Below, one piece after another: positions 1 to 64,000 of a stretch of 64,000 nt of DNA. This DNA comes from a virus. The notes under the pieces are model-generated. The model searched no databases and was not told where the DNA came from. It saw only the letters and a list, made by a program, of their open reading frames with translations. How positions within the stretch are numbered: the stretch's first letter is position 1; each line of letters begins with the position of its first letter. The translations under genes and the position numbers were made by a program. Location of the stretch: the IMG/VR virus record IMGVR_UViG_3300046781_000054, positions 1 to 64,000 of that record. One strand, 5' to 3'.

Positions 1-61
1 GGAATGCCGCGGCGGCCTGGAGCTGACGGTGTCGGCGGCGGGCGAGGAAGCGGGCGAGCAT
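1..61 (-). CDS. hypothetical protein, 5' part (runs off window edge)
   Basis: ATG at 61 preceded by GAAAGGA RBS; MLARFLARRRHRQLQAAAAF. Confidence 0.5.
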   Translation of the reverse strand, partial: MLARFLARRRHRQLQAAAAF

Positions 62-82
62 CGGCTGGGTCCTTTCTGGTGG

Positions 83-226
83 TCAGGCGGCGAGCTGGTG
101 GATGGCGGCGAGGTTCTGCTGGGCTTCGATCTCGGCGGGGCTCCAGTCCTCGGCGCCGTGTTCGGCGCGGTACTGGGGGCCGGTGGTCGGCTCGTCGGTG
201 GCGGGGGTCGGGGTGTCGGTGTCCAT
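83..226 (-). CDS. small hypothetical protein (47 aa)
   Basis: MDTDTPTP..., GC3-rich, part of leftward gene string. Confidence 0.55.
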   Translation of the reverse strand: MDTDTPTPATDEPTTGPQYRAEHGAEDWSPAEIEAQQNLAAIHQLAA

Positions 227-257
227 GGGGCCTGCTCCTTTGAAGGCGGGGTGGTCG

Positions 258-335
258 GTTCTGGTGGGGAGCCGCACCCGTGGGGGTGGCGGATGCGGCT
301 TCCGACCAGCCGGGACCCGCGGGTGCGGGGCCCGG
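258..335. repeat. intergenic twin-hairpin element, copy A (GGGGGTGG loop)
   Basis: about 20-bp stem plus second hairpin; flanks near-identical to 1779-1862. Confidence 0.8.
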
Positions 336-342
336 AAGGGGG

Positions 343-495
343 TCAGCGGCCGCTGTTCTTTGTGTTCTTGCGGCACTGGTGCCGGTCGGCGACCTGCTGA
401 ACGTTTCGGCCTTCGGCGATAATGCGGTGGCCGCAGGTGCGGCATGTCATGGAGACGGGGCCGTTGCCTGCCTGGAACCAGTCGAAGATGGCCAT
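343..495 (-). CDS. small putative Zn-binding protein (50 aa)
   Basis: MAIFDWF...CRTCGH...HQC; GAAAGGA RBS; below ORF-track cutoff. Confidence 0.6.
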   Translation of the reverse strand: MAIFDWFQAGNGPVSMTCRTCGHRIIAEGRNVQQVADRHQCRKNTKNSGR

Positions 496-517
496 GTCGG
501 TCCTTTCGGTGGGTGGT

Positions 518-615
518 GGTCTGGTGGTGCTGGGGGCGGTCTCAACGTGGGGGTGGTCGTTGAGACCGCCTCCGGCATCACCGGGCCGGGTTGGGGCCCG
601 CAGTGCGCGGGCCCC
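518..615. repeat. intergenic twin-hairpin element, copy B
   Basis: 25-bp stem of different sequence with the same GGGGGTGG loop, then GGGGCCCGC/GCGGGCCCC hairpin. Confidence 0.7.
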
Positions 616-624
616 GCGGGGCGG

Positions 625-1419
625 TCAGGCGGTGGGCTGGCCGGTGAGGCGGCCGATCTTCGCGACGTGCGCTTCCTGCTCCGCGATCAGGCGGGCGGTC
701 TGGGCCTGGAGGCAGCGGTCCCAGTCGCGCCACTCGCCCCGGTAGTCGGCGGTGTAGTCGTCGTGGCCGTGGATCTCCCAGTCGGTGGCCTCCGGGTGGC
801 CGGCCAGCCGCAGTGCCTCGTCGTGGCCGTAGCCCTCTTCGTGCATGTGGTCCCAGTGGATCTGGGCGATCTCCTGGGCCTTCTCGTCGAAGGCTGCGGC
901 GGCGGCCTTCAGCTCGGTGTGGGTGTCGATCAGCCGGGAGACGGCGGTGGCCCACTCCTTGGCGGCCTCCGGGTCGCGCAGGTAGGCGTACGCGGCGTCG
1001 GTGGCGGTCTTTGCCTGCCCCCAGCGCTTCCACGCGGTGGCGGCCTTCCCGTCGACCAGGACCTTCTTCAGCGCGGCCAGGTGCTTGGCGTTGCGCCACT
1101 CGGTGCGGGCCTCGGCGTAGACCTGCTCAAGGAAGTAGCGGGCCTTCTCACGGAGCTCGTACTCCTCCTCGGTGCCCACCTGGCGGCCGTCGCGCTCGTC
1201 CTCGTGGCGCCAGCGCAGCTTCGGGTCGTTCTTCCAGCGGTCGTACGGCTCCTCGGGCTCCGCCTCCGCGCCGGTGTACGGCTTGAAGGTGTAGCGGTTG
1301 CCCCAGCCGGACGGGTTGGGCTCGACGTTCTGCAGGTTCGCGGGCAGGTAGGGGGCGAGGCGGGCGTTGAAGATTTCCTTGAACTCGTCGGCGGTAACGC
1401 TGAAGGTCGTTCCGAGCAT
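625..1419 (-). CDS. hypothetical protein (264 aa)
   Basis: long ORF with good codon bias and GAAAGGA RBS. Confidence 0.85.
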   Translation of the reverse strand: MLGTTFSVTADEFKEIFNARLAPYLPANLQNVEPNPSGWGNRYTFKPYTGAEAEPEEPYDRWKNDPKLRWRHEDERDGRQVGTEEEYELREKARYFLEQVYAEARTEWRNAKHLAALKKVLVDGKAATAWKRWGQAKTATDAAYAYLRDPEAAKEWATAVSRLIDTHTELKAAAAAFDEKAQEIAQIHWDHMHEEGYGHDEALRLAGHPEATDWEIHGHDDYTADYRGEWRDWDRCLQAQTARLIAEQEAHVAKIGRLTGQPTA

Positions 1420-1441
1420 GGCGGAGGTTCCTTTCGGGGTT

Positions 1442-1560
1442 CAGTCGTTGGTGATGGCGGCTGCGGCGTTGGCGGCGTGCTGGTGGAGTTGGTGGTCATC
1501 GGCGAGGTGGTGGACGAGGCGTTCACCGCACAGGCGGGCCTCTTTCGCCTGGTCGGGGTC
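1442..1560 (-). pseudogene. 3' remnant paralogous to CDS 2008-2412
   Basis: DPDQAKEARLCGERLVHHLADDHQLHQHAANAAAAITND vs DPDRAKKARLHGEHLVHHLADDHDLHQHAANAAAAIDHQP; no start codon. Confidence 0.75.
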
Positions 1561-1744
1561 AGAGCCGGATGTCGGTGATCGTCAGGGTGTCGTCCGCCTT
1601 GGCGTGGGCGCCGCAGGAACTGCACTTGAAGGTCGTTCCGCTGCCGGTGGTGGTCTCGTTGGTGCTGGTGCCGCAGCACTCGGGGGTCTCGTCGGGGCTG
1701 AGTTCGTCGCCTTCGGTGAGGTCGGCGAGGTCGATCTGGTTCAT
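1559..1744 (-). CDS. small Zn-ribbon protein
   Basis: PECCG...FKCSSCG. Confidence 0.7.
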   Translation of the reverse strand: MNQIDLADLTEGDELSPDETPECCGTSTNETTTGSGTTFKCSSCGAHAKADDTLTITDIRL

Positions 1745-1778
1745 GTGCTTCTCCGTTCGGTTCGGTTGGGCTCGGGGT

Positions 1779-1862
1779 TTCTGGTGGGGAGTCGTCCACC
1801 GGAGGGGGTGGTCCGGTGGACGGCTTCCGACCAGCCGGGACCCGCGGGGTGCGGGGCCCGGG
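1779..1862. repeat. intergenic twin-hairpin element, copy C
   Basis: 23-bp stem with GGGGGTGG loop; flanks match copy A. Confidence 0.8.
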
Positions 1863-1869
1863 CCGGGGG

Positions 1870-1995
1870 TCAGGTGGTGCGGGGCTTCGGCTCGGTCGTG
1901 GTGTCACGGGGGTTGAACTTGATCCGGGAGGCGGGCTTGGAGACCGGTGCGGGTTTCTTGGCGGCGGTGCCGGTGATCCGGGACTTTCGGGTCAA
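1870..1995 (-). CDS. small basic protein (41 aa)
   Basis: TTG start after GAGAGGA; MTRKSRITGTAAKK... Confidence 0.45.
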   Translation of the reverse strand: MTRKSRITGTAAKKPAPVSKPASRIKFNPRDTTTEPKPRTT

Positions 1996-2007
1996 GACGG
2001 GGTCCTC

Positions 2008-2412
2008 TCAGGGCTGGTGGTCGATGGCTGCTGCGGCGTTGGCGGCGTGCTGGTGCAGGTCGTGGTCGTCGGCGAGGTGGTGGACGAGGTGTTCGCCGTG
2101 GAGGCGGGCCTTCTTCGCCCGGTCGGGGTCGATGTGGGTGAGGGCGGGGTTGGTGTCGGGGTTCGTGATGAGTGCGGTGAGGTGGCCGACGACGGTCAGG
2201 ACATCGGCACCCGCCGACCCGGCGAGGACCGCGGCGAGAGTCTGGGAGGCGTCGGCGGTGTAGCGGCCGGTGAGGACGGCTTCGGCGATGGTGCGGAGCG
2301 CGGCCCGCAGGTCAGCGAAACCGGGGAGCCAGTCGAAGCCGTTGAGGTCGTCAAGGGTGTCGCCGAGCTCGGTGTCTTCGACCGCCGCGGGCGCGGTGTG
2401 GTGCGGGTTCAC
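2008..2412 (-). CDS. hypothetical protein
   Basis: overlapping start/stop operon, codon bias. Confidence 0.8.
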   Translation of the reverse strand: MNPHHTAPAAVEDTELGDTLDDLNGFDWLPGFADLRAALRTIAEAVLTGRYTADASQTLAAVLAGSAGADVLTVVGHLTALITNPDTNPALTHIDPDRAKKARLHGEHLVHHLADDHDLHQHAANAAAAIDHQP

Positions 2413-2714
2413 TGCTGCTCCCCGTTCACCAGCGCTTCGGCCTCAGCGATCACGCTGTTGATCGCGTCCGGGTCGGCATCGGGGAGGCCACCGGTGCGGG
2501 GGTCCCACAGGCGGAGCATGTTCCCAGCGGAGGCGATCGCCTCAACGAGGACACTGATCTCACGCGGGGAGACCTGCAGTTCACCAACGGGAGTGCCGGT
2601 GGGGCCGTACAGCTTGATGGTTCCTGCGTTGTCGGTGTCCTCGGACAGGGAGTAGAGGGCTTCGAGGATCGCCATCATGCGGAGGTCATCGTCGGAGAAT
2701 TCGACGTCGCTCAT
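2409..2714 (-). CDS. hypothetical protein
   Basis: 4-bp overlaps with both neighbours. Confidence 0.75.
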   Translation of the reverse strand: MSDVEFSDDDLRMMAILEALYSLSEDTDNAGTIKLYGPTGTPVGELQVSPREISVLVEAIASAGNMLRLWDPRTGGLPDADPDAINSVIAEAEALVNGEQQ

Positions 2715-3022
2715 GACTGGCCTCCCCCGGTGATGACGGAGAAGCGGGCCTTGGATGCGACGTGGGAGGCCGCGGCGCGCGCGTCGGCCAGAGCGTTCGA
2801 GACGCCGGCATCCACGCTGTCCTGCGGCTGTGCTTCCAGGAGGGCGACGAGTCGGGTGATGCCCGCCCAGGTGAGCGAACCGTGGAACGCCTCCGTGCCG
2901 TCCGGGGTGGCGAGGGTGACGGTGAGGTAGGGGGCGGCGTTGGGGAGCGGGTTGAGGTCGCTCATGGCGCGGCCGAGGGCGATAGCGGCCTGGAGACTGC
3001 TCGTGATGCGCTGCTCAGCCAT
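2711..3022 (-). CDS. hypothetical protein
   Basis: coupled operon gene. Confidence 0.75.
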   Translation of the reverse strand: MAEQRITSSLQAAIALGRAMSDLNPLPNAAPYLTVTLATPDGTEAFHGSLTWAGITRLVALLEAQPQDSVDAGVSNALADARAAASHVASKARFSVITGGGQS

Positions 3023-3357
3023 TAGATCGTCACCGCCTTCAGGACGCGGTCGGAGCCGGTCCAGACGGCGCAGGTGTGGCGGCGCTCGCCGGTGAAGATG
3101 TCGAGGATCTCGACCGCGAACTGGGCCGCGCGCCGCTTCAGGATGCGGCGGGCCTCGGACGGGTCGTGGATGACGGTGAGGACGCGGTAGGTGCCGGCTG
3201 CGTTGTCGTAGACGGTGCCCGGGGCCCGCGGGCCGAGGTCGGCGGCGACCGAACGGCGCAGCGCCTCATCGGCCTGGGTCGTGGCATTCGCGCCAACCGG
3301 GTGGACGTTGTCCATCGGTCGCGGTGCCGCGGAGACGGCTGTCGTGAGATCCTTCAT
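3022..3357 (-). CDS. hypothetical protein, first gene of operon divergent from GntR
   Basis: MKDLTT start with AGGAGG RBS. Confidence 0.7.
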   Translation of the reverse strand: MKDLTTAVSAAPRPMDNVHPVGANATTQADEALRRSVAADLGPRAPGTVYDNAAGTYRVLTVIHDPSEARRILKRRAAQFAVEILDIFTGERRHTCAVWTGSDRVLKAVTI

Positions 3358-3476
3358 TCGGATCGACCTCCTGATGTAGCAGGTAGGGCCTGGTCCGTAC
3401 ACGCGGCTCCCGGTGGTGATGCACCGGGGGCCGTTCTGCGTGCTAAGACCGTCGTGATTGACTAGACCCACCATAT

Positions 3477-3515
3477 CTCTGGGCTAGCCCACCTTGTCAA
3501 TAAGCTAGCCCAGAG
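3477..3515. promoter_or_regulatory. probable GntR operator, 12-bp inverted repeat
   Basis: CTCTGGGCTAGC-N15-GCTAGCCCAGAG in the divergent intergenic region. Confidence 0.65.
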
Positions 3516-3547
3516 TGTTCAATGGACTTACACGACAGGAGGCATGA

Positions 3548-4351
3548 ATGCCGATCCCAAACGGCCCGACGACCTACCGGGAGCTCGCTGAGCTGCTGAG
3601 AGGTCAGATCGAGGGGGGTGAATACCCGCCTGGGGCACCCCTACCGTCCATTCCGGAACTGATGGATCAGTGGAAGCTCGCGCGACAGACCGTGCGGTCC
3701 GCCATCAATCAGCTCGCATCGGAAGGGCTTGTCAGAACGGCTCCCCGCAGGGGGACCGTCGTCCAGGCCCGTACGGAGCGACGCCGCATCGCACGCAGCC
3801 AGGTAGTCACCAGGAGCAGTGCGGGCATGTACGTCTTCCCGGCCGCCGGATACCCGGACGAGGTGTGGCAGACCCACGGGACGCCGCACCGCTCGCAAGA
3901 GCCGGCGCCTGACCTTGTGGCCGAGATCTTCGGTGTCGAGGCGGGCAGCCCGGTTCTGCGTCGTCGTCGGGTGATGTCGCCCGAGGAAGAGCCGCCGTTC
4001 CAGATCGTCGATACCTGGCTGAGCCCTCAGGCGGTCGAGGACGCCCCTCGCATCGCGGAGAAGAGCACGGGTCCCGGTGGGTACCTTGACCGTCTGGAAG
4101 AGGCCGGCCATGGGCCGATCTCGTGGACGGAGACCACCAGGACGCGCATGCCTTCTGAGGAGGAGGCCCGGCTCCTGGAGATCTCCACGGCGCTGCCGGT
4201 GATGGAGTTGTCCCTGGTGGGGACGTCTGGTCGCACTGGAGACGCACTTGAGGTGACGATGCGCGTTATCCCGGGTGACCGTGTGGAGCTCGTGGCGGCC
4301 CTGGTGCGTGATGAGTCTGCGGCTTGGCCGCGAGGGGAGGGGGTGCGGTAG
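3548..4351 (+). CDS. GntR family regulator (HutC/UTRA type, KorSA/KorA-like)
   Basis: wHTH YRELAELLRGQI...LPSIPELM...ARQTVRSAINQLASEGLV plus UTRA-like C-terminus. Confidence 0.92.
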   Translation: MPIPNGPTTYRELAELLRGQIEGGEYPPGAPLPSIPELMDQWKLARQTVRSAINQLASEGLVRTAPRRGTVVQARTERRRIARSQVVTRSSAGMYVFPAAGYPDEVWQTHGTPHRSQEPAPDLVAEIFGVEAGSPVLRRRRVMSPEEEPPFQIVDTWLSPQAVEDAPRIAEKSTGPGGYLDRLEEAGHGPISWTETTRTRMPSEEEARLLEISTALPVMELSLVGTSGRTGDALEVTMRVIPGDRVELVAALVRDESAAWPRGEGVR

Positions 4352-4521
4352 CAGATAGGTGACGGCCGACCGGTGGTTCAGACCGGCCGACCGTCGATGG
4401 TCGCCACCCTGCGAAAGAAGGCGACCTTGTGAGCCACCCAGCGATGAGTAGTCACGAAGAGGAGCCTACTAGTGAGCCCCACTAGTACCTACTCGGGCGT
4501 CCCAACGATCAGGGGCATCCG

Positions 4522-4803
4522 ATGAAGAAAGACCGAGACCTTCCGCCTGCTGTCACATTCCAGAGCGGCGCAGACCTGCTCATGCAGTTGAAGATCGTCG
4601 ACAGCATCACACACCAGGGCATCCGCTACATCGCGGACCACCACTCCGCCTGGCCGTTCGGGCCGGGCCGCAGCCACGCCTACTGGACGATCGCCAACGC
4701 CACCGTCATGGCGACAGAACCGTTCCTCACGTTCTTCCGCGAGCACCCAGCCGCAGGCCGCAGAACCGGCAAGCAGCGCTCTACCGAGGACAGACAGCAG
4801 TAA
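4522..4803 (+). CDS. small hypothetical protein, possibly DNA-binding
   Basis: ORF upstream of replication genes; TACTAGTG/CACTAGTA repeat at 4467-4487. Confidence 0.65.
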   Translation: MKKDRDLPPAVTFQSGADLLMQLKIVDSITHQGIRYIADHHSAWPFGPGRSHAYWTIANATVMATEPFLTFFREHPAAGRRTGKQRSTEDRQQ

Positions 4804-4960
4804 TGGTCACCGGGCATGAGATCGCAGCTCTCATCACCCCCGGAAACGCGGAACGGCCGGCATACGGGGCGCAGCACCCCTGCCGACCGGTCCAAGCACA
4901 ACCAGCGGATTGCAGGCCGCTGGCCATCGAACAACAGATGCTTCGTAAGGCAGGTCGTTC

Positions 4961-5617
4961 ATGACCACAGTAGCGCCTCAACAAAAGTCGACAAGAGGCA
5001 CCCACCGGTTGCCGCTCCGAGCATCGCGCCAGGACGGCCCTCGGGATTGGTTTCGCGCGCTGGCCCGTGACGGTTCCGTAGACCCGACGGACAAGGCGGT
5101 GTACGCGGCCATCGCGTCCTTCGTCGACCCCAAGACTGGGATGTCGCCGTCCGTCACTGCCGATGTCGGCAGCACTGTGCTGCCGGAGAACATCCCCACG
5201 CGCAAGCGGCTTGCTTCGTGCATCGGGAAGTCCATCTTCACGGTAGACCGCTCCATTAAGCGCCTAGAGCAGCGTGGCCTCATCCTGGTCCACCGGCACA
5301 CGCACCCCGAGAACACGAAAGCGCACGCCCCCTCCCAATACGAACTGCTGCCGTACCGGCCACAGCCGACCCCGATCCCGAAGCAGACCGCCACAGTCGC
5401 CCGGAAGCGCCTCCCCATCAGCGCGACCAAGCGAACGCGCATCATGGCCCGAGACGGTCACAGGTGCCAGAAGTGCGGCGCCACCGAAGACCTGACCATC
5501 GACCACATCCAGCACTGGTCTCGCGGCGGTACGAACGCCGACGACAACCTCCGAGTCCTCTGCCGCTCCTGTAACAGCCAACGCAGCGACGGCTCTCTTG
5601 AAGGGCTCGACTCGTGA
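4961..5617 (+). CDS. HTH plus HNH endonuclease
   Basis: PTRKRLASCIGKSIFTVDRSIKRLEQRGLI; RDGHRCQKCG..LTIDHI..GG.N..NLRVLCRSCN. Confidence 0.88.
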   Translation: MTTVAPQQKSTRGTHRLPLRASRQDGPRDWFRALARDGSVDPTDKAVYAAIASFVDPKTGMSPSVTADVGSTVLPENIPTRKRLASCIGKSIFTVDRSIKRLEQRGLILVHRHTHPENTKAHAPSQYELLPYRPQPTPIPKQTATVARKRLPISATKRTRIMARDGHRCQKCGATEDLTIDHIQHWSRGGTNADDNLRVLCRSCNSQRSDGSLEGLDS

Positions 5618-7086
5618 ACGAATCGACAAGCAGCGGCGCTAGCGTCTCCCGTATCCGCGGTATCGCGAAGCTGCTCGAACAGGTCCGCCAGCTCGACTCC
5701 ACCGACGAGCCGTTCGAAGTCGAAGCCGAGGACGAGCTGCCGTTCGTGCAGCTCGGGCACTGGGTTGCGCTGTCGGGCGTGAGCGCCGGCGCCTTGGCGC
5801 TCTACTGGATGCTCGCCCTGCACCTGAACCGAACCCGTGGTGACCGGTACGTCTGGCCGACCACGGACATCCTCGCCCACATGCTCGGCTACTCCCGGGG
5901 CGACAAGATCAAGCGGTTCGTGGATGAGCTGGTTGACATCGGTGCGATCAGAGTTATCTCGGTCCCTGACCTGCGAGGGCCGCAGAAGCGAAACGTCTAT
6001 CGGCTTCGGCGTACTCCGCCCGAGGGATACACCGGTCTGGTCTCCCTCAAGGAGTTCTACGCCCAGCTGGATGAGGCGTACGAGCAGGAAACCGCAGGTG
6101 ATCCCGTGTCCCCCCAAACGGGGGGACACGTCCCCCCTCATTCGGGGGGTGACGTAGCACCCGAACCCGGGGGGCACGTACCCCCCCGGGCGGGGGCGGT
6201 AACTACAAGAACCTCTAACTACATGAACGAGAAGGACGCGCCTTCGGCGCGTAGCGCCGCTGACGGCCGTAGGCCTTCTACAGGTAGTAGAGGCAAAAAG
6301 GTCGAAAGCGGCGTTGCCGCGTCCAGCAAAACCACCCCTCCCCCCTCCACCACGACAGCCCCCACCAAGGCACAGACCAGCAGCAAGGCGAAGCACAGCC
6401 GCCAGCAGCTGGAGACCGCCCGGCAGGTGGCCGCCGCCTACCCCGAGCAGCTCGGCGTCCGCCTCGTGCCGGTCCTCACCGATGCGATCCTTGCTGCGCT
6501 GGCCGGCGACGTGCCCGGGGCGGAGCGGACCGTGGCCCAGCTCGCCGCCCGTATCCAGCAGCGGTGGAACCACCACGGCTACGCAACCGCCTTCTACCGG
6601 GGCGAGATCGAGCGTCCGATCGGTGCGGCGGTGGAGATGGTGCGGCCACTGAAAGCCACGGCCCGCTACGGCTGCGCGAATCCGCGCTGTGAGGTCGGTG
6701 TGGACGTCGACACGGGCGCGGACTGCCCCGTGTGCCCGCAGCGTCTGGCGGACCGTCAGCGGGCCCGTCAGCAGGGCGTGGAGGCGGTTCCCGGGCCACG
6801 CTCCGGAGAGTCCGGGCCGCTGAAGTGGGTGTGTGGGTCGCCGACGTGTCGGATGGCCGTCAAGGGGCCGCGCACCGAGTCGGGTCTGTGCCCGGGCTGC
6901 ATCGCCGAACTCGATCGGGCCGGCGCCCCCATCACCCAGGCGCCCCCGCCTGTACCGCAGCCGGTCGTCAGTGGGCCGGAGGACACCGGGGTGGACGAGG
7001 AGACCGCCCGGCTACGCGCGCGCTACGCCCGCCAGTACGGCAGCCCCGAGCAGGTTGAGGCGTACTGCACCGGCGCCCCGTTCTGA
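5614..7086 (+). CDS. putative replication initiator (wHTH, phage/AICE type)
   Basis: N-terminal wHTH (WPTTDILAHMLGYSRGDKIKRFVDELVDIGAI), internal iteron-like repeats, C-terminal Cys clusters. Confidence 0.75.
   Translation: MNESTSSGASVSRIRGIAKLLEQVRQLDSTDEPFEVEAEDELPFVQLGHWVALSGVSAGALALYWMLALHLNRTRGDRYVWPTTDILAHMLGYSRGDKIKRFVDELVDIGAIRVISVPDLRGPQKRNVYRLRRTPPEGYTGLVSLKEFYAQLDEAYEQETAGDPVSPQTGGHVPPHSGGDVAPEPGGHVPPRAGAVTTRTSNYMNEKDAPSARSAADGRRPSTGSRGKKVESGVAASSKTTPPPSTTTAPTKAQTSSKAKHSRQQLETARQVAAAYPEQLGVRLVPVLTDAILAALAGDVPGAERTVAQLAARIQQRWNHHGYATAFYRGEIERPIGAAVEMVRPLKATARYGCANPRCEVGVDVDTGADCPVCPQRLADRQRARQQGVEAVPGPRSGESGPLKWVCGSPTCRMAVKGPRTESGLCPGCIAELDRAGAPITQAPPPVPQPVVSGPEDTGVDEETARLRARYARQYGSPEQVEAYCTGAPF
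6098..6200. repeat. iteron-like 24-bp tandem repeats inside initiator (putative origin)
   Basis: about four units GGGGG..ACGT.CCCC encoding GGHVPPHS/GGDVAPEP/GGHVPPRA. Confidence 0.65.
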
Positions 7087-7099
7087 GAGCAGGAGACCC

Positions 7100-7606
7100 A
7101 TGGATCAGAAGACCACCCGCAAGGAAGCCCCCCAGATGAACCACGAACTGGCCGCCCGGGCAGACGAGCAGCAGAACACGGGTACCGACGCCGCCGTCCG
7201 CGACTACGTCCAGGCGCTCCTGCGCCAGTTCCGCGCCGACGAAGACGTCCGCCAGGCGGCCATCCGCAATCTGGAGAAGGCCGGTCGGCGCATCATTACG
7301 GGCGGGCAGACCGGCGTTGACGAATGGGAGATCAGGGACTGGCGCAGCGGCGAAATCCTTGCCACAGGGTCCGACGGCCTTGAGGGCTACGACGCCACCT
7401 GCGCGCGTCTGGACCCCAACGGCACCTGGATCCACGTCGAAAGCGTCCCCGGCGAGCCGACCGACGTGCCCCGTTCCGGCCTCCCGTCCAGCCTTGCCGA
7501 TGCGTTGCAGGACTGGCTGGGGTCGATGGGGACGCCTGATGAGGATGTCGCCCAGTTCGTGGGATGGGCCGTCGAAGAGGTTGCCCGTCATCGGGAAGAG
7601 GACTGA
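7100..7606 (+). CDS. hypothetical protein
   Basis: AGGAG RBS, codon bias. Confidence 0.75.
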   Translation: MDQKTTRKEAPQMNHELAARADEQQNTGTDAAVRDYVQALLRQFRADEDVRQAAIRNLEKAGRRIITGGQTGVDEWEIRDWRSGEILATGSDGLEGYDATCARLDPNGTWIHVESVPGEPTDVPRSGLPSSLADALQDWLGSMGTPDEDVAQFVGWAVEEVARHREED

Positions 7607-7726
7607 CCCCTAGCGCCCTGCCGGCCCGTGCTGGTGGGGCGTTGGCATGTCACAGATCAGCGACACCTCTCGGCGTCCGCACCTCGTGGCCCGCATCATG
7701 CCCTTTACAGCCTCTGGGGGGACATC

Positions 7727-8107
7727 ATGCGCAGCCGTACCATCACCGCGACCATCCTGACCGTGCTCGCGCTCACCGCGACCGCCTGCACCAGCAGCGA
7801 CGGGGACGGCGGCGGGGGCGGGAAGCCGGCCAAGCCCACCGCGGCGGCGAGCAGTAGTACGTCGGCTGCCGCGACCCCCACCGTCGACGAAGTCACCGCA
7901 CGCAAAGCCTGCATCAGCGCCTGGCTGAAGATCCTCGACAAGCCCGGCGACCCCGACCCCGCCGACCAGCCGACCGTGTGCGAGCAAGTCCCCGGCCAGG
8001 CGGCCGCCATGTACGCCGAAGCCCTGAAGGAACGCAACGCGGCCAACCGCAAGGAGCTGGACGACTGCCTGGACGACCCGACGTGCACCGAGATGCCCAT
8101 CCCGTAA
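7727..8107 (+). CDS. lipoprotein
   Basis: signal peptide ending in lipobox-like TATA-C. Confidence 0.8.
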   Translation: MRSRTITATILTVLALTATACTSSDGDGGGGGKPAKPTAAASSSTSAAATPTVDEVTARKACISAWLKILDKPGDPDPADQPTVCEQVPGQAAAMYAEALKERNAANRKELDDCLDDPTCTEMPIP

Positions 8108-8111
8108 CGAG

Positions 8112-8276
8112 TCAGCCCTCGTACGGGGTCCATGGGCCGGGCGGTGTGGTCGATCTTTCGCCGCACCACCAGCAGTCGAACCAATCCAGGTAGAAAGTGG
8201 AATTCCAGAATCCGCCACGCTCTGCGAAGGCCACGCACTCGGTCCCGCACCAGCCGCACGTAAACACGAACTCCAC
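8112..8276 (-). CDS. small Zn-finger-like protein
   Basis: CGWC...CWWC; GGGAGG RBS. Confidence 0.45.
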   Translation of the reverse strand: MEFVFTCGWCGTECVAFAERGGFWNSTFYLDWFDCWWCGERSTTPPGPWTPYEG

Positions 8277-8386
8277 GCCACGCCTCCCCTGACAGGCCCC
8301 CGTCACCCCGGCGTACAGGGTCCCGCGCCCGGGCGGGGCGCGGCAACAAGAGGGCATTGACGGTGGTGGCTGCCAGACTGCCGTCC

Positions 8387-8749
8387 ATGACCTCGTTCGG
8401 ACAGATCACCGTCACCGACCTCAACGGCTGGCAGGCCCGCGCCCTGCGCGTCCTCACCGACCTCCAGGACGCCGGCCTCAAGGCCAGCCGGGAACCGCTG
8501 GACTGGACGGCGACCCGCAACGGATCGCTGCAAGGCGTCATCCCACGCTGGCAGCCCCGCCTCACCGACAACGACCGGCGGGCCATCTTCGACGAATGGG
8601 TCCACGTCCTCGACGGCAGCGAGCCCCGGGAGACAGTGCGGTTCGAGGGCGGGACCCGGCTGACATCCGTCTTCGCGGTGCCGACGAACCGCGGCAAGGT
8701 GAAGGGATCCATCGTGGTCGACTTCGACGAGCCGGACGAGGACGCGTAG
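8387..8749 (+). CDS. hypothetical protein
   Basis: codon bias. Confidence 0.7.
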   Translation: MTSFGQITVTDLNGWQARALRVLTDLQDAGLKASREPLDWTATRNGSLQGVIPRWQPRLTDNDRRAIFDEWVHVLDGSEPRETVRFEGGTRLTSVFAVPTNRGKVKGSIVVDFDEPDEDA

Positions 8750-8790
8750 TTGGGCGGCGGCCTGTCAGTGGCTCCTGGCAGACTCCCGTC

Positions 8791-9069
8791 ATGAACAAAC
8801 CGGCACAGTACTTCGCCGCCTGCACCCCGAACAGCCACCCGCACCCCGACGGCCGCGTCGAACACGGGTACTCCATCACCATCCTCGACCAGGACATGCA
8901 ACTGGTGACCAGCGTGAACCTCCCCGGGTGGGAGACGTTCCGGCCCGAGGAAGTCGACCAGCAGCTGGCCATCACGGGGTTCACCGTGTCCGACAGTACG
9001 AATCCGTGGGCGCCGGCCGGGCCTAGGTACATGGCGACCGTTCACGCTACGGGGGAACAGCCTTCGTGA
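8791..9069 (+). CDS. hypothetical protein
   Basis: codon bias. Confidence 0.65.
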   Translation: MNKPAQYFAACTPNSHPHPDGRVEHGYSITILDQDMQLVTSVNLPGWETFRPEEVDQQLAITGFTVSDSTNPWAPAGPRYMATVHATGEQPS

Positions 9070-9233
9070 TCGGTGTCAGTCTGTAGGTGCCCTGGCGACA
9101 GGGCGAGTCCGCGAAGCGCCCCCATGATCCGTTAGGCCGGGGAGGGGAGAAGCTGCCAGGCCCTCGGGAGGTCACTGCCCGGGGGCTTTCTGGTGTCCAG
9201 GAGTGGGAGTTGGGGCGACAACTTCCCGCATCA

Positions 9234-9265
9234 CCATGGCTATGCAATGCGTTATGGGTTACAGT
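9234..9265 (+). promoter_or_regulatory. conserved promoter/operator, copy 1
   Basis: TGGCTA-TGCAATGCGTTATGGGT-TACAGT, 17-bp spacer, after a terminator-like hairpin. Confidence 0.75.
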
Positions 9266-9298
9266 GGAGCTACCGCCGCATCCACCAGGGGGAACCCA

Positions 9299-9559
9299 AT
9301 GACTACCGCTACCCAGCCCGCCGTCACCCTCACCAAGGACGCCGTCACCCTCTACGACATCGAGCAGGGTGTGGTCTGGGACCAGATGAGCCACCGCCAG
9401 ACCCTCGCAGAACTCGCGGGCAGCAAGAGCGTCGGCGACACCGTCCAGGAGTACGAGACCACGGATCGCAACGGGCACCCCATGCGGGTCGTCCTTCAGG
9501 TCGGCGCCGAGGCGTACTACTCCGAGGACCAGGGCGGCATCTACGAGTTCACCCTCTGA
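9299..9559 (+). CDS. hypothetical protein
   Basis: first gene after the conserved promoter. Confidence 0.75.
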   Translation: MTTATQPAVTLTKDAVTLYDIEQGVVWDQMSHRQTLAELAGSKSVGDTVQEYETTDRNGHPMRVVLQVGAEAYYSEDQGGIYEFTL

Positions 9560-9686
9560 CCCCCACCCCTACTGCTGCCCCGGCCCACCCCTCCAGGGCC
9601 GGGGCAGCCCCCTACCCGAACCCGGGGCAACACCCCGCCCGAACCACGGCAACCTGAACACCCCGACCCTCAACGGGAGTCGCCCC

Positions 9687-9929
9687 ATGACCGAACCGGC
9701 CACCATCGGCAACCTTCCCGCCTCCACCGCCCCACTCGCCGACGGCTACCCACACGTCCACGGCACCTGCCCCGCCTGCCACCACACCGCCCTGTTCCTC
9801 GGCGTCGGCGGCCACATCACCTGCGCCACCGACACCTGCCCCGACTCCGACGCCGCGGGCAGACTCCTCGACACTCCCGACGGCGAAGACGACGCCATCC
9901 ACGACTTCCAGCCCCCGGAGGCCCGATGA
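9687..9929 (+). CDS. small Zn-binding protein
   Basis: CPAC...ITCATDTC. Confidence 0.7.
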   Translation: MTEPATIGNLPASTAPLADGYPHVHGTCPACHHTALFLGVGGHITCATDTCPDSDAAGRLLDTPDGEDDAIHDFQPPEAR

Positions 9930-10339
9930 TCCGCGAGGACAAGTTCCTGATCTCTCGCAAGCCGTTCGCCGTCAACCTCGACAGCTTCCGCCGACGAGAG
10001 CGGGAGCCCGGCAACAGCTGGGCCTGGTTCACCGTCGACGCCATCTGGTTCCGCGGGACCAAGGACCAGCCCGTCGCCTGCATCGGCGACCTCCACACCC
10101 TGATCGACGACCCCGAGCCAACCACCGCGCAGGAGTTCCTTGAGCGGTTCACCGACGGACGCTATGGCGGCAACTGCGAAGGACGATGGAACGGCACCGG
10201 CTACTGGGGAGCCGAAGACCTCGACATCCAGAGGCAGCACCTCGCCGTCCTGAAGCCGATGCTCGCCAACTACCCGGCCCGGCCCGACGGCTGGGACGGC
10301 TGGTGGACGTTCCAGACCCCGAAGGGGCGGCGCCCCTGA
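9926..10339 (+). CDS. hypothetical protein
   Basis: ATGA overlap. Confidence 0.75.
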   Translation: MIREDKFLISRKPFAVNLDSFRRREREPGNSWAWFTVDAIWFRGTKDQPVACIGDLHTLIDDPEPTTAQEFLERFTDGRYGGNCEGRWNGTGYWGAEDLDIQRQHLAVLKPMLANYPARPDGWDGWWTFQTPKGRRP

Positions 10340-10509
10340 TGCACGCCGGGATATCCGACCTGCTGTGGATGTTCTACGCCGTCATCGCCTGGCACGCCCT
10401 CTACGCCGGCGCTGCGGCCACGATCCTCGTCCTCGGCGTCACCGCGGTCGTGTACAGCGTCCGCCACCGCACGACACCCCGCCCAGACGACTACAGGGAG
10501 GCCGCATGA
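10339..10509 (+). CDS. small membrane protein
   Basis: hydrophobic segment, TGATG overlap. Confidence 0.65.
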   Translation: MHAGISDLLWMFYAVIAWHALYAGAAATILVLGVTAVVYSVRHRTTPRPDDYREAA

Positions 10510-10793
10510 CAGCGTCCGCCCAGCTCGCCCTGGACGTGCCGCTTCCCAAGCCGCCCCCACCGCATCCTCCGACGTACTGGGAGAACCGCGGCCCCCACGA
10601 CTGGCAGCCCGTCCTCATCGTCCTCCGCTACGGCAACACCCGCGGCATGCCCGACCCCGCGTTCCCTCACGTACGCACGAAGCCGTCCGCACCCCGCAAC
10701 GTCTGCATCGAACGCGCCGACGGTGAACGGCTCGTCGTCCCCGTCCGCACCCTCCGCCGAGAGAACCCCAACGCCGGAAGGACCAGCCCGTGA
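10506..10793 (+). CDS. hypothetical protein
   Basis: ATGA overlap. Confidence 0.65.
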   Translation: MTASAQLALDVPLPKPPPPHPPTYWENRGPHDWQPVLIVLRYGNTRGMPDPAFPHVRTKPSAPRNVCIERADGERLVVPVRTLRRENPNAGRTSP

Positions 10794-11014
10794 CACCCCC
10801 AGCTCGAGCAGCCGGCACGGGGCGAGACCGCATGCCCCACCCGCCCTCGCTGGATCCCGGCTTCGTGGCGACCGCGAGTGTCGACGCGATCCGGGCCCAG
10901 TACGAGCGGGCGCAGCGCACGGCAGACCTGTGGGACGACCGGGCGCGAGCCCTGTTCCTGCTGCTCTGCCAGCGCGAGGAGCAGACCACCCAGCCCGAGA
11001 GGACCAGCACGTGA
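10790..11014 (+). CDS. hypothetical protein
   Basis: GTGA overlap. Confidence 0.6.
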   Translation: MTPPARAAGTGRDRMPHPPSLDPGFVATASVDAIRAQYERAQRTADLWDDRARALFLLLCQREEQTTQPERTST

Positions 11015-11379
11015 CCGGCACGCACTACGGCAACGACCAGATGGGCGCCCCCACCCTGCACCGCGGCCGCCTCGAGAACTGTCCCGCCCCCGACCGCCAG
11101 GACATCCTCACCGACCAAGCCGAGGAAGACACCACCCCGTACTGCACCGGCGATCGGTGCGGAGACTGCGAAGCACCCGACCCTGGTGACACCTACGGCG
11201 AGACCGACTGCTGCGAAGCCACCTGTGGCTGCTGCCCCCGCGTCAACGAACACGGCAACTGCGCCCTTGCCCCCGGCTCGGAAGACAACTCCAAGTACTG
11301 CGACCAGCACGGTGAGGGCTGGCTGTCTCCGCTGAACGAGCGGGCGCAGCGCATGTACGACGTCCTCCGCAACGCCTAA
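11011..11379 (+). CDS. Cys-rich hypothetical protein
   Basis: GTGA overlap, many Cys. Confidence 0.65.
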   Translation: MTGTHYGNDQMGAPTLHRGRLENCPAPDRQDILTDQAEEDTTPYCTGDRCGDCEAPDPGDTYGETDCCEATCGCCPRVNEHGNCALAPGSEDNSKYCDQHGEGWLSPLNERAQRMYDVLRNA

Positions 11380-11396
11380 CCCGAGAGGACCAGCCC

Positions 11397-11897
11397 GTGA
11401 CCGAGCAGCACGAACCACCGACCCACTGCTTTATGTGCAGCCACCCCGTCGAAGCCCACGACCAGGACGCGGACGGCAACCGCCCCTGCCGCTCCCCCGG
11501 CCACCCCAAGGGCGTCCCGTGCGCCGACTGCCGTGCCCTGCTCACCTCCGAGTACCGCAAGCGCCTTCAGGACGAACGGGAACAGCCCGGCTTCGAGAAG
11601 GCATGGCACGCGTTCCTCATCACCCGCGACGACGCTAGTCAGGCGTTCGGGGAGCACGCGCCTGTGTTCTTCACCGATATTCACCAGTCCGCTCTGGCTT
11701 CCGCGTTCATCCACTTCCGGGCAGCGGTACTGAAGCCCCTGGCGGACCTCCACAGCCCCGTACAGCACATGGGGCAGACCTGGTGCCGTGAATGCTCCGT
11801 CCAACGCTCTACGGGCCCGCACAGCGAGGAGTGGGTGGCGTACATCCCGCACCCCTGCCCCACCATCGACGCGCTCACCGAGAGGCTCCGCCCGTGA
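11397..11897 (+). CDS. hypothetical protein with Cys/His clusters
   Basis: CFMC..H, CADC, CREC. Confidence 0.7.
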   Translation: MTEQHEPPTHCFMCSHPVEAHDQDADGNRPCRSPGHPKGVPCADCRALLTSEYRKRLQDEREQPGFEKAWHAFLITRDDASQAFGEHAPVFFTDIHQSALASAFIHFRAAVLKPLADLHSPVQHMGQTWCRECSVQRSTGPHSEEWVAYIPHPCPTIDALTERLRP

Positions 11898-12262
11898 CCG
11901 AACAGCCGTGCCCGTTCTGCGAGATCAACGTAGGGCACCTCCCCGCCACGTTCGTCGACGAGTGGTGCGACGCCTTCGCAATCGTCCCGATCAACCCCGT
12001 TGTCGACGGACACGTCCTCGTGATCCCGAAGACGCACACCCCCGACTTCGGCCACGACCCGGACGTGACCGCGGCCACGATGAAGCGCGCCGCCCAGTTG
12101 GCGCAGAAGTCGGACCAGCCCATGAACCTGATCACCAGTCGCGGTCGGGAGGCGACACAGTCCGTGTTCCATCTCCACGTGCACCTCGTTCCCCGCGCGG
12201 AGAACGACGGGCTGGCCCTGCCCTGGTACAGCGGCAAGCACTCGAAGAGGAGCAGCGCGTGA
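11894..12262 (+). CDS. HIT family hydrolase
   Basis: CPFC...GHVLVIPK...QSVFHLHVHLVPR histidine triad. Confidence 0.92.
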   Translation: MTEQPCPFCEINVGHLPATFVDEWCDAFAIVPINPVVDGHVLVIPKTHTPDFGHDPDVTAATMKRAAQLAQKSDQPMNLITSRGREATQSVFHLHVHLVPRAENDGLALPWYSGKHSKRSSA

Positions 12263-12666
12263 CCGAGCAACTGCCTGAGACGACGCTGCTGGTCTGGTAC
12301 TGCGGACGATGCCGCAAGTCCTGCAAGGTCCAGCCGCCGGACGCCGAGCAGATCGCCTGCACGTGCGACACCCCCGTACCGAGCCTGCGCCCCACCCGTA
12401 TGACCGTCATGCACGCCCCGAAGCGGCGACCGGTACGGGCCATCAGCGACGAGGAAGGCAGGCTGCGGGCGCTCGGCCGGAAGGGCACACGCGTCCGCGT
12501 CACGTACGAAGGCGAGATCGCGGACGCCTGGGAGTGGTCCAACGGCATCTCCCGCGGCCTCGACTTTGTGGTCAAGTCACCCGACGGGCGCACCCACACC
12601 GTCAACGGCAGCCAGCCCGGCCTACGCATTGAAGCTATCCCGGCCGACGAGGAACCTGCGGAGTGA
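12259..12666 (+). CDS. hypothetical protein
   Basis: GTGA overlap. Confidence 0.65.
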   Translation: MTEQLPETTLLVWYCGRCRKSCKVQPPDAEQIACTCDTPVPSLRPTRMTVMHAPKRRPVRAISDEEGRLRALGRKGTRVRVTYEGEIADAWEWSNGISRGLDFVVKSPDGRTHTVNGSQPGLRIEAIPADEEPAE

Positions 12667-12878
12667 GGCGCCCGATCCGGAAGCGGGACCTGCAGGCCCG
12701 CATCGAGCGCCTGGAGAAGGCTCTCGGTACGCCGCTCCCCGCCCCGCTGCCGGGCCAGCAGACCATTCCCCTCCCCACCATCGGCCACCACGTGTACGAA
12801 GGCTCAGGCGGCGACTGTGAAGCCGAGTTCTTCGCCATCCCGTGCGGCCAACCCCGCGACGCCCACCACCACCCGTAG
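12663..12878 (+). CDS. hypothetical protein
   Basis: GTGA overlap. Confidence 0.6.
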   Translation: MRRPIRKRDLQARIERLEKALGTPLPAPLPGQQTIPLPTIGHHVYEGSGGDCEAEFFAIPCGQPRDAHHHP

Positions 12879-12886
12879 GAGTAGCT

Positions 12887-13372
12887 ATGGCCGACGACCC
12901 GGAGCAGCGGACGGAGGCGCTCGCCGAACTCCTCTGCCACGCCTACGAGTACGGCGGCGGCCTCGAGGAGCAGCAGGCAGAAGACCCGCAGCGCGCCCAG
13001 GAACACCAGGGCGCGGCCGCGTTCCTGCTGTCCAAGCTGGAGCAGGCCCCGTTCAACGAGAAGCGGGCCGCGTTCCGCCGCGGCTACGACCGCGGCACCG
13101 AGAACGCGAAGAAGGCGGCCGCCGAGCACACCGCCCAGCTTGAGGCGGCGCTCGCCGAGCTCCGTCAGGACCGCGACCCCGACAGGCTGCGGGCCCGGAT
13201 CGCCGACCTGGAGTACGTCGTCCACGGCTACGGACGTCTCCACAAGCCCGGCACCGACCTGCGCGGCCAGCTCGCCGACGCCCTGGCCCGCCTTCAGGCC
13301 GCCCAACGGGAACTCGCCGAGCTGCGGGGTGTCCAGCCGTCCGACGCGACCGGGGAACGCCCCTCGGCCTGA
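12887..13372 (+). CDS. coiled-coil hypothetical protein
   Basis: AGGAG RBS. Confidence 0.7.
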   Translation: MADDPEQRTEALAELLCHAYEYGGGLEEQQAEDPQRAQEHQGAAAFLLSKLEQAPFNEKRAAFRRGYDRGTENAKKAAAEHTAQLEAALAELRQDRDPDRLRARIADLEYVVHGYGRLHKPGTDLRGQLADALARLQAAQRELAELRGVQPSDATGERPSA

Positions 13373-13373
13373 C

Positions 13374-14411
13374 TCAGGCGGCCTTCTCCACGTTGAGGTC
13401 CCGTTCCGGCGAGGTAGCCCACCGGAACGTGAGCTGGGCGACCGTCGCCTGCGGAAGGACCCACACCGCGCGGATCTGGTCCAACTCCCGCTGCAGCGTC
13501 CGCTTCGACATCTGCAATCTGCGGGCTACCCCGTCCTGTGTCTCCCCCTCCGACAGGCAGCGCAGGATCGCCCGCTGCCCCTCCGACAACCGTCCGCCGG
13601 CCGCCGCGGCCTGCCCGCCGCGGGTGCGGCGTTCCCCGTGCCACGGGCGGGCACGCCGCCACTCCTGCTCGAACGCGTGCTTGCAGAAGCCGACCATCGC
13701 CCGGTCCGTGATGATCCACGCCGCCCCGTCCGGGGCGTCGGGGATCACGTAGTTGGAGATGACCGCAATCCGTTCATCGACGATGACGACCCGCTCGAAC
13801 GGATCGGCCAGGGTGCGGAAATGGACGCCGCGCGGCGCCATCGTCGACGCCCACTCGCAGGTCACCGCATCATCGCGGACACCGTCCTGGTACAGGGTGC
13901 GATAGGTGACACCCCGCTCGAGGGCCGCCGTGTCGCGGGGGACACCGAGTTCCATCTGGGCGCGGGTGCGGGGCCCGTGCGGGTGCGCGCCGAGCAGTTC
14001 GAACTGCGCGCCCTCCAAAATGCTGCCGATCCGTTCGTTGATCTCCGCCCGGTCCGCGAGGAACTCCGATCCGGTGCCGGCCCGGTGTCGTGAGCCCGCG
14101 AAATGCACATCCAGTTCGCGCACCATCTGCGGCAGGCCCCGCAGCAGTTCCACCTGGCGTTCCAGGTGGGCGAGCGCGTTCTCGGCGATCGGCCACACCG
14201 CCTGCGTCGGCGGCAGCGCCACCGCCGTCGCCCCGTCATCGGTGAGGCCGGCCATCCCCCACGCCCGCAGCCTGGCGAACGCCTCCCCGTCGTCCGGGCC
14301 GGGCTGCCCGCCCGTGGTGAGCCGGCCGAACAGTTCCACCGCTTCCGGCGTCAGCCCCGCCTCAGGGAATGGCTGTCCCTGCACGCCAGCACGCGTAACC
14401 CGCTCTCCCAT
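13374..14411 (-). CDS. TrmB-like sensor plus LuxR-type HTH regulator
   Basis: RGVTYRTLY...ERVVIVDERIAVI (TrmB/PLD-like effector domain); LSEGQRAILRCLSEGETQDGVARRLQMSKRTLQR HTH. Confidence 0.85.
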   Translation of the reverse strand: MGERVTRAGVQGQPFPEAGLTPEAVELFGRLTTGGQPGPDDGEAFARLRAWGMAGLTDDGATAVALPPTQAVWPIAENALAHLERQVELLRGLPQMVRELDVHFAGSRHRAGTGSEFLADRAEINERIGSILEGAQFELLGAHPHGPRTRAQMELGVPRDTAALERGVTYRTLYQDGVRDDAVTCEWASTMAPRGVHFRTLADPFERVVIVDERIAVISNYVIPDAPDGAAWIITDRAMVGFCKHAFEQEWRRARPWHGERRTRGGQAAAAGGRLSEGQRAILRCLSEGETQDGVARRLQMSKRTLQRELDQIRAVWVLPQATVAQLTFRWATSPERDLNVEKAA

Positions 14412-14718
14412 CAGTCCCCCCGCAAAAAAGATCAACACCGGCGGCTCGTACACCTGTTGGCGTATCCGTGCCAGTCACCAAGACGACAACAGTTTCGGTT
14501 GAAACGATGCCGCCACATACGACAAATTCTAGCTACGGGGCCCCTCCCGGCACCCCCGAACCGTCTCCCTACAGGTAACGGACAGGTCCTGGCCTGCCCA
14601 TCCACCTCGTAGGGATCGCAGCAGACGCATTCGGAGCCCAGGACTGCACAACCGCCGGGAGGCCCCACTAGTCCACTCACCTGATCTGTGAGCAGACATC
14701 CCCGGGGAAGGAACCACC

Positions 14719-14982
14719 ATGACCCACAGCGTGCGCCGTATCGGCGCTCTCATCGCTGTCACCGCGGCCGCCCTGGCCGCCCTCGCCGTCACGGCCGCGC
14801 AGACCGGCCCGGGCGCCAGCACCGGCACCGTCACGCACGCTGACTCCGTGTGGCGCGTCGCCGTCCCGGCCCCCGACAACGAGCCCAACCAGGCGGCGCC
14901 GGCCAACGAACCGAACCAGGACGCCCCGGTCGACGGCACCACCGACCAGCCGGATATCACGCCGCAGGACTCGGTCTGGTAG
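14719..14982 (+). CDS. secreted peptide precursor with repeated DSVW motif
   Basis: Sec-type signal peptide; DSVW at aa 42-45 and at C-terminus; NEPNQ twice; GGAAGGA RBS. Confidence 0.8.
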   Translation: MTHSVRRIGALIAVTAAALAALAVTAAQTGPGASTGTVTHADSVWRVAVPAPDNEPNQAAPANEPNQDAPVDGTTDQPDITPQDSVW

Positions 14983-15144
14983 ACGGCCCCCAGCCGGTCT
15001 ACCCGGGGCCCGGACGGCCTGCACGCTACCCGCGGGGGGAAGCACCGTGCAGACCGCCCGGGTCCCCACTCGTTTTCACCCTCCAGAACCCCTCCCCCCA
15101 GCCAGGCCCGGTCCTAGACTGTGGTCTTCAGCAGGGAGGCCGCC

Positions 15145-15699
15145 ATGGACCCAGTCGACGCCCACCCCGAGGCGATCAAGCCGCGGCCCGACTACCCGCC
15201 CAAAACCCCGCCCCCGCCGAAGAAACCCCCGTCCCCGCCGCCACCGGACCCGCCCCGCAGCGAAGCCGAGACACTCCTCGCGGGCCTGCCCGTACCCCAG
15301 CGCGTCCACCAGCGGCCCGGGCTGCCCGTCATGAAAAACCGGCAAGGCGCCTCCTGGACCATGGAGACCGGCGCGTGGATCCCGAAGAAGGCCGCCGCCC
15401 ACATCACCGGCCGACTCGCCGACTGGGGACTCCAAGCACCGAAGAGCATCGACGACGTCGTCCACCTGCTGGTGACCACGGTCATCGCCGACGGGGGGCG
15501 CCGCATCAGCGTCCACCTGTCCGAGCAGGACGGCCGGATCATCGTCCTCGCCCTCAGCCACCAGGACCCGGCCACCCCGCTCCCCGACGAAGTCCTGGCC
15601 GCACTGCGCGGGATGGGCGCGGCGTCCTGCGGCACGGAGACGACGGGCGAGGGCCGGCAGGTGTGGGCACTCCTTGACCTCCAGTCGGCCGCCGCCTGA
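15145..15699 (+). CDS. degenerate HATPase/RsbW-like protein with Pro-rich N-terminus
   Basis: LADWG...DDVVHLLVTTVIADG...CGTETTGEGRQVWALL. Confidence 0.65.
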   Translation: MDPVDAHPEAIKPRPDYPPKTPPPPKKPPSPPPPDPPRSEAETLLAGLPVPQRVHQRPGLPVMKNRQGASWTMETGAWIPKKAAAHITGRLADWGLQAPKSIDDVVHLLVTTVIADGGRRISVHLSEQDGRIIVLALSHQDPATPLPDEVLAALRGMGAASCGTETTGEGRQVWALLDLQSAAA

Positions 15700-15900
15700 C
15701 TAAATCCGGCGGAACCGGCACGCCCGGCCCGGCTGGGCTGACAGAGTGCTTCCCGTCTCCGGTATGACGGCGTGCACGGATGCCCCTGCAACAGTCGTGC
15801 ACGCAGAACCGGTTCGTCTGCCCCGCGGCCTCCCGTGAAGCCCCGGGGCAGACGCACAAGCTGGGGGAACAACCACGCCGGTCAGCGGGATCGTTGAGCC

Positions 15901-16173
15901 ATGCCACTCTGGAAGCGCCGCCCTCGCCCCACGCCCCGTCCCGACCTGACCCGCATCGCGGTCCTCGAGCACGATCTCCTCGGCATCGAACCCGACCCTG
16001 GCACGCCCGCAGCCCACGCCGTCGCCCTGGCCAAGCCCGTCGACCAGGACGCGTGCCCGCACGAGGACGTCATCGACGTCACTCTGCTCGGACAGGCCCG
16101 CTCGACCGGCATGTGCCAGCGCTGCGGCGCCGACATGGTGGAGAGCGACGAAGGCGACTGGGAACGCCCCTGA
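15901..16173 (+). CDS. small Zn-ribbon protein
   Basis: CPHE...CQRCG. Confidence 0.65.
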   Translation: MPLWKRRPRPTPRPDLTRIAVLEHDLLGIEPDPGTPAAHAVALAKPVDQDACPHEDVIDVTLLGQARSTGMCQRCGADMVESDEGDWERP

Positions 16174-16187
16174 ACCCCGCGGGCGTG

Positions 16188-16463
16188 CTACCGGCCGCCG
16201 CTCGCCTGCCCGTTGTCCTCGTTATCGGCCGGACTGCCGACCTCGCCACTACCCCCACAAGCACCGCAAGTCACCGTGGTCTCGTTCCCGTCGGCGTCCC
16301 GCACCGTGATCTGCCCACCCTGGCAGTTACTGCACTTCGGCACGCGCCGCTCCTGCTCTTCCACGCGCTGCTGCTCAAGAAGCCGCCGGGACAGGCTAAA
16401 CAGCCGGTCGTACCGCCAGTCCTGTTGTAGGGCGGGAATGTGCTCTCGGTCGACCCAGCCCAT
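16188..16463 (-). CDS. small protein with DnaJ-type CxxCxGxG motifs
   Basis: CSNCQGGQ...CGACGGSG. Confidence 0.65.
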   Translation of the reverse strand: MGWVDREHIPALQQDWRYDRLFSLSRRLLEQQRVEEQERRVPKCSNCQGGQITVRDADGNETTVTCGACGGSGEVGSPADNEDNGQASGGR

Positions 16464-16486
16464 GACGTGCCCCCTCGTGTCAGGGT

Positions 16487-16681
16487 TCAGCGTCCTCCCG
16501 CTGGCCGGGCGGGCGCAACGGGCTGACCCTGCGCCGCCTCGGCCGCCTCCAGGGCGGCGAGCGGCTTGCACACGTCGCACACCTGCACCTGAATCCCCAT
16601 CGCGTCCTCACGGAGCGCGAGCCGCGCCTGGTGCGCGTCGTACGTCGACCGGTCGTCCGCAGCCACCCAGCAGTCCGCACG
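16487..16681 (-). pseudogene. 5'-truncated DUF6233-like gene
   Basis: RADCW...ARLAL...CDVCKP; in-frame stop upstream and no start before the motif. Confidence 0.55.
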
Positions 16682-16776
16682 GATGGATCGGCGAGTACGG
16701 GCAGCCCGGCACCCGCATCACCCTCGTCGACACCACCACCGGCACGACCGTCCGGGAGTGGCCGCCGGCCGCCTGA
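16681..16776 (+). pseudogene. 5'-truncated small hypothetical gene
   Basis: GWIGEYGQPGTRITLVDTTTGTTVREWP, recalled as C-terminus of a common small Streptomyces family. Confidence 0.5.
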
Positions 16777-16859
16777 CACACGAAAACGGGCCCGCCCCAC
16801 CACCGAAGCAGCGGGACGGGCCCGAAAGCGGGGAGGCCCGATACGGCCACGCTACGCGC

Positions 16860-17489
16860 TCACCCAGTCACATAACGGGGGAACCGGGCATCCACCCTGG
16901 CCGCCAAGGCCGCAGCCGTAGACGGGTCCGGTCGGCCGCCCTCCCCCACCAGCAGAGGCAGCAGCCGGTCTGCGGGTACGACGCCGACCCCCTGCACCTC
17001 GAAGCCATCCCCGGCGACCGGGGCGACGTGCACGACGATCAGCCGCCACACCTGCACCCCGACCGCGTCCGCCACGCACTGCGCCTCCACGTTCAGGCTC
17101 CGCAGCTCCCGGTCCATCGGTGTCCGCCCATGCCACAACCGGCCACCCTGCGCATGGACGGTGGCGCCGCCGCGGGCGTGCCGCATCTTCGAATCGAGCA
17201 GGAACAGACGCCCGCCCGGCGACACCAGCAGGTGATCAGCGTTCGCCGAGTGCAGGCCCGGTATCCGCCGGTCGTGCCCCACCCACCAGCCGGACGGTAA
17301 ACGGGACAGCAGTTCCACTGTCCGCCGCTCACCCTCGCCTCCCGCGCCCCAGGCGGCTGCCTGAGCGTCCGCACGCCGGGTGTGGGCGGTGACACCCATC
17401 CGGGACAGGAGAGGCCGCCACACACCCCTGCGGGCATGCGCACGGATCGCTGCACCCTTCGCTTCCGCCGAGTTCTTGTACGCGGTCAC
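16860..17489 (-). CDS. NERD (nuclease-related domain) protein
   Basis: GGEGERRT...HDRRIPG..ANADHLLVSPGG.LFLLDSK. Confidence 0.88.
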   Translation of the reverse strand: MTAYKNSAEAKGAAIRAHARRGVWRPLLSRMGVTAHTRRADAQAAAWGAGGEGERRTVELLSRLPSGWWVGHDRRIPGLHSANADHLLVSPGGRLFLLDSKMRHARGGATVHAQGGRLWHGRTPMDRELRSLNVEAQCVADAVGVQVWRLIVVHVAPVAGDGFEVQGVGVVPADRLLPLLVGEGGRPDPSTAAALAARVDARFPRYVTG

Positions 17490-17974
17490 CGGCCCTCCTC
17501 GGCAAGGAGATCGTTGAAGCCGTCCAGCGTGGCCTTCAGAACGCCCGCCGCCACACTCACGAGAACGGTCGCGCCCTCCCGGTCAGCAGCGATCCGCTGC
17601 CACTTCGCGACCAGCGCCTGCGCCTGCCGCACCTGCTGCTCGGCCGTCTCCGCGCGCCGCCGCAACACGTCCGGGTCGTCGTCCTCCGGCCGATAGCCGG
17701 GCGCCAAGTAGCGTTCGTACTTCGCCCGCCACCCCACACACGCCTCACACGTAACCGCCGTGCCCTTGGGCAGCGCGCCCTGCCGCATCGAATTACCGCA
17801 CAGCGACATGCCCGTCGCCCATGCCTCGAAGGTCGGCAGCCACTCGTACACGGCCAGGTGCACCGAGTCCGGCTCGGTGTCGATCGGCATCGCCGCGACG
17901 GGCACCAGGTAGCGGAGGTTCTTGTCCAGGTCCTCACTCATCGGGGTGTTGGTCGCTTCAGTCGCTCGCTCCAT
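17486..17974 (-). CDS. hypothetical protein
   Basis: coupled operon gene. Confidence 0.7.
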   Translation of the reverse strand: MERATEATNTPMSEDLDKNLRYLVPVAAMPIDTEPDSVHLAVYEWLPTFEAWATGMSLCGNSMRQGALPKGTAVTCEACVGWRAKYERYLAPGYRPEDDDPDVLRRRAETAEQQVRQAQALVAKWQRIAADREGATVLVSVAAGVLKATLDGFNDLLAEEGR

Positions 17975-19104
17975 CACGCCCCGGCCTCCCCCGCCTGCTG
18001 CGTCTCGTCGGCCGCCCGCAGTTCCCGCGCCTGCTGGTGGAGGAGGTCGGCTTTCCACTCCCGGCCCTGCGCCCACCCGGCAGGCCGTGCCGGGGCACGC
18101 TCGGCGGCCGAAGCGTCGGCGGCGGCGTCCAGGACGTCGGCCACACTCACGCCGAGCCGGTCGGCCGCGTACACGGCGACGGTCTCGGCGAGGACGGTCT
18201 GCACGTCCCGACGGTTGACGGCGGGCGGAGCCTGCTGCGCCTCGTCGACCATGCGGCGCGCGACGGACGCTGCCTCGCGCCACTCCTGCGCTCGCTCTTC
18301 CAGGCTCGGCCGCATCTGCTCCTCGGCCAGGTCGGACAGTTCACCGGCCCGCTCCTGGAGCGCCGCGACGATGGCCGCTGCGACGCCGCGGTCGGCGGCC
18401 CGGTCGACGGGCGCGACGAGTACGGCCAGGACGGCGCCGGCTTCGCCGTAGTGGTGCGGGCGTATGGCGTTGGTGCCGGACAGGCCCGCGTTCCAGTCGT
18501 AGCGGGCGATCGCCACCGCGATCCGCTCGCGCAGCACGGGCCGGTCGGCAGGCGCAGGGAGGACGGCCAGGACGGCGTCGGCGATAGCCACGCGAAGGCC
18601 AGTCCAGTCGCCCTTGCCGAGCCGATCGTCCAGCCGCGCGTGAACAGCACCGTCGATGCGGTCGCGGAGGTTCTGGTCGGCGGGCTCGGGCGGGGCGGCG
18701 TGCGCACGGACGCGCATGACGGCGGCGCGGGCACCGACAGCAACGTCATCGTGCTGATCGCGGTAGTCAGCTTCGATCGCGTCGCACTCGGCAAGGACGC
18801 CGACCTGGTCGACGGGCGCAGCCTTCAGGTACCACTCGCCTTCCCAGGCGATGGCCGTCCGGTCCGCCAGGGCGAACAGCTCGGGGCCGAGGACGATCGT
18901 GTCGCCGTCGGGGTGCGGGTACGCGGGCTGCTTCAGCGACTCGGCGTGATGCCCGTACTCCAGGCAGGGGCCGGGTTCGCCAGAGCACTGCGTCGGGTCG
19001 GACTGCTCGGGCTGGATCGGCTGCGGCGCAGGGTCGTGGGACTCGTCGGTCATGCAGGCGATGCACGGGGATGTGCAGCTGGCGGGCGTCGGGTCAGTGG
19101 TCAT
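17974..19104 (-). CDS. mosaic hypothetical protein
   Basis: long ORF with repeated AVLAVL modules. Confidence 0.7.
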   Translation of the reverse strand: MTTDPTPASCTSPCIACMTDESHDPAPQPIQPEQSDPTQCSGEPGPCLEYGHHAESLKQPAYPHPDGDTIVLGPELFALADRTAIAWEGEWYLKAAPVDQVGVLAECDAIEADYRDQHDDVAVGARAAVMRVRAHAAPPEPADQNLRDRIDGAVHARLDDRLGKGDWTGLRVAIADAVLAVLPAPADRPVLRERIAVAIARYDWNAGLSGTNAIRPHHYGEAGAVLAVLVAPVDRAADRGVAAAIVAALQERAGELSDLAEEQMRPSLEERAQEWREAASVARRMVDEAQQAPPAVNRRDVQTVLAETVAVYAADRLGVSVADVLDAAADASAAERAPARPAGWAQGREWKADLLHQQARELRAADETQQAGEAGA

Positions 19105-19190
19105 GGTCATCTCCTGGGGTCGATGCGAGGCTGTGCCGTGCACCGCCCGGCTAGGACCCGGGCGGTGCACCTGCGAGGTCACGGGGCGGG

Positions 19191-19730
19191 TCAGACGATG
19201 GGCAGGCGGTAGACGTGGACGGCGTACTCGTCGTCCTTGCTGGCCGGTGTCCAGACCCACGGGCAGAGGGCGCCTTCGGGCTCCCACACGAACTGCGACC
19301 ACTCCGGACTGAACTTCTCCAGCGCCACCTCATCGAGCGCCAGGCCTGCGTCCTCGGCATGCTGGCGCGCGACCCCCTTGGCCACGTCCAGGTCTTCGGT
19401 CACGACGATCAGGTCCTCGCTGTCCTCCCCGATCACCGCGTACAGGACGCCGCCCTTCTCGTAGATGGCGTTCCGGATGTCTGCGATCGGGGCGAACGGG
19501 CCCATGGGTAGCTCGGGTACCGGCCCGATCTCGTCGAGGAGTTGCAGGCTCTTCGTGTCGGGCAGTACGTCCGGGTGGATCCACAGGTTGGAGCGCTCCC
19601 CGTCCAGGCGGATCAGGTAGGCGCCGGTCTCGTCGATGCCGGTGATGACGCCGGGGTACGGGGTTGGGCTGCTGGCATAGCCGGTGAAGATCACGCGGCG
19701 GCCGGGCTCAGCGGTAAGGGACGTGGTCAT
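19191..19730 (-). CDS. hypothetical protein, paralog of 21383-21973
   Basis: shared IR.DG..SNL, LPMG.F.P and WEPEGA motifs. Confidence 0.8.
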   Translation of the reverse strand: MTTSLTAEPGRRVIFTGYASSPTPYPGVITGIDETGAYLIRLDGERSNLWIHPDVLPDTKSLQLLDEIGPVPELPMGPFAPIADIRNAIYEKGGVLYAVIGEDSEDLIVVTEDLDVAKGVARQHAEDAGLALDEVALEKFSPEWSQFVWEPEGALCPWVWTPASKDDEYAVHVYRLPIV

Positions 19731-19758
19731 GTGCTGCTCCTTCGGGTCGGGTTGGGGA

Positions 19759-20010
19759 TCACGGGGCGGGGTGGGTGGTGGCGGTGTTGGCGACGTGCCG
19801 GTAGCCGGTGCTCGTCGGCCGGAAGCGGTCGAGGCGAATGCGGGTTCGACGGCCAGGCTTGGCGCTGCTGACGGGAGGGCGCGGCTGGTGAAGCGTGACG
19901 ATCGCGTGGGTGTCGTTGATCTCGACAATGCGGACCTGTCGGCCTTCGCTGCGCGGGTCGTTGTCTTCCCAGATCTGGCCGACGGCGGGTGCGGGAGTCT
20001 CGGTGGTCAT
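19759..20010 (-). CDS. small hypothetical protein
   Basis: PAVGQIWEDND...; AAGGAG RBS. Confidence 0.7.
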   Translation of the reverse strand: MTTETPAPAVGQIWEDNDPRSEGRQVRIVEINDTHAIVTLHQPRPPVSSAKPGRRTRIRLDRFRPTSTGYRHVANTATTHPAP

Positions 20011-20086
20011 CGGGCTTCTCCTTTAGTCGAGTTGGGGTGGATCAAGGTCGGGGTGGGGTGGGTGCTGGCAGCGGGGTACTACACGG

Positions 20087-20269
20087 TCATGGGTTCCAGG
20101 TGTCGGGGCCGGGCACCGTACGAACACGACGCCCCTCGTGTCGGGTGGGCCAGATCCGGCCCACCGGCTTACGCGAGCGCGGGCAGGGGGGCGTGCCGTG
20201 CTTGTACAGGACACCCCGCGACGACATCGCCACGTCCTGAGCGCAGGCCGGGCACGGGATACGAATCAC
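20087..20269 (-). CDS. small hypothetical protein
   Basis: CPAC...H..PC; GTGA overlap. Confidence 0.5.
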   Translation of the reverse strand: MIRIPCPACAQDVAMSSRGVLYKHGTPPCPRSRKPVGRIWPTRHEGRRVRTVPGPDTWNP

Positions 20270-20484
20270 GGGGCTGCCTTCCGGGCGTGCGCGCGACGGG
20301 TCCGGCCGGCGCGGGCGGTCCGGGCTGCACGACGGTGCTTCAGGAAGTCGAAGAGTTCGGCGGCCGCAATCGGGGCGAGGACCGCGGGGGCGGTCAGCCA
20401 GAACGGCATGTCCCACGTGTCGGCGCGTAATCGGTAGGCGATGCCGACGCATGCGGCGACGGCGGTGGCAAGCAGGGTGAACAC
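20266..20484 (-). CDS. small membrane protein
   Basis: two hydrophobic segments, GGGAGG RBS. Confidence 0.6.
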   Translation of the reverse strand: MFTLLATAVAACVGIAYRLRADTWDMPFWLTAPAVLAPIAAAELFDFLKHRRAARTARAGRTRRAHARKAAP

Positions 20485-20528
20485 AGACCCTCCCGGGCGT
20501 GATCGGTCTTTCCCGCCGGTGGCAGTGT

Positions 20529-20894
20529 CTAAGATGTCCGGATTTCCGGGGTCCGGTAGCCGCGGTTTGCGTCCGGGGAGACGACGACGTCCTCGAGGGA
20601 CAGCAGCCCCAACGCGAACCCGATCGCGACCGCATGAGCGCGGTCCGCGGCCCGGAGCTTGCGGCGCAGGACCTGCATGCGCGTCTTCACGGTCTCTTCG
20701 GCGACGCCGAGCTCCCGGGCGATGGCCTGGTTGGTCATGCCGTTCGCGGCGAGGCGCAGCGTCTCCTTCTCGCGTGCGGTCAGGTACGTACGCGGTGCGG
20801 CGGCGAGCGCTCGAGGGTGGGCGCGGAGCGCGCTGAGGGATGGTGCGGGCCCGCTGCTTGTGGCATGCGGGCCCGACAGAACAGGTGCGGTCAC
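20529..20894 (-). CDS. stand-alone LuxR/GerE HTH regulator
   Basis: LTAREKETLRLAANGMTNQAIARELGVAEETVKTRMQVLRRKL. Confidence 0.9.
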   Translation of the reverse strand: MTAPVLSGPHATSSGPAPSLSALRAHPRALAAAPRTYLTAREKETLRLAANGMTNQAIARELGVAEETVKTRMQVLRRKLRAADRAHAVAIGFALGLLSLEDVVVSPDANRGYRTPEIRTS

Positions 20895-20897
20895 GCG

Positions 20898-21371
20898 CTA
20901 CTCCTTGATGTCGGGGAACAGGGCCTGCGCGCGGCCGTGCGGGCACGGCGTGCCGTCGGAGGGAAACCACCAGTGCGCTTGGCATCCGCCGTTGTGGTCG
21001 AGCTGGCATGGCTCGGTCTGGGCCAGGTCCTGGACGAGCTGCTCAAGGTCCTCGCGGCTAGCGACCTCCCGGTCGGGCTGCACCGTCTTGCGGTAGCCGG
21101 CCACCAGGCGCTCGATGGCGCCTACGTGCTCCTTGGCCTCGGCCGCCTCCCCCTGCTCCGTCAGCGCGACGGCAAGGCGGGCGCTGTGCAGGATGGCGCC
21201 CAGCAGGGCGCGCGGGTTGGCGGGCTTGGTGTCGCCGTCGAACCGTTCACCGTGCGCACGAGCAGCGCACCGGAACCAGGCGGCCCACGTGTCGTCGTCC
21301 CAGTCGTCGCTGTCTGCGGGTGCGGCACGGAGGACACGGCGATCGTCGTCGGCGGTGTAGATGTCGGTCAT
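20898..21371 (-). CDS. hypothetical protein
   Basis: GAGGAGG RBS. Confidence 0.7.
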   Translation of the reverse strand: MTDIYTADDDRRVLRAAPADSDDWDDDTWAAWFRCAARAHGERFDGDTKPANPRALLGAILHSARLAVALTEQGEAAEAKEHVGAIERLVAGYRKTVQPDREVASREDLEQLVQDLAQTEPCQLDHNGGCQAHWWFPSDGTPCPHGRAQALFPDIKE

Positions 21372-21382
21372 GGGGTGCCTCC

Positions 21383-21973
21383 TCAGGCGGGCAGGTAGTA
21401 GGTGCGGATGGCGTGCTCGTCGCCCTCGGCGGCGTCGTTCATGAGCCAGTCGTAGTCGGCGCCTTCCGGCTCCCACTCGAAGACCGACCACTGGGATTTG
21501 AGGCGGTCGCTGGTGAGGTCGGCGACGTACCAGCCGTGGGCCTTCGCATAGCTGGTTATCGCCCGCATGGCGACGTCCCGGTCCGCGGTGAGGGTGAAGA
21601 GATCGCCCTCTTCCAGTTCGAACACCGGGACGCCTTCATGCGTCTCGGCCTTCAGCGCGACGGCGGTCGGCGTGAACCGGCCCATGGGGAGCGGCGGCAC
21701 GTCGACGACCTGGTTGAGGTAGCGCAGGCCAGCGCACTCCCGGTCGAGGCGGATCTTCAGGTTGGAGTTGCGCCTGCCGTCGATCCGGATGCAGGCGAGG
21801 GTGACGCCGGGGTAGCCGGGTTCGAGTGCGGTGATGATCCCGGGGTGCCACACGGTCGGCTCGTCGCTGTGGAGGTTGCTGTAGTAGGCGAACTCGATGC
21901 GCCGGCCGACAACGGCCTCGGCGGGAACAGCCTGGGCGGGCAGGACGGGCAGGTCGGATGTGGGTGTGGTCAT
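21383..21973 (-). CDS. hypothetical protein, paralog of 19191-19730
   Basis: shared motifs; AAGGAG RBS. Confidence 0.8.
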   Translation of the reverse strand: MTTPTSDLPVLPAQAVPAEAVVGRRIEFAYYSNLHSDEPTVWHPGIITALEPGYPGVTLACIRIDGRRNSNLKIRLDRECAGLRYLNQVVDVPPLPMGRFTPTAVALKAETHEGVPVFELEEGDLFTLTADRDVAMRAITSYAKAHGWYVADLTSDRLKSQWSVFEWEPEGADYDWLMNDAAEGDEHAIRTYYLPA

Positions 21974-22005
21974 CGGCGGGTCTCCTTCGGAGTGTTGGTG
22001 CGGCG

Positions 22006-22371
22006 CTAGAACGGGACGTCCCCGCCCCAACTGGCGTAGGCCAGCGTCAGCTTGGGGATCGCGTCCCACCGGGATCGATCACGGCGGTCCTGAATGCGCA
22101 GCCACCGTCGGCAGGTGTCGGTCTTGCAGTCCGCGCAGTACGGCTCCCCGGACTCGCCCGTCGCGTCCGGCGCCCATGCCGTGACCGCGTGGTACTTCGG
22201 CTGCTCGCGGGTGAGGCGGGCGTGGCGGCGGGCCAGCATGCGCTGCTTGATGACCGTGTCGTCGGGCGCACGCCACTGGTGGCCGCCTTCGCCGAGGAGG
22301 AACTGGCGGCCATGCCGGTCGCGGGCAATGCCGCAGTCGGCGCAGCCGTAGGGGGTGAGGTCGGGCAGCAT
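22006..22371 (-). CDS. hypothetical protein with CxxC motifs
   Basis: CADC twice. Confidence 0.7.
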   Translation of the reverse strand: MLPDLTPYGCADCGIARDRHGRQFLLGEGGHQWRAPDDTVIKQRMLARRHARLTREQPKYHAVTAWAPDATGESGEPYCADCKTDTCRRWLRIQDRRDRSRWDAIPKLTLAYASWGGDVPF

Positions 22372-22468
22372 GACGGCCTTTCAGGGGCGTTGTGCGGGGT
22401 GTGGGGTGGGGCCGCGTCCTCGCGGGTGGACGCGGCCCCAGGAGGCCTCCCAGGGGGCGGGAGGCCGG

Positions 22469-23305
22469 TCAGGTGAAGCAGGAGGAGTTGTCGCAGGCGC
22501 CGTCGGCCTCGTCGAACATCGGCAGCAGGTCGACACCGTCCGGGATCGCCTGCGCCAAAGGCCGCGCGAACCGGGTCAGATAGACCGGGTCCTTCGGCTC
22601 ACCGTTCTTGTCGAGCAGCGTGCCCCGCCGCTCAATGACCGTGGCCTCCAGTTCGCAGGCCTTCGCGAACAGGTCGGGCCGCTCCCGGCGCAGGCTCTGC
22701 CATTCCTCGGGACGCTTCATCGGGCAGAACCAGCACGCCGACTTCGGCGGCAACGGCAGCCCCGCATCGAGGATGATGCGCTGGCAGTCCGTGCGGCGCA
22801 GACCCAGCTCCAGCAGCGGGTACACGGTGTTCTCGACTGCCGAGTTCCTGCGGTTGTTCGCACGGTGCATCTCGTCGACACTGATCCCGATGCCGACGGT
22901 GGCGGGCTGTTCGGCGGTCGCTCCCATGCGGATGAGCTGCTGCTCGATCAGCTTGATCTTGAAGTCTTTGGTGCAGTTCCGGTTCCCTGGCGCCCCGTTG
23001 TCCATCCGCATCGGGATGTCGATGGTGCGGCTGGGTCGCATCACCTGCTGGTAGAGAGAGCGTTCCTCTCCCGTGCGCTTCATGACCCGACGCAGTTCCA
23101 CGATCTCCAGGCCGTGCTGTTGCGCGTACGGCTTCGCGACGGTGTCGACATAGTCGAGGGTGCGGGGGTCTTCGCTGTCGTCGCCGACGTTGGCGAACAG
23201 GAACGTCTTGTAGGGGATGCGGCCCTGCGCGGCGAGAACCAGGAGCGCATTGGACTGTTGGCCGCCTCCGTAGCTGATGACGGCTATTCGATCCGTGGTG
23301 GGCAT
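22469..23305 (-). CDS. PAPS-reductase-like adenine nucleotide alpha-hydrolase
   Basis: PP-loop variant SYGGGQQS; CT..FKI; IGIS.DE; KSACWFCP. Confidence 0.85.
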   Translation of the reverse strand: MPTTDRIAVISYGGGQQSNALLVLAAQGRIPYKTFLFANVGDDSEDPRTLDYVDTVAKPYAQQHGLEIVELRRVMKRTGEERSLYQQVMRPSRTIDIPMRMDNGAPGNRNCTKDFKIKLIEQQLIRMGATAEQPATVGIGISVDEMHRANNRRNSAVENTVYPLLELGLRRTDCQRIILDAGLPLPPKSACWFCPMKRPEEWQSLRRERPDLFAKACELEATVIERRGTLLDKNGEPKDPVYLTRFARPLAQAIPDGVDLLPMFDEADGACDNSSCFT

Positions 23306-23371
23306 GGGTGGGGAGCCTTTCGGTTGGCTGCTGTGAAGGGCCGGGGAAGGCTCGGTCCTTGGAACGGGGGC

Positions 23372-23485
23372 CTACTGGCGGTAGTGGTCGGACGGCTGGT
23401 CGGGTGGACCTTCGGTGCGGATGGCGCAGCCGTCTTCGTGGATGCCGGCCTGCTGTTCTTCGGGGGTGGCGGTGCAGTCGCACAT
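23372..23485 (-). CDS. small hypothetical protein (37 aa)
   Basis: MCDCTATPEEQQAGIHEDGC. Confidence 0.4.
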   Translation of the reverse strand: MCDCTATPEEQQAGIHEDGCAIRTEGPPDQPSDHYRQ

Positions 23486-23488
23486 GGG

Positions 23489-24100
23489 TCACGCAGCCTG
23501 CGAGTACAGGCGGCGGGCCATCTCGGCGAAGTAGCGCTCGCCCTCGCCGACGTTGGTGATGCCGGCGTCGACCATGTCGCCGAGGAGACCGACGAACTGG
23601 TACGGGGTCATCGCGTTGATGTGGGCGACAAGGTTCACGTCGGCGCGGCAGTCGTCGATGTGCTTCTCCCAGGACCGGAGTGCGGCGCCGGCGGTGCGGA
23701 AGATGGCCTCACGGTCGGCGTTGTACATGCCCGGGTTGTAGCTGGCTTCGGCGATCAGGTTGATGACGTCGCGGTGGCCGTCGACGGTCCACTTCTTGCT
23801 GTTGAAGCGGCGGGTGCGGGGGCCGATCTGAAGGTAGGAGCGCATCTCGCGGGCGAAGTTCTGGCCGGTGGTGGAGGCGGCGGCGAGCTGGGCCGCCTTC
23901 TCCTCCTTGCGTTCGGCGGCGATCAGGTTGTCGGCCGCTTCCTGGGCGGTGTCGCCGTGGCCGGCGAGCTCGCCGCGGGTGGCTCGCCACGTCATGTTGG
24001 GGCGGAGGCGGAGGGTGATGTCCGAGGCGGTCCAGGTCACGGCGTTGGTCGAGGTGAGGGGGGTGTGGGTGCCGTTGATGGTGATGGCCTCGGTGTTCAT
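23489..24100 (-). CDS. hypothetical protein, first gene after conserved promoter
   Basis: AAGGGAG RBS. Confidence 0.75.
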   Translation of the reverse strand: MNTEAITINGTHTPLTSTNAVTWTASDITLRLRPNMTWRATRGELAGHGDTAQEAADNLIAAERKEEKAAQLAAASTTGQNFAREMRSYLQIGPRTRRFNSKKWTVDGHRDVINLIAEASYNPGMYNADREAIFRTAGAALRSWEKHIDDCRADVNLVAHINAMTPYQFVGLLGDMVDAGITNVGEGERYFAEMARRLYSQAA

Positions 24101-24134
24101 GCGTGCTCCCTTGGTGTGCCCTGGCGATGACTCC

Positions 24135-24166
24135 AACGTAACCTATAACGCATTGCATAGCAATGG
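24135..24166 (-). promoter_or_regulatory. conserved promoter/operator, copy 2
   Basis: TTGCTA-TGCAATGCGTTATAGGT-TACGTT. Confidence 0.8.
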
Positions 24167-24232
24167 CTTTGTGGCATGAGAAAAGGGGCCCGACCCCGAA
24201 AGGCCAGACCCCACAACCTCACCGACACAAGA

Positions 24233-24751
24233 TCAGAACGGCGGAGGCTCATCCCCCACTCCCCCACCAGCACCCCACCCACCCTGCGCCGGCTGCTGCC
24301 CACCCGGCACCTCACCCCACGGATCCCGACGCCCCTCCCGCGACGACTGCGCCCGCGCCTGCTCGTACCGCTCCCGCCCCTGCCCACCCCCGGCCTTCGT
24401 CACCTTCGCCGTAGCCGACCGAAGACTCACCCCAAGCTCCTCAACATCCAGCTCGTACACGGTCCGCTTCACACCCTCACGATCCTCGTACGACCGCTGC
24501 TTGAGTCGGCCCTGCACGATCACTCTCATCCCACGCTGCAACGACTCCGCAGCGTTCTCCGCGGCCTGACGCCACACCGAACACGTCAGGAACAAGGACT
24601 CGCCGTCGCGCCACTCATTGGCCTGCCGGTCGAACGTCCGCGGCGTCGACGCCACCCGAAACTTGCAGACCGCCGCGGACGACGGCGTGTACTTCAACTC
24701 GGGGTCGTCGACTAGATGCCCGCACACCGTGATCACCGTCTCGCCACTCAT
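24233..24751 (-). CDS. ssb: single-stranded DNA-binding protein
   Basis: [22 protein letters not shown]...DEPPPF acidic tail. Confidence 0.95.
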
Positions 24752-24769
24752 GCCGTACTCCTTCTCTGC

Positions 24770-25936
24770 TCAACTCGCGCGCACGGCATCGGCCGGCGCG
24801 TCCAACTCGGTGTGGCCACAGAAGTGCGTCCGCGAGGCCCGCTTCGCCTCGAGCGTCTTGCCCGGCGCCCTCAACGGGCCCCCGGCATTGCGGTAGTTCC
24901 GGCCGCTCAGAATGTGATTCATCGTGTTCCGCGGAATGCCGTACTTCATGGCGAGCTGCGGCGCCGTGACACCACCCGCCGCGAACAGCTCCCGGATCTC
25001 CACGATCTGCTCGGCCGTGAACGTGCAGCGCGCCGGAGCCTTCAACGGGAACTCCTTACCCTCCCTCTCGTACTGGCGGCGCTGCCGCGACACGTACGAG
25101 GCGGTCGTGCCCTCCTTCAGGTTCCGCTCCCGGTCGATGTCCAGGTACGACATGCCCTTGCCCACGGCCAGCGCGATCGCCTCGACCTTCTGCTCCCTGG
25201 GCAGCCACACATCGCTCCCGGTAACCCACAGCTCCAGGTCGTTACCCGGGTCCTCAGGCTCCTCCTCAGGGGCGTCACCGTCGGCCAGCATCCGCCGGTA
25301 CGAGGCAAGCACGTCGTCCACCGCAGTCCGACCGATCCCCAATCGGGCGGCGATCTCCTTCAACGAAGCGCCCTCGTCCCGCCAACGGTGAATGTCCTCC
25401 GCCCGCGCGAACGCCCGCTCCTTCGCCGTCCCGCTCCGCAGACACGCAGCCGTCGGAGGCTTCCGCACCGGCACGTCCTCGCCGGCCAGACGGGCCGCCA
25501 ACCGCATCGTCGACTCACCCAGGCCCGGCTCGGCCACGTTCGCCACCGACTGGCCCACCGCCTGCGCCTCCAAGGCCAACAGGCGTGCCTCCTCGGCGTC
25601 GTACGGGCCATCGATGCGCTCGTCGACGAACAGCTGCGTGCGCTGCTCCCCTGTCAGGCCGGCACGGACCCCGTCCCGGTTCCACATGGTCTGCCCCTCC
25701 TCCGCCATGCGTGCTCGCAGGCATTCGTCGAGAACGGGGCAGGACAGGCACGTCTTGTGGGCCTTGGCTGTGAGAGCCGGGTTGTCGCCGTCCCACCACT
25801 CCATGGGCCGGTTGAAGCACGCCGAGCGGTCTTCCCAGGAGGTGGTGAGGGATTCGGGGCGGCGGCGCCAGTCGGCGGCGTGGCTGACGGCTTGTGCTAT
25901 TGGGCGGCCAGTTCCGTTAATGGTGTGGGTGGTCAT
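24770..25936 (-). CDS. WhiB-family Fe-S domain fused to HTH domains
   Basis: ACFNR...CLSCPVLDECL...GVRAGLTGEQR; SLKEIAARLGIGRTAV and a second HTH. Confidence 0.85.
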   Translation of the reverse strand: MTTHTINGTGRPIAQAVSHAADWRRRPESLTTSWEDRSACFNRPMEWWDGDNPALTAKAHKTCLSCPVLDECLRARMAEEGQTMWNRDGVRAGLTGEQRTQLFVDERIDGPYDAEEARLLALEAQAVGQSVANVAEPGLGESTMRLAARLAGEDVPVRKPPTAACLRSGTAKERAFARAEDIHRWRDEGASLKEIAARLGIGRTAVDDVLASYRRMLADGDAPEEEPEDPGNDLELWVTGSDVWLPREQKVEAIALAVGKGMSYLDIDRERNLKEGTTASYVSRQRRQYEREGKEFPLKAPARCTFTAEQIVEIRELFAAGGVTAPQLAMKYGIPRNTMNHILSGRNYRNAGGPLRAPGKTLEAKRASRTHFCGHTELDAPADAVRAS

Positions 25937-26394
25937 GTCGTGGCTCCGGGCGGGTTGAGGAGTGCGAGGTGGTCGGGGTGGATGGAGTCGAGGTCGGTGA
26001 TCCACAGGACGAGTTGGGAGCCCTTGACGGGGGTGCCGATGCGGGGGTCGGGGCCGAGGAGGCGTTCACTGTTGTCGTCGGGGAGGATTCCGGCGTCCAC
26101 CAGGCCGTCGACTGCGGCCTTTGCTGACGGGGCCCAGTTGCCGGGGTCGCGGCGTTGGATCTGGGTGTCGGGGTGGATGACGAAGTAGATGTGGGCGCGC
26201 TGGAGGGCGGGGATTTTGCTGTGTCGTGCGGTGGCCCAGGCGGCGTTGCGGATGACTTTGACGAGTTCGGCTTTGCGCCTGAAGTGGAGGCTCTGGTTGG
26301 CGTTGATGAGTTTGGTCTTGGGCGGGAGGGCGAGGCGCCAGGATTGGGGGCGGGTGATGCCGCCGTGGCTGGTCTCTGGGCTGGTCGTGGTCAT
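25933..26394 (-). CDS. RusA-like Holliday junction resolvase
   Basis: RRDPGNWAPSAKAAVDGLVDAGILPDDN. Confidence 0.75.
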   Translation of the reverse strand: MTTTSPETSHGGITRPQSWRLALPPKTKLINANQSLHFRRKAELVKVIRNAAWATARHSKIPALQRAHIYFVIHPDTQIQRRDPGNWAPSAKAAVDGLVDAGILPDDNSERLLGPDPRIGTPVKGSQLVLWITDLDSIHPDHLALLNPPGATT

Positions 26395-26783
26395 GTGGGC
26401 TGCTCCTGGGTTTGGGTGACGGCGATGGTGATGGGGACGGCGCCGTCGGCGGTGGCGGAGCAGAAGATCCAGCCGCGCCAGTCGTGGTCGGCTCGGGGGT
26501 AGTTCGGTGGCGGTTCGAGCGCGGTGAGGTGGACGTGCTCGTGGTGGGCTTGGTCGACGTACAGGTCGTTGCGGAGGAGAAGGTTGACTTCGACGGCGAA
26601 GGGGGTGAGGGGTTGGTGTCCGATGCGGAGGAGGTCGCCGTTCCAGGCGCGGAGCCCGGGGTGGTTGCGAACGGGGTCGCCGAGGGGTTTGGTGCCGTGT
26701 TCGGCTTCGTGGCGAGCAAGTTGCCGGGCCTGCTCTTCGGCGGCGGCGAGGGCGGCCGCGTAGCCGGGGGTGGTCTCAGGCAT
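26391..26783 (-). CDS. hypothetical protein
   Basis: coupled operon gene. Confidence 0.6.
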   Translation of the reverse strand: MPETTPGYAAALAAAEEQARQLARHEAEHGTKPLGDPVRNHPGLRAWNGDLLRIGHQPLTPFAVEVNLLLRNDLYVDQAHHEHVHLTALEPPPNYPRADHDWRGWIFCSATADGAVPITIAVTQTQEQPT

Positions 26784-27471
26784 CGAGGTCGCCGCCCCAG
26801 CTGGCGCGGCGCAGGTTGCCCATGGCGGAGTCGTGTCGTCCGTCGTGCTTGTCGGGGAGTTCGCAGCGGGTGTAGCCCGGTCCGCCGTACTCGGCATGGC
26901 ACTGGTCCTGGGCCGACTCGATGGTCATGCCAAGTCGGCGGGCGAGTCCTTGGAAGGCGGTCTGGGCCTGCTGGAGGTCGGCCTTGGCCTGTGCCAGCTC
27001 GGTCTCGAGTTCGGTGACGCGGGCTTCGGCCTGCTGGCGGAACTCGTGCGGGGTGGGGCGGTGTCGGCGCTGGATGGTGACCGTGTAGGAGTCGGTCGGG
27101 TTCTGGCCGTCCTGGAGGTCCAGGGACACGGAGGGGGCGGTGATCTCGGTCTCGAGGTAGTTCTCCGCGTCGTGGCTGTCGAGCATGGTGCGCATGGTGG
27201 CGACGAGGGTCAGGAGGATCTCGCGGGCGGGTTCGAGGGAGAGCGTGGCGACGCCGTTCTTGATGTTGAGGCCGCGCATCATCGTGCCGTCGGTGAGGAT
27301 CTCGGCGGCGGTGTCGGCGAGGGCGTCCATGGCGATGTCGCCCATGAGTTTCCAGTCACCGTCGTTGAGGTGGTGCCACTCGTGGTGGGTGGTGCGGAGT
27401 GCCTGGGTGATGGCGTTGCGGGCTTGGAGCCTGCGCTTGTGCTTCTGGGCTTCGGTGAGTTCGGCGGTCAC
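26776..27471 (-). CDS. hypothetical protein
   Basis: codon bias. Confidence 0.75.
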   Translation of the reverse strand: MTAELTEAQKHKRRLQARNAITQALRTTHHEWHHLNDGDWKLMGDIAMDALADTAAEILTDGTMMRGLNIKNGVATLSLEPAREILLTLVATMRTMLDSHDAENYLETEITAPSVSLDLQDGQNPTDSYTVTIQRRHRPTPHEFRQQAEARVTELETELAQAKADLQQAQTAFQGLARRLGMTIESAQDQCHAEYGGPGYTRCELPDKHDGRHDSAMGNLRRASWGGDLDA

Positions 27472-28124
27472 GGCTGCGGGTGCTCCTTCGGCTGCTCGTT
27501 GTGGGCGCGGTCGTGGAGGCCGGCGGTGATCTGGTCGCGGGATAGGGGCTGGGTCTCGAGCGCGGAGGCTTCGGCGCGGCGGATGCCTTCGCGGAGCTGG
27601 AACACGGCCGGGGCCTTGGGGGCGGGCACGGGGGCGGTGCCGTGGTGGATGGCCTTGTTCCAGTCGTATTCGCGGCCGCCGTCGTCTCGGGTGGGCTGGG
27701 CGTGGACGGCGGTGCAGGTGCGGGTGAGGGTGCGGGCCTCGCGGAGGTCGGAGGCCGAGTTGATGGGCCAGCCGTGTATGGCGCCGTAGGGGCAGGCGAT
27801 GTGGGCGGTGAAGTGGCGGTCGGGGGCGGGGTTGTGGATGAGGAGGGTTCCGTCGGTGAGGTGGGCTTGGGAGCCGTTCCAGGCGCGGACGGGGATGGGG
27901 AGTTGGAGGGCGGCGGAGGCGAGGGCGGCTCGGACGGCGTACTGCTCGGTGGCGCTGAGCGGGCCGACGATGCCGGAGGGGCGTATGGGGAGGGGGTGTC
28001 GGAGGTCGACTGTGGTGCCGCGGTCAGGGGCCGGTGGGGTGGTCTTCTTCGCGGCGCGGGTTCGCTGCGGTGTGGCCGGGGTGGTTTTCTTGGCCGGGGT
28101 CTTTTTCGCGGTGCGTGTGCTCAC
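27468..28124 (-). CDS. hypothetical protein with Lys/Thr-rich N-terminus
   Basis: AKKTPAKK repeats. Confidence 0.7.
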   Translation of the reverse strand: MSTRTAKKTPAKKTTPATPQRTRAAKKTTPPAPDRGTTVDLRHPLPIRPSGIVGPLSATEQYAVRAALASAALQLPIPVRAWNGSQAHLTDGTLLIHNPAPDRHFTAHIACPYGAIHGWPINSASDLREARTLTRTCTAVHAQPTRDDGGREYDWNKAIHHGTAPVPAPKAPAVFQLREGIRRAEASALETQPLSRDQITAGLHDRAHNEQPKEHPQP

Positions 28125-28225
28125 GGTCGAGCTCCGATCGAGGGTGTGGCGGGGTGGTGCTCCGTCGGTTGTGGGGGTGGGTGATGAGGAGTGCTGTGGT
28201 GATGCCGAGGGCGAGGGCGATGCCG

Positions 28226-28678
28226 TCAGGCCACGTCACTGGCTCGGCCGAGGGCGTCGTCCAGGTCCCACAGGTCGATGCTGTGGTTGCCGTGGTCACG
28301 GGCGCGGTCGGCGAGGTCCCGCGCGGCGCTCAGGCGGCTCTCGGCGGCGTCGCGTTCGGCGCGGACCGCAGCCAACTCGGCGAGGAGAGTGGGCACGTCG
28401 GTGCGGGCGTGGGCGGTGAACTCGGCGTCGGCCTTGACCTGCTCCCAGTCCTCCTCGGCGGTCCACTCCGTGTGGGTGGGGTCGTTGTCGAGGGGCTCCT
28501 CGTCGAAACGGGCGATGCCTCGGCGGGCCTGGTAGCCGTGACCCGTGTCTTTGAGGTCGGCGGCGATCTCGAGGAGGCCTCCCCCGCCGAACTCGTACGT
28601 GCCCCACGGGCCCGGCGTTGCTGCGTCGACGCGGGTGGTGATCGCGGTTTCGTGCTGCGGTGAAAGGCGCTCGGTCAT
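28226..28678 (-). CDS. phage hypothetical protein
   Basis: AATPGPW...DAEFTAHARTDVPTLL common phage motif. Confidence 0.8.
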   Translation of the reverse strand: MTERLSPQHETAITTRVDAATPGPWGTYEFGGGGLLEIAADLKDTGHGYQARRGIARFDEEPLDNDPTHTEWTAEEDWEQVKADAEFTAHARTDVPTLLAELAAVRAERDAAESRLSAARDLADRARDHGNHSIDLWDLDDALGRASDVA

Positions 28679-28914
28679 CGCTGGGTCTCCTGCTTCTCGC
28701 GGAGGGCGGCGGTGACGCCGATCTGGTGGAGGTAGCCGTCGGCGTAGCCCTGGGCGTAGAGCGGGTCGTGGTCGTCGGCCATGGCGGCGCGGGCCATGGC
28801 GCGGCGGGCGGGCAGCTTCTCCAGGGCGGCGTACTCGCCGTCGGTGTAGCCGGTGTTGTACGAGTTGTCGCCGGGCTCGTCGGTCGGGACGGGGGCGATG
28901 GTCTGGATGGTCAT
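28675..28914 (-). CDS. hypothetical protein
   Basis: Y..GY.DG repeats. Confidence 0.7.
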   Translation of the reverse strand: MTIQTIAPVPTDEPGDNSYNTGYTDGEYAALEKLPARRAMARAAMADDHDPLYAQGYADGYLHQIGVTAALREKQETQR

Positions 28915-28935
28915 GGCGTCGAGTTCCGTTCCGGG

Positions 28936-29217
28936 TCAGTGGGTGTGGATGGGGGCGCCGTCGGATTCCAGGGCGAGGGCGTGGACGTGAATGGGGGTGC
29001 CGGTAATGAAGTCGGTGCTGGTGTGGAGGGTCCAGAGGCGGACACCGGGGCCTGCGTCCTGGCTGGTGGTGGTGCCGCCGAGTTCGGTCTGCCAGGCGGT
29101 GAGTTCATCGAAGCTGGCGGTGAAGACGTGTACGGCGTCGTCTTGGGCGGTGATGCGGGCGTGGGGCAGGTTGTGGTGATCGGCGGCGACTTCGACCCTG
29201 TCGGCGGTGGTGAGCAT
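28936..29217 (-). CDS. hypothetical protein
   Basis: GGGAG RBS. Confidence 0.65.
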   Translation of the reverse strand: MLTTADRVEVAADHHNLPHARITAQDDAVHVFTASFDELTAWQTELGGTTTSQDAGPGVRLWTLHTSTDFITGTPIHVHALALESDGAPIHTH

Positions 29218-29292
29218 GTGGGTCTCCCCCGGGGTGGGCACCCGGGAGCGGCGGCGTCGTGGTCCGGCCGCTCCCGGGGAGCTGGTGGTGGG

Positions 29293-29766
29293 TCAGGCGG
29301 TCTTGGTCATCGGTCCGAAGTCACGGACGATGAGCGGAGCCGACTCGCAGTGGCGGACGATGCTCGACCCGGCCGCCGGGGTGTCCTCGTCGGCGCGCTT
29401 GATGTGCTGGAAATCCAAGATCCCGCCGAGGAACCTCCACGTGTCGCCGTACCGGTCCAGGTACTTGCCGTGGTCCGTGAACTCCTCGCCGTCGACATTC
29501 ACGTAGACGTTCACCTCAGGCTCCGGCTCGTCGGTGATGTCGGTCCAAGTCCCGCCGCTGTTCCAGTCGTCGAAGGTGCGCGGGTTCGGCGTCCAGATCC
29601 ACGCGTCGTCGGCGGTCCGGAGCCTGCCGTGCCAGCCGTAGGCGCGGGGCTCACCGGTTCGCGGGTCGGTAGTGACCTCGGTGCAGTAGAAGCGGAACCG
29701 CTCGTAGCCACCGGGCCAGCCAGCGCGTGCGGCATAGATGCGGCCGGTTTCGAAGAAGGAAGTCAT
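29293..29766 (-). CDS. hypothetical protein
   Basis: GAGGA RBS. Confidence 0.7.
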   Translation of the reverse strand: MTSFFETGRIYAARAGWPGGYERFRFYCTEVTTDPRTGEPRAYGWHGRLRTADDAWIWTPNPRTFDDWNSGGTWTDITDEPEPEVNVYVNVDGEEFTDHGKYLDRYGDTWRFLGGILDFQHIKRADEDTPAAGSSIVRHCESAPLIVRDFGPMTKTA

Positions 29767-29782
29767 CAGGTGGTCCTCTGCC

Positions 29783-30145
29783 TCAGGTGATGGGGCGGGG
29801 GTGGTCGTGGCCGCAGGGCGGGCACTGGAGGGCGCTCAGGTTGCAGTCGGGGGCGTTGGGGGCGGTGACGACGACGCCAGGCTCGTGGGCGTCGAAGATG
29901 GCGCCGCAGCCGCAGCCCTCGGTGAGGCAGTCGCAGACGGCGATGTCGTGGGAGTCGGGGGCGGCCATGCCCGCGGTGTGGGCGGCTTCGTCCATGGCCT
30001 CGCGGTACGCCTGGCCGGTGCCGGCGTGGTCGGCGCGGTTCATCCAGTGGTCGAAGGCGTCGCGCTGGGCCTGCGTCAGCGACGTGTAGTCGGCGGCGAT
30101 GGGGAGGGTGACGGTCTGGATCGGGGCGTGCGTCATCACGGCCAC
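29783..30145 (-). CDS. Cys-rich hypothetical protein, first gene after conserved promoter
   Basis: CDC...CGC...CPPC. Confidence 0.7.
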   Translation of the reverse strand: MAVMTHAPIQTVTLPIAADYTSLTQAQRDAFDHWMNRADHAGTGQAYREAMDEAAHTAGMAAPDSHDIAVCDCLTEGCGCGAIFDAHEPGVVVTAPNAPDCNLSALQCPPCGHDHPRPIT

Positions 30146-30212
30146 GGCGGGCTCCGTTCAGCGCGAACTGGGGGTTGCCGCAGGTCAGTTGTGGTGCGGC
30201 GACGATGGAACT

Positions 30213-30244
30213 ACCGTAACCCATAACGCATTGCATAGCAATGG
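30213..30244 (-). promoter_or_regulatory. conserved promoter/operator, copy 3
   Basis: TTGCTA-TGCAATGCGTTATGGGT-TACGGT. Confidence 0.8.
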
Positions 30245-30264
30245 GTGCGCATGATGCGGGCATG

Positions 30265-30300
30265 AGAAAACCCCTCACCCGGGGTCCGGGGGTGAAGGGT
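30265..30300 (-). terminator. intrinsic terminator upstream of promoter copy 3
   Basis: hairpin followed by TTTTCT on minus strand. Confidence 0.55.
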
Positions 30301-30327
30301 CACAGGTGATGCGGTCGAGCCGGCCGG

Positions 30328-30546
30328 TCAGTCTCCGAGCATGTGGCGGGCATGCAGCTCAAGCAGCTCGCTGTCGGAATACCAGCCCTTCACGGACGTC
30401 AGCCCTGCCTGCTTCGCCCACCGTCTCATGGTGGACTCCGGCACGTGGTACCCCGTGGGGACCAGCAGGGCGCAGAACTCCCCGATGGTGACGGAGTCCT
30501 GGCGCCCGTCGGGGGTGGCGGTCGGACTGAGTGCGGCTGTGGCCAT
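30328..30546 (-). CDS. small HTH protein (MerR/excisionase-like)
   Basis: VTIGEFCALL...VPESTMRRWAKQ. Confidence 0.65.
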   Translation of the reverse strand: MATAALSPTATPDGRQDSVTIGEFCALLVPTGYHVPESTMRRWAKQAGLTSVKGWYSDSELLELHARHMLGD

Positions 30547-30672
30547 GGTGCGGCCTCCCAGATCGACGGCGTGCAGGTTCGCAGCTGACCGACGCCGATA
30601 CGGGACCGGACCTGGCTGGCCCGGTGGTGGATTCAGTTGTGGACTTGCTACCTACGACTCGTCACACGGGCA

Positions 30673-31224
30673 TCAGGTTGCACGTGCGGCGAGTCTTTCC
30701 TGGCGCTCGATGTGCTCGTGGGCCAGGTGTGCGAGCGTCCAGGTGGATGCCCGCCCGTCGGGGGTGCGGCAGTTGTGGTTGCGGCACACCGCGCGCTGGA
30801 CGGCGTCGCGCCAGTGGAGGCCGACGGTGCCGCAGCCGGGGCAGCGGTGCCGGCGGACGACTTGGGCGTCGCCCGTCATCGTCGCGTGCTCCAGGTACTG
30901 CCGGTAGATGATCGTGTCGCGGCGCCGCTTGGCCGTGTCGTCGTCCGTGGCGGTGTTGCGGACGCACCAGTCGTAGACCGCGGCCGCGGTGTGGGGCAGC
31001 GGTTCGAGGGTGCCGGGCGATTCGGCGTGCATGTAGTCGCGGATCTCGCGGACGGACGCGTCGATGTGGGAGACCGTGTCGATGTTGAGGGGTGCGGTGT
31101 TCTCGATGCTGCGGACGGGGGCGGTGCGGCCGGTGCGGCGGCCGGCGGGGAGTTCCACGAAGTGCTGGACGAGCTTGGTGAGTTGCGAGGCTGCTTGTGC
31201 TGCTGCGCTGTCCGTGTTCTCCAT
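30673..31224 (-). CDS. Zn-finger hypothetical protein
   Basis: CPGCG...VCRNHNC. Confidence 0.75.
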   Translation of the reverse strand: MENTDSAAAQAASQLTKLVQHFVELPAGRRTGRTAPVRSIENTAPLNIDTVSHIDASVREIRDYMHAESPGTLEPLPHTAAAVYDWCVRNTATDDDTAKRRRDTIIYRQYLEHATMTGDAQVVRRHRCPGCGTVGLHWRDAVQRAVCRNHNCRTPDGRASTWTLAHLAHEHIERQERLAARAT

Positions 31225-31461
31225 GGGCTTGTCCCCGTCCCCTGGCGGCCGCCCCCGGGTGCGCGGGGCGTCCGTACTGGGTGCGGGGCGCGCGCCGGGT
31301 GGGCCGGATTCTGTTACTCCCGGTGATTCCGGACGCCCCACTATGGCACTTGTGGGGCGGAAGTTGAACAGAATGTGGTAGATGATCAGCTCTGGGTGGC
31401 TGGTCTTCACATCTGACGTCCGGTCAAACGGTAAGAACCCCCGGCATATGCCGGGCGATCT

Positions 31462-31875
31462 TCACTGGTCGGTCACCAATCCTGCCGCGCGCCGCGCCCC
31501 CTCCAGCAGTCCTGCCAGCTGTGTCTGCTGCGCCTCGTCGACGATGCCCTGCGCGCCCGCGCCGGCCGTGACCTTCGCGGCGATCCCCATGGCGACGTCG
31601 AACGCGGCCCGCGTCCGCGGGTCGGTCAGGCTCATGTGCTCCGCGTTGTAGGTGAGTTCGATCATCTCGGCGAGCGGCCGCAGGATCGCTTCGTCACCGC
31701 GGCCGGGGTCCGGGCCGGAGTCTGGGTGGTGGGGTTGTGCTGGGCTGGTCATGTCGTGTCCCCCGCTGCGAAAGGGCCGGCTGACGCGTGGTGTGAGTGG
31801 GATGATCCGGGCGCTGGTCGGGGCGCCGGAGTCGTTCCTTCCGTCCATCGGTGGGACGGGTTCGGCTGAGGGCAT
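31462..31875 (-). CDS. hypothetical protein (start uncertain, 31875 or 31752)
   Basis: codon bias in the 3' part. Confidence 0.6.
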   Translation of the reverse strand: MPSAEPVPPMDGRNDSGAPTSARIIPLTPRVSRPFRSGGHDMTSPAQPHHPDSGPDPGRGDEAILRPLAEMIELTYNAEHMSLTDPRTRAAFDVAMGIAAKVTAGAGAQGIVDEAQQTQLAGLLEGARRAAGLVTDQ

Positions 31876-32436
31876 GGGGCGTCTCCGCTCCTCTGGCAGG
31901 GAGTGGGAAGGGTCCTCGTCACGCCGGTGTCGCAGGTCACCGGCCCCTTTCTCGCGGGCGCGGCTGCCAGTCCACACGCGCGAGGCTGCCACTGTGGCAG
32001 GAGAGGGGCCTGGCTCGGTAGACGCATCGGCGTTTTCACACCGAATCGTTGGCCAAAGGTGGCGGCTTTCGGCCTTGGCTGCTATCAGCCGGGGTGGTGA
32101 CGGTGTGTCACACGCGGAAGGGTGCGGCCCGGGTGCGGGCGGCGGGGGCGGGCATGCCCGTCCGATGACGGGGATTGTAGGCCGGGACGCCGCCACGGGG
32201 GAAGGGGTGTGCCGTGGTGCACCAGCCCGGGGTCCGGGGGCTGGTGGGGCGCCGGGCTGCGAGGCCCGTGGGGGTCCCGGCGCCCCGCACCGCGGGGCCC
32301 GCGCGGCCACCCGCACGGCCCGTCTAGGGCATCGTAGATATATGCATGTTGGAAGCCTTGGGCAACGGATTCACTCCTCTGGGTGACTCATAAACCCTGT
32401 CAATAAGCGGGTTTTCGACTGGAGTTGACCGGAAAC

Positions 32437-32487
32437 GAAAAGAGGGCCCCGCTCCCCCACCGGCTGGTGGTTCAGAGCGGGGCCCTC
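32437..32487 (-). terminator. terminator after parB
   Basis: GAGGGCCCCGCTC/GAGCGGGGCCCTC stem plus T run. Confidence 0.7.
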
Positions 32488-32503
32488 GCGTCGGTCAGAC
32501 GGC

Positions 32504-33604
32504 CTAGGAGACCGTGGTGAGGAGTTCCTTGAGTTGTTCGTCGTTGCGCTCCGCGGCCTGCTTGAACAGGTAGGAGAGCAGCGTGAAGAACTCCGGGTCG
32601 GCAACACGTTCCCGAATCAGCCGTGCCACATACCCGGGCTGATCCCATGGGACGGGCCGAGCGTTCTGCTCCGCGGTCGTCTGCTCCTCAATCTCTGGAG
32701 CAGACGACAGCTCTTGCCCCTCCGCGTCCGGGGCAGGATGCTCGGTCCGCTGCTCGGGAAGCCCCTCCCCTGCTCCGCCAGCCGCTGCGGCGCCCGCGTT
32801 CAAAACGGCGTTTTGAACAGCACCGGCCCCCGCGTCGGGTTCCGACGCAGGCGCGGGGGACTCGGTCTTCAAAACGGCGTTTTGAGAAGCTGCCTTCTTA
32901 CGAGGCTTCGGCGTCTTCGCCGCCGCCTTGATCGCCTCAACCTGGGCGCGCTGCTCCTCAGGCTTCTTGGATGCCAGACCGCGGACCTGACTCGGCTTGA
33001 CCGCGCCGGCCTCCAGCTCGGCCCTCACCTCGTCGTCGAGCTTGAGGAGAGCGAGCCGGTGCGAGACGTACATCTGCGTCTTGCCGATGCGTCGTCCGAC
33101 CTCTTCCTGGCTGCCGTGCTTCTCCACCATCCGCTTCAGGAACTCGGCCTCCTTGATGGGGTCGATCTGCTTGCGGTGGATGTTCTCGATGATGACGGCG
33201 TCGTCGAGCTGGTCGTCTTCGCCGAGCCGGTCCTGGACGCGGATGTCGATGCGGGTCCAGCCGAGCTGGCGGGCGGCTGCCAGGCGGCGGTTGCCGGTAA
33301 CGACGATCCAGTCGGCGCCCTCAACAGCCTTGGCGAGCTCGGGCTTGGACATCACGTAGCGGGCGTGGGAGACGACCGCGAGCGGTTGCAGCTGTCCGAC
33401 CTCGCGCATGGTGTCCATGAGTTCGGCGAACTCAGGGTCCGCGTCGGTGTAGTCGTCGGCCAGACGGGGGTTCTCCGGGTTGCCGGTGATGGTGTGCATG
33501 AGCACGGTGGTCGGCGGTGCGACCGGCTTGTCGTCCGGTGTAGCGGTGGTTGCCTTGTCGTCCTTGCCGAGCAGGCTTGTGAAGCTCTTTTGCCTGTTGG
33601 ACAT
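32504..33604 (-). CDS. parB: ParB partition protein
   Basis: NPENPR...GQLQPL...GNRRLAAA...ENIHRKQI; HTH SQEEVGRRIGKTQMYVSHRL. Confidence 0.93.
   Translation of the reverse strand: MSNRQKSFTSLLGKDDKATTATPDDKPVAPPTTVLMHTITGNPENPRLADDYTDADPEFAELMDTMREVGQLQPLAVVSHARYVMSKPELAKAVEGADWIVVTGNRRLAAARQLGWTRIDIRVQDRLGEDDQLDDAVIIENIHRKQIDPIKEAEFLKRMVEKHGSQEEVGRRIGKTQMYVSHRLALLKLDDEVRAELEAGAVKPSQVRGLASKKPEEQRAQVEAIKAAAKTPKPRKKAASQNAVLKTESPAPASEPDAGAGAVQNAVLNAGAAAAGGAGEGLPEQRTEHPAPDAEGQELSSAPEIEEQTTAEQNARPVPWDQPGYVARLIRERVADPEFFTLLSYLFKQAAERNDEQLKELLTTVS
32798..32818. promoter_or_regulatory. parS-like palindrome 1 (inside parB)
   Basis: GTTCAAAACG-G-CGTTTTGAAC. Confidence 0.75.
32868..32885. promoter_or_regulatory. 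parS-like palindrome 2 (inside parB)
   Basis: TTCAAAACGGCGTTTTGA. Confidence 0.75.
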
Positions 33605-34335
33605 CAGCGGCCCTTCCTTCCGGCGCCGATCTCCAGGGCGAGCTTGTAGAAGTCCTCGCGGGCTTCCATCGCTACTCGGTTCTTCTTGTAGCGGGTGACG
33701 ACGAGACCTTCGACCGCCGCCCTCGTGTGGATCTTGTAGTGTCGGATGACGGTCTTGGCGAGGTTCCAGCCGTTGCCGAGAACGTACGCTCTGGTGTCTT
33801 CAAGGTCTGCCGTGCCGTCGCGGGGGTCCCAGTTGTTGATGACGACCCAGTACTGCTTGCCGAGGGGGCGGACGACCTGCTCGATGGTGTCGCGGGTGGG
33901 GATGAAGCCGAGCGGCTCGGGTTCGATGGGGACGATGATGTCGTCGGCGACTGTGAGCACGGCGCGCATGGCGTCGGCGGCGGCGCTCTTGCCGAACGGG
34001 TCGCCTGCTTGCTCTTGTTCGTCCTCGGGGAGGTCCATCCACCCGGGGGTGTCGATGAACGCGTGCTTGATCTTCTTGGACTTCTTCAGCTCGGGGAAGA
34101 AGTCGAGGTCCTTGCGTGTCTTGGTCTGCACGAACGAGAACGGCAGGTCGTCGCCTACCTGCTCGGACCACCACGTGGCCGACCCCTGCGGGTCGCTGGA
34201 TACCGCGACGACGTAGTCGGGGTCGTCGGCGGGGGACTCGCCGAGCACTTCGGCGGTGGTGGCGGATGTGTTCACGGTGAGGGTCGACTTGCCGACCCCG
34301 CCCTTGCGGTTAACGACCGCAGTGATGCGTGCCAT
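33604..34335 (-). CDS. parA: ParA partition ATPase
   Basis: deviant Walker A KGGVGKST; DPQGS; IDTP. Confidence 0.95.
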   Translation of the reverse strand: MARITAVVNRKGGVGKSTLTVNTSATTAEVLGESPADDPDYVVAVSSDPQGSATWWSEQVGDDLPFSFVQTKTRKDLDFFPELKKSKKIKHAFIDTPGWMDLPEDEQEQAGDPFGKSAAADAMRAVLTVADDIIVPIEPEPLGFIPTRDTIEQVVRPLGKQYWVVINNWDPRDGTADLEDTRAYVLGNGWNLAKTVIRHYKIHTRAAVEGLVVTRYKKNRVAMEAREDFYKLALEIGAGRKGR

Positions 34336-34461
34336 GGGTTGTTGCTCCGTAGGTTCCGTATGATTCCCGGCCCTTTGTGAGGCCGGTACTTCGGACCGGG
34401 ACAGCATGGCACGGCAGGCAGGGGAGGGACTGGACGGGGCACGGTGCGTCGCTCATGCGGG

Positions 34462-34480
34462 TTCAAAACGCCGTTTTGAA
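34462..34480. promoter_or_regulatory. parS-like palindrome 3 (upstream of parA)
   Basis: TTCAAAACGCCGTTTTGAA. Confidence 0.75.
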
Positions 34481-34481
34481 G

Positions 34482-34655
34482 TCAGCCGTCGTCGTCTTCG
34501 CCCGCGGGGGCGAGCCGGTCCCACAGTTGCGTGAGCGTCAGGCCGCCCTCGTAGGCCGGTTCCTGGAACAGGCCCTGGTACGGGATGCGCGGCAGCTGCG
34601 GGCGCGGGCGGATGGTGGTGACGGGCCGGCGGGGTGGTGCAGCGGGTGTGGTCAT
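34482..34655 (-). CDS. small hypothetical protein
   Basis: GGAG RBS, 57 aa. Confidence 0.45.
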   Translation of the reverse strand: MTTPAAPPRRPVTTIRPRPQLPRIPYQGLFQEPAYEGGLTLTQLWDRLAPAGEDDDG

Positions 34656-34670
34656 CGTCGGCTCCAGGGA

Positions 34671-34856
34671 TCAGGCGGCGAACGTGTAGGCGGGGCGCAG
34701 GGCGCGGATGTGGGTGTCGAGCCAGGCCCGTTCGGATTCCTCCTGGGCACGGTGCCAGGCTTCGCGTTCCTCGTCGGTGAGGCTGCGCGGGTCGACGTCC
34801 AGGTCCTCAAGCACGGTGGTGGCTCCGTCCGGTTGGTGCAGTGGATCGGTGATCAC
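34671..34856 (-). CDS. small hypothetical protein
   Basis: codon bias. Confidence 0.5.
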   Translation of the reverse strand: MITDPLHQPDGATTVLEDLDVDPRSLTDEEREAWHRAQEESERAWLDTHIRALRPAYTFAA

Positions 34857-34894
34857 AGTGCCTGAGATTTAGGGAACTGTTCCCTCCGCTCCGC

Positions 34895-35677
34895 TCAGGC
34901 GACGTCGAAGGCGCGTCGTGCGGGAGCCGGCCCGTTCTTCTCCTCGCCGCGCTTGAACGCGAGGGCGGCCTGGCGGGCGCGTTCGCTCTCCTTGTGGCGT
35001 TGGGCCGCCTCGTCGGGTGTCTCCAGCTGGCGGACGGTGGTGTCGCCGGGTAGACGGTGGGCGCGCAGGGCGGCGTCCTGGCGGGCGATCGCGGCGATGA
35101 GGTAGGGGTCGGTGGGTCCGTGTTCGGGCCGGTGGTCGAGGTGGGCCTGGAGGGCGTGCTGGTAGCCGGGTGAGGCGGTCGCGCGGGTCTTCGGTTCCGG
35201 CAGAACCGGTGCCGCTGCCGAGACGTCGGGCCGCTCGTCCGCTGCGGGCGTGGCGCCTGGCGGGAGGATCCGCAGAGCGCGGACCACGCTCTGCCCGGTC
35301 TTCTCCCAGATTCGGGCGAGGATCTGCCGCTGGAACATCCGTAGCTGTGTCGCGTACGCGGCGGAGAGGGGCTGCAGGTACAGGATGCCGGTGTCGTGGG
35401 TGAAGCGGGTCGCGTACACCTTGTCTGCAAGCTCGGGGGCGATCTGCGGCCACTGGTCGAGGATGCTGCCGCCTTCCTCGGGTGGTTCCCAGCCGCGTTC
35501 GTCCATCATCTGTCCGATGACTGCGGACAGGCCTTGCGGGTCGCGGCGGCCGGTGCGCTGCACGGTCTTCCGGGTGGGCTTCTTCGCCTTGGTGGTCGGC
35601 TGGGTTTTTGCGTGGGCGCGGGCGGCGGCGAGTGCGGCGCGGGCCAGGTCGGCGCCGGAGGGTGTGGGTTCGCTCAT
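34895..35677 (-). CDS. DciA/DUF721 family helicase-loading protein
   Basis: RRDPQGLSAVI..MMDERGW...WPQIAPELAD...SAAYATQLR...ILARI. Confidence 0.85.
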   Translation of the reverse strand: MSEPTPSGADLARAALAAARAHAKTQPTTKAKKPTRKTVQRTGRRDPQGLSAVIGQMMDERGWEPPEEGGSILDQWPQIAPELADKVYATRFTHDTGILYLQPLSAAYATQLRMFQRQILARIWEKTGQSVVRALRILPPGATPAADERPDVSAAAPVLPEPKTRATASPGYQHALQAHLDHRPEHGPTDPYLIAAIARQDAALRAHRLPGDTTVRQLETPDEAAQRHKESERARQAALAFKRGEEKNGPAPARRAFDVA

Positions 35678-36906
35678 GCAGGGCTCCCGTTGAGGAAGGC
35701 GAGGATGTCGGCCTCGGCGCCCGACTCGCTGCTGGCGGCGTCGGGGGTGTGGTTGAGGTTGTCCCAGCCTCGCGCCCGGCACGTGGCCTCGTAGGCGGCC
35801 TCTCCCTGCCGCAGCGCGGCCATGAGGTCGAGTCGGACACCGACGGGGGCAGTGAACGCGCCGGCGGCCGGGTTCTCCAGCTCAAACCGTTCGGCAGCAG
35901 CGGCCTGCAGGTCGGCGTGCTTCTGCTGGGCCTCGAGGGCGGTGGAGATGTAGGCGGCAGGGTTGCGGGGCCGCCAGTTGCCGCCGGGGTGCATTCCGTG
36001 GAGGTATTCGGCGATGCCGTACGCGTCGAGGCCGCGGTCGATGAGCGGCCGCAGCGCGAAGGCGAGTCGGCGCAGGCCCTCCGTCTGGGTCCAGTTCACC
36101 AGGGGCCTCACCTGCCGGGCGACCGTCACGTCCTTGGCGACCTGGAGGGGGCTGCGCCTCCCGCTGCTGCGGTTCTTCTTCGACGACTGGGTGGGGGACT
36201 GGCTGCTGCGCGCCGCCTGCGGGGTGTAGTTGCTCTTTTCCCCACCCTCTACCTTCAGCTTTCCCTCTTCTCTAACCAGGGTGAGGGAAGGGGTGACACG
36301 GCCCCCATCGGCACCCGAGTTATCCACAGGGGTCGTTTGGGCCGGGATCCGGGGTCGCTGGTCGACGATGATGCGGGCCTCGTAGCCCTCACCGACGACC
36401 TGGTGCCCCATCGCGTGGTCGTACACGGGCGGGGTGACCGCCCCGTACACGGTGGCGGTGCCTGCGTAGCCGCCCAGGCCGAGCGTGCGGCGGATGTTGG
36501 CGCGGGTGCCGTGCTCGACCCACACGAGGGCCCCGAGCTCGCGGAGGTAGGCGATGTGGCGCTGCAACTGGCGCAGGGACAGGCCGAGTCGGGCGGCGGT
36601 GTCGTGCTGGGCGTAGCGGACATGCCCGGTGTCGTAGTCCATGCGGTCGGCGAGGTCGTGGGCGACGCGTTGCGTGGTGGCGTTCGCGCGGGGGTGCAGG
36701 CCGGCTGCGATCAGCCATTCCACCGCGCGACGCCACCGCCGCGGGCCGCTGCGGCGCGACTTGGTGGCGTGCACCTCCTGGCAGGCGCCGCGCACGAGAG
36801 CGACCTGACCTGCACTGTAATAGATCTTCTGTTCGAATTCGATGTTGGGGGCGTGTGTGTCGTAAGGGGGTTTGGTGCACTGGGTGTCACCCGGGCGCGG
36901 GAACAT
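35674..36906 (-). CDS. plasmid-type replication initiator (wHTH); start uncertain
   Basis: DLADRMDYDTGHVRY...TAARLGLSLRQLQRHIAYLRELGAL; coupled to DciA and next to parAB. Confidence 0.75.
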   Translation of the reverse strand: MFPRPGDTQCTKPPYDTHAPNIEFEQKIYYSAGQVALVRGACQEVHATKSRRSGPRRWRRAVEWLIAAGLHPRANATTQRVAHDLADRMDYDTGHVRYAQHDTAARLGLSLRQLQRHIAYLRELGALVWVEHGTRANIRRTLGLGGYAGTATVYGAVTPPVYDHAMGHQVVGEGYEARIIVDQRPRIPAQTTPVDNSGADGGRVTPSLTLVREEGKLKVEGGEKSNYTPQAARSSQSPTQSSKKNRSSGRRSPLQVAKDVTVARQVRPLVNWTQTEGLRRLAFALRPLIDRGLDAYGIAEYLHGMHPGGNWRPRNPAAYISTALEAQQKHADLQAAAAERFELENPAAGAFTAPVGVRLDLMAALRQGEAAYEATCRARGWDNLNHTPDAASSESGAEADILAFLNGSPA

Positions 36907-37224
36907 TCGTGAGGAATGGGGCGTGACGGGGCGCTCAAGCTGACAACTGGGGTGCGCGTACTGCACTATGTACCTGCCTGGTTCCGATGGATCAGGGCAT
37001 GAAAAGGCCCCGCTTCGGTGGTGCTGGTTCGGTGAGAACCTGAAAGATCGCTCAGCGGGTTGGCACCCGGTGGGCCTTAGCTCGTCCCTGGCAGGACGGG
37101 CCGTGATGTGAAGGCCGTGAGGCCGGACAGTGGGTGACACCACTGAACGGGCGTAAGCGGCCAGGCGGTTGAGGAAGACGCTCCCCGGCAAGGGAGCGGC
37201 AGGACCTCCCGCCGTAGATACGGG

Positions 37225-37437
37225 CTACGTCATCTGATCTCCCTCAATGGGCGAGGTCTGCCCCTGTGCCTGCTTGGCCAGGAAGTTGATGTGCTTGTCG
37301 ATCGCACCCATCAGAAGGTCGATCTCCCACTGCAAGGCGGGGCTCATCCGGGTGTGGCAGCAGATGGTTGAGGCCACCGTCTCCCGCAACTCCTCGCGGG
37401 TCATCGGCACGTTGGACCCGGGGAGAAGGGCGCTCAT
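37225..37437 (-). CDS. hypothetical protein
   Basis: ATGA overlap. Confidence 0.55.
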   Translation of the reverse strand: MSALLPGSNVPMTREELRETVASTICCHTRMSPALQWEIDLLMGAIDKHINFLAKQAQGQTSPIEGDQMT

Positions 37438-37871
37438 CGCTCGCCCCCCGACCGCCGTGCGTTTACCCGGGCCCGCTCGTACCGCTCATGGGCCTCAAGG
37501 AACGCCGCCTCCGAGCCACCCATGTCCGGGTGCGCGGCCCGCATAGCCGCCTTCAACTGGCCCAAGTCCGGCGCGGGCGCGTAGACCTCAAGCACGGGCG
37601 GCTGGAGGTACAGACGTGCATCCGCCTCCCACCACCCGGCCGACTTCCGCCAGATCTCGCCAGCAGCCTCGATCTCGTGCCGATCGATGTAGCCGACGTC
37701 GCCACGGCCTTCCGAGCGGATGTAGTAGATGCGCTTCGGCGTCTTCCTGGTGACGCGGAAGGTAATGACCGTCTTCGGCACGTAGAAGCGACTGTCGTCG
37801 CCTTCGTGGTGCTCGGCCTGGATGGCATACAGGTACTCCACGGCGAGGAGGTCCCCGCCCTGGGTGCTCAT
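37434..37871 (-). CDS. protein with C-terminal minimal J-domain
   Basis: LKAAMRAAHPDMGGSEAAFLEAHERYE. Confidence 0.7.
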   Translation of the reverse strand: MSTQGGDLLAVEYLYAIQAEHHEGDDSRFYVPKTVITFRVTRKTPKRIYYIRSEGRGDVGYIDRHEIEAAGEIWRKSAGWWEADARLYLQPPVLEVYAPAPDLGQLKAAMRAAHPDMGGSEAAFLEAHERYERARVNARRSGGER

Positions 37872-38222
37872 GCGACGGTCGGGGTAGTGGTGACAGGGCC
37901 CTCGCTCAACGCCGAACATGTGATGTTCACGGCGGAGACTGAGGTCCCACTGTCTGATCGCCCGGATGTCCGGGTACGCTTCGCCATAGAGCTGGCACCT
38001 TCATTCGTTCGCACGGTGTGGTGTCGGCGGGCCCCGCGTCCAGATGCTTCCAACATCAGGACTGCCGTTGAATCGGCGAGCGGGGCCTTTTGACTTGTCT
38101 GGGAGACCGGCCGACCGCACATCTGAGTAGCCGTCTGGTCCATAGCGCAGTCTATCGGTTGGGGCTGACAATGTTCCCCGTGACTCGCGATCGTGTCGTA
38201 CGTCCCGCGCGGCACCCTTGAC

Positions 38223-38651
38223 TCACCCCTCATCGTGGCCCCGCCCCTCCGACTCACCGTCAGCCGGATGCTCCGACAAGGCCGTTGCCATCGACCGGGC
38301 CACCATTCCCGCCATCGCCGAATGGCCGGCCGCCGCCAACTCCCCGCGGAGCCGCTCCAGCTGGTCCCGGTAGAAGTACGGGCGGGCCGCCAGCCTGGCC
38401 GTGTACATCCCCACAACGAACGCCCGCTCCCACACCTCCTGCACCACCACCGGATCCGCCTCCGGGAACAAATCCATCGGCAGCTTCGACGGCCGGCCCG
38501 CCGTCTCCAGCTCGGCGGCCGCGATCAGCCCCGCCAGATGCTGGGCCGTCATCACCGCCCGCCCCGACAGGCTCAGGTCCGTCCGTGACGTCTCGAACGC
38601 CGCCAGGTCCTGCTCGGCGGCCGCGGTCTCGGGAGTGTGGAACGTGGTCAC
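38223..38651 (-). CDS. hypothetical protein
   Basis: GTGA overlap. Confidence 0.7.
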   Translation of the reverse strand: MTTFHTPETAAAEQDLAAFETSRTDLSLSGRAVMTAQHLAGLIAAAELETAGRPSKLPMDLFPEADPVVVQEVWERAFVVGMYTARLAARPYFYRDQLERLRGELAAAGHSAMAGMVARSMATALSEHPADGESEGRGHDEG

Positions 38652-39481
38652 GCGGCAGCCTCCACAGGCGTGGTCGGAACAGACGGAGAGGGGAACACAG
38701 TCACCGAACCGCCCGGGCGGGCCTCGGCGTCGAACAGATCCAGCTCAAGCTGGCCGGCGATCGCAGCGAACTTCGACGGCTTCGGACGCACACCCCGCGT
38801 CCGCGACGGGCCGGCCGGACGCGTCGGCTCGTCCTCCCGCACCCGCGACAGCGCGGGCACCGTGCCGTCATCCCGGCGCACCACCCACCCCGGCGCCAGC
38901 AGCCCCCGCGCGGCCGCCTTGTCGATCAGCTCGTTCCGCGTCGCGGTCTTCGACAGACCGAGCTTGTCCAGGAGCCGGGACCGCTGCCAGTTCGTCGTCC
39001 GCAGCGTCAAACCGGTCACCCGGGCTATCACCCGCACATCCGCGTACTTCACGACCGCCCGCAGCACCTTCTGTGTCTGCTCCGTCGCGAAGTACTCATC
39101 CGGGGCCTCCCGCGGCACCTGCCTGCTCCGCGCCGCAATGACCTCCCTCGACCGGTCCAGGGCGCGCATCCCGCCGAGGATGCCCTCCCGCTCGATCAAC
39201 TGCCCGTCCGCGCCCACCGCCCGGCCGACCGCCAGGCACTGCACCATCACCGGACACGACACACAGACGTCGATGGCGGCCTCCTCGCGGGCCCGGCGCA
39301 CCGCCTGCGGCTCACCTCCGTCCCCGGACTGTGCAGTCCACGCATCCACCGACAGGCCCGGATTCCCCGCCGCACGCCGCGGATCATCCACATCGGGGGC
39401 GCACCCGCGGTACCGGTAGTGCGGATGCCAGGTCAACGCCTCATACGGCGACTTCGGCAACATCGTCTTGCTCGGGCTCAC
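38648..39481 (-). CDS. WhiB-like Fe-S domain plus HTH
   Basis: YRGC...VCVSCPVMVQCL...EGILGG. Confidence 0.75.
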   Translation of the reverse strand: MSPSKTMLPKSPYEALTWHPHYRYRGCAPDVDDPRRAAGNPGLSVDAWTAQSGDGGEPQAVRRAREEAAIDVCVSCPVMVQCLAVGRAVGADGQLIEREGILGGMRALDRSREVIAARSRQVPREAPDEYFATEQTQKVLRAVVKYADVRVIARVTGLTLRTTNWQRSRLLDKLGLSKTATRNELIDKAAARGLLAPGWVVRRDDGTVPALSRVREDEPTRPAGPSRTRGVRPKPSKFAAIAGQLELDLFDAEARPGGSVTVFPSPSVPTTPVEAAA

Positions 39482-39723
39482 TGGTGGCCCCCTTCCTGCA
39501 CAGTGGACTGGCTCGTAGACGGGACCGGCCCGCCCGCCATAGCGGCGGCACGGGCCAGCTGAAGTTCGCGTTGATGGTCGGCGTGGACAACGTGGTCGAC
39601 GAGCCGGCGCCCGGCCCGCTCCGCCCTCAGGTCCTGCTCGAGCGCGCCGACACGACGCACCAGCCAGACGACAGCCCAGCCCGCGGCGAGGACCGTGAGA
39701 CTGGCACGTATTCGGTGGGACAC
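39478..39723 (-). CDS. small membrane-anchored protein
   Basis: N-terminal TM segment. Confidence 0.6.
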   Translation of the reverse strand: MSHRIRASLTVLAAGWAVVWLVRRVGALEQDLRAERAGRRLVDHVVHADHQRELQLARAAAMAGGPVPSTSQSTVQEGGHQ

Positions 39724-39765
39724 GGGTCCTCACCACCTCTCTATCTGGGGAAGGGAATTCGGGGG

Positions 39766-40095
39766 TCACTGCTGCGGCTTGGACGCCTTCAAGAACTCCT
39801 CGAAGGCGATCAGTTCCGCCTCGTGCACGACCGGCTCGCCCGCGTCAGCCGCTGCCTGCAACTGGGCGCGGTGGGCTGCCTCCCACGCGACCTCGCCCTC
39901 GAGAGCCGCCTCGTCGGCGCGCAGTCGGTCGATTGCCTGCTCCACGCTTCCCGGATACACATCCGTCGGGAGTACTCCGCGGGCCCGGGCACGACGCCGG
40001 CGCCACGCGGCGAACGCACCGACCAGCCACACCCCGCACAGGATGAAGACGGTGCCGAGGGCGATGAGCCAGTTGTAGAAGGTGTCTTCGTTCAC
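39766..40095 (-). CDS. membrane-anchored protein
   Basis: N-terminal TM segment. Confidence 0.65.
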   Translation of the reverse strand: MNEDTFYNWLIALGTVFILCGVWLVGAFAAWRRRRARARGVLPTDVYPGSVEQAIDRLRADEAALEGEVAWEAAHRAQLQAAADAGEPVVHEAELIAFEEFLKASKPQQ

Positions 40096-40204
40096 GGCGG
40101 ACCTCGTTTCAGGCAAGGGGGAATCCCCGACTGGCGAACTGGTGAGGTGAAGCGGGTCCGGTGGGGCGGACGGGCGGGGCACTCAGACGTCCCCGCCAGG
40201 GGTG

Positions 40205-41548
40205 TTACGCGGCCGAGGCCAGAGCGTCCTGCAGAAACGGCACCCCGGTGGCGGCGGCCACGACGTGCGCGGCCAGGAGGGGCGGAACAGCGTTACCGAT
40301 CTGCTCGTACGCCTTGGTCTTCGTGCCCTGCCACGGATAGTCCTCGGGGAAGGACTGGAGGATCGACCCCTCCGGGACGGTCAACATGCGGCTCTTGTCG
40401 CCGTCCGTGAACACGTACTCGTTACGAGCGTGCCCGAACGCCAAGGTTGCGGCCGGCTCGGACATCGTGCGTACCGTGGCGTTGGCGCGGGCGTTGTGCT
40501 TGAGAACCCACTGCCCACCGGATTTGCTGGTAAGTGCGGGTGCGGGTGCGGTGTGCGGGTCAATCGTCTGCCGCGAACCGTCAGGCTGCTGATTCCGATT
40601 CGTGTGCAACGTCCACGACCGGGCCCTCGCCGTCAAAGCCTGCGACGGCTCATCCACCGGGAACTCGTTGCCGCCCTGCGTCTTGCGCTCACCGCGAGTG
40701 TTCACGATGAGGCTCGGGACCAGGCCGAGCGCGTCGGCCATCGTCACGTACTGCGGACGAGCCTCACCGAACAGATCCTCGGCCTCGATCTCCTTGCTGT
40801 GCGTCGGCGCCGGCGGGCCCATGGGACGCACGGCCGAAGCCAGGAGCACCGCACGCCTACGGGTCTGCGGCACTCCGTAGTCCGCCGCGTTCAAGACGCC
40901 CGACCACACGAACCAGCCCAGCCTGCGCAGCTCCTCGCCGTACACCTTCCACAGCGGCAGCACACCCGGCACCTGCTCGAACGCCGCCCACTCCAACGGG
41001 ATCCCGGCGGACGTGTCGCCGGTGGTCAGCTCCCACAGGTAACGAGCCGGCTCCAGCACCAGCACCGTCACGAACGCGTCCTCCCGCGCCGCCGCCTCCA
41101 CCTGGGCGACCGTCCAAGGCCGCTTGCCCTTCGCTACACGCTCGGCGTTGTCCGCCTCCTGCTGCGCCAACGCGACCGGGAAGATCCGCTCCCGCAACTC
41201 CTCGCGGCAGTCGTCGCCGCGCAGCATCCGCTGGATCCCGTCGGCGAGCAGGCCCATGACCCGCATGCCGAACTGCTTGCCGGCCGTGGAGAACTTCGTG
41301 CACGGCGGCGAGAACAGCAGTCCCCACACCTGGCCCACGAGCGGCGTCAGGACGAACGAGGAGACGTCCACCCGGACCGTCGTGTGCCCGGCAGCCCTAC
41401 GCGTCTCACAGGCCGCCGCATCCCACTCCAGACCCACATCCGTCAGGCCCAGCCAGCGGCGTATGCCTTCCGACCAGCCGCCCGGGCCAGCGCACCCGTC
41501 GAGGATGAGGCCCTTCTGCTGCGGCGCCCACCCGGCGAACACGGCCAT
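40205..41548 (-). CDS. DNA cytosine-5 methyltransferase (orphan)
   Basis: motif I DGCAGPGG, IV SPPC, VI EQV, VIII QTRRR, X QIGNAV. Confidence 0.92.
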   Translation of the reverse strand: MAVFAGWAPQQKGLILDGCAGPGGWSEGIRRWLGLTDVGLEWDAAACETRRAAGHTTVRVDVSSFVLTPLVGQVWGLLFSPPCTKFSTAGKQFGMRVMGLLADGIQRMLRGDDCREELRERIFPVALAQQEADNAERVAKGKRPWTVAQVEAAAREDAFVTVLVLEPARYLWELTTGDTSAGIPLEWAAFEQVPGVLPLWKVYGEELRRLGWFVWSGVLNAADYGVPQTRRRAVLLASAVRPMGPPAPTHSKEIEAEDLFGEARPQYVTMADALGLVPSLIVNTRGERKTQGGNEFPVDEPSQALTARARSWTLHTNRNQQPDGSRQTIDPHTAPAPALTSKSGGQWVLKHNARANATVRTMSEPAATLAFGHARNEYVFTDGDKSRMLTVPEGSILQSFPEDYPWQGTKTKAYEQIGNAVPPLLAAHVVAAATGVPFLQDALASAA

Positions 41549-42510
41549 CAGGCGGCGCTCCCCTCGGGTGTCTTGGTGGGCTGCAGTTCGGTGATCCGGG
41601 CCTCGAGCAGTGCGTCGAACGTGGTCCAGTTGCTCTCGGGCGGCGGACCCTGCACGCTCCGTTCGGACACCGCGTTCTTCTTGCCGTCCAAGCGGATCTG
41701 CAGCAGCGCCGTCGGGTTGTCCCAGCAGTTCCGGTACTGCGCGATCAGGCGCGCCAGAGGATCCTCGTCGGGCGCCGAAGTCGGCGGAGCCTGGTGAGCG
41801 TGCTCGCGGGCCTGCTCCGGCTCCGTACGGGCCGGTGCCGACTGGCCGCCCTGTTCCGCTGCCTCTCCGCCTCCGGACTCCAGGATCTCCAGGTCGGATG
41901 ACGTCCACAGATCCAGGGCCATCCCGAAGCGCATCCCCGCGTTACGGATCGCATCGCCGATGATCTCCTTCACGGCGTTCGCGCCGTCCTTACCGGTCGC
42001 GTCGCCGTACCCGATCCGCGTCATCCCGCACACCGTCATCCGGATCCACAGCCCGCGGTTCCCGTCGTACTGGGGAAGCCCGCTGCCATCCAACGCCAGC
42101 GGCAGCCAGTCCCAGAACGGATCCACGTTCAGCAGCCGGTTCGTGGCCTCGGCGTGCCCGATGTACTTCAGGCAGATGTGCGCCTCGGTGATTTTCTGGT
42201 TGTTGCAGCGCTGGCAGCGGATCTCGTTGTGGTTCTGGCACACCTTGGGCCAGCCCTGTGTCTGGCTGCACTTCTTGCACCAGGGCTGCGGCCGGTACCG
42301 CACTTCGCTGGTCGGGAACGGCTCCCGCAGCCGGTGCAGGGCCTCCATCTGCTCGGCCCGCGTGTAGCCGTACGTGCCGGAAGCGTTGGCCTTCTGCTCC
42401 TCCAGCCGCTCCAGACGGGCGACGAGGGCTTCCAGATCCGGGTTCGGGGTGTGCGAGGTCAGACCCTCCGCGATGCTGCTCTGTGCGGGGGCCTCAACGG
42501 CTTGCGCCAT
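41548..42510 (-). CDS. Rad52/Rad22 (Sak-like) ssDNA annealing protein
   Basis: YIGHAEATNRLLNVDP.W...KEIIGDAIRNAGMRFGMALDLW. Confidence 0.85.
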   Translation of the reverse strand: MAQAVEAPAQSSIAEGLTSHTPNPDLEALVARLERLEEQKANASGTYGYTRAEQMEALHRLREPFPTSEVRYRPQPWCKKCSQTQGWPKVCQNHNEIRCQRCNNQKITEAHICLKYIGHAEATNRLLNVDPFWDWLPLALDGSGLPQYDGNRGLWIRMTVCGMTRIGYGDATGKDGANAVKEIIGDAIRNAGMRFGMALDLWTSSDLEILESGGGEAAEQGGQSAPARTEPEQAREHAHQAPPTSAPDEDPLARLIAQYRNCWDNPTALLQIRLDGKKNAVSERSVQGPPPESNWTTFDALLEARITELQPTKTPEGSAA

Positions 42511-42583
42511 GAGGGTTTCTCCTATGGGGTTATGCAGGGTGCGGGGCGGCCCACCAATCCGGGGGCCGGCATCCCGCCCCCGA

Positions 42584-43543
42584 TCAGTCGGTTCCGGCCG
42601 TCAGGCCGTACTCCTCGTCAAACAGCTCTTCCAAGCCCAACTCGTTCGCGAGCCAGCCCGTACCGATCGTCTGCGGCGACACCCGGTACTTCAGCGTCTG
42701 CTGCAACTCGGCCGCCTTCACCCGCACCGACGCGAACAGTTCCGCATCCACATACGGGCTCAACAGCTTCCGCTCGTACGTCGACCCGGGCGCTGCCTTC
42801 GGCACCGGCCACGGCTCCCACTCACCGGCGAGAACCTTCCGCAGACCCTCCTCAACGATCCGCCGCAACTCCGAGTCCGTGTTGTCCAGCCCCGCCAGAA
42901 TCGCAGCATGCAACTGCGGCGGCACCGGCATGTTCATCAGAGCCAGATCACTCTTCGGCACCTCGTAGGCGACACCGAACTCCTCGCACAGCAGCGCCGT
43001 CGCCATCTTCGGCACCGTCGCCTTCGCCTCGTACCCCAGCCGCCGGCCGATCTCCGCGACCTGATCCCGCATCCGAGCCAGCAGCTCCATGTCGACGGGC
43101 ACGTTCAGGTTCACGCGTTCCACGGCGGAATTGCGGGGGCTGCGCGGAATCTCGACCGGCTCGGCCTCACCGTCCAGGACAGCCCTGAACCGGTCGTTGA
43201 GGGCCTTGCCCAGCAACGCGGACACGCTCTTGCCCGGCTGCTTGGCCGCGCTCTGCAGAGCTGCACGCAGCGGCTCCGGCATCCCGATCGCCAGGTTCTG
43301 CGTCGTGTCCTCACTCAGATCGCCGGCGCGCTCGTCGTGCTGCAGCATCCGGAACCCGAACGGGGAACGCAGCTCCTCCAGCGTCGCGGCAACCTCGGGC
43401 AGTTGCCCCTCGACGGCGTCAGCGGCCAGCTTCAGGTGCTCGCGGACGGTCTCAACACTCTTGCTGCGGCGGGGCACGGGGCGGGTCCTCTCGGCGGAGC
43501 GCCCGGTGCGGCGGTGCGGCGGGCGCGTGGGGGTATTGGCCAC
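42584..43543 (-). CDS. putative repressor with tandem ribbon-helix-helix units
   Basis: internal duplication with four beta-helix-helix-like segments. Confidence 0.65.
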   Translation of the reverse strand: MANTPTRPPHRRTGRSAERTRPVPRRSKSVETVREHLKLAADAVEGQLPEVAATLEELRSPFGFRMLQHDERAGDLSEDTTQNLAIGMPEPLRAALQSAAKQPGKSVSALLGKALNDRFRAVLDGEAEPVEIPRSPRNSAVERVNLNVPVDMELLARMRDQVAEIGRRLGYEAKATVPKMATALLCEEFGVAYEVPKSDLALMNMPVPPQLHAAILAGLDNTDSELRRIVEEGLRKVLAGEWEPWPVPKAAPGSTYERKLLSPYVDAELFASVRVKAAELQQTLKYRVSPQTIGTGWLANELGLEELFDEEYGLTAGTD

Positions 43544-43554
43544 GCCATCATCCT

Positions 43555-43567
43555 CCATAACGCATTG
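43555..43567 (-). promoter_or_regulatory. operator core overlapping RBS of RHH gene
   Basis: CAATGCGTTATGG. Confidence 0.7.
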
Positions 43568-43623
43568 GTGGACCAGAGGCGGCTGGTGCCGTCCCGGTGG
43601 TCACGACGATACGCACAAACCCC

Positions 43624-43652
43624 TTGCTTGTCCATGCGTTATGGATTACGTT
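43624..43652 (+). promoter_or_regulatory. conserved promoter/operator, copy 4
   Basis: TTGCTT-GTCCATGCGTTATGGAT-TACGTT. Confidence 0.75.
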
Positions 43653-43686
43653 CTAAGTATTCCAACTAGCAAGCGGGGGCACCCAC

Positions 43687-44112
43687 ATGAAGCACACCCA
43701 CAGCCAGCCGGCCACCAAAACCCTCGCCGACCTGTACCGCGCCATCGACCACCGCCGGGCAGTCACCATCACCTACCTCAAGCCCGGCGAGACCGAGCCC
43801 ACCGTCCGCACCATCGAGATCGCCGAACTCCGCACCGCCAGCGTCAAGGTGCGCAAGGGAGAACTGACCGGCGGCGGCATCGTCATCGTCGCCATGTGCC
43901 GGCTCCGCGGAGAGCGCCGCGAGTTCCACCTCTCCGGCCTGATCTCGTACACCGTCCACCGCATCGGCTACGTGCTGACCATGCCGCCCAACACCACCTA
44001 CGAAGCCCCCGTACCCGCGCCCGTCGACGACGTCCAGGCCCTGTTCTTTCACGAGCTGGCCCGCGACCGCGACGACGCCGACTACCGGCCCCGCGTACGT
44101 CTGGCGGCCTGA
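43687..44112 (+). CDS. stand-alone WYL domain protein
   Basis: LYRAIDHRRAVTITY...TVRTIE...AMCRLRGERREFHLSGL. Confidence 0.8.
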   Translation: MKHTHSQPATKTLADLYRAIDHRRAVTITYLKPGETEPTVRTIEIAELRTASVKVRKGELTGGGIVIVAMCRLRGERREFHLSGLISYTVHRIGYVLTMPPNTTYEAPVPAPVDDVQALFFHELARDRDDADYRPRVRLAA

Positions 44113-44254
44113 CCAGGGCCCACAACGAAGAAAGCCACCGACTCCGCATGGAGTTGGTGGCCAATCCTGATGGGCGCACGCCCGATTCGACGGAAGTCTA
44201 ACCCGGGAACGCGCCACCGATCAAGAAACTCTCCAAACTGGGGGAACGCTCAGC

Positions 44255-45187
44255 ATGCAGCAGTACGCCGTCAGATGCGGATGCGGCCGAACCATGAACC
44301 TGTACGGGCGCGCCGGCCGCAATGCCTTCCGCTGCGGATGCGGCACACGCGTACAGGTGGTGGCGGCGCCCGTCACCACCCGGATCTGCACGTTCGGAGA
44401 ATGTCGCACCCTGGCGACCACCAAGGAACCGCTGCGTTTCTGTCCCGAGCACGAGGAGCAAGCATCAACTCTGCTCGCCCACACCGCTGGCGCCGTCAAA
44501 GTGCGGGAACTGGAGATAGGCCTGACCCAGGGCGAGACGACATGGGCCCGCAGGTACGGATCCAGGATCCGGCGAGGCCCGCAGGACACGGCGCACGCCC
44601 CGACCGTCTACTTTGCCCGCAAAGAACACCTCATCAAGATCGGGACCACGACAAACCTGTATGTCCGGATGGCGACTCTATACACACAGGCCCTGGCAAC
44701 AGAGCCCGGCGGCATCGTCCGTGAACGTCAGCTGCACCGCCGCTTTGGGCACCTGCTAGCCCCTGGGCGAGGACGCGAATGGTTCCACCCGGAGCCCGAA
44801 CTGATGGAGTACATCAACGAACTCCGTACCGCATCCGGAATCCCGCCGGTCGGCAGCCCAGCGCCGCCCATAGGTCAATACGTAGAGATTGACACCTACC
44901 TGGCAGAGACCACCGAACAACGCCCTGTCCGGACACTCACGCAGAACGGAGAACCCCTGGCCGGTCGAATGGTCATGGAGAAGCTTGCCCGATCCCACCC
45001 TCGCTCGCAGGTGCACGCCGCCGTTACAGGTACGTGGCAGACCCGCAGACTTGCCGTGGCAGCCTGCACCCCGTCCAGGGAGATTGGTGCCGGATCAGGA
45101 GGTCTGGTTACCGCCTCCACGGTGCCCAGCCGAGACCTGTGTAACCGGCTTCCCTGCCTTGCCCGCTGGGACACGTTGACCGACTAA
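44255..45187 (+). CDS. GIY-YIG (T5orf172/MUG113-like) protein with Zn ribbon
   Basis: VYFA...IKIGTT.NL..R...ERQLHRRF...EWF. Confidence 0.8.
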   Translation: MQQYAVRCGCGRTMNLYGRAGRNAFRCGCGTRVQVVAAPVTTRICTFGECRTLATTKEPLRFCPEHEEQASTLLAHTAGAVKVRELEIGLTQGETTWARRYGSRIRRGPQDTAHAPTVYFARKEHLIKIGTTTNLYVRMATLYTQALATEPGGIVRERQLHRRFGHLLAPGRGREWFHPEPELMEYINELRTASGIPPVGSPAPPIGQYVEIDTYLAETTEQRPVRTLTQNGEPLAGRMVMEKLARSHPRSQVHAAVTGTWQTRRLAVAACTPSREIGAGSGGLVTASTVPSRDLCNRLPCLARWDTLTD

Positions 45188-45243
45188 CCCAGACCGCCGC
45201 CACGGGGGAAGCCCCAGTTCAGGATCGCGCGAGAATCGATGCC

Positions 45244-45432
45244 ATGACCCGTCAGGAAGCCCTCACCGAGCAGCCATCCGGCCCCCGCCGGCGCGTCTGG
45301 TGCCGCGGCTGCCGCAAGGAACTGACCGACCCCGACAGCCGAACCCGCGGCTACGGCCCCGAATGCGATCCCGACACCCGCGCCGGCCACGAACGGCGCG
45401 ACGCCGACCAAGACCCCATCCCCGGACTGTAG
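45244..45432 (+). CDS. DUF6011-like small Zn-binding protein
   Basis: CRGCRKELTDPDSRTRGYGPEC. Confidence 0.75.
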   Translation: MTRQEALTEQPSGPRRRVWCRGCRKELTDPDSRTRGYGPECDPDTRAGHERRDADQDPIPGL

Positions 45433-45467
45433 CGCGGGCCTCGGTGTACGTCGGGGCGCTGCGGATG

Positions 45468-46187
45468 TCAGGTGGTGTCGTCGTCTTCGGATTCGTCGGC
45501 GCCCGGGTCGGGGTTCATCTTGTCCCAGGCCCATCCTGCGCCGAGCAGGAGCGGGCTGACGACAAGCATGGCACCGCCGGCGTCCTCCAGGAGTTCCTTG
45601 GCCATCTCGCTCTCGACCTGGGCCTGTACCAGCACGGTGAAGACGAGGATGGCCCAGAAGGCGATGAACAGCTTCTTCTGCGCGGCCCAGGACAGGCCGG
45701 CGGGCTGGGAGGAGGCGAACGTGCGCGCGGTGTCGGCGAGCGTGTCGAGGAGTTCCTCATCCAGGTCGCCGGTGGTGTCGTCGACGTGGGCGGTGGCCTC
45801 GTCGACAACCCGTCGGGCCCACTCGCGCTGTTCGGCCGGCAGGGCGTCGAACGGGGAGGCGAGGACAGCGTCAACGTTCAGGCGGGAGACGTCCAGACGG
45901 AAGCCGTCGGTGTATCCGGCTGCCATGGCGCTCGCGGAGAAGGCCCTGGCAGCCTGGACGAACTGTTCGTTGCGTGCGGCGATGGCCGGGGCCATGGTGC
46001 GGGCGAACTGCTCGGCGTACCGGTTCGCGGTGCGCCGGGAGTGGCTGTGGACCGCGGCGGCGAACTCCTCGCTCTGGCGGCGCATGCGCTCCAGGGCGGG
46101 GCTGTCGATGATGGCGTCGGCCAGGCGGCGGGCCATCTCCTGGACGGGATCGGATCTGTAGGGCTGGGACATGCGGTACATCCTCAC
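45468..46187 (-). CDS. hypothetical membrane protein (moron-like)
   Basis: two C-terminal TM segments. Confidence 0.7.
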   Translation of the reverse strand: MRMYRMSQPYRSDPVQEMARRLADAIIDSPALERMRRQSEEFAAAVHSHSRRTANRYAEQFARTMAPAIAARNEQFVQAARAFSASAMAAGYTDGFRLDVSRLNVDAVLASPFDALPAEQREWARRVVDEATAHVDDTTGDLDEELLDTLADTARTFASSQPAGLSWAAQKKLFIAFWAILVFTVLVQAQVESEMAKELLEDAGGAMLVVSPLLLGAGWAWDKMNPDPGADESEDDDTT

Positions 46188-46238
46188 GGAAGGCGGGCCC
46201 CGGCCGGAAGCCGATCACTGAATCTCGCGGCTCAACAC

Positions 46239-46440
46239 GGGGTGCCGTTAACGAGCGGCTCCCCAAGTGACAAGTAGCTCTGCGTGATTGGCGGGAGCGC
46301 CAGTGAGCTGCATCGTTCACGGAGCGGAGTCGTAGCTCCGGAGGTCCGGTCCAGACCTCTCCTCGGATCAAGATCACGAAGCGCTGACCTGGTCTTTTTC
46401 GCTACTTGTCACTTCGTTCGCTGTTCGTTAGCGGCACCCC
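46239..46440. mobile_element. 202-bp Tn3-like MITE
   Basis: 40-bp imperfect terminal IRs starting GGGG; 5-bp direct repeat AACAC at 46234-46238 and 46441-46445. Confidence 0.85.
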
Positions 46441-46543
46441 AACACGCAGGGGGATGGCGCTCCAGCGCACTCGCCACATCCGTCGTAGCGTGCAGTCAGA
46501 AGCACCCCGGGGGGCACGGATCCCCTCTTCAGCCCCATGATCA

Positions 46544-46672
46544 CAATTCTTACGAACCCTCACACGCCCCTACCCACCAGGAGAAGCAGCGCGCGCATCG
46601 CCCCGCACTCTTCCCCGGACAGAACCCACCACCGCGCCTGGACGGTCGGGCCTTGAGGGTTCGTAATAATTG
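46544..46672. repeat. 19-bp inverted repeats upstream of recombinase-like gene
   Basis: CAATTCTTACGAACCCTCA (46544-46562) and TGAGGGTTCGTAATAATTG (46654-46672), one mismatch. Confidence 0.75.
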
Positions 46673-46706
46673 ATCTCCCGTATGATCACCGGGCACTATA
46701 AGAGCC

Positions 46707-47558
46707 ATGAACCCCCGCGACCTGCTCGAAGCCTGGCTCACCGGTGGCACCCTGCGCCCCTCCACCGTCGGCCGCTACCAGCCGCAGGTCGACTCCTGGC
46801 TCACCTGGTGCGAGACCACCGGCACCGACCCCTACAACGTCACCATCCACGATGTCGCCGCCTGGTCCGCCGAACGCCTCGCCCCCCACCTCGACGGCCG
46901 CAGCTTCAACGGACCCGCCGACCTCGCCTGGCTCACCGAGAACGCACCCGACATCGCCGGCACCCACGACGGCTACATCACCGCCCTCACCGGCTACTAC
47001 AAAGCCGCCCACGACCGTCGCCTCATCACCGGCCCACCCGACCTCGGCGAACTCCGCTCCGGCATCGACCGCGACGCGAACACCCCCAAGAAGCTCGACC
47101 CACGGGAGAAGGCCGCCCTGATGGCGTGCATCGGCATGTGGGGTCCCGACCAGGCCCGCCACTACCGCCGCGACCGCCTCCTCGCCTACCTGCTGCTGGA
47201 GCGGATGCGCCCCGGCGAGATCGTCCGCCTCGACGCCCGCCACCTCCAGGAGCAGTCCGACGGCGGCTACGAGGTCCGCGCCCCCGACTACGAGTTCGAG
47301 GCCCTCGGCAAGCAGTTCACCCTGGACCCGCTCACCGGCGCCGCCCTGCGCGACTACCTGCCCCACCGACCCACACCCGCACCCGGCGCCTACGAGCTGA
47401 TCCTCGGCCAGGGCGGTCGGCCGCTGAACTCCCGCCAGCCCAACGTCATCGTCCGCGGCATCTGCGACATGCACCCCCTCCTCGCCACCCGCGAACCACC
47501 CGTCACCGCCGACACCATCGCCCACACCGGGCTCTGGGACACCCCCGAAGGCAGCTGA
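46707..47558 (+). CDS. tyrosine-recombinase-like protein lacking catalytic C-terminus
   Basis: core-binding domain and RDR.L..LL..MRPGE; HxLR box replaced by ADTIAH; no downstream Tyr. Confidence 0.8.
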   Translation: MNPRDLLEAWLTGGTLRPSTVGRYQPQVDSWLTWCETTGTDPYNVTIHDVAAWSAERLAPHLDGRSFNGPADLAWLTENAPDIAGTHDGYITALTGYYKAAHDRRLITGPPDLGELRSGIDRDANTPKKLDPREKAALMACIGMWGPDQARHYRRDRLLAYLLLERMRPGEIVRLDARHLQEQSDGGYEVRAPDYEFEALGKQFTLDPLTGAALRDYLPHRPTPAPGAYELILGQGGRPLNSRQPNVIVRGICDMHPLLATREPPVTADTIAHTGLWDTPEGS

Positions 47559-47829
47559 CTACAGCACGCGGCGTACTCCCTGACCGATTCACCTCATCGG
47601 TGGAGTCCGGTGTTCCGCAGGAACCTTGTTGGCCCGCTTCCATGTTGGTCAGGGTTGCCCGGGACGGCCCGCAGATACCAAGGTTGCGCGGCTAACAGCC
47701 CCTCAGACACTCTCTGAGTCCTGGGCATTCGCCCACCTGCACAGCGGAGCTTCCACCCGACAGATGCCTGGCCGGGCGTCGGGCGGAGCCCCCTGCGCGG
47801 ATCTCACACGATGACGAGGGAGACCTGCC

Positions 47830-47997
47830 ATGAACGGTAGCAACGACGAACACCTGGACAAGCCCGGAAAGCGGCCCGCCCGCCTGTGGCGGCGCCTGCG
47901 GACCTGGCAGTTGCAGCAGCAGCTGGCCCGCGGGCTGGCGTACGGCGTCGGCTCGGGGGCGGTGAGCCTGCTCCTGCTGTGGGTGCAGTCCCGGTAG
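47830..47997 (+). CDS. small membrane peptide (55 aa)
   Basis: GAGGGAG RBS, C-terminal TM, followed by hairpin. Confidence 0.6.
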   Translation: MNGSNDEHLDKPGKRPARLWRRLRTWQLQQQLARGLAYGVGSGAVSLLLLWVQSR

Positions 47998-48143
47998 GCG
48001 GCGCGGACAGGGTGGGCGGTGCTGGTCAGTGCTGCGCCAGCACCGCCCACCTGGGCCGCACGCGGATCGTTAGCCGCCGATCCAACGCACGGTCGGCGTG
48101 GCACGGATAGGATCCCGGCCACGCCTACAAGGGGGACACCGCA

Positions 48144-48383
48144 ATGCCGCGCGCCAAGACCACCCAGCCCGACGCGTCGGAGACCTCCGCGGTCGATCCG
48201 GGCTTGCAGAAGCTCATCGCCGTGTTCGCCATGGGCATCGTCGGAACCGTGGTCGGCACCGCCCTGTACGGGTCCGACAAGCACAGTGAGCGGGCGTTCC
48301 GTCTCGTGGAGTGGTTGAGGCGGAGGCCGGACCTGGAGGCGGAGCCTGACGGACGCCGGACGCCGCGGGCGAAGCGCCGCTGA
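48144..48383 (+). CDS. small membrane protein
   Basis: central TM segment. Confidence 0.6.
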   Translation: MPRAKTTQPDASETSAVDPGLQKLIAVFAMGIVGTVVGTALYGSDKHSERAFRLVEWLRRRPDLEAEPDGRRTPRAKRR

Positions 48384-48390
48384 ACTCGCG

Positions 48391-49482
48391 TCAGACGAAC
48401 TTGTCGACGAGGTGGTCGTACACCGCGACCGCGGCCGCCGCGTGCGCAGCCTTGCGGGCCCCAGAGTCGCGCCGGCGGATGTATCGCAGCGTGGTCTCGA
48501 TCGCGGCATGATCGGCGTACTCCTGAATCTCCTCCACGGGCACCTTCGCGTCGTGCATGTGGGTCAGCTTGGAGGCGCGCAGCACGTGCGGAGTCAGGTC
48601 GCGGCCGGACAGGACGAGGGCCTGCTTGCCGAGGCGGGTGAGCAGGTAGTCGACATCGTGGCGGGACATCGCCTTGTCGGCGTCGTTGAGGAGGAGCGGG
48701 CCTTCGGTGCGGCCGACGGTGGCGACGTCGATGAGCTGGGCGAGCCGATCCGGGAGCGTCCAGACGCGGCCCTTGCCGCCCTTCCTGCGCAGGTCCAACA
48801 GGCGTACGCCGTCATAGTCCTTGAGCTGGCCGAGGGTGGCGGCGCAGCACTCGGAGACGCGGCCGGCGAGCGTGTAGATGAGGACCGGGACGACGGCTTC
48901 CCGCGCGGTGGCGGCGGCTTCGATGACGCGTTGCAGTTCGGGGACTTCAAGGATGGGTGTGGCGGTGGTTTCGTCGTGGGGGTCGACCTTGGGCCGGTCG
49001 TGCTTGGTGACCGGGGAGACGACGGTGTGGTCCTTGGTCTTCCACTTGGCGTACTCGGACAGTGCGGTGAGGACGGACAGGCGGCGGTTGATGGTGCGCG
49101 GCGCTTTACCTTTGGCTTTCTGGACTTTGGTCCAGGTCTCGATGATGCCGGGGGTGATGGCGCCGACGAAGAAGCGGTCGTGGCCGCCCAACTCCCGTGC
49201 GACGCCTGCCCAGAGGCGGATGTCGTCGGCGTAGGCCTGCTTGCTGGTGGTGGCGGGGACGGCTTCGGAGCCGAGCCATGAGGTGATGAGGAGGAAGGTG
49301 TCGCGGTCGCAGAGTTCAGCGAGGAGTTCGAGGCGCCAGCGGCGTTCGCCGAGGCGTCGGGTGCGGGGGTTGCGGGGTGCAACGGTGCCGAGGATGTCGC
49401 GGAGGTAGTAGAAGGCTTCCTCGGCGGCGCCAGGCTGGGCAAGTTCGGCGCGGGGTCTCGCGGAGAGGTCGTGCTCGGTCAC
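48391..49482 (-). CDS. tyrosine recombinase (Xer/integrase family)
   Basis: GRVSE, KGGK, PHVLR, ADH...TTLRY. Confidence 0.92.
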   Translation of the reverse strand: MTEHDLSARPRAELAQPGAAEEAFYYLRDILGTVAPRNPRTRRLGERRWRLELLAELCDRDTFLLITSWLGSEAVPATTSKQAYADDIRLWAGVARELGGHDRFFVGAITPGIIETWTKVQKAKGKAPRTINRRLSVLTALSEYAKWKTKDHTVVSPVTKHDRPKVDPHDETTATPILEVPELQRVIEAAATAREAVVPVLIYTLAGRVSECCAATLGQLKDYDGVRLLDLRRKGGKGRVWTLPDRLAQLIDVATVGRTEGPLLLNDADKAMSRHDVDYLLTRLGKQALVLSGRDLTPHVLRASKLTHMHDAKVPVEEIQEYADHAAIETTLRYIRRRDSGARKAAHAAAAVAVYDHLVDKFV

Positions 49483-49793
49483 GGACGCCAGCCCGGGTGA
49501 TAGTTCGGGTGTGTCTCGAACCGGCTGCCCAGCTTCCTGGCGGTGAACAGCAGGCCGTCGATGTACGCCCGCGCCTTACCCATGAGGACGGCCGCGTCCA
49601 ACTCGTCGAGGATCTCCTCTTGGACGTCGATGCTCGCAACGGCTTGTTCGGCTTGCTTCAGGGGAAGCTTGTGGGCTTCGGCCCGCTGTTCGGCGAATCG
49701 CTTCCGGAGGAAGGTGGTGAGGTCGTCCACGTTGGATGGCCCGGACGCGGCGATGATGCCGCTGATGACGCGTGCCTCAAGGTCTGCGTTCAT
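49479..49793 (-). CDS. hypothetical protein
   Basis: GTGA overlap with recombinase; HPNYHPGWRP tail. Confidence 0.7.
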   Translation of the reverse strand: MNADLEARVISGIIAASGPSNVDDLTTFLRKRFAEQRAEAHKLPLKQAEQAVASIDVQEEILDELDAAVLMGKARAYIDGLLFTARKLGSRFETHPNYHPGWRP

Positions 49794-49822
49794 GATCCCA
49801 TCCTAGTCGTTCTTAACCCACG

Positions 49823-50485
49823 TTAAGCGGGTGCCGGTGCGGTCTTCTCCCGGATGCGGCGGACGATGGTCGGACGGGCCACGCCGAACGAAGTGGCGAG
49901 GCTGCCGATCGACTCGCCGTCCCGGTGGCGGCGGCGGATCTCCTCGTCGGGCAGGTCCATCCTGCGGTGTCCAAGCGGGACCTTGGCGCCGCCCTCGGCC
50001 AGGCGGCGGGAGATCAGGGCGGGAGCGACATCGAGGTCTGCCGCGATCTGCTGGATCTCCTGCCGCTCGTCGCGGTAGCGGCGGACGATCTCCTGTGTAG
50101 GGACCGGGAGTTCAATGCGGCGCGTGGTGCGGCGCTTCACGTCGTGGCGCTTCATCACGTTGATGATCGTGGTTTTGCTGCACCCGTACCGTTCGCCGAT
50201 GACACGTGTCGGCTCCCCTGCCCGGTAGCTGGCGATGACCTCTGCTGCGGGCAGGGTGCGCACGAGGGGTTCGTCGGCCGGAGGCAGTGTGTGGCGTCCT
50301 GATGTGGCGCCGCGGGCGACTCGGGAGACCTGGGCACGGCTGAGTCCGGTAGCGCGGACGATCTCGGCTTGCCTTACGCCATCTCGGACGGCGGCGCGGA
50401 TGGCGTCGTGCAGCGCACTGGTGGTTGGACGGTTGGCGGCCCGGCGAACTTCCTTGAGTGCGTCCGGAGTTGGGGCGTGGGTCAT
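49823..50485 (-). CDS. multi-HTH DNA-binding protein
   Basis: four HTH-like repeats. Confidence 0.75.
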   Translation of the reverse strand: MTHAPTPDALKEVRRAANRPTTSALHDAIRAAVRDGVRQAEIVRATGLSRAQVSRVARGATSGRHTLPPADEPLVRTLPAAEVIASYRAGEPTRVIGERYGCSKTTIINVMKRHDVKRRTTRRIELPVPTQEIVRRYRDERQEIQQIAADLDVAPALISRRLAEGGAKVPLGHRRMDLPDEEIRRRHRDGESIGSLATSFGVARPTIVRRIREKTAPAPA

Positions 50486-50790
50486 GCGAATAGCGTGGCA
50501 CGGTTCCGCAGAAGTGTTCCCCCCGCTCCACCCGAGGGAGCACCCCGCGGAAATGACTGTGGCCCCTCCGCCAAGAGGGGCCACTACGCAGTCCGACCGT
50601 TCCACCGCACCTGGCCAGAACCATCAGTGAGGAGAGAGTAGCAGGGCGCACTGACAGTCGGCTGCCTCCGGCGCCCCAGTCTTGAAAGGGCGTCAGATTC
50701 TTCGTCAGGAGCGATTCTCCGCTCGGACCCGATCAAGCGGACGGACGTTGCCCCACTTTCCGAATCCAAGGATTTCTTGGATTTCAAGCA

Positions 50791-50819
50791 TTGCCAAGAC
50801 ATTCAAGGATGGCTAAGTT
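50791..50819 (+). promoter_or_regulatory. sigma70-type promoter of moron operon
   Basis: TTGCCA-N17-TAAGTT overlapped by CAAG repeats. Confidence 0.65.
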
Positions 50820-50851
50820 GGGATCCAACGAAGACTGACAGGAGGCCCGCG

Positions 50852-51085
50852 ATGGCCACGTACAACGTTCCGCTCACCGGGTGGGCGAATATCACGGTCA
50901 CCGTCGAGACCGACGAGACCGACCCCGAGAAGATCGTCGAACTCGCCCAGTACGAGGCCGGGGTGTCGCTCTGCCACCACTGCGCCAGCAGCACCAACAA
51001 CTCGCTGGACATCGGCGACGAGTGGACGCCGAGCCGCGACGTGAAGACCGGTGCGCCCGACATCTACAAGGAGACCAGCAAGTGA
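50852..51085 (+). CDS. hypothetical protein
   Basis: AGGAGG RBS. Confidence 0.7.
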   Translation: MATYNVPLTGWANITVTVETDETDPEKIVELAQYEAGVSLCHHCASSTNNSLDIGDEWTPSRDVKTGAPDIYKETSK

Positions 51086-51384
51086 GCACCTCGGCTCAGC
51101 CCACCGGCCGCTGCTACTGCGGCTGCGGCAAGACCGTCGGCTACGGCCGGTACTTCGCCGCCGGGCACGACAAGACCGCCGAGGCCGCGTTCCTCGCCAT
51201 CCACCACGACGCATCCGTCGCGCAGATGCTCCACGCGCACGGCTACGGGCCCGACGACGACAAGTCGGTTACCAAGGCGGCCGTGGACAAGGGGCTTTGG
51301 CTGGACTGCCCGCTCGGCTGCGGGTACCGGGGCGCGCGGGAGAGCATCAACAACCACGTCAACCGGCACCACCGCGAGAATTGA
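51082..51384 (+). CDS. small Zn-finger protein
   Basis: CYCGCG...F..GHD; CPLGC...H...H. Confidence 0.75.
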   Translation: MSTSAQPTGRCYCGCGKTVGYGRYFAAGHDKTAEAAFLAIHHDASVAQMLHAHGYGPDDDKSVTKAAVDKGLWLDCPLGCGYRGARESINNHVNRHHREN

Positions 51385-51395
51385 GGACAACGCCC

Positions 51396-51605
51396 ATGCC
51401 CAACGAGGACAGCATGTTCGCCGTTTCGAAGATCGCCGATGGTGCCATTGAGTCCGGCACCATCGACCCCACCGACCCGATGTACGTCCACACACTGATC
51501 GTGTGGGCCCTCAAGAAGATCGGCATGTCACCGGAGGAAGCCGCCAGGTACGCAACCGCCCACCAAGAGCAGGCCGTCGAAGCCCACCTGACCGCCGAGA
51601 AGTGA
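51396..51605 (+). CDS. hypothetical protein
   Basis: GAGGA RBS. Confidence 0.6.
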   Translation: MPNEDSMFAVSKIADGAIESGTIDPTDPMYVHTLIVWALKKIGMSPEEAARYATAHQEQAVEAHLTAEK

Positions 51606-51612
51606 GGACGTC

Positions 51613-52365
51613 TTGCCGTTCTGGAAGAAGAAGCCCACGAAGTCACGGGACGATGAGCTGCGGGCGGCCCTGTACGCAGCGAACCCGGCGCTAGCCGCCG
51701 AGGTCGACCGGGGTCGCGAACGCCGTGCCGCGTCCGACGAGCTGCACGCTCACGAGATTAGCCCCGACGATGCCGCGCTCATCCGCATGATGGGCGGCTC
51801 CCAGTGGGGCGACGATGCGTCCTTGACGCTGCCGTCTGGGAAGACCATCACCGGTAGCGAAGCGCGGCGTTGGCTCAACTCGGACACTGCCGCTGCTCCG
51901 TCTGGTAAGCGGGAGTTACGCTCGCCCGCATTCCGTAAGGCCACTCTGGACGAGTACGTCGCATGGCTGCGGCTTTACCTGGATCAGGGCGGTAGGCCCA
52001 CCCACTACTACGACTACCCGTTCAGGGGTGAACGGTGGCTGATCGCCGAGCAGGACTTCACCACCGGCGGCGAGTGCGGCACGTTCTCTGCCGAGATCAT
52101 CGTCCCTGAGGGCGTCGAGTATCTCGGCGGCGGGCGCGGCCACAACGAGCTCTACTTCATGGACGGCGCTCGCCACATCGGCCACGTCGTCCCCGTCTTC
52201 GACGACCCCGTCTTCCGCGCCCTTTCCAAGGACGTCCCCATTTTCATCGCGGCGAAGAAGGCCGAGCGTGCGCAATGGGAGCGGGAACACAAAGCAATGG
52301 CCGAGGAGTCTGTCCGGCGCTCGCGGCAGAGCGACTTGGGCCGCTACCTTCGGCCGTCGGACTGA
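51613..52365 (+). CDS. hypothetical protein containing a TTA codon
   Basis: long ORF; in-frame TTA at 51916-51918. Confidence 0.75.
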   Translation: MPFWKKKPTKSRDDELRAALYAANPALAAEVDRGRERRAASDELHAHEISPDDAALIRMMGGSQWGDDASLTLPSGKTITGSEARRWLNSDTAAAPSGKRELRSPAFRKATLDEYVAWLRLYLDQGGRPTHYYDYPFRGERWLIAEQDFTTGGECGTFSAEIIVPEGVEYLGGGRGHNELYFMDGARHIGHVVPVFDDPVFRALSKDVPIFIAAKKAERAQWEREHKAMAEESVRRSRQSDLGRYLRPSD

Positions 52366-52381
52366 TCCACGCGCATGTAGT

Positions 52382-52415
52382 GGTGCCCCGCCTGAGAGAA
52401 GCAGGCGGGGGCACC
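52382..52415. terminator. hairpin between convergent operons
   Basis: GGTGCCCCGCCTG...CAGGCGGGGGCACC. Confidence 0.65.
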
Positions 52416-52437
52416 GTCATGCAGCCTACGCGGCCCC

Positions 52438-54093
52438 TCACGCGCCAACGGCGGCCCACGGCCCGGCAAAGTCCGTCGCAGTGTTCGACGCCGGGGTGAT
52501 CGTCGACGGGAGGGACGTCCGGCCCGTCCCGTTGATCGCGAACCGGTACCCGGCCGCCGACAGGCCCAGACTCGCCGCCACCCCCACCCCCGTCCACCCC
52601 GACGCGCGCGTCAACGTCGGCGGCACCGACCCGTTGAACAGCAGCCCCACCCAGTAGAACGCCCCGCCCGTCAGCGCCTGTGCCGTGACCGTGGTGGTCT
52701 TCAGCCCCGCCGACGTGACGTCCGAGTCCACGGTCGCCGACGCCAGCAGCGTCCCCGCGCTGTTGTACAGGCCCACGAGGTTCTGCCCCGCCGTCGGCGA
52801 CGACCCCTGATTGCCCACCCACCAGTACAGCTTCGTCACGTTCACCGCGGCGGCAATGTTCACCCGCACCAGATACAGGGATCCCGCCGTCACTTGGGTC
52901 GAGTTCACGGCCAGGGCCGGGTCGTAGCACCAGGCGGCCGCCCCATGCGAAGCCGGTGAATCACTGCCGAGCGCGTACCCGCTGACGGCCAGGTTCCCGC
53001 TGATGGTGCCGCCCGCCACGGGCAGGGCGCCGATGTCAGCCGCCGTCAGGGCGTCGCCGCCACCGGTCGCGTGGCTCGTCTTGTGCGTCGTCGGCGTGCG
53101 CGAGTTCGTCGTGGACGGGTCGGTGGACCGCAGCGCGATCGTGGCTCCGGCACCGGCAGCACCCAGCGGGGTCGCGGTCGCCGGGTCCCCGGCCGGCCCC
53201 TGCGCTCCGGTGTCACCCTTGTCGCCCTTCGGGCCCTGAGCTCCGGCCGGTCCCGGGTCGCCTTGCGGGCCGGTCGCCCCGGTGGCGCCAGCCGTGCCGG
53301 CCGGGCCCTGAGATCCTGTATCGCCCTTGGGTCCTTGGGCTCCGGTCAGACCGGTGTCGCCCTTCGGCCCGGTCGCGCCCGTGGCGCCGGTCGCTCCGTC
53401 CGCACCAGCCGGGCCCTGGGCGCCAGTGTCGCCCTTCGGGCCTGCGGCTCCTGACGCGCCGTCCGCGCCTGCGGGTCCCGTCGCGCCGGTGTCACCCTTG
53501 GCTCCTGCCGGACCCTCACCACCCGCCGGACCTGCGGCGCCCTGCGGTCCCGCCGGGCCTGCGGGCCCTTGGGCGCCAGCCGCTCCGGGATCGCCCTTCG
53601 GGCCCTTCTGCGCGGCCAGGAACGCCGCCTCGTCCCCCGTGTTGCCCAGGGCCAGCCACAGCGCGTACGTCGACTGACCGTCCGTGCCATCGGTCCCGTC
53701 AGTCCCGTCGCTGCCTGGGGCGGCCGCCACGTAGACGACAGCCGTCTGCCCCGTCACCACGCCCGGGAGTTCGACGCGGATGTCGCCCAGCCAGTACGGG
53801 CCACCCGACTCCGGCACCAGGACGTACGTGGTGTTCGGGACGCCCGCGAGGGTGCGGCCCTCGGTGACCACCCACAGGGTGTCCCCGCCGGGTGAGGCGA
53901 TGCCCGGGTTCGGCACCAGGTCGCACGTCCAGGCGCCGTCCGTGCCCGGTGTGATGCGCAGCGGGCGGACAACTTCGCCTTCCACGTCGGCGACGTAACC
54001 CACCGCTGGCGTGCCGGTGCCGTCGACCAGAGCCGCGGTCACCTCCACGCGTTCCGGGTGTGATCCGATCAGCTTGCCAGTCACGGTGGTCAC
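52438..54093 (-). CDS. collagen-like tail fibre protein
   Basis: long G-X-Y run and beta-rich C-terminal domain. Confidence 0.8.
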   Translation of the reverse strand: MTTVTGKLIGSHPERVEVTAALVDGTGTPAVGYVADVEGEVVRPLRITPGTDGAWTCDLVPNPGIASPGGDTLWVVTEGRTLAGVPNTTYVLVPESGGPYWLGDIRVELPGVVTGQTAVVYVAAAPGSDGTDGTDGTDGQSTYALWLALGNTGDEAAFLAAQKGPKGDPGAAGAQGPAGPAGPQGAAGPAGGEGPAGAKGDTGATGPAGADGASGAAGPKGDTGAQGPAGADGATGATGATGPKGDTGLTGAQGPKGDTGSQGPAGTAGATGATGPQGDPGPAGAQGPKGDKGDTGAQGPAGDPATATPLGAAGAGATIALRSTDPSTTNSRTPTTHKTSHATGGGDALTAADIGALPVAGGTISGNLAVSGYALGSDSPASHGAAAWCYDPALAVNSTQVTAGSLYLVRVNIAAAVNVTKLYWWVGNQGSSPTAGQNLVGLYNSAGTLLASATVDSDVTSAGLKTTTVTAQALTGGAFYWVGLLFNGSVPPTLTRASGWTGVGVAASLGLSAAGYRFAINGTGRTSLPSTITPASNTATDFAGPWAAVGA

Positions 54094-54120
54094 GGTCGTG
54101 CTCCCTAGTGTCAGGCCGGG

Positions 54121-54429
54121 TCAGCCACTGCTGCTGGGGGTTGGAGTGGGGACGGTCGAGCAGATCTTGTCGGCTGCTGCGCGCACCGAAGCGGTGATCT
54201 TGCGGTCAGGTTCGTCGCGCAGTAGCGCCCACAGGGCGCAGGTGAGTTGCTGCTGGTCGGTGCGCTGAGAGGCGCCGGTGGTCTGTGCGGTGCGCAGTGT
54301 CGAGTAACGGTCCTGGGAGGCGGAGTTCTGCCAGACCAGCAGGGCAGCCACGAGGACTGCGGCGACACCGATGACGGCGATCAGCGGGGTGGTGTCGTGG
54401 CGTGGCTTGCGCGGGAAGGAGATGGCCAT
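54121..54429 (-). CDS. membrane protein in lysis cassette
   Basis: N-terminal TM, two Cys. Confidence 0.7.
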   Translation of the reverse strand: MAISFPRKPRHDTTPLIAVIGVAAVLVAALLVWQNSASQDRYSTLRTAQTTGASQRTDQQQLTCALWALLRDEPDRKITASVRAAADKICSTVPTPTPSSSG

Positions 54430-54440
54430 GGGGCTGCCTT

Positions 54441-55106
54441 TCAGGGAAGGACCAGGCGCAGCAAGCCCGGGAGTTCAGAGGCGGATTCGGACGGGCTGGA
54501 CGTCGGGGTGGGGCCGGTCGTCTCTGTGCTGGTGATGCGGCGGCACACGAGTGCGTCCGGGTCGTTGGGGTCGGGCTCGAGGCGGTAGCCGTCGGGGCAG
54601 GTCTGGCCGTCCTTACCGTCGGACCCGTCCTTGCCGTCGCTGCCGTTGCTTCCGTCCTGGCCGCTCTGGCCGTTCTGCCCCGCCGCGCCGGAGGGCCCGG
54701 GAACCGTGGAGTCCGCACCCGGCTGCCCGTCCTCACCGTCCCGTCCCGGCTGCCCGGACGCGCCCGGAGACCCCGGGGAGCCGGAGGGGCCGGGCGGTCC
54801 CGGCACCGTGGACGTCGGCCCCGGAGAACCGGGGGTGCCGTTCTGCCCGGGCTCCCCCGTCGCATCCCGGCCCGGCTTTCCCTCCGGCCCGGTCACCGGC
54901 GTCCCGCCCAGCTCCCGGACCTGCGCGGCCAACGCGTCCCGCTGCTCGGACGCCTGCGCCAGATCATGCGAGAGGGTCCGCAGCGTGATCAGCACATAGC
55001 CGAGGAGGGCCACGCACGCCAGCACGCCGACCGCCCACACCAGATCGGTGCGGCGCCGGCGCTGCCGGAACGTGCGCGCCTCCCGCTGCTCCCTCTGCCT
55101 ACTCAT
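54441..55106 (-). CDS. membrane-anchored coiled-coil/collagen-like protein
   Basis: TM, coiled coil and G-X-Y repeats. Confidence 0.8.
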   Translation of the reverse strand: MSRQREQREARTFRQRRRRTDLVWAVGVLACVALLGYVLITLRTLSHDLAQASEQRDALAAQVRELGGTPVTGPEGKPGRDATGEPGQNGTPGSPGPTSTVPGPPGPSGSPGSPGASGQPGRDGEDGQPGADSTVPGPSGAAGQNGQSGQDGSNGSDGKDGSDGKDGQTCPDGYRLEPDPNDPDALVCRRITSTETTGPTPTSSPSESASELPGLLRLVLP

Positions 55107-55447
55107 TTCGATCCCTTGCTCGCCAGGTAGACCTGCAGCAGGGTCAGCAGCAGCGGCACGACGAGCGCGGTCAAGATGAGACGCTTGTCGGACGCCCTGC
55201 GGGTCTCTGCCTCGCGCTGCTCCTGCTGACGCCGCTCGGCCTCTCGGGCCCCGGCCTCCTCGAGGCTGGTGATCCGCGCCGAGAGGTTCGTGATCCGCTC
55301 GTCCCGGGCGTGCATCTGCAGCTCGAGGAGGCTCGTGTCGACCTTCGTGTCCAGACGTGCCGTGATGGCGCGCATGTCCTCTTTGAGGTCGACGAATCCG
55401 GCGTCGAGGCGGCGAGCCAGTTCACCATTGGTCGGCTCGTCGCTCAT
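55103..55447 (-). CDS. coiled-coil protein with C-terminal TM (lysis cassette)
   Basis: position and TM. Confidence 0.75.
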   Translation of the reverse strand: MSDEPTNGELARRLDAGFVDLKEDMRAITARLDTKVDTSLLELQMHARDERITNLSARITSLEEAGAREAERRQQEQREAETRRASDKRLILTALVVPLLLTLLQVYLASKGSK

Positions 55448-55490
55448 GGTGGTGTCCCCTGTTCAGTCGCAGTACCGAGATAGGCAGCCG

Positions 55491-55862
55491 TCAGGCTGTC
55501 TTCTCCAGCGGGCTGGACTGCTCGGTGGACAGGGCCGGAACGGGCGCGGTGACCTCGCGGTGCAGAATCAGCGCAACCAGGCCCTCAACGGCGAACATCC
55601 ACAGCGCCTGCGTCTCGGCGGGCATGTCGAGGCCGAACGCGAGGAACAGGGCGAGGACGCCCTGGCCCAGGTTCACGATGGCCGCGCCGACGGCGCCGGT
55701 CTTCAGAACGATCGCGGTGGCGACGGCGACGATGAGGGACAGGACAGCCATGATGGCGCCCTGCTGCGCGTCGGAGACCTCGAGGCCGTACGCGGCCGCG
55801 AGCTTGAGGACGATGGAGACGAACGCCAGGGTGTAGACGGGCTCTCTACCAAGCAACTTCAC
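55491..55862 (-). CDS. holin
   Basis: GREPV start, about four TM segments, next to endolysin. Confidence 0.8.
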   Translation of the reverse strand: MKLLGREPVYTLAFVSIVLKLAAAYGLEVSDAQQGAIMAVLSLIVAVATAIVLKTGAVGAAIVNLGQGVLALFLAFGLDMPAETQALWMFAVEGLVALILHREVTAPVPALSTEQSSPLEKTA

Positions 55863-55915
55863 GGGATTCTCGATTCTCGGAGAGCCGCCGGGCGTATCCC
55901 GGCGGTCATGTCGGG

Positions 55916-57301
55916 TCAGACCTTCGGGATCTTCAGAGCGGCCCACGTTTTGGGGCCCGGGATGCCGTCGGCGTCGCCCTTGAGGTCGGCGCGGGACAGT
56001 TGGAACGCGCGGACGGCGGCCTTGTCGGCATTGGTCCAGTTCGGCCCCGGGCCGGTCTTATAGCTCTGACCGAAGCCGAGCGCGACGAGGCGGCGGCCCA
56101 TCGCGGTGACGATCGGCGAGTAGCGGCCACCGTGGAAGAACGCGGCACCGGGGAACGGCTCGTAGGCGGGCGCGGCCGTCGCGGACAGCTTCAGGACCTG
56201 CCCGACCTTGATCTCGTCGGCGTCCTTCAGACCGTTCGCGGAGACGAGCTTGGCGACGGTCGTGCCGTGGGCCTTGGCGATGCTGGTGAGCGTGTCGCCC
56301 TTCTTCACCGTGTACGTGCCCGTGCTGCTGCTCGTGCCGCCGCTGGACGCCTGAGTCGTCAGGTGGGCCAGGCGGCCGAGGACGTCCGCCGCATAGTCCC
56401 CGCCTGTGGTCACCGAATCCGGCGACTTCCCCGCCTTGATGGCGTCCTTCACACCGGTGAGGCCCGCGTTGTACGCGGCGACCGCCGGCCCCCAGCCGCC
56501 GAGCGCCTTGTAGTTGGCGGCGAGGAGCGTCGCGGCGTCCTCGGCCTGCTGACGCACGTTCTGGTCGTAGCCGTCGGGGATCGTCCACCAGCGGTCGTCG
56601 CGCTGCCAGACACCGTGCCCGTGGCCGCCGTCACCGACCTTGTTGGTCAGGTTCGTCTCCCGGGAGCCGACCGCGATCAGCAGGTTCGCGGGCAGGCCGT
56701 GGGTCTTCTCCACGGTGGGGATGAACGACCAGGTTTTCAGGGCGACGGTCTGCTGCTTGAGCATGGTGGCGGCCGTCTCGCGGGACTTCGGAACGATGCT
56801 GGAGCCTCCGACGAGCGCCTTGGCGCGCTTCACGATCTCCGGGAGCTGGGCCACGATCTTCGGGCCGGGGCATGCAGTGTGGCCACCCCAGTCGGCACCG
56901 CCCATGGCGTGGTAGCCGAGGCCCTTACCGCTGGGCGACTTGGCGACCTGCAGCGGCACGTCGTGCACCTTGTGCGCCCAGGCGAGGACCTGCGCGTTGC
57001 GGTCGAGCTGTGCGTCGGTGAGGGTGTCGCCGCCCTTGCCCTCGTTCTCCACCGACAGCCAGGTCCGATTGCCACTGGACTGCGCCCACGCGCGATCGGC
57101 CGTGCTCACCCACTGGTAGAGCAGGCCGGTCTTGCCGGTGCCGAAGTGGGATGACGCCTGCGCCTTCGGGTTGCGGAACCAGGAGTCCGTGCCTGCCAGC
57201 GTGCCCGCCATGATGTGGACGACGACGCCGCGGACTTCCTGCTGGCCGCCCTTGGTGCAGTTCGGGACGGGACGGTACGTCGCCCCAGACATGAGCGCCA
57301 T
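55916..57301 (-). CDS. endolysin: amidase_2, SLT/GH23-like, LysM and PG-binding domains
   Basis: VVVH..SSHF..AWAQ..SVENE..H.ACPG; SRET..GVWQ..AAYNAG; YTVKKGDTLTSIAK; ADGIPGPKTWAAL. Confidence 0.92.
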   Translation of the reverse strand: MALMSGATYRPVPNCTKGGQQEVRGVVVHIMAGTLAGTDSWFRNPKAQASSHFGTGKTGLLYQWVSTADRAWAQSSGNRTWLSVENEGKGGDTLTDAQLDRNAQVLAWAHKVHDVPLQVAKSPSGKGLGYHAMGGADWGGHTACPGPKIVAQLPEIVKRAKALVGGSSIVPKSRETAATMLKQQTVALKTWSFIPTVEKTHGLPANLLIAVGSRETNLTNKVGDGGHGHGVWQRDDRWWTIPDGYDQNVRQQAEDAATLLAANYKALGGWGPAVAAYNAGLTGVKDAIKAGKSPDSVTTGGDYAADVLGRLAHLTTQASSGGTSSSTGTYTVKKGDTLTSIAKAHGTTVAKLVSANGLKDADEIKVGQVLKLSATAAPAYEPFPGAAFFHGGRYSPIVTAMGRRLVALGFGQSYKTGPGPNWTNADKAAVRAFQLSRADLKGDADGIPGPKTWAALKIPKV

Positions 57302-57546
57302 CAGACGTCACCGTCCTCGGCGTCGTCGCTGGCGGCCATGCCCTGGACCTGGTCCTCGGGGGCGGTGTCGGCGACGGGCAGGTTCTGCATGCCTGCCGCG
57401 TCTTCGAGGGTGATCTCGCCGACCTTGGCGCCGGTGAGGTCGAAGACCGGCACGACGCCGTTGTCGTTCTCTGCGACGGTGATGCGCTGTGCGTCACCGG
57501 CCTGATCCTGTCCCTCGGTGTCGTCGACGGGACGAGGGTCTCCCAT
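57301..57546 (-). CDS. acidic hypothetical protein
   Basis: AGGAG RBS, overlap with endolysin. Confidence 0.65.
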   Translation of the reverse strand: MGDPRPVDDTEGQDQAGDAQRITVAENDNGVVPVFDLTGAKVGEITLEDAAGMQNLPVADTAPEDQVQGMAASDDAEDGDV

Positions 57547-57708
57547 GACGTGCTCCTGCGTTCTCCCCGCGCCCAGAGCTGGCTGTCGTGGCGGGCCACT
57601 GCTTGTGGCCGTCCCTCGGGGAGTGGAGCAGGAGGATGGAGGGTCATCCTGTGATCTCAGAGTACGGGCGGCAGGGGCCAGGTGTTGCCCCTGCCGCCGT
57701 ACGTGCGG

Positions 57709-58044
57709 CTACTCCTCTTCGGGCTGCGGGTCGAGCTTTGCCGCGGTGAGGATCTTGCAGTCGTGGTGGCAGACGCTGCAGTTCACCCGGATGTACGCGG
57801 GTTTGCCGTTGTTGGAGTAGAAATTGGGCTGGGTGCTGACGATGTTCTGGATCGTGCAGTCCTCGGTGAGGCACGCGAAGGTGATCGAGTACCAGGTGGC
57901 CGGTTCCCAGGTGATGGTGTCGCCCGGGCCGGGCGCCTCCGGGGGCGGTTCGGGCGTTGTGGGCGGCGGCTCAGTCGGAGAGGGCGGAGGTTCCTCCGGG
58001 ACGGTCCCCTCACCCGAGCCAGGTTCGAAATCTGATGCACTCAT
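57709..58044 (-). CDS. hypothetical tail-region protein
   Basis: ATGA overlap, Cys pairs. Confidence 0.65.
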   Translation of the reverse strand: MSASDFEPGSGEGTVPEEPPPSPTEPPPTTPEPPPEAPGPGDTITWEPATWYSITFACLTEDCTIQNIVSTQPNFYSNNGKPAYIRVNCSVCHHDCKILTAAKLDPQPEEE

Positions 58045-60671
58045 GCGCCGGTCACCTGCCAGTTCACAGTAGTAGCGGTCGTGTTCTCTCGGTTGACCCA
58101 TACGAGCGCCGACGAGGACGTCGTAGATGACATAGCGACACCAGTGACGCCGGCAGCCGATGGGGTTGCGTTGACGCGTGAGCCGGGCACGGTGGTCGCG
58201 GCGGTGGCGTAGCCGCGGAATGTGGTGCCTGCCAGCGTTGGGAAGGTCACCAGGGCGCTGGTGGGTGTGTTGGCGGCGCTGGGCGTGATACTCACGGAGC
58301 CGAACGCCATATTCCCGGCGGTCAGGATGCCGGTGAAGGCGACGTTGCCGTCCTTGTCGATGCGGAACTTTTCCACGCCGTTCTGCATGGCTCTCAGCAG
58401 GTAGCCGGTATGCGCGGCGAGAGCTTCGATGTAGAGGGCGCTGTTGTTGGAGGCGACGGGCAGGACTTGCAGGCGGCCGCCGTTGAGGGTGGCGAGGAGG
58501 GCTTCCACGATGAAAGACGTGTCCTGCGAGGGCGCGTCGGTGTTCTTGTAGTAGAGGCCTGCGGTGGTGGGGAAGAGACCTAGACGCCCGCCGATGATGG
58601 TGGCGGGGCTTCCGGTACGGAGGCGTTCGATGATGGCGGCGTCCCGGGCCAGATACTGGCGCCAGGCCATGTCGGTGTAGGAGCCGGATGTGAACTGCCC
58701 AGAGATCAATTCGAGGTTGGCGTCACCGATCGAGGGTTCTGTTACCTGCACGAAAGCCCTGTTGCTCTGGCCGGCATTCGAAAGAGAAATGTTGGGGTAG
58801 ACGGCGTTCGGGTTCAGGGAGAGGAGCGCGCCGGAGGTTCCCTTGACGATGAAGGCGGCCCCGGACAGGTCTCCGACCGGGTTGCCGGACGCATCGTAGA
58901 AGATGATTCTGTTGGCGTTGCCCTCGTTGACCGTGATGCGCTGCCCGCTGGCTGCGGTCTGGATGACAGCCCCGGTGATCGTCATGCCGTTGATCGCGGT
59001 CGCGGACAGGGCTGCCGCCGTAATCGACCCGGCCATGATCTTGTCGGCGGTGATGGCGTTCGCTGCGATCTTGTCCGCAGTGACGGCCAGCGCATCGAGT
59101 TTCGCGGTCGTCACCGCGCCCGCGGCCAGCTTGTCGGTGTTCACCGCGCCGGACGCGATCGTCGCCGTCTGCACCGCGCCCGCGATCAGCTTCGGCGTGC
59201 TGATCGCCCCATCAGCGATGTTCACGGTCTGCACGGCGCCAGTCTCGATGACCTCCACTGTGACCATGTTGACCTCGGCGGTGCCCGTGCCTCCGTTGTA
59301 GTTCGCGTAGAAGAGCGGACTGATGAACCGGGCATTGGCATGCAGCGCACCGGGAGTGTTCGGGGAGGGGGCCGCGGTGGAGGTTCCGTTGCCGGTCGCG
59401 TAGCCCTTCAGGTATCCGGTGAACCGCTGGAACCCGGCGCCCGCGGTCAGGTTCTGGGAGGCGACGGCCACGTAGTGCTGCGAGCTGGCGGCGGACGCTC
59501 CAGTCGTGTTGACGAGGGTCGTCCCGTCCGCTGCGATGCCTGCGACACCGCAGAACACGCGCTGCTGGGCGGTATCGCTGCCCGCAACGGTCTGCCGCAC
59601 CGTGAAGCTGATCCGGTAGAGGACGTTGGGGTCGAACGGAATCAGGATGTCGGGCCGCCACGCTGCGGTCACGCCGCCGACGGCCCGCATGACGTAGCTG
59701 CCGGACTGCGCATCCGTCACCGCCACCGATGTCAGACCGGGTATTGCCACGGCGGTCGTGGTGCTCGTGCCCAGAGAGCGCCACTTCGCCGCTTCGGCGC
59801 CGGTGTCGTACAGCTTCTGCACGACGGATGCCGCGGTCGTGACCGACAACTGGCTGGTCGTCACCGACCCGGCGACAACCCGGTCGCCATTCAGCGTGCC
59901 GACAGCGATCCGGTCGCCCTGGATCGAGTTCGCCACCATTTTCGGAGTGGTGATCGCCCCGTCTGCGATCTTTGTCGACCCGACCGCACCAGTGGCGATC
60001 TTCGCTTGGGTGACGGCGTCGTCGGCGAGGATCAGAGAGTTGACCGCCCCCGCCTGGATCTTCAGGTTGGTGACGGCGCCTGCCGCGATTTTCGCCTCGG
60101 TGACTGCGTCCGACGCCAGCTTCAGGGCGGTGATGGTGCCGTCCAGGACGTCGTTGGCGACGACCGGCGCCTTGCTGACAGGGCCGACCTGGTCCGATGG
60201 TGTGGACGCGGTGCCGGAGGTGTTGCGGGCCACCAGCCGCACGTACACGGGATCGTCGGTGGGGACGACAACAGTGGCGCCCTGCGCCGTCTCGATCGTG
60301 GACCGCAGCGTCTCCGGGAGCGGCGTGAACCCTGCCGCAGTGGAGGCGTGGACCTCGATGCGGGACCAGTCCAGCGGCAGGACCGCCCCGTTCGCGAACA
60401 GGCCGTCCCAGGTGGCCTGCACGCCCCCGAGGTACGGCGCGACGGCCGGGGCCGAAGGCTGCGGCGGCGGGGGCCCGTTGACGGCCTGCACACCGACCGT
60501 GCCGTCGCCCTGGGCCCCGACGATCGCCCGCAGGCTTCCGGTGCTGTCGTTCACCTGGAGGGCGGCGTTCTCGATGCTGCCGCCGTGCGCGTACCGGGAC
60601 CCCCGCTGTAGCTGTTCCACGGCGCGGCGCAGGCGGGCGACTTCCTCGGCCAGAGCACTGTTGGTGGGCAT
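58041..60671 (-). CDS. minor tail/tail fibre protein
   Basis: GAVT..KIAA 10-aa repeats flanking a carbohydrate-binding-like domain. Confidence 0.85.
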   Translation of the reverse strand: MPTNSALAEEVARLRRAVEQLQRGSRYAHGGSIENAALQVNDSTGSLRAIVGAQGDGTVGVQAVNGPPPPQPSAPAVAPYLGGVQATWDGLFANGAVLPLDWSRIEVHASTAAGFTPLPETLRSTIETAQGATVVVPTDDPVYVRLVARNTSGTASTPSDQVGPVSKAPVVANDVLDGTITALKLASDAVTEAKIAAGAVTNLKIQAGAVNSLILADDAVTQAKIATGAVGSTKIADGAITTPKMVANSIQGDRIAVGTLNGDRVVAGSVTTSQLSVTTAASVVQKLYDTGAEAAKWRSLGTSTTTAVAIPGLTSVAVTDAQSGSYVMRAVGGVTAAWRPDILIPFDPNVLYRISFTVRQTVAGSDTAQQRVFCGVAGIAADGTTLVNTTGASAASSQHYVAVASQNLTAGAGFQRFTGYLKGYATGNGTSTAAPSPNTPGALHANARFISPLFYANYNGGTGTAEVNMVTVEVIETGAVQTVNIADGAISTPKLIAGAVQTATIASGAVNTDKLAAGAVTTAKLDALAVTADKIAANAITADKIMAGSITAAALSATAINGMTITGAVIQTAASGQRITVNEGNANRIIFYDASGNPVGDLSGAAFIVKGTSGALLSLNPNAVYPNISLSNAGQSNRAFVQVTEPSIGDANLELISGQFTSGSYTDMAWRQYLARDAAIIERLRTGSPATIIGGRLGLFPTTAGLYYKNTDAPSQDTSFIVEALLATLNGGRLQVLPVASNNSALYIEALAAHTGYLLRAMQNGVEKFRIDKDGNVAFTGILTAGNMAFGSVSITPSAANTPTSALVTFPTLAGTTFRGYATAATTVPGSRVNATPSAAGVTGVAMSSTTSSSALVWVNRENTTATTVNWQVTGA

Positions 60672-61768
60672 CACACGTCCTCGGGGCTGCCGTAGTGGAA
60701 GGAGTCGGCGCGACGCAGCGTCAGGACTGCCTGGTCGGGGCTGTCGCCGGGCTTAAAGGAATCAGCGGTGATCCGAGACCAGCCGGTCCACGACACCCAC
60801 TCGTTGTTGACGGTGACTGGGACGTCGTCGCCGATCTGCCAGGAACCGAGCGGCGCAGACGGGTGGTCGCGGACGGTGATGGTCTGCACATCGCCCATGA
60901 CCTGCCGGTAGCGGCGCTCCGCGGTCGCGCGGCGGCCGAGGGCGTCATTGCCGTTGATGGTGGGCAGCGCCAGCGGCGACTCGATGCGCAGGTGCCCGTC
61001 GCGGGCGGGGCTGACGGCGAACCGGCGTGCGGTTCCTTCGCCGTCGCCGGTGGCGACAATGACGTTGGCGAAGTCGTCCCCGGAGTACGTGACAGGGGTA
61101 GAGGAGACGATGTTGACGCCGGTCGAGAACGAGATGTCCTTGCGGCGGGTACCGAGGCGGGGGAAGCCGAGCTTGATGCGACGCCGGATGGTGCCGTTGG
61201 CCTGCCAGGAGCAAGCGTTGGTGTACTGCGGAGCCCCGTCTTCGGAGACGAGGTCGTCGACCTGGTCGCCAAGGTTCGGGGATTCGTACCAGAACGACGC
61301 CCACGGCTCGGCTGGCGTGCCCGCCTTCGCGGTCGAGTTCGTGGAGTCGACGGTGACGCCGAGGTTCCCGTCGGGCTGCTCCTGCGCGTACGCCCAGATG
61401 TCCCGGATGATGACGCACGGGTCCTGGTAAACGTAGGGGCCGCGGCCGGCGAGGTTGCCGTGTTCGTCGATCCGCCGGTTTAGGTACGACGACCAGCCCG
61501 CGCCTTCCATGCGGAACTCAGAGCCTTCGGGTTCAACGGACCAGATAAGGCCGCCCCAGCGCAGAATCCCGGCGGCTTCCGCGTAGATGAGGGCGATGCC
61601 CGGCATGAGGGAGTCGACGTTGGCTCTCACCCAGCGGGGTGCGAGGGTCGCGGAGAAGCTGCCGGGCCCGTTGAGTTCGCTGGAGAACTCCACCTGCGAC
61701 AGGGGCAGCGCAGAGTGGAGTATCTCGCCGGTGAGGGCGTGCTGGGTGAAGTACCGCCACCGGGCCAT
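60671..61768 (-). CDS. minor tail/baseplate hub protein
   Basis: LNGPGSFS...WGGLIW; synteny after Dit. Confidence 0.8.
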   Translation of the reverse strand: MARWRYFTQHALTGEILHSALPLSQVEFSSELNGPGSFSATLAPRWVRANVDSLMPGIALIYAEAAGILRWGGLIWSVEPEGSEFRMEGAGWSSYLNRRIDEHGNLAGRGPYVYQDPCVIIRDIWAYAQEQPDGNLGVTVDSTNSTAKAGTPAEPWASFWYESPNLGDQVDDLVSEDGAPQYTNACSWQANGTIRRRIKLGFPRLGTRRKDISFSTGVNIVSSTPVTYSGDDFANVIVATGDGEGTARRFAVSPARDGHLRIESPLALPTINGNDALGRRATAERRYRQVMGDVQTITVRDHPSAPLGSWQIGDDVPVTVNNEWVSWTGWSRITADSFKPGDSPDQAVLTLRRADSFHYGSPEDV

Positions 61769-62713
61769 CTACAGGGCGCCTTCAGTGAACTCGATGTCGA
61801 TGTTGAACGTGGTGGTCGCGTCGACGCCGATCTTCGCGGCGTTCGAGGAGCGGGTGCGCATCCTCGATTTGAAGGCCTGCGTGGTGCCGCGCATTGCAGC
61901 GCCGGACGTGGTGGTCAGGTCGATCGTCTCGACCATCTGGACGGTGTTGCGTCGGGCGGCGGTGCCCTGGTTGTCGTCGATGCCGACCCACTGCGCGGCT
62001 TCGTAGGTGCCGAGCATGAACCGGAAGTTTCCCCAGGCGTTGCCGTCGACGAGGCGGATCCCGCACACGGTGAACACGACCTTCGCGTTGGCCGCCCAGG
62101 TGGGGATGGGAATGTTCTGCATGGTCAGGTTGGGGAAGGTCTGCCACGTCTCGGAGGTGCCGGAGATCTGCACCAGCGGGTCCTGCGCGTAGTACGGGTA
62201 CAGGGAGCGTTCCTTGCGCGGGTTGGCGACCTTCCGCAGATCCTTGATCATGGCGTTGGTGATGGTCGCCGTCGATGAGGGGATGTCAATGCGGGCCAGC
62301 GGGATCGCCGAGTAGCCGTTCGGCACCGTGGTGGCGCTGGAGGAGACGTTGGAGATGACGTCGAAGAAGGCAGCCGTGTCAGGGGTCTTGTTGCCCTCGT
62401 AGTTGGGGTCCTGGACACGGGCGACGAGCATGTCAGAGCGTCCGGTGCCGCCCGTCGCGGCGATGCTGACGGAGTCGGTGCCGACGTTGTAGACGTTGTA
62501 GGCGCCCTGCCCGGCCGCGTACACACCATTGATGACCGCCGACCCGGCGCCGATCTGAACGCCGGCCCCCGGAGTGGAGAGTGCGGACGGCTTCAGGTAA
62601 CCGCCCTGGGTAATGCCCTGGTTGCCTTGCGCCAGATCCTGGATCATCAGGCGCATCTGCTGTGCGGTGTGGGCGCCGCCGGTGACGGCGAACGGCGTCG
62701 TGATCAGTGCCAT
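61769..62713 (-). CDS. minor tail protein
   Basis: RSDMLVARVQDP...IPLARIDIP...IKDLR. Confidence 0.8.
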   Translation of the reverse strand: MALITTPFAVTGGAHTAQQMRLMIQDLAQGNQGITQGGYLKPSALSTPGAGVQIGAGSAVINGVYAAGQGAYNVYNVGTDSVSIAATGGTGRSDMLVARVQDPNYEGNKTPDTAAFFDVISNVSSSATTVPNGYSAIPLARIDIPSSTATITNAMIKDLRKVANPRKERSLYPYYAQDPLVQISGTSETWQTFPNLTMQNIPIPTWAANAKVVFTVCGIRLVDGNAWGNFRFMLGTYEAAQWVGIDDNQGTAARRNTVQMVETIDLTTTSGAAMRGTTQAFKSRMRTRSSNAAKIGVDATTTFNIDIEFTEGAL

Positions 62714-62725
62714 GCTCGGGGCCTC

Positions 62726-63625
62726 CTACAGGGCCTTGTAGGCGGGCCACCAGGTGACGGCCAGCGTGGATGTGAGGGTGTTGTCCGTCGCCGACCAGCG
62801 GATCTCGTTCACGCCCGGGGTGAGGACGAACTGGTCGATGCGCGAAGTCGGGGTGAGGGGGGCGGAGCCGCCGTTCTCGCGGAGCACGGTCCGCCAGCCG
62901 GGCCGGGTGTCGATCTCGACCCACTCCCCCGCAACGAGCGTCGTCTGCACCGTCAGGACCCGACCCGACGTGACGTGCGTGATCTTCGGGTTGGCGCACG
63001 GCCCGTTGACGCGGATCACCGGCCATGTCGGGGCTGTGCCCGTGACGGTGAGGTAGCCGGGCCGGCCGACGGCGGAGGCGTCACCGGCGATCGTGAACGG
63101 CATCTGCAGCGGGAACGTGACGCCGCCCTGGGTGAGGGAGCCGAGCGGCATCGACGTCGAGTCGGGCAGGTCGGTGTAGTACAGGTGGTCCTGGGCCTGG
63201 AACTCGATGTCGACCGGTCCGTAGCCGTGGATGATCGTGGAGGCGTCGGGTTCGAACTTGCGGAGACGGCCGCGGATCACCCGGCTGGGGCGTCCCGGGA
63301 ACTTCAGGCGTAGGTCCATGGTCGTGCCGCCCTGTGCCCGGACCTGGGCGGTGTCCGCCCTGTCCTGCAGCAGCGCCCAGGTGTCGAGGACTGTGGCCGC
63401 GCTGGCCGTGGCTGCCTTGACGGCTGCATCGATGCGCAGGGTGCGGCCGGCGTAGTAGTCGGCGCCCAGCCAGGTGCCGTCCTCTCCGGGAGGCTCGACA
63501 TCGCTGCTGCGCACCGTCGGCTGGCCCAGACCCTCGATCGTCTTGATGTCGACGGTCGTGCCGCGGCCAATGAGGACACCGCCGAGTTCGTGCTGGTAGT
63601 CGACCAGGTCGACGGGTGTACTCAT
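62726..63625 (-). CDS. distal tail (Dit-like) protein
   Basis: follows tape measure; WPVIRVNGP..NP...IDT...LTPGVNEI. Confidence 0.8.
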   Translation of the reverse strand: MSTPVDLVDYQHELGGVLIGRGTTVDIKTIEGLGQPTVRSSDVEPPGEDGTWLGADYYAGRTLRIDAAVKAATASAATVLDTWALLQDRADTAQVRAQGGTTMDLRLKFPGRPSRVIRGRLRKFEPDASTIIHGYGPVDIEFQAQDHLYYTDLPDSTSMPLGSLTQGGVTFPLQMPFTIAGDASAVGRPGYLTVTGTAPTWPVIRVNGPCANPKITHVTSGRVLTVQTTLVAGEWVEIDTRPGWRTVLRENGGSAPLTPTSRIDQFVLTPGVNEIRWSATDNTLTSTLAVTWWPAYKAL

Positions 63626-64000
63626 CGGGCTCCCACTCCCCCGCGGGCCAGCCGGCGCAGCTGGTAGGCGTTGTCGGCGTCGATACGGCGGGCGGTCGCC
63701 GCGGCGTCACCGCCGGAGGTGACGTGCCAGGTCTGGTTGCCGACCATCGGCGCGTCCTGGCGGATGATGACGACCCGACCGGCGGAGGCGTCGGTGAGGC
63801 CGACACCGAACCGGGAGGCGACGTCGGACAGGACGGGCAGGGCGCTGCGGCGCTTGTTCTGGCCGAGCGGGATGAACGCTTCCCCGCCGGTGGAGGGCTC
63901 GGCGAAGGTGACGGCGCCGCCCGCAGTGGAGTAGATCCCAGAACGGATGCCGCCGTTGGCGTACGCCAAGCCCTTGTTGGCCTTGACGAGGTCGGCGAGG
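63622..64000 (-). CDS. tape measure protein, C-terminal end (partial)
   Basis: YANGGI...FAEPSTGGEAFIPL. Confidence 0.8.
   Translation of the reverse strand, partial: LADLVKANKGLAYANGGIRSGIYSTAGGAVTFAEPSTGGEAFIPLGQNKRRSALPVLSDVASRFGVGLTDASAGRVVIIRQDAPMVGNQTWHVTSGGDAAATARRIDADNAYQLRRLARGGVGAR

Follow-up and report, generated by a model that had tools for sequence, protein, structure and literature searches.

The stretch of DNA analysed here (the window: 64,000 nucleotides, positions 1 to 64,000 of the IMG/VR record IMGVR_UViG_3300046781_000054) carries a divergent gene pair, in which an exported 87-aa precursor with two copies of the tetrapeptide DSVW stands head-to-head with a regulator. Gene pairs of this kind, with other D-x-x-W motifs, are also found in Streptomyces phages, plasmids and chromosomes, which makes the cassette a strong candidate for peptide cell-to-cell signalling. 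From the sequence comparisons, peptide signalling through the adjacent regulator is the reading that we tentatively put forward for this plasmid-phage-borne cassette, at somewhat less than even probability.

The record is 92,058 bp long (CheckV: 100% complete) and carries genes for tail, minor tail, endolysin, ParB, DciA-like and integrase proteins. The minor tail protein encoded in the window shares 68-74% identity with proteins from Streptomyces plasmids of 85-94 kb, pSLE1 and pSAM1 among them, and homologues of the tail protein were found in pSLE1, pSAM1 and 39 other plasmids. The size and the combination of siphovirus-type structural genes with plasmid partition/replication genes are those of pZL12-like elements (approximately 85-95 kb); pSLE1 is syntenic to pZL12 (PMC4487206). 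The element is a pZL12/pSAM1-like Streptomyces plasmid-phage in which the cassette is accessory: pSAM1 shares it (with DTAWG in three copies), whereas no regulator match was found in pSLE1, and the cassette is not universal in the group. In pSAM1 the peptide gene is SAM23877_RS36295 and the regulator gene SAM23877_RS36290; this plasmid is expressed when S. ambofaciens ATCC 23877 grows in HT medium (PMC11302927). The sequencing runs that contain the stretch are of soil-metagenome DNA only, with no RNA run listed.

The precursor gene (14719..14982, + strand; called gene P0177 in a public protein collection) encodes a signal peptide (approximately aa 1-27) followed by two DSVW copies, the first separated from the terminal one by an acidic/Pro spacer. 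The N-terminus is basic (SVRR) and is followed by a hydrophobic stretch of approximately 18 residues and an Ala-rich end. This secretion signal (basic N-region plus hydrophobic core), in a small ORF of 10-100 aa that adjoins a regulator, is a trait of RRNPP(A) and arbitrium systems. The first DSVW copy (14842..14853, + strand, aa 42-45) has D and W columns that are invariant over 14 diverse precursors, and the second (14968..14979, + strand, aa 84-87) is the exact C-terminus; Pro, Asp, Asn and Thr abound in the spacer. The two copies are written in unlike codons (GACTCCGTGTGG vs GACTCGGTCTGG). The first-pass annotation had described the 87-aa ORF, its signal peptide and both DSVW positions exactly as found here, and its view that the repeat is kept at protein level, under different synonymous codons, was borne out. 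The precursor has no family in Pfam, NCBIfam or PHROGs. A RiPP precursor was rejected, since modifying enzymes are not among the conserved neighbours and the leader is signal-peptide-like; a lipoprotein or sortase substrate was rejected as well, as both a lipobox Cys and a C-terminal anchor are absent.

The regulator gene (13374..14411, - strand) encodes 345 aa from an ATG at 14411, the likely start when 14 homologues are aligned; the ORF is open to 14453 (359 aa), and residues are numbered here on this longer frame. The protein is predicted to begin with a winged-helix-like domain (36-79) and a long helix (82-120), followed by a PLD/TrmB-like alpha/beta domain (129-267) and, last, by a LuxR/GerE-type HTH (291-352). 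Pfam matches were all below cut-off: Regulator_TrmB (PF11495, E 0.017, 14.8 bits for a cut-off of 22.2), GerE (PF00196, E 0.005) and HTH_23 (E 2.8e-4), with PF01978 not among the matches listed. The AF2 model (pLDDT 68.7) has helices at 291-352. Foldseek searches with this model returned TrmBL2 as the best match (4.5e-7), together with Nuc (PLD, 8e-5), TrmB (1.4e-4) and, also among the PLD matches, Zucchini; the TM scores with TrmBL2/TrmB are only 0.3-0.4 over the whole chain, and the low-TM matches include VqmA, RhlR and LiaR.

The head-to-head arrangement (regulator on the - strand, peptide on the + strand) and the domain make-up (TrmB/PLD-like domain plus LuxR HTH) had both been proposed in the first-pass annotation; the former was confirmed, and the latter was supported at fold level by the AF2/Foldseek matches to TrmBL2/TrmB and PLD folds and the C-terminal HTH, with Pfam matches below cut-off. 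Its further proposal, a receptor unrelated to RRNPP, also held: no TPR family was matched in Pfam or NCBIfam at E <= 0.1, and a protein with a TrmBL2/PLD-like fold and an HTH is not an RRNPP/TPR protein. The autoinducer-binding domain PF03472 gave no Pfam match, and an NCBIfam 'autoinducer-binding' match covered the HTH region only (aa 273-329, 18 bits for a cut-off of 215.6); PHROGs holds no family for the regulator. Across the regulator family the N-terminal region is variable and the central domain is the most conserved part. Since this domain is also closer to TrmBL2 than to the sugar-binding TrmB, no ligand pocket is evident.

Between the two genes, an 18-bp palindrome (TTGGCG-N6-TGCCAG, 14457..14474) lies 46-63 nt upstream of the regulator ATG, within inverted repeat I1 and in the block that is best conserved when the intergenic regions of six DSVW-clade loci are aligned; its core has no other exact copy within the window. 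This palindrome is a candidate operator, at which the regulator would bind. A -10-like hexamer (TAGAAT, 14527..14532, - strand, i.e. the regulator strand) is conserved in the alignment of orthologous loci and is a lead only, because the sigma-70 consensus scan gave no full promoter. Consensus scanning of 14300-15800 returned neither promoters nor terminators. In the leader of the peptide gene, 27-43 nt before its ATG, a short inverted repeat (CTCAC-N7-GTGAG, 14676..14692, + strand) has partly invariant columns.

Downstream of the peptide lies the RsbW-like gene (15121..15699, + strand; the gene-caller start is at 15334, giving 122 aa, P0251), with a Pro-rich N-terminus and a SpoIIAB/RsbW-like domain at aa 78-186. 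The AF2 model of its product (pLDDT 75.6) matched SpoIIAB (E 3.6e-5) and RsbW (E 1.2e-3) in Foldseek with TM scores of 0.6-0.73 on target, and has the GHKL ATPase fold of the SpoIIAB/RsbW kinases (RsbW TM 0.67-0.73 on target). An Atlas lead pointed to HATPase_c_2; Pfam gave no match at E <= 0.1, HATPase_c_2 included, and inspection of the invariant columns revealed neither the N-box pattern E-x-x-x-N nor the G-box pattern D-x-G-x-G. Homologues are present on contigs of the closest relatives, and the gene was not found beside the peptide in other clades. The earlier RsbW-like assignment is supported at the level of the fold; the gene is a variable passenger and not a conserved part of the module. 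Further downstream, a 90-aa gene (15901..16173, same direction as the peptide) is a conserved neighbour in several plasmid-phages; it has no Pfam family, and phmmer matched it downstream of the peptide in pSAM1 (locus L061, 1e-38) and in loci L052 (3e-35), L034 and L063.

The first-pass annotation had suggested checking regulator homologues for adjoining exported DxxW-repeat ORFs, and these proved near-universal in the phage-type clade, with a motif class that follows the regulator clade and with copies that change together. At all ten close orthologous loci a divergent exported ORF has (A)DSVW behind the signal peptide and ends in DSVW(G), with different spacers. Among phage-type homologues with a score of at least 150 bits and enough upstream DNA, nearly all have, in divergent orientation, an exported ORF with the ending D-x-x-W(-G/N); loci L067 and L068 are the exceptions. 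The motif classes found by regulator clade are DSVW, DSVWG, DTTWG, DTAWG, DTHWG, DSTWG, DTWWG, DTSWG, D(S/T)GWN, DSAWN and DPGWG (phage Chymera gp30), those other than DSVW and DSVWG being carried by remoter phage, plasmid-phage and metagenome homologues. A peptide profile search returned 77 small proteins, 72 with a signal-peptide-like N-terminus (called by a simple rule) and 73 ending in D..W plus 0-1 residue.

Selection acts on the motif alone: precursors contain 1 to 5 copies, and the spacers between them, which are Thr/Pro-rich and disordered, drift. The 4-mers are identical in 74 of the 75 multi-copy family members. Of 67 copy pairs compared within precursors, 62 are protein-identical, and 40 of these 62 differ in synonymous codons, including AGC vs TCC for Ser; it is therefore selection that keeps the copies alike, and not recent duplication.

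Mapped on the regulator tree, the motif classes change 19 times (minimum 16, shuffled mean 41). This agreement is not proof of co-evolution, because adjacent genes are inherited together and linkage alone can explain the tracking. In a comparison for convergent substitutions, two independent DTWWG lineages share 14 columns out of 109 and 145 differences, not clearly above a rough chance estimate, and the columns that separate DTTWG from DTAWG regulators are scattered through all domains. When pairs are compared at the same HTH distance, those with unlike motifs are slightly more divergent in the N-terminal and middle domains, which is a hint only, given the non-independence of the pairs. Only a few motif types (DTTWG, DTAWG) prevail over a wide range of elements, and the diversity is below that of arbitrium peptides. 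Regulator homologues without a peptide were also found: the Nocardioides clade, L067/L068 and several chromosomal paralogues.

Of 201 Streptomycetaceae genomes, 177 contain a chromosomal paralogue subfamily of the regulator, in as many as 10 copies each; at approximately 20 of 30 chromosomal loci the regulator is accompanied by its own exported peptide with the ending x-W-(Q/G/D/E). Peptide endings differ between the cassettes of one genome and the same endings recur across species, which by sequence is the pattern of putative orthogonal signal-receptor pairs.

Under the signalling reading, the cassette would operate as follows: the N-terminal signal peptide would direct export of the 87-aa precursor and be removed by signal peptidase, and extracellular proteases would then free two short DSVW-ending peptides, one from soon after the signal peptide and one from the C-terminus. 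The peptide would build up as carrier or infected hyphae become denser, be taken up, e.g. by a BldK/Opp-type oligopeptide permease, and bind the adjacent cytoplasmic regulator. Peptide binding would change how the regulator occupies the palindrome within the divergent promoter region and, with this, the expression of the peptide-led unit (peptide, RsbW-like gene, 90-aa gene), possibly also of the regulator. A role in lysis/lysogeny or in transfer is conjecture.

Other explanations were weighed against this scheme. That the 87-aa ORF arose by chance in GC-rich DNA, with a coincidental repeat, has next to no probability: many spurious ORFs do arise in high-GC DNA, but this one has a GC3 of 0.93, is syntenic and conserved at all orthologous loci, and is conserved at protein level with synonymous differences. 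A C-terminal 4-mer repeat in an 87-aa protein has a chance probability of approximately 1e-3 (our own estimate) and is present in every orthologue found. Conserved synteny, the 77 family members in protein databases and the synonymous codon differences refute a chance ORF. It is quite unlikely that the precursor is a non-signalling accessory product, i.e. a disordered exported chain whose 1-5 Trp motifs bind the host envelope multivalently (superinfection exclusion, protease decoy or cell-wall attachment). The variable copy number and the disordered, Thr/Pro-rich spacers would suit such a chain, as would the accessory status of the cassette in pZL12-like elements (not found in pSLE1). A common Streptomyces target, however, would not predict discrete motif alleles that are concerted within a precursor and differ between the cassettes of one genome, nor does this explanation predict the strict rule of one copy at the very C-terminus.

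Less probable than signalling through the adjacent regulator, and somewhat unlikely in our view, is that the exported peptide acts outside the cell or via another receptor (a membrane sensor or a C-terminus-reading envelope PDZ-type protein), while the regulator only switches the peptide gene on by another cue and never binds the peptide. Exact C-terminal placement of the motif would suit any reader of free C-termini, and both the existence of regulator homologues without peptides and the lack of an evident ligand pocket in the highly conserved PLD/TrmBL2-like domain point the same way. On the other hand, each peptide gene has a dedicated divergent regulator paralogue, even with several cassettes per genome, which is typical of autoinduction loops, and no sensor kinase or other receptor gene is a conserved neighbour in the loci read. 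A co-fold of the regulator with precursor residues 30-87, computed with our own alignments, scored 0.09 and is evidence for neither side.

Read as peptide signalling through the regulator, the cassette resembles arbitrium (AimP-AimR-AimX) of Bacillus SPbeta-like phages in being phage-borne, in pairing a small pro-peptide that has a secretion signal with an adjacent cytoplasmic DNA-binding regulator, in its short, C-terminal candidate mature peptide and in peptide variants that track receptor clades. It differs in that the regulator has a winged helix, a PLD/TrmB-like domain and a LuxR-type HTH in place of TPRs, the genes are divergent, the motif occurs 2-3 times in the precursor and the host phylum is Actinomycetota; no AimX-like output was identified for this cassette. 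Rap-Phr and the other RRNPP(A) systems (PlcR-PapR, NprR-NprX, Rgg-SHP, ComR-ComS) likewise combine an exported pro-peptide with an adjoining intracellular receptor, several paralogous cassettes with private peptides may occur per genome, and some precursors have more than one pheromone copy. Multi-copy pro-peptides, with pheromones duplicated in tandem, occur in phage Rap-Phr systems (PMC11343458). The present regulator is unrelated in fold to RRNPP(A) receptors, and the peptide code here is D-x-x-W(-x). ComS-type peptides have Asp-Trp-rich C-termini too. With the archaeal TrmB/TrmBL2 proteins, its best Foldseek matches, the regulator appears to share a winged helix, a long dimerising helix and a PLD-like alpha/beta domain; unlike them it has a sub-cut-off Pfam match, an extra C-terminal LuxR-type HTH and no sugar-binding barrel subdomain, and it is bacterial and phage-borne.

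Cell-to-cell signalling in Streptomyces is thought to be based on small molecules, e.g. gamma-butyrolactones. Peptide systems with cytoplasmic receptors (RRNPP) are known from Bacillota only, and Actinomycetota typically use small molecules as signals (PMC10075063); actinophages do not appear in a 2026 review on phage communication (PMC13389391). Our literature search returned no description of the DxxW motif or system, and no peptide cell-to-cell signalling described for the phylum. A bolder proposal, which we regard as rather unlikely, is that DxxW peptides are true pheromones read by non-TPR TrmB/PLD-like-LuxR receptors. They would form the first gene-encoded peptide quorum-sensing family of Actinomycetota, and most Streptomyces chromosomes would hold several orthogonal channels of this kind. 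These would have been co-opted as private channels (DSVW here) by temperate phages and pZL12-like plasmid-phages, which would use them to time plasmid/prophage maintenance vs lytic growth or to alter host development via passengers such as the RsbW-like protein.

The hypothesis is open to direct test in existing strains: S. ambofaciens ATCC 23877, which carries pSAM1, and phage Chymera on S. venezuelae. If DxxW peptides are signals, Streptomyces would possess a large, unrecognised layer of peptide communication, and 'arbitrium-like' phage decisions would have had an independent origin on another receptor fold. Short synthesisable peptides would then be handles on prophage, plasmid and developmental behaviour in antibiotic-producing strains.

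The putative exported precursor of the window is encoded by an 87-aa ORF (14719-14982, GC3 of 0.93). Its N-terminus is basic and is followed by a hydrophobic core with an Ala-rich end. DSVW is found at aa 42-45 and again as the final four residues, and the Ser and Val codons differ between the two copies. Translation and codon reading therefore bore out the first-pass annotation, which had described an ORF of this length with a signal peptide and two DSVW motifs in differing synonymous codons. The spacer carries a further repeat, NEPNQ, at 14878-14892 and 14905-14919 (aa 54-58 and 63-67), which may serve as a protease site or represent a second peptide. ANEPNQ-like units were also present in five other precursors of the DSVW clade (L002, L004, L008, L009 and P0203) and were absent from other clades.

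The regulator ORF lies on the opposite strand (13374-14453, likeliest start ATG at 14411). Comparison with Pfam gave sub-threshold TrmB, GerE and HTH_23 matches and nothing stronger. In the AF2 model (pLDDT 68.7), a winged-helix-like N-terminus leads into a helix of 40 residues, which is followed by an alpha/beta domain and then a C-terminal HTH; the top Foldseek ranks were TrmBL2, the PLD nuclease Nuc, TrmB and Zucchini.

Loci of regulator homologues were drawn from genomes, IMG/VR, metagenomes, phages and plasmids. At all ten loci of close orthologues (60-73% identity), a divergent upstream ORF encoded a signal peptide, (A)DSVW soon after it and a terminal DSVW (one of the ten has DSVWG twice), and the region between the motif copies was unconserved. 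One close orthologue, L011 (DSVWG twice), is the only one with a non-Streptomycetaceae label; its 2,125-bp contig is labelled Leifsonia sp., and so small a contig is compatible with either contamination or real transfer. At the same positions, distant homologues carried DTTWG, DTAWG, DTHWG, DSTWG, DTSWG, DTWWG, D(S/T)GWN or DSAWN, and gp30 of Streptomyces phage Chymera, which neighbours an integrase and an immunity repressor, carried DPGWG twice. The check proposed in the first-pass annotation, whether signal-peptide DxxW ORFs adjacent to regulator homologues co-vary with the effector domain, had a positive outcome as regards the pairing: all regulators of at least 150 bits (own profiles) with sufficient upstream DNA were paired with such an ORF, except L067 (G130) and L068 (G383). 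These two belong to the phage-type clade (~330 bits), but a divergent peptide ORF is missing at both loci, and a larger gene, homologous between them, is found upstream in its place. A peptide-profile search retrieved 77 small proteins, of which about 20 are encoded on 85-97-kb contigs. A signal-peptide-like N-terminus was present in 72 of the 77, 73 ended in D..W with no more than one residue after it, and identical 4-mers were found in 74 of the 75 multi-copy members.

D and W are the only motif positions that are the same in every clade, and one copy always forms the exact C-terminus. Copy pairs within a precursor were identical in protein in 62 of 67 cases, and 40 of these 62 pairs used different synonymous codons; among DSVW-clade precursors, Ser is mostly AGC or AGT in the first copy and TCC in the last. 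Because protein-identical pairs so often differ in synonymous codons, the copies are, on codon evidence, old and kept identical by selection on the peptide rather than by recent duplication. The first copy lies at the likely signal-peptidase site or a few residues past it (directly after A-Q-A in Chymera), and one further cut each would free the first and the terminal copies.

When the motif classes were mapped onto 64 regulators in a maximum-likelihood tree, 19 changes were required (minimum 16; shuffled mean 41). DSVW regulators formed a single clade (support 98) whose sister is DSVWG, the D-x-x-W-N types formed a single clade, DTAWG and DTTWG were sister clades, and DTWWG arose twice independently. 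Linkage alone can explain this agreement, because the two genes are adjacent, and co-evolution is not proven by it. A search for convergent substitutions between the two DTWWG lineages gave 14 shared columns among 109 and 145 differences, not clearly more than a rough estimate for chance. The N-terminal third of the regulator evolves fastest and the PLD-like domain slowest; at equal HTH divergence, regulator pairs with different motifs were slightly more divergent in both parts, which is a hint from non-independent pairs.

An 18-bp palindrome (TTGGCG-N6-TGCCAG, 14457-14474) lies 46-63 nt 5' of the regulator start, within the best-conserved block of the intergenic alignment of six DSVW-clade loci, and is a plausible candidate operator. 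No second exact copy of its core was found across the window. The peptide gene is the first of a short co-directional string and is directly followed by a gene (15121-15699) that encodes a Pro-rich N-terminus (PPKTPPPPKKPPSPPPPDPP) and a SpoIIAB/RsbW-like domain. This gene has no Pfam family; its earlier label, RsbW-like, is correct at fold level, since the predicted model matched SpoIIAB and RsbW. The protein has no evident ATP-binding motifs, its homologues are confined to contigs of the closest relatives, and it may be a passenger product that targets a sigma factor of the host. A phage-encoded anti-sigma-like factor is thus a possible reading. A 90-aa gene (15901-16173), the C-terminus of which contains Cys (CPH...C..C), could be assigned to no known family. 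Its homologues lie downstream of the peptide gene, as conserved neighbours, in pSAM1 and in further plasmid-phages. The cassette region is flanked by genes for a HIT-family hydrolase (11792-12262) and a NERD-domain nuclease (16860-17489).

The IMG/VR record is 92,058 bp long and complete according to CheckV, and the window (its first 64 kb) has a G+C content of ~70%. Among the genes of the window are those for an endolysin, a tail fibre, a minor tail protein, a DciA-like protein, a ParB partition protein (32504-33604), a tyrosine recombinase (48391-49482; Phage_integrase, 65 bits) and, in one 411-aa ORF (24770-26005), a WhiB-HTH-HNH/endonuclease-like fusion (Pfam Whib and HTH_23; PHROG endonuclease, 2e-21). 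The presence of both recombinase and ParB may reflect integration plus plasmid persistence, or a recombinase for dimer resolution. The minor tail protein shared 68-74% identity with proteins encoded by 41 Streptomyces/Kitasatospora plasmids, including pSLE1 and pSAM1 (85-152 kb where sizes were listed, mostly 85-94 kb). Because a high degree of synteny has been described between pSLE1 and the plasmid-phage pZL12 (PMC4487206), these matches identify the element, from soil metagenomes, as a pZL12-like plasmid-phage. The cassette is accessory among such elements: pSAM1 carries one (regulator SAM23877_RS36290; peptide RS36295, DTAWG three times), and a search of pSLE1 gave no regulator match.

The regulator family is large and extends beyond phages: it numbers 2,824 cluster representatives at E <= 1e-3, and 198 when the cut-off is E <= 1e-30. 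Members of the phage-type clade were rare, occurring in 7 of 401 Streptomycetaceae species genomes (E <= 1e-60); a common chromosomal subfamily was present in 177 of 201 genomes, with up to 10 copies in each. In that subfamily, about 20 of 30 loci had a divergent exported ORF, with endings such as DAGWQ (2-5 copies), DMGWQ, DNMIWG and DTWGWG; endings differ between cassettes of one genome and reappear across species. Three Streptomyces genomes each carried 7-8 paralogues, part of which lie in tandem. Tandem arrays with three to five members were found on Streptomyces chromosomes (G002:C7:229015-233872 and G003:C40:177329-180098), where only some regulators had an exported W-ending ORF upstream. 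Such an ORF was absent beside several chromosomal paralogues. The fold alone does not guarantee a peptide partner, because a clade from Nocardioides and related MAGs (L016-L032) has the same domains, housekeeping-like conserved neighbours and no exported peptide.

No paper describing the DxxW motif or the system was found in the literature; Actinomycetota signals are typically small molecules (PMC10075063), and actinophages are unmentioned in a 2026 review of phage communication (PMC13389391). That the precursor is a chance ORF is refuted and has practically no probability left. It is rather improbable that the precursor is a non-signalling, multivalent binder of the envelope, and somewhat less doubtful that the peptide has its site of action or its sensor elsewhere, the regulator only driving the peptide gene.

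The tentatively favoured reading is peptide signalling in which the neighbouring regulator would be the intracellular receptor, because the cassette pattern matches Rap-Phr, PlcR-PapR and arbitrium: a small exported ORF lies beside a dedicated regulator, selection acts on a short motif only, and this motif is C-terminal, often multi-copy and different between paralogous cassettes. Duplicated pheromones are documented in phage Rap-Phr precursors (PMC11343458). A single co-fold of the regulator with residues 30-87 of the precursor scored 0.09, which speaks neither for nor against binding. Unlike RRNPP receptors, the putative receptor lacks the defining TPR feature and has a TrmBL2/PLD-like fold plus HTH, as anticipated by the first-pass proposal of an unrelated receptor fold. 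The cassette is therefore not a member of RRNPP/arbitrium, but by analogy it may work like one.

Follow-up and report, generated by a model that had tools for sequence, protein, structure and literature searches.

In a pZL12-like plasmid-phage of Streptomyces, a single-chain protein of four RHH units and a divergently encoded, stand-alone WYL protein flank a control region that we propose to be a regulatory switch, in which the four-RHH protein would be the element-specific repressor and the WYL protein a short-lived switch component (we put the probability of this reading at roughly 55%). Plasmid-phages of this type appear to be common in Streptomyces (403 WYL protein clusters, many on 85- to 100-kb contigs), and to our knowledge there is no account of the circuit by which they decide between lysis and the plasmid state; a literature search found no published description of an RHH/WYL module. 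The locus would be a compact switch, combining a natural single-chain four-RHH repressor of swappable specificity, promoter −35 elements built into the operator, and a WYL protein that bears a degron but has no DNA-binding domain. Elucidating the switch would reveal how WYL works when detached from an HTH and could yield orthogonal repressor/operator pairs for Streptomyces engineering.

The 64-kb window (the whole stretch of DNA analyzed, 64,000 nucleotides) covers the left-hand two thirds of a Streptomyces plasmid-phage of the pZL12-like type, about 92 kb long (full record, 92,058 bp). An initial annotation had proposed an element-wide regulon of four promoters with one operator, governed by an autoregulated RHH repressor and by an HTH-less WYL protein acting as DNA-damage sensor or antirepressor. 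The shared operator, the RHH protein as its binder, and the HTH-less WYL protein were upheld, and the sensor or antirepressor role was not supported. The four-unit RHH architecture, an overlapping leftward promoter, a palindrome over the −35 elements, and the LAA tail of the WYL protein were not part of that annotation.

Operators and promoters

A scan for the core ATGCGTTATRG, with one mismatch allowed, gave five matches, all exact (9247+, 24143−, 30221−, 43555−, and 43634+; 0.28 expected by chance), and none of 100 shuffles reached five. Extending the motif scan to the whole element, a check suggested at the outset, added no copies in the full 92,058-bp record. The sites are confined to the left 44 kb, which holds early and plasmid genes; the late region has none. 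The 29-nt promoter pattern TKGCTW-N17-TACRKT matched four times (9237+, 24163−, 30241−, and 43624+; 0 expected), bearing out the four promoters with a common operator.

P1 (TGGCTA-N17-TACAGT, 9237..9265, plus strand) has its core at 9247-9257 and a near-palindrome at 9236-9248 and heads the genes at 9299-13372. P2 (TTGCTA-N17-TACGTT, 24135..24163, minus strand; core, 24143-24153) precedes a run starting at 24100, and P3 (TTGCTA-N17-TACGGT, 30213..30241, minus strand; core, 30221-30231) precedes the genes from 30145 down to 24233. Each of the three stands at the head of a run of mostly small, same-strand genes; the P3-headed run includes the SSB and WhiB-HTH protein genes, and its first gene (120 aa) lies downstream of an equivalent promoter in all four complete genomes. 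The hairpins described before P1 to P3 were also recovered. They are intrinsic terminators just upstream of P2 (24185..24212, minus strand, after the SSB gene; GC stem and U-run) and P3 (30269..30301, minus strand; GC-rich hairpin and U-run), with a weaker, terminator-like hairpin upstream of P1 (9155..9194, plus strand). The P2 and P3 terminators lie directly before their promoters, inside a continuous minus-strand gene run.

A 13-bp palindrome, ATTGCTATGCAAT, lies over the −35 elements of P1 to P3 (24152-24164 at P2 and 30230-30242 at P3; the P1 variant has ATGGC), and the operator copy at P4, the fourth promoter, is the inverted repeat TCCAT-N5-ATGGA. The limits of the operator are blurred, as TATGG, an element found again in relatives whose operators differ, may belong to the promoter.

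Control region

The WYL gene (43687..44112, plus strand) is preceded by P4 (TTGCTT-N17-TACGTT, 43624..43652, plus strand), whose spacer holds operator O1 (CCATGCGTTATGG, 43632-43644; core at 43634+). A perfect 12-bp hairpin follows the gene (44134..44161, plus strand), which makes WYL a one-gene unit. On the other side, the four-RHH gene (42584..43543, minus strand) encodes 319 aa from a GTG start at 43543 after a GGAGG ribosome-binding site (RBS); an alternative ATG at 43558 would give 324 aa. Its candidate leftward promoter (TGGACA-N17-TATCGT, 43606..43634, minus strand) has a −35 element that overlaps both the P4 −35 element and O1; the relative LUP47B retains it as TGGACA-N17-TACAGT, and most relatives have a TAnnnT box at this place.

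The fifth core, operator O2 (43555..43565, minus strand), abuts the RBS of the RHH gene and would fall within the leader of the leftward transcript proposed here. It is inverted relative to the P4 core copy, and its minus-strand reading, ATGCGTTATGG-AGG, runs into the GGAGG of the divergent gene, in agreement with the overlap first reported there. The string ATGGAGG recurs ahead of many RHH starts, which blurs the operator limit on this side too. The hairpin after the RHH gene was not significant (z −1.39), and a scan for SOS boxes gave no site near the control locus. A superficial likeness to the PafBC (RecA-NDp) motif at P4 (TTGTCCATG), with a spacing of 10 nt rather than 8 nt, was judged to be chance.

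In the mechanism that we propose, the four-RHH protein would bind a site of about 13 to 20 bp with the invariant part C(C/A)ATGCGTTATGG, placed between the −35 and −10 elements of four strong housekeeping-type promoters, of which P1 to P3 would drive early-gene strings and P4 the WYL gene, and a further site, O2, at the RBS of its own gene. Because O1 also covers the −35 element of the leftward promoter, the RHH protein would silence three early operons and WYL while limiting its own synthesis. The WYL protein, lacking a DNA-binding domain, would not set operator specificity; it would be a dosage-sensitive switch component, released once repression lapses, and it might act on the conserved N-terminal RHH tail or, alternatively, on ssDNA or RNA.

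As had been argued from the start, the element has no CI/LexA-type self-cleaving repressor: the 92-kb record has no match to the S24 peptidase family (PF00717), and its sole match to the XRE-type HTH (PF01381) is sub-threshold (14.9 bits) and within a ParB-like gene. Besides the four-RHH protein, no repressor candidate with matching sites was found.

Gene order could also be read with the roles reversed, the four-RHH protein acting as a Cro- or Arc-like early lytic shut-off of the early promoters and of its own gene and the unstable WYL protein as a CII-like factor favoring the plasmid-prophage. The RHH gene comes first in a long leftward run with recombination and methylase genes, the WYL gene is solitary and occupies a place near the integrase region that usually belongs to a repressor-type gene, and decision factors typically undergo rapid proteolysis. 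We nonetheless consider this reversal improbable, since replication and parAB genes, which the plasmid state requires, are part of that leftward run as well, the WYL protein neither has a DNA-binding domain nor tracks operator type, and the element offers no other repressor.

Four-RHH protein

The protein consists of a basic N-terminal tail, three helices, and four strand-helix-helix units (residues 81-123, 143-189, 200-238, and 259-301), and all four units are present in its AF2 model (mean pLDDT, 79.7). The top fold matches of the model were all single-chain RHH proteins, among them TraY (Z 7.7; 97 residues aligned; rmsd, 3.4) and permuted single-chain Arc (Z 6.2), and the model also matched RspWYL1 (chain 6oaw_B; Z 6.5); fold Z values of 6 to 8, with a model built on a six-sequence alignment, are moderate evidence. 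Residues 81-192 superposed on TraY, single-chain Arc, VirC2, and AvtR (Z 7.7, 6.2, 3.9, and 3.8, respectively), and Foldseek matched the model to TraY with a probability of 0.9 to 0.99. Judged by the predicted structure, the protein belongs to the RHH (Arc/MetJ/CopG) superfamily.

It does not belong to a curated RHH family above threshold. The whole 319-aa protein had no Pfam or PHROG match, and unit 1 alone scored below the Pfam cut-offs (Antitox_RHH, 16.4 bits versus 27.2; RHH_5, 13.5 versus 26). Single-protein pattern searches returned no RHH relatives, PDB sequence searches with the RHH and WYL profiles gave no match, and a literature search found no natural four-unit RHH regulator. Units 1 and 2 aligned to units 3 and 4 with a probability of 99.2% (hhalign; E value, 3e-19); the protein arose via internal duplication of a two-unit module, and its four units in one chain are, on the modeled fold, the predicted equivalent of two RHH dimers. 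Across the family, conservation is highest in the N-terminal tail (mean identity, 54%; RHH units, about 30%). The autoregulated RHH repressor of the initial annotation is thus retained as a likely autoregulated binder, on the evidence of fold and operator co-variation, but as a four-unit protein of 319 or 324 aa rather than a small RHH protein.

Comparison with relatives

In each of the four complete pZL12-like genomes, the operators are specific to the element, with two in the control region and three or four more at distal promoters. This window has five sites, LUP47B five (CCATGnnnTATGG), ZL12 six (CGTATTGC-N3/4-GCAATACG), and G003 five, and the sites of relatives include palindromic ones. 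A genome search over 201 genomes gave at least five positives under a strict filter. Among 42 distinct control regions, O1 and O2 matched at 11.4 of 14 positions within an element versus 9.8 between elements, a value reached in none of 5,000 permutations. Operator similarity correlated with RHH similarity (rho 0.22) but showed no correlation with that of WYL (rho −0.02); where two elements had similar RHH proteins, 15 of 16 operator bases were identical, regardless of WYL similarity. WYL identity stays at 65 to 90% across relatives while RHH proteins and operators get swapped.

As the operators co-vary and track the RHH protein rather than WYL, these data support the RHH protein as the autoregulated operator binder, although the operators are physically linked to the RHH gene and the co-variation could partly reflect joint inheritance. 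The WYL protein was rejected as the binder because it lacks an HTH, its similarity shows no correlation with operator type, and two relatives without WYL keep the same control-region layout, one of them with the operator type of this window. A host factor is an unlikely binder, the operator sequence being element-specific.

The same comparison makes it very unlikely that the element has no dedicated repressor and that the repeats represent a single strong promoter cassette present in several copies, with the four-RHH protein serving another role, such as that of a TraY-like accessory in the relaxosome or in partition. TraY is indeed the best fold match, and much of the 29-nt similarity is promoter sequence common to relatives. 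O2, however, has the core without a promoter of that class, and in LUP47B it still keeps the core 17 nt from the RBS; the co-variation of O1 with O2, the palindromic sites in relatives, and the tracking of the RHH protein by the operators likewise speak against mere promoter copies.

WYL protein

The 141-aa WYL protein has its WYL domain at residues 12-83, followed by a C-terminal helix, an acidic stretch (DDADYRPR), and a C-terminal LAA. It is a member of PF13280 (29.8 bits versus a gathering threshold of 21.8), its sole Pfam family, and had no PHROG match. The structure model, of low confidence (pLDDT, 63.8), predicts the matching Sm-like barrel, with PafBC, BrxR, CapW, and DriD as top Foldseek matches (probability, 1.0). 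With 141 aa, a domain that begins at residue 12, and no HTH at its N terminus or in the fold search, the protein is not of the HTH-WYL-WCX class, which confirms it as HTH-less. No HTH family was found in 403 WYL homologues within a near-length search window of 77 to 247 aa; lengths were mostly 132 to 166 aa among the matches listed.

The LAA C terminus is present at 40 of 45 WYL loci and in 34 of 37 database homologues, compared with about 1 to 2% of other predicted proteins. In a Streptomyces host, the tmRNA tag terminates in ALAA, and by sequence the WYL C terminus counts as an ssrA-like degron. Given this resemblance to the host tag, the protein is probably short-lived and degraded by ClpXP. 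In LUP47B and G164, the WYL position is taken by an unrelated LAA-tailed protein with a basic, Arg-rich N terminus, which had no family match; an ESM Atlas look-up of the LUP47B protein gave unnamed clusters only.

Under the interpretation first put forward, the RHH protein would be an immunity repressor and WYL a trans-acting DNA-damage sensor that responds to ssDNA and inactivates this repressor, so that induction would need no RecA/LexA and would be reinforced by positive feedback. We regard this as possible but doubtful. The WYL fold matches ssDNA-sensing regulators (PafBC, DriD, and CapW), and RspWYL1, which the RHH model matches, joins RHH and WYL in one protein; the element has no CI/LexA-type repressor. 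The LAA tail would hold the basal level low, the RHH N-terminal tail, as the most conserved part, could be a common docking site, and derepression would be self-reinforcing because the WYL gene lies behind an operator. Set against this, WYL and RHH similarities correlate weakly (rho 0.13), two relatives with the same layout have the unrelated LAA-tailed protein instead, and it is awkward for a sensor to be under repression in the very lysogen where it should act. The WYL profile also gave no sequence-level alignment to solved WYL proteins or their ligand sites, and the WYL model is the low-confidence one. More speculatively still, the lone WYL protein may be a ClpXP-controlled, nucleic-acid-sensing antirepressor whose docking site is the N-terminal tail, the conserved part of RHH repressors that are otherwise highly divergent and either single-chain or dimeric; if so, hundreds of Streptomyces phage-plasmids would share an induction switch that is independent of RecA/LexA and whose immunity specificities are interchangeable.

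In another reading, WYL and the replacement proteins act on RNA or ssDNA instead of on the RHH protein, for instance as an antiterminator through the terminators before P1 to P3 or as an accessory in replication or recombination. The WYL fold is Sm-like and of a nucleic-acid-binding kind, its conservation is independent of RHH type, the replacement proteins have Arg-rich N termini, and the P2 and P3 terminators directly precede promoters in the continuous minus-strand run. We think this unlikely, as its basis is purely positional, no nut-like RNA element was identified, and the replacement protein matches no family.

Comparison with known systems

A close parallel is immI of phage P22, where the RHH repressors Mnt and Arc use operators inside overlapping divergent promoters, one of which drives the antirepressor gene ant, and where a tetramer-equivalent of RHH units sits on a two-part operator. 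The locus described here likewise has RHH-type operators in overlapping divergent promoters, one driving a small, putatively trans-acting switch protein. It differs in that a single polypeptide carries all four RHH units, three distal early operons would also be under operator control, no separate CI/C2-type repressor is present, and the divergent gene encodes WYL rather than Ant/KilAC (no such Pfam match).

Two RHH units per chain fold as a pseudo-dimer in F-plasmid TraY, archaeal virus AvtR, VirC2, and engineered single-chain Arc, whereas the present protein would comprise two pseudo-dimers together with a helical domain and a tail that is conserved at its N terminus. The WYL protein shares with PafBC, DriD, BrxR, and CapW, which top its fold search, a WYL domain above the Pfam threshold, but it has neither an HTH nor a full WCX and, at 141 aa, carries the C-terminal LAA. 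RspWYL1 is a fusion; here, RHH and WYL are separate, divergent genes that recombine independently.

In mycobacteriophage BPs and its relatives, which have integration-dependent immunity, a regulatory protein of the immunity locus has a tmRNA-tag-like AA/LAA tail, and a similar tail on the switch protein here suggests ClpXP control. The element here is a plasmid-prophage in which WYL, not the repressor or integrase, bears the tag and the tagged gene has no internal attP.

Scattered sites that coordinate operons with the regulator's own gene are also known for P1 C1, the L5 gp71 stoperators, the phiC31 CIRs, omega of pSM19035 (also an RHH protein, which binds repeated 7-bp units), and RK2 KorA/KorB. 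C1, gp71, and the phiC31 repressor differ from the four-RHH protein in fold and arrangement, with no sequence relationship detected. Compared with all of these regulons, the elements studied here have only five to six sites, all inside promoters of one sequence class.

The source IMG/VR virus record (92,058 bp, rated complete; the window is its bases 1-64000) carries tail genes, an endolysin, a tyrosine integrase, a single-strand annealing protein and a C5 methylase, together with ParA/ParB-like and replication-initiator-like genes; neither an S24 peptidase nor an XRE-type repressor was found in the element. Synteny with the Streptomyces plasmid-phage ZL12 (pZL12) surrounds the locus of the divergent RHH and WYL genes, whose counterparts at the same divergent positions are pZL12.30c and pZL12.31. 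Protein comparison of four complete genomes (this element, ZL12, G003 and LUP47B) revealed mosaicism, with structural genes resembling ZL12 and G003 and a regulatory protein nearest to Streptomyces sp. LUP47B scaffold25. Over the whole record, the virion genes (58-92 kb) were 45 to 80% identical to those of ZL12 and G003 with almost no LUP47B counterparts, and the promoter/operator type, like the RHH regulator, was nearest to LUP47B.

The initial annotation had proposed that four promoters (P1, ~9237 (+); P2, ~24163 (-); P3, ~30241 (-); P4, 43624 (+)) share one operator core, and this recurrence is real. The 11-mer ATGCGTTATRG gave five matches in the window, all exact (0.28 expected), and no further copies in the remainder of the 92-kb record; the full promoter pattern TKGCTW-N17-TACRKT gave four (0 expected). 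P1 to P3 aligned nearly identically over ~32 nt, with P4 more divergent. The terminator-like hairpins described before P1 to P3 were recovered (with U-runs upstream of P2 and P3, weaker upstream of P1), and a perfect 12-bp hairpin lies 3′ of the WYL gene. The promoters also head strings of small genes, as claimed for P1 to P3: a GC3-based gene map placed same-strand runs of mostly small genes downstream of each, the P3 operon including a WhiB-HTH protein and an SSB. The fifth core copy (O2, minus strand) does abut the RBS of the divergent RHH gene, continuing straight into its GGAGG.

Part of the 11-mer may be promoter or RBS context, because TATGG immediately 5′ of the −10 recurs among relatives with other operators and ATGGAGG recurs upstream of many RHH starts. 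Mere context is argued against by LUP47B, whose O2 retains CCATGGCGTATGG 17 nt from the RBS and outside promoters of the P1-P4 class. The palindrome ATTGCTATGCAAT is also present in P1 to P3 and is kept only partly in P4 and O2. A leftward candidate promoter (TGGACA-N17-TATCGT, 43634-43606) has a LUP47B version, TGGACA-N17-TACAGT.

A putative repressor-operator regulon under the RHH protein, which would bind at these sites, is well supported by sequence comparison among relatives. The layout of sites recurs in all four complete genomes, the site sequence being particular to each: in LUP47B, CCAT-N5-ATGG (CCATGnnnTATGG) occurs five times, twice in the control region and three times inside TTGCTA-N17-TACGGT-type promoters; ZL12 has six palindromes CGTATTGC-N3/4-GCAATACG (~0.2 expected); and G003 has five operator sites. 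The 120-aa gene downstream of P3 follows an equivalent promoter in 4/4 genomes. Control regions of relatives (n = 45), retrieved via the WYL gene, follow a recurring plan in which the RBS of the RHH-family gene is followed directly by O2 and, ~70 bp further, by O1, the operator copy inside the WYL promoter; an opposite-strand TAnnnT box is so placed that the O1 arms (ATTGC/GCAAT) give a −35 to both divergent promoters. O2 matched O1 of its own element at 11.4/14 bases versus 9.8/14 for O1 of other elements, a match reached by none of 5,000 permutations. Operator similarity correlated with RHH similarity (rho, 0.22) and not with WYL similarity (rho, −0.02), among element pairs that are not independent and in which the genes are linked. 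Pairs with similar RHH proteins shared 15/16 operator bases even where WYL differed, whereas pairs with similar WYL and different RHH proteins stood at background level (11.4/16). Linkage alone, however, would not favor RHH, as the gene closer to O1 is that for WYL.

The RHH open reading frame (42584-43558 (-)) is started by gene callers elsewhere at a GTG (43543), giving 319 aa, and its product had no Pfam or PHROG match. The ribbon-helix-helix fold assigned to it was supported by an AF2 model built with six homologues (mean pLDDT, 79.7), in which a disordered basic tail and three helices are accompanied by four strand-helix-helix units. F-plasmid TraY provided the sole high-probability Foldseek matches and was also top with a second, independent aligner (Z, 7.7), followed in order by the RHH-WYL protein 6oaw, permuted single-chain Arc (Z, 6.2), DndE, VirC2 and AvtR; TraY, single-chain Arc, VirC2 and AvtR are known single-chain double-RHH proteins. 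Single units gave only subthreshold Pfam RHH matches. Homology between units 1+2 and units 3+4 was detected with hhalign (probability, 99.2%; 1 with 3, 2 with 4), and the protein is therefore, judged by its sequence, a duplicated two-unit module. When 1.8 billion representatives were searched with a profile, the family comprised 209 clusters with full-length and half-length (160 to 200 aa) forms, the latter making up ~60% of members adjoining WYL genes. Its best-conserved part is the N-terminal tail (54% mean identity versus ~30% for the RHH units), in this element the basic, Pro/Arg-rich residues 1-25 (43468-43543 (-)), whose coding DNA overlaps conserved regulatory DNA. The tail may be a partner-docking site or a minor-groove arm, or may reflect a DNA-level constraint next to the RBS.

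The product of the WYL gene (43687-44112 (+)) is indeed a stand-alone WYL protein lacking an HTH (PF13280, 29.8 bits, residues 12-83 of 141); its AF2 model was weak (pLDDT, 63.8), with PafBC, BrxR, CapW and DriD as best matches. A near-length search (77 to 247 aa) returned 403 homologue clusters, most of those listed being 132 to 166 aa and many lying on 85- to 100-kb Streptomyces contigs and plasmids. WYL stays conserved (65 to 90% identity) across exchanges of RHH proteins and operators, and in two relatives, LUP47B (L015:2530-2865 (-)) and G164 (L081), the gene is replaced by one for an unrelated ~112-aa protein; both observations count against a WYL role in specificity. The replacement, which matched no Pfam or other family and has many unnamed actinobacterial relatives in the ESM Atlas, combines an arginine-rich N terminus with a C-terminal YRP(R/K)...LAA as in the WYL protein. 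An LAA end occurs in 34/37 aligned WYL homologues and 40/45 fetched loci, irrespective of preceding linker length, and in only ~1 to 2% of other predicted proteins of the same phages; a Streptomyces tmRNA tag terminates in ALAA. Whichever protein occupies this position apparently has to be short-lived. Possible WYL roles are antirepressor or sensor, RNA/ssDNA-directed or CII-like, with the RHH tail a possible common docking site; a putative sensor/antirepressor is a reasonable guess. A literature search, beyond whose reach the pZL12 paper lay, found no published account of a natural RHH regulator with four units, nor of a lone phage WYL protein bearing a degron.

Host-sensed DNA damage could instead enter near 50.6 kb, where a site exactly matches the PafBC (RecA-NDp) promoter motif of mycobacteria/actinobacteria (TGTCAGTG-N8-TACTCT, 50635-50656 (-); ~0.1 expected by chance, a rough estimate). 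A multi-HTH protein is encoded ~150 nt downstream of the site (49823-50485/50605), with a hairpin and a GGGGAACA box (at ~50520) in between.

Three copies of a palindrome, TCAAAACGSCGTTTTGA (32802-32814, 32871-32883 and 34465-34477), within and shortly upstream of the ParB-like (32504-33604) and ParA-like (33604-34335) genes, are probably parS or partition-operator sites; in ZL12, an analogous palindrome, GGTTTACCGCGGTAAACC, occurs twice (8841 and 10390), flanking the parAB homologues. A 310-aa open reading frame (44255-45187 (+)), which separates the WYL terminator from the next genes, has N-terminal CxC...CxC motifs and a weak MUG113/T5orf172 match (23.5 bits); given its weak GC3 coding signal, it may be degenerate or recently acquired. 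Also close to the WYL gene, a small DUF6011 protein (42.4 bits; 45244-45432 (+)) has a homologue in the corresponding place in G003.
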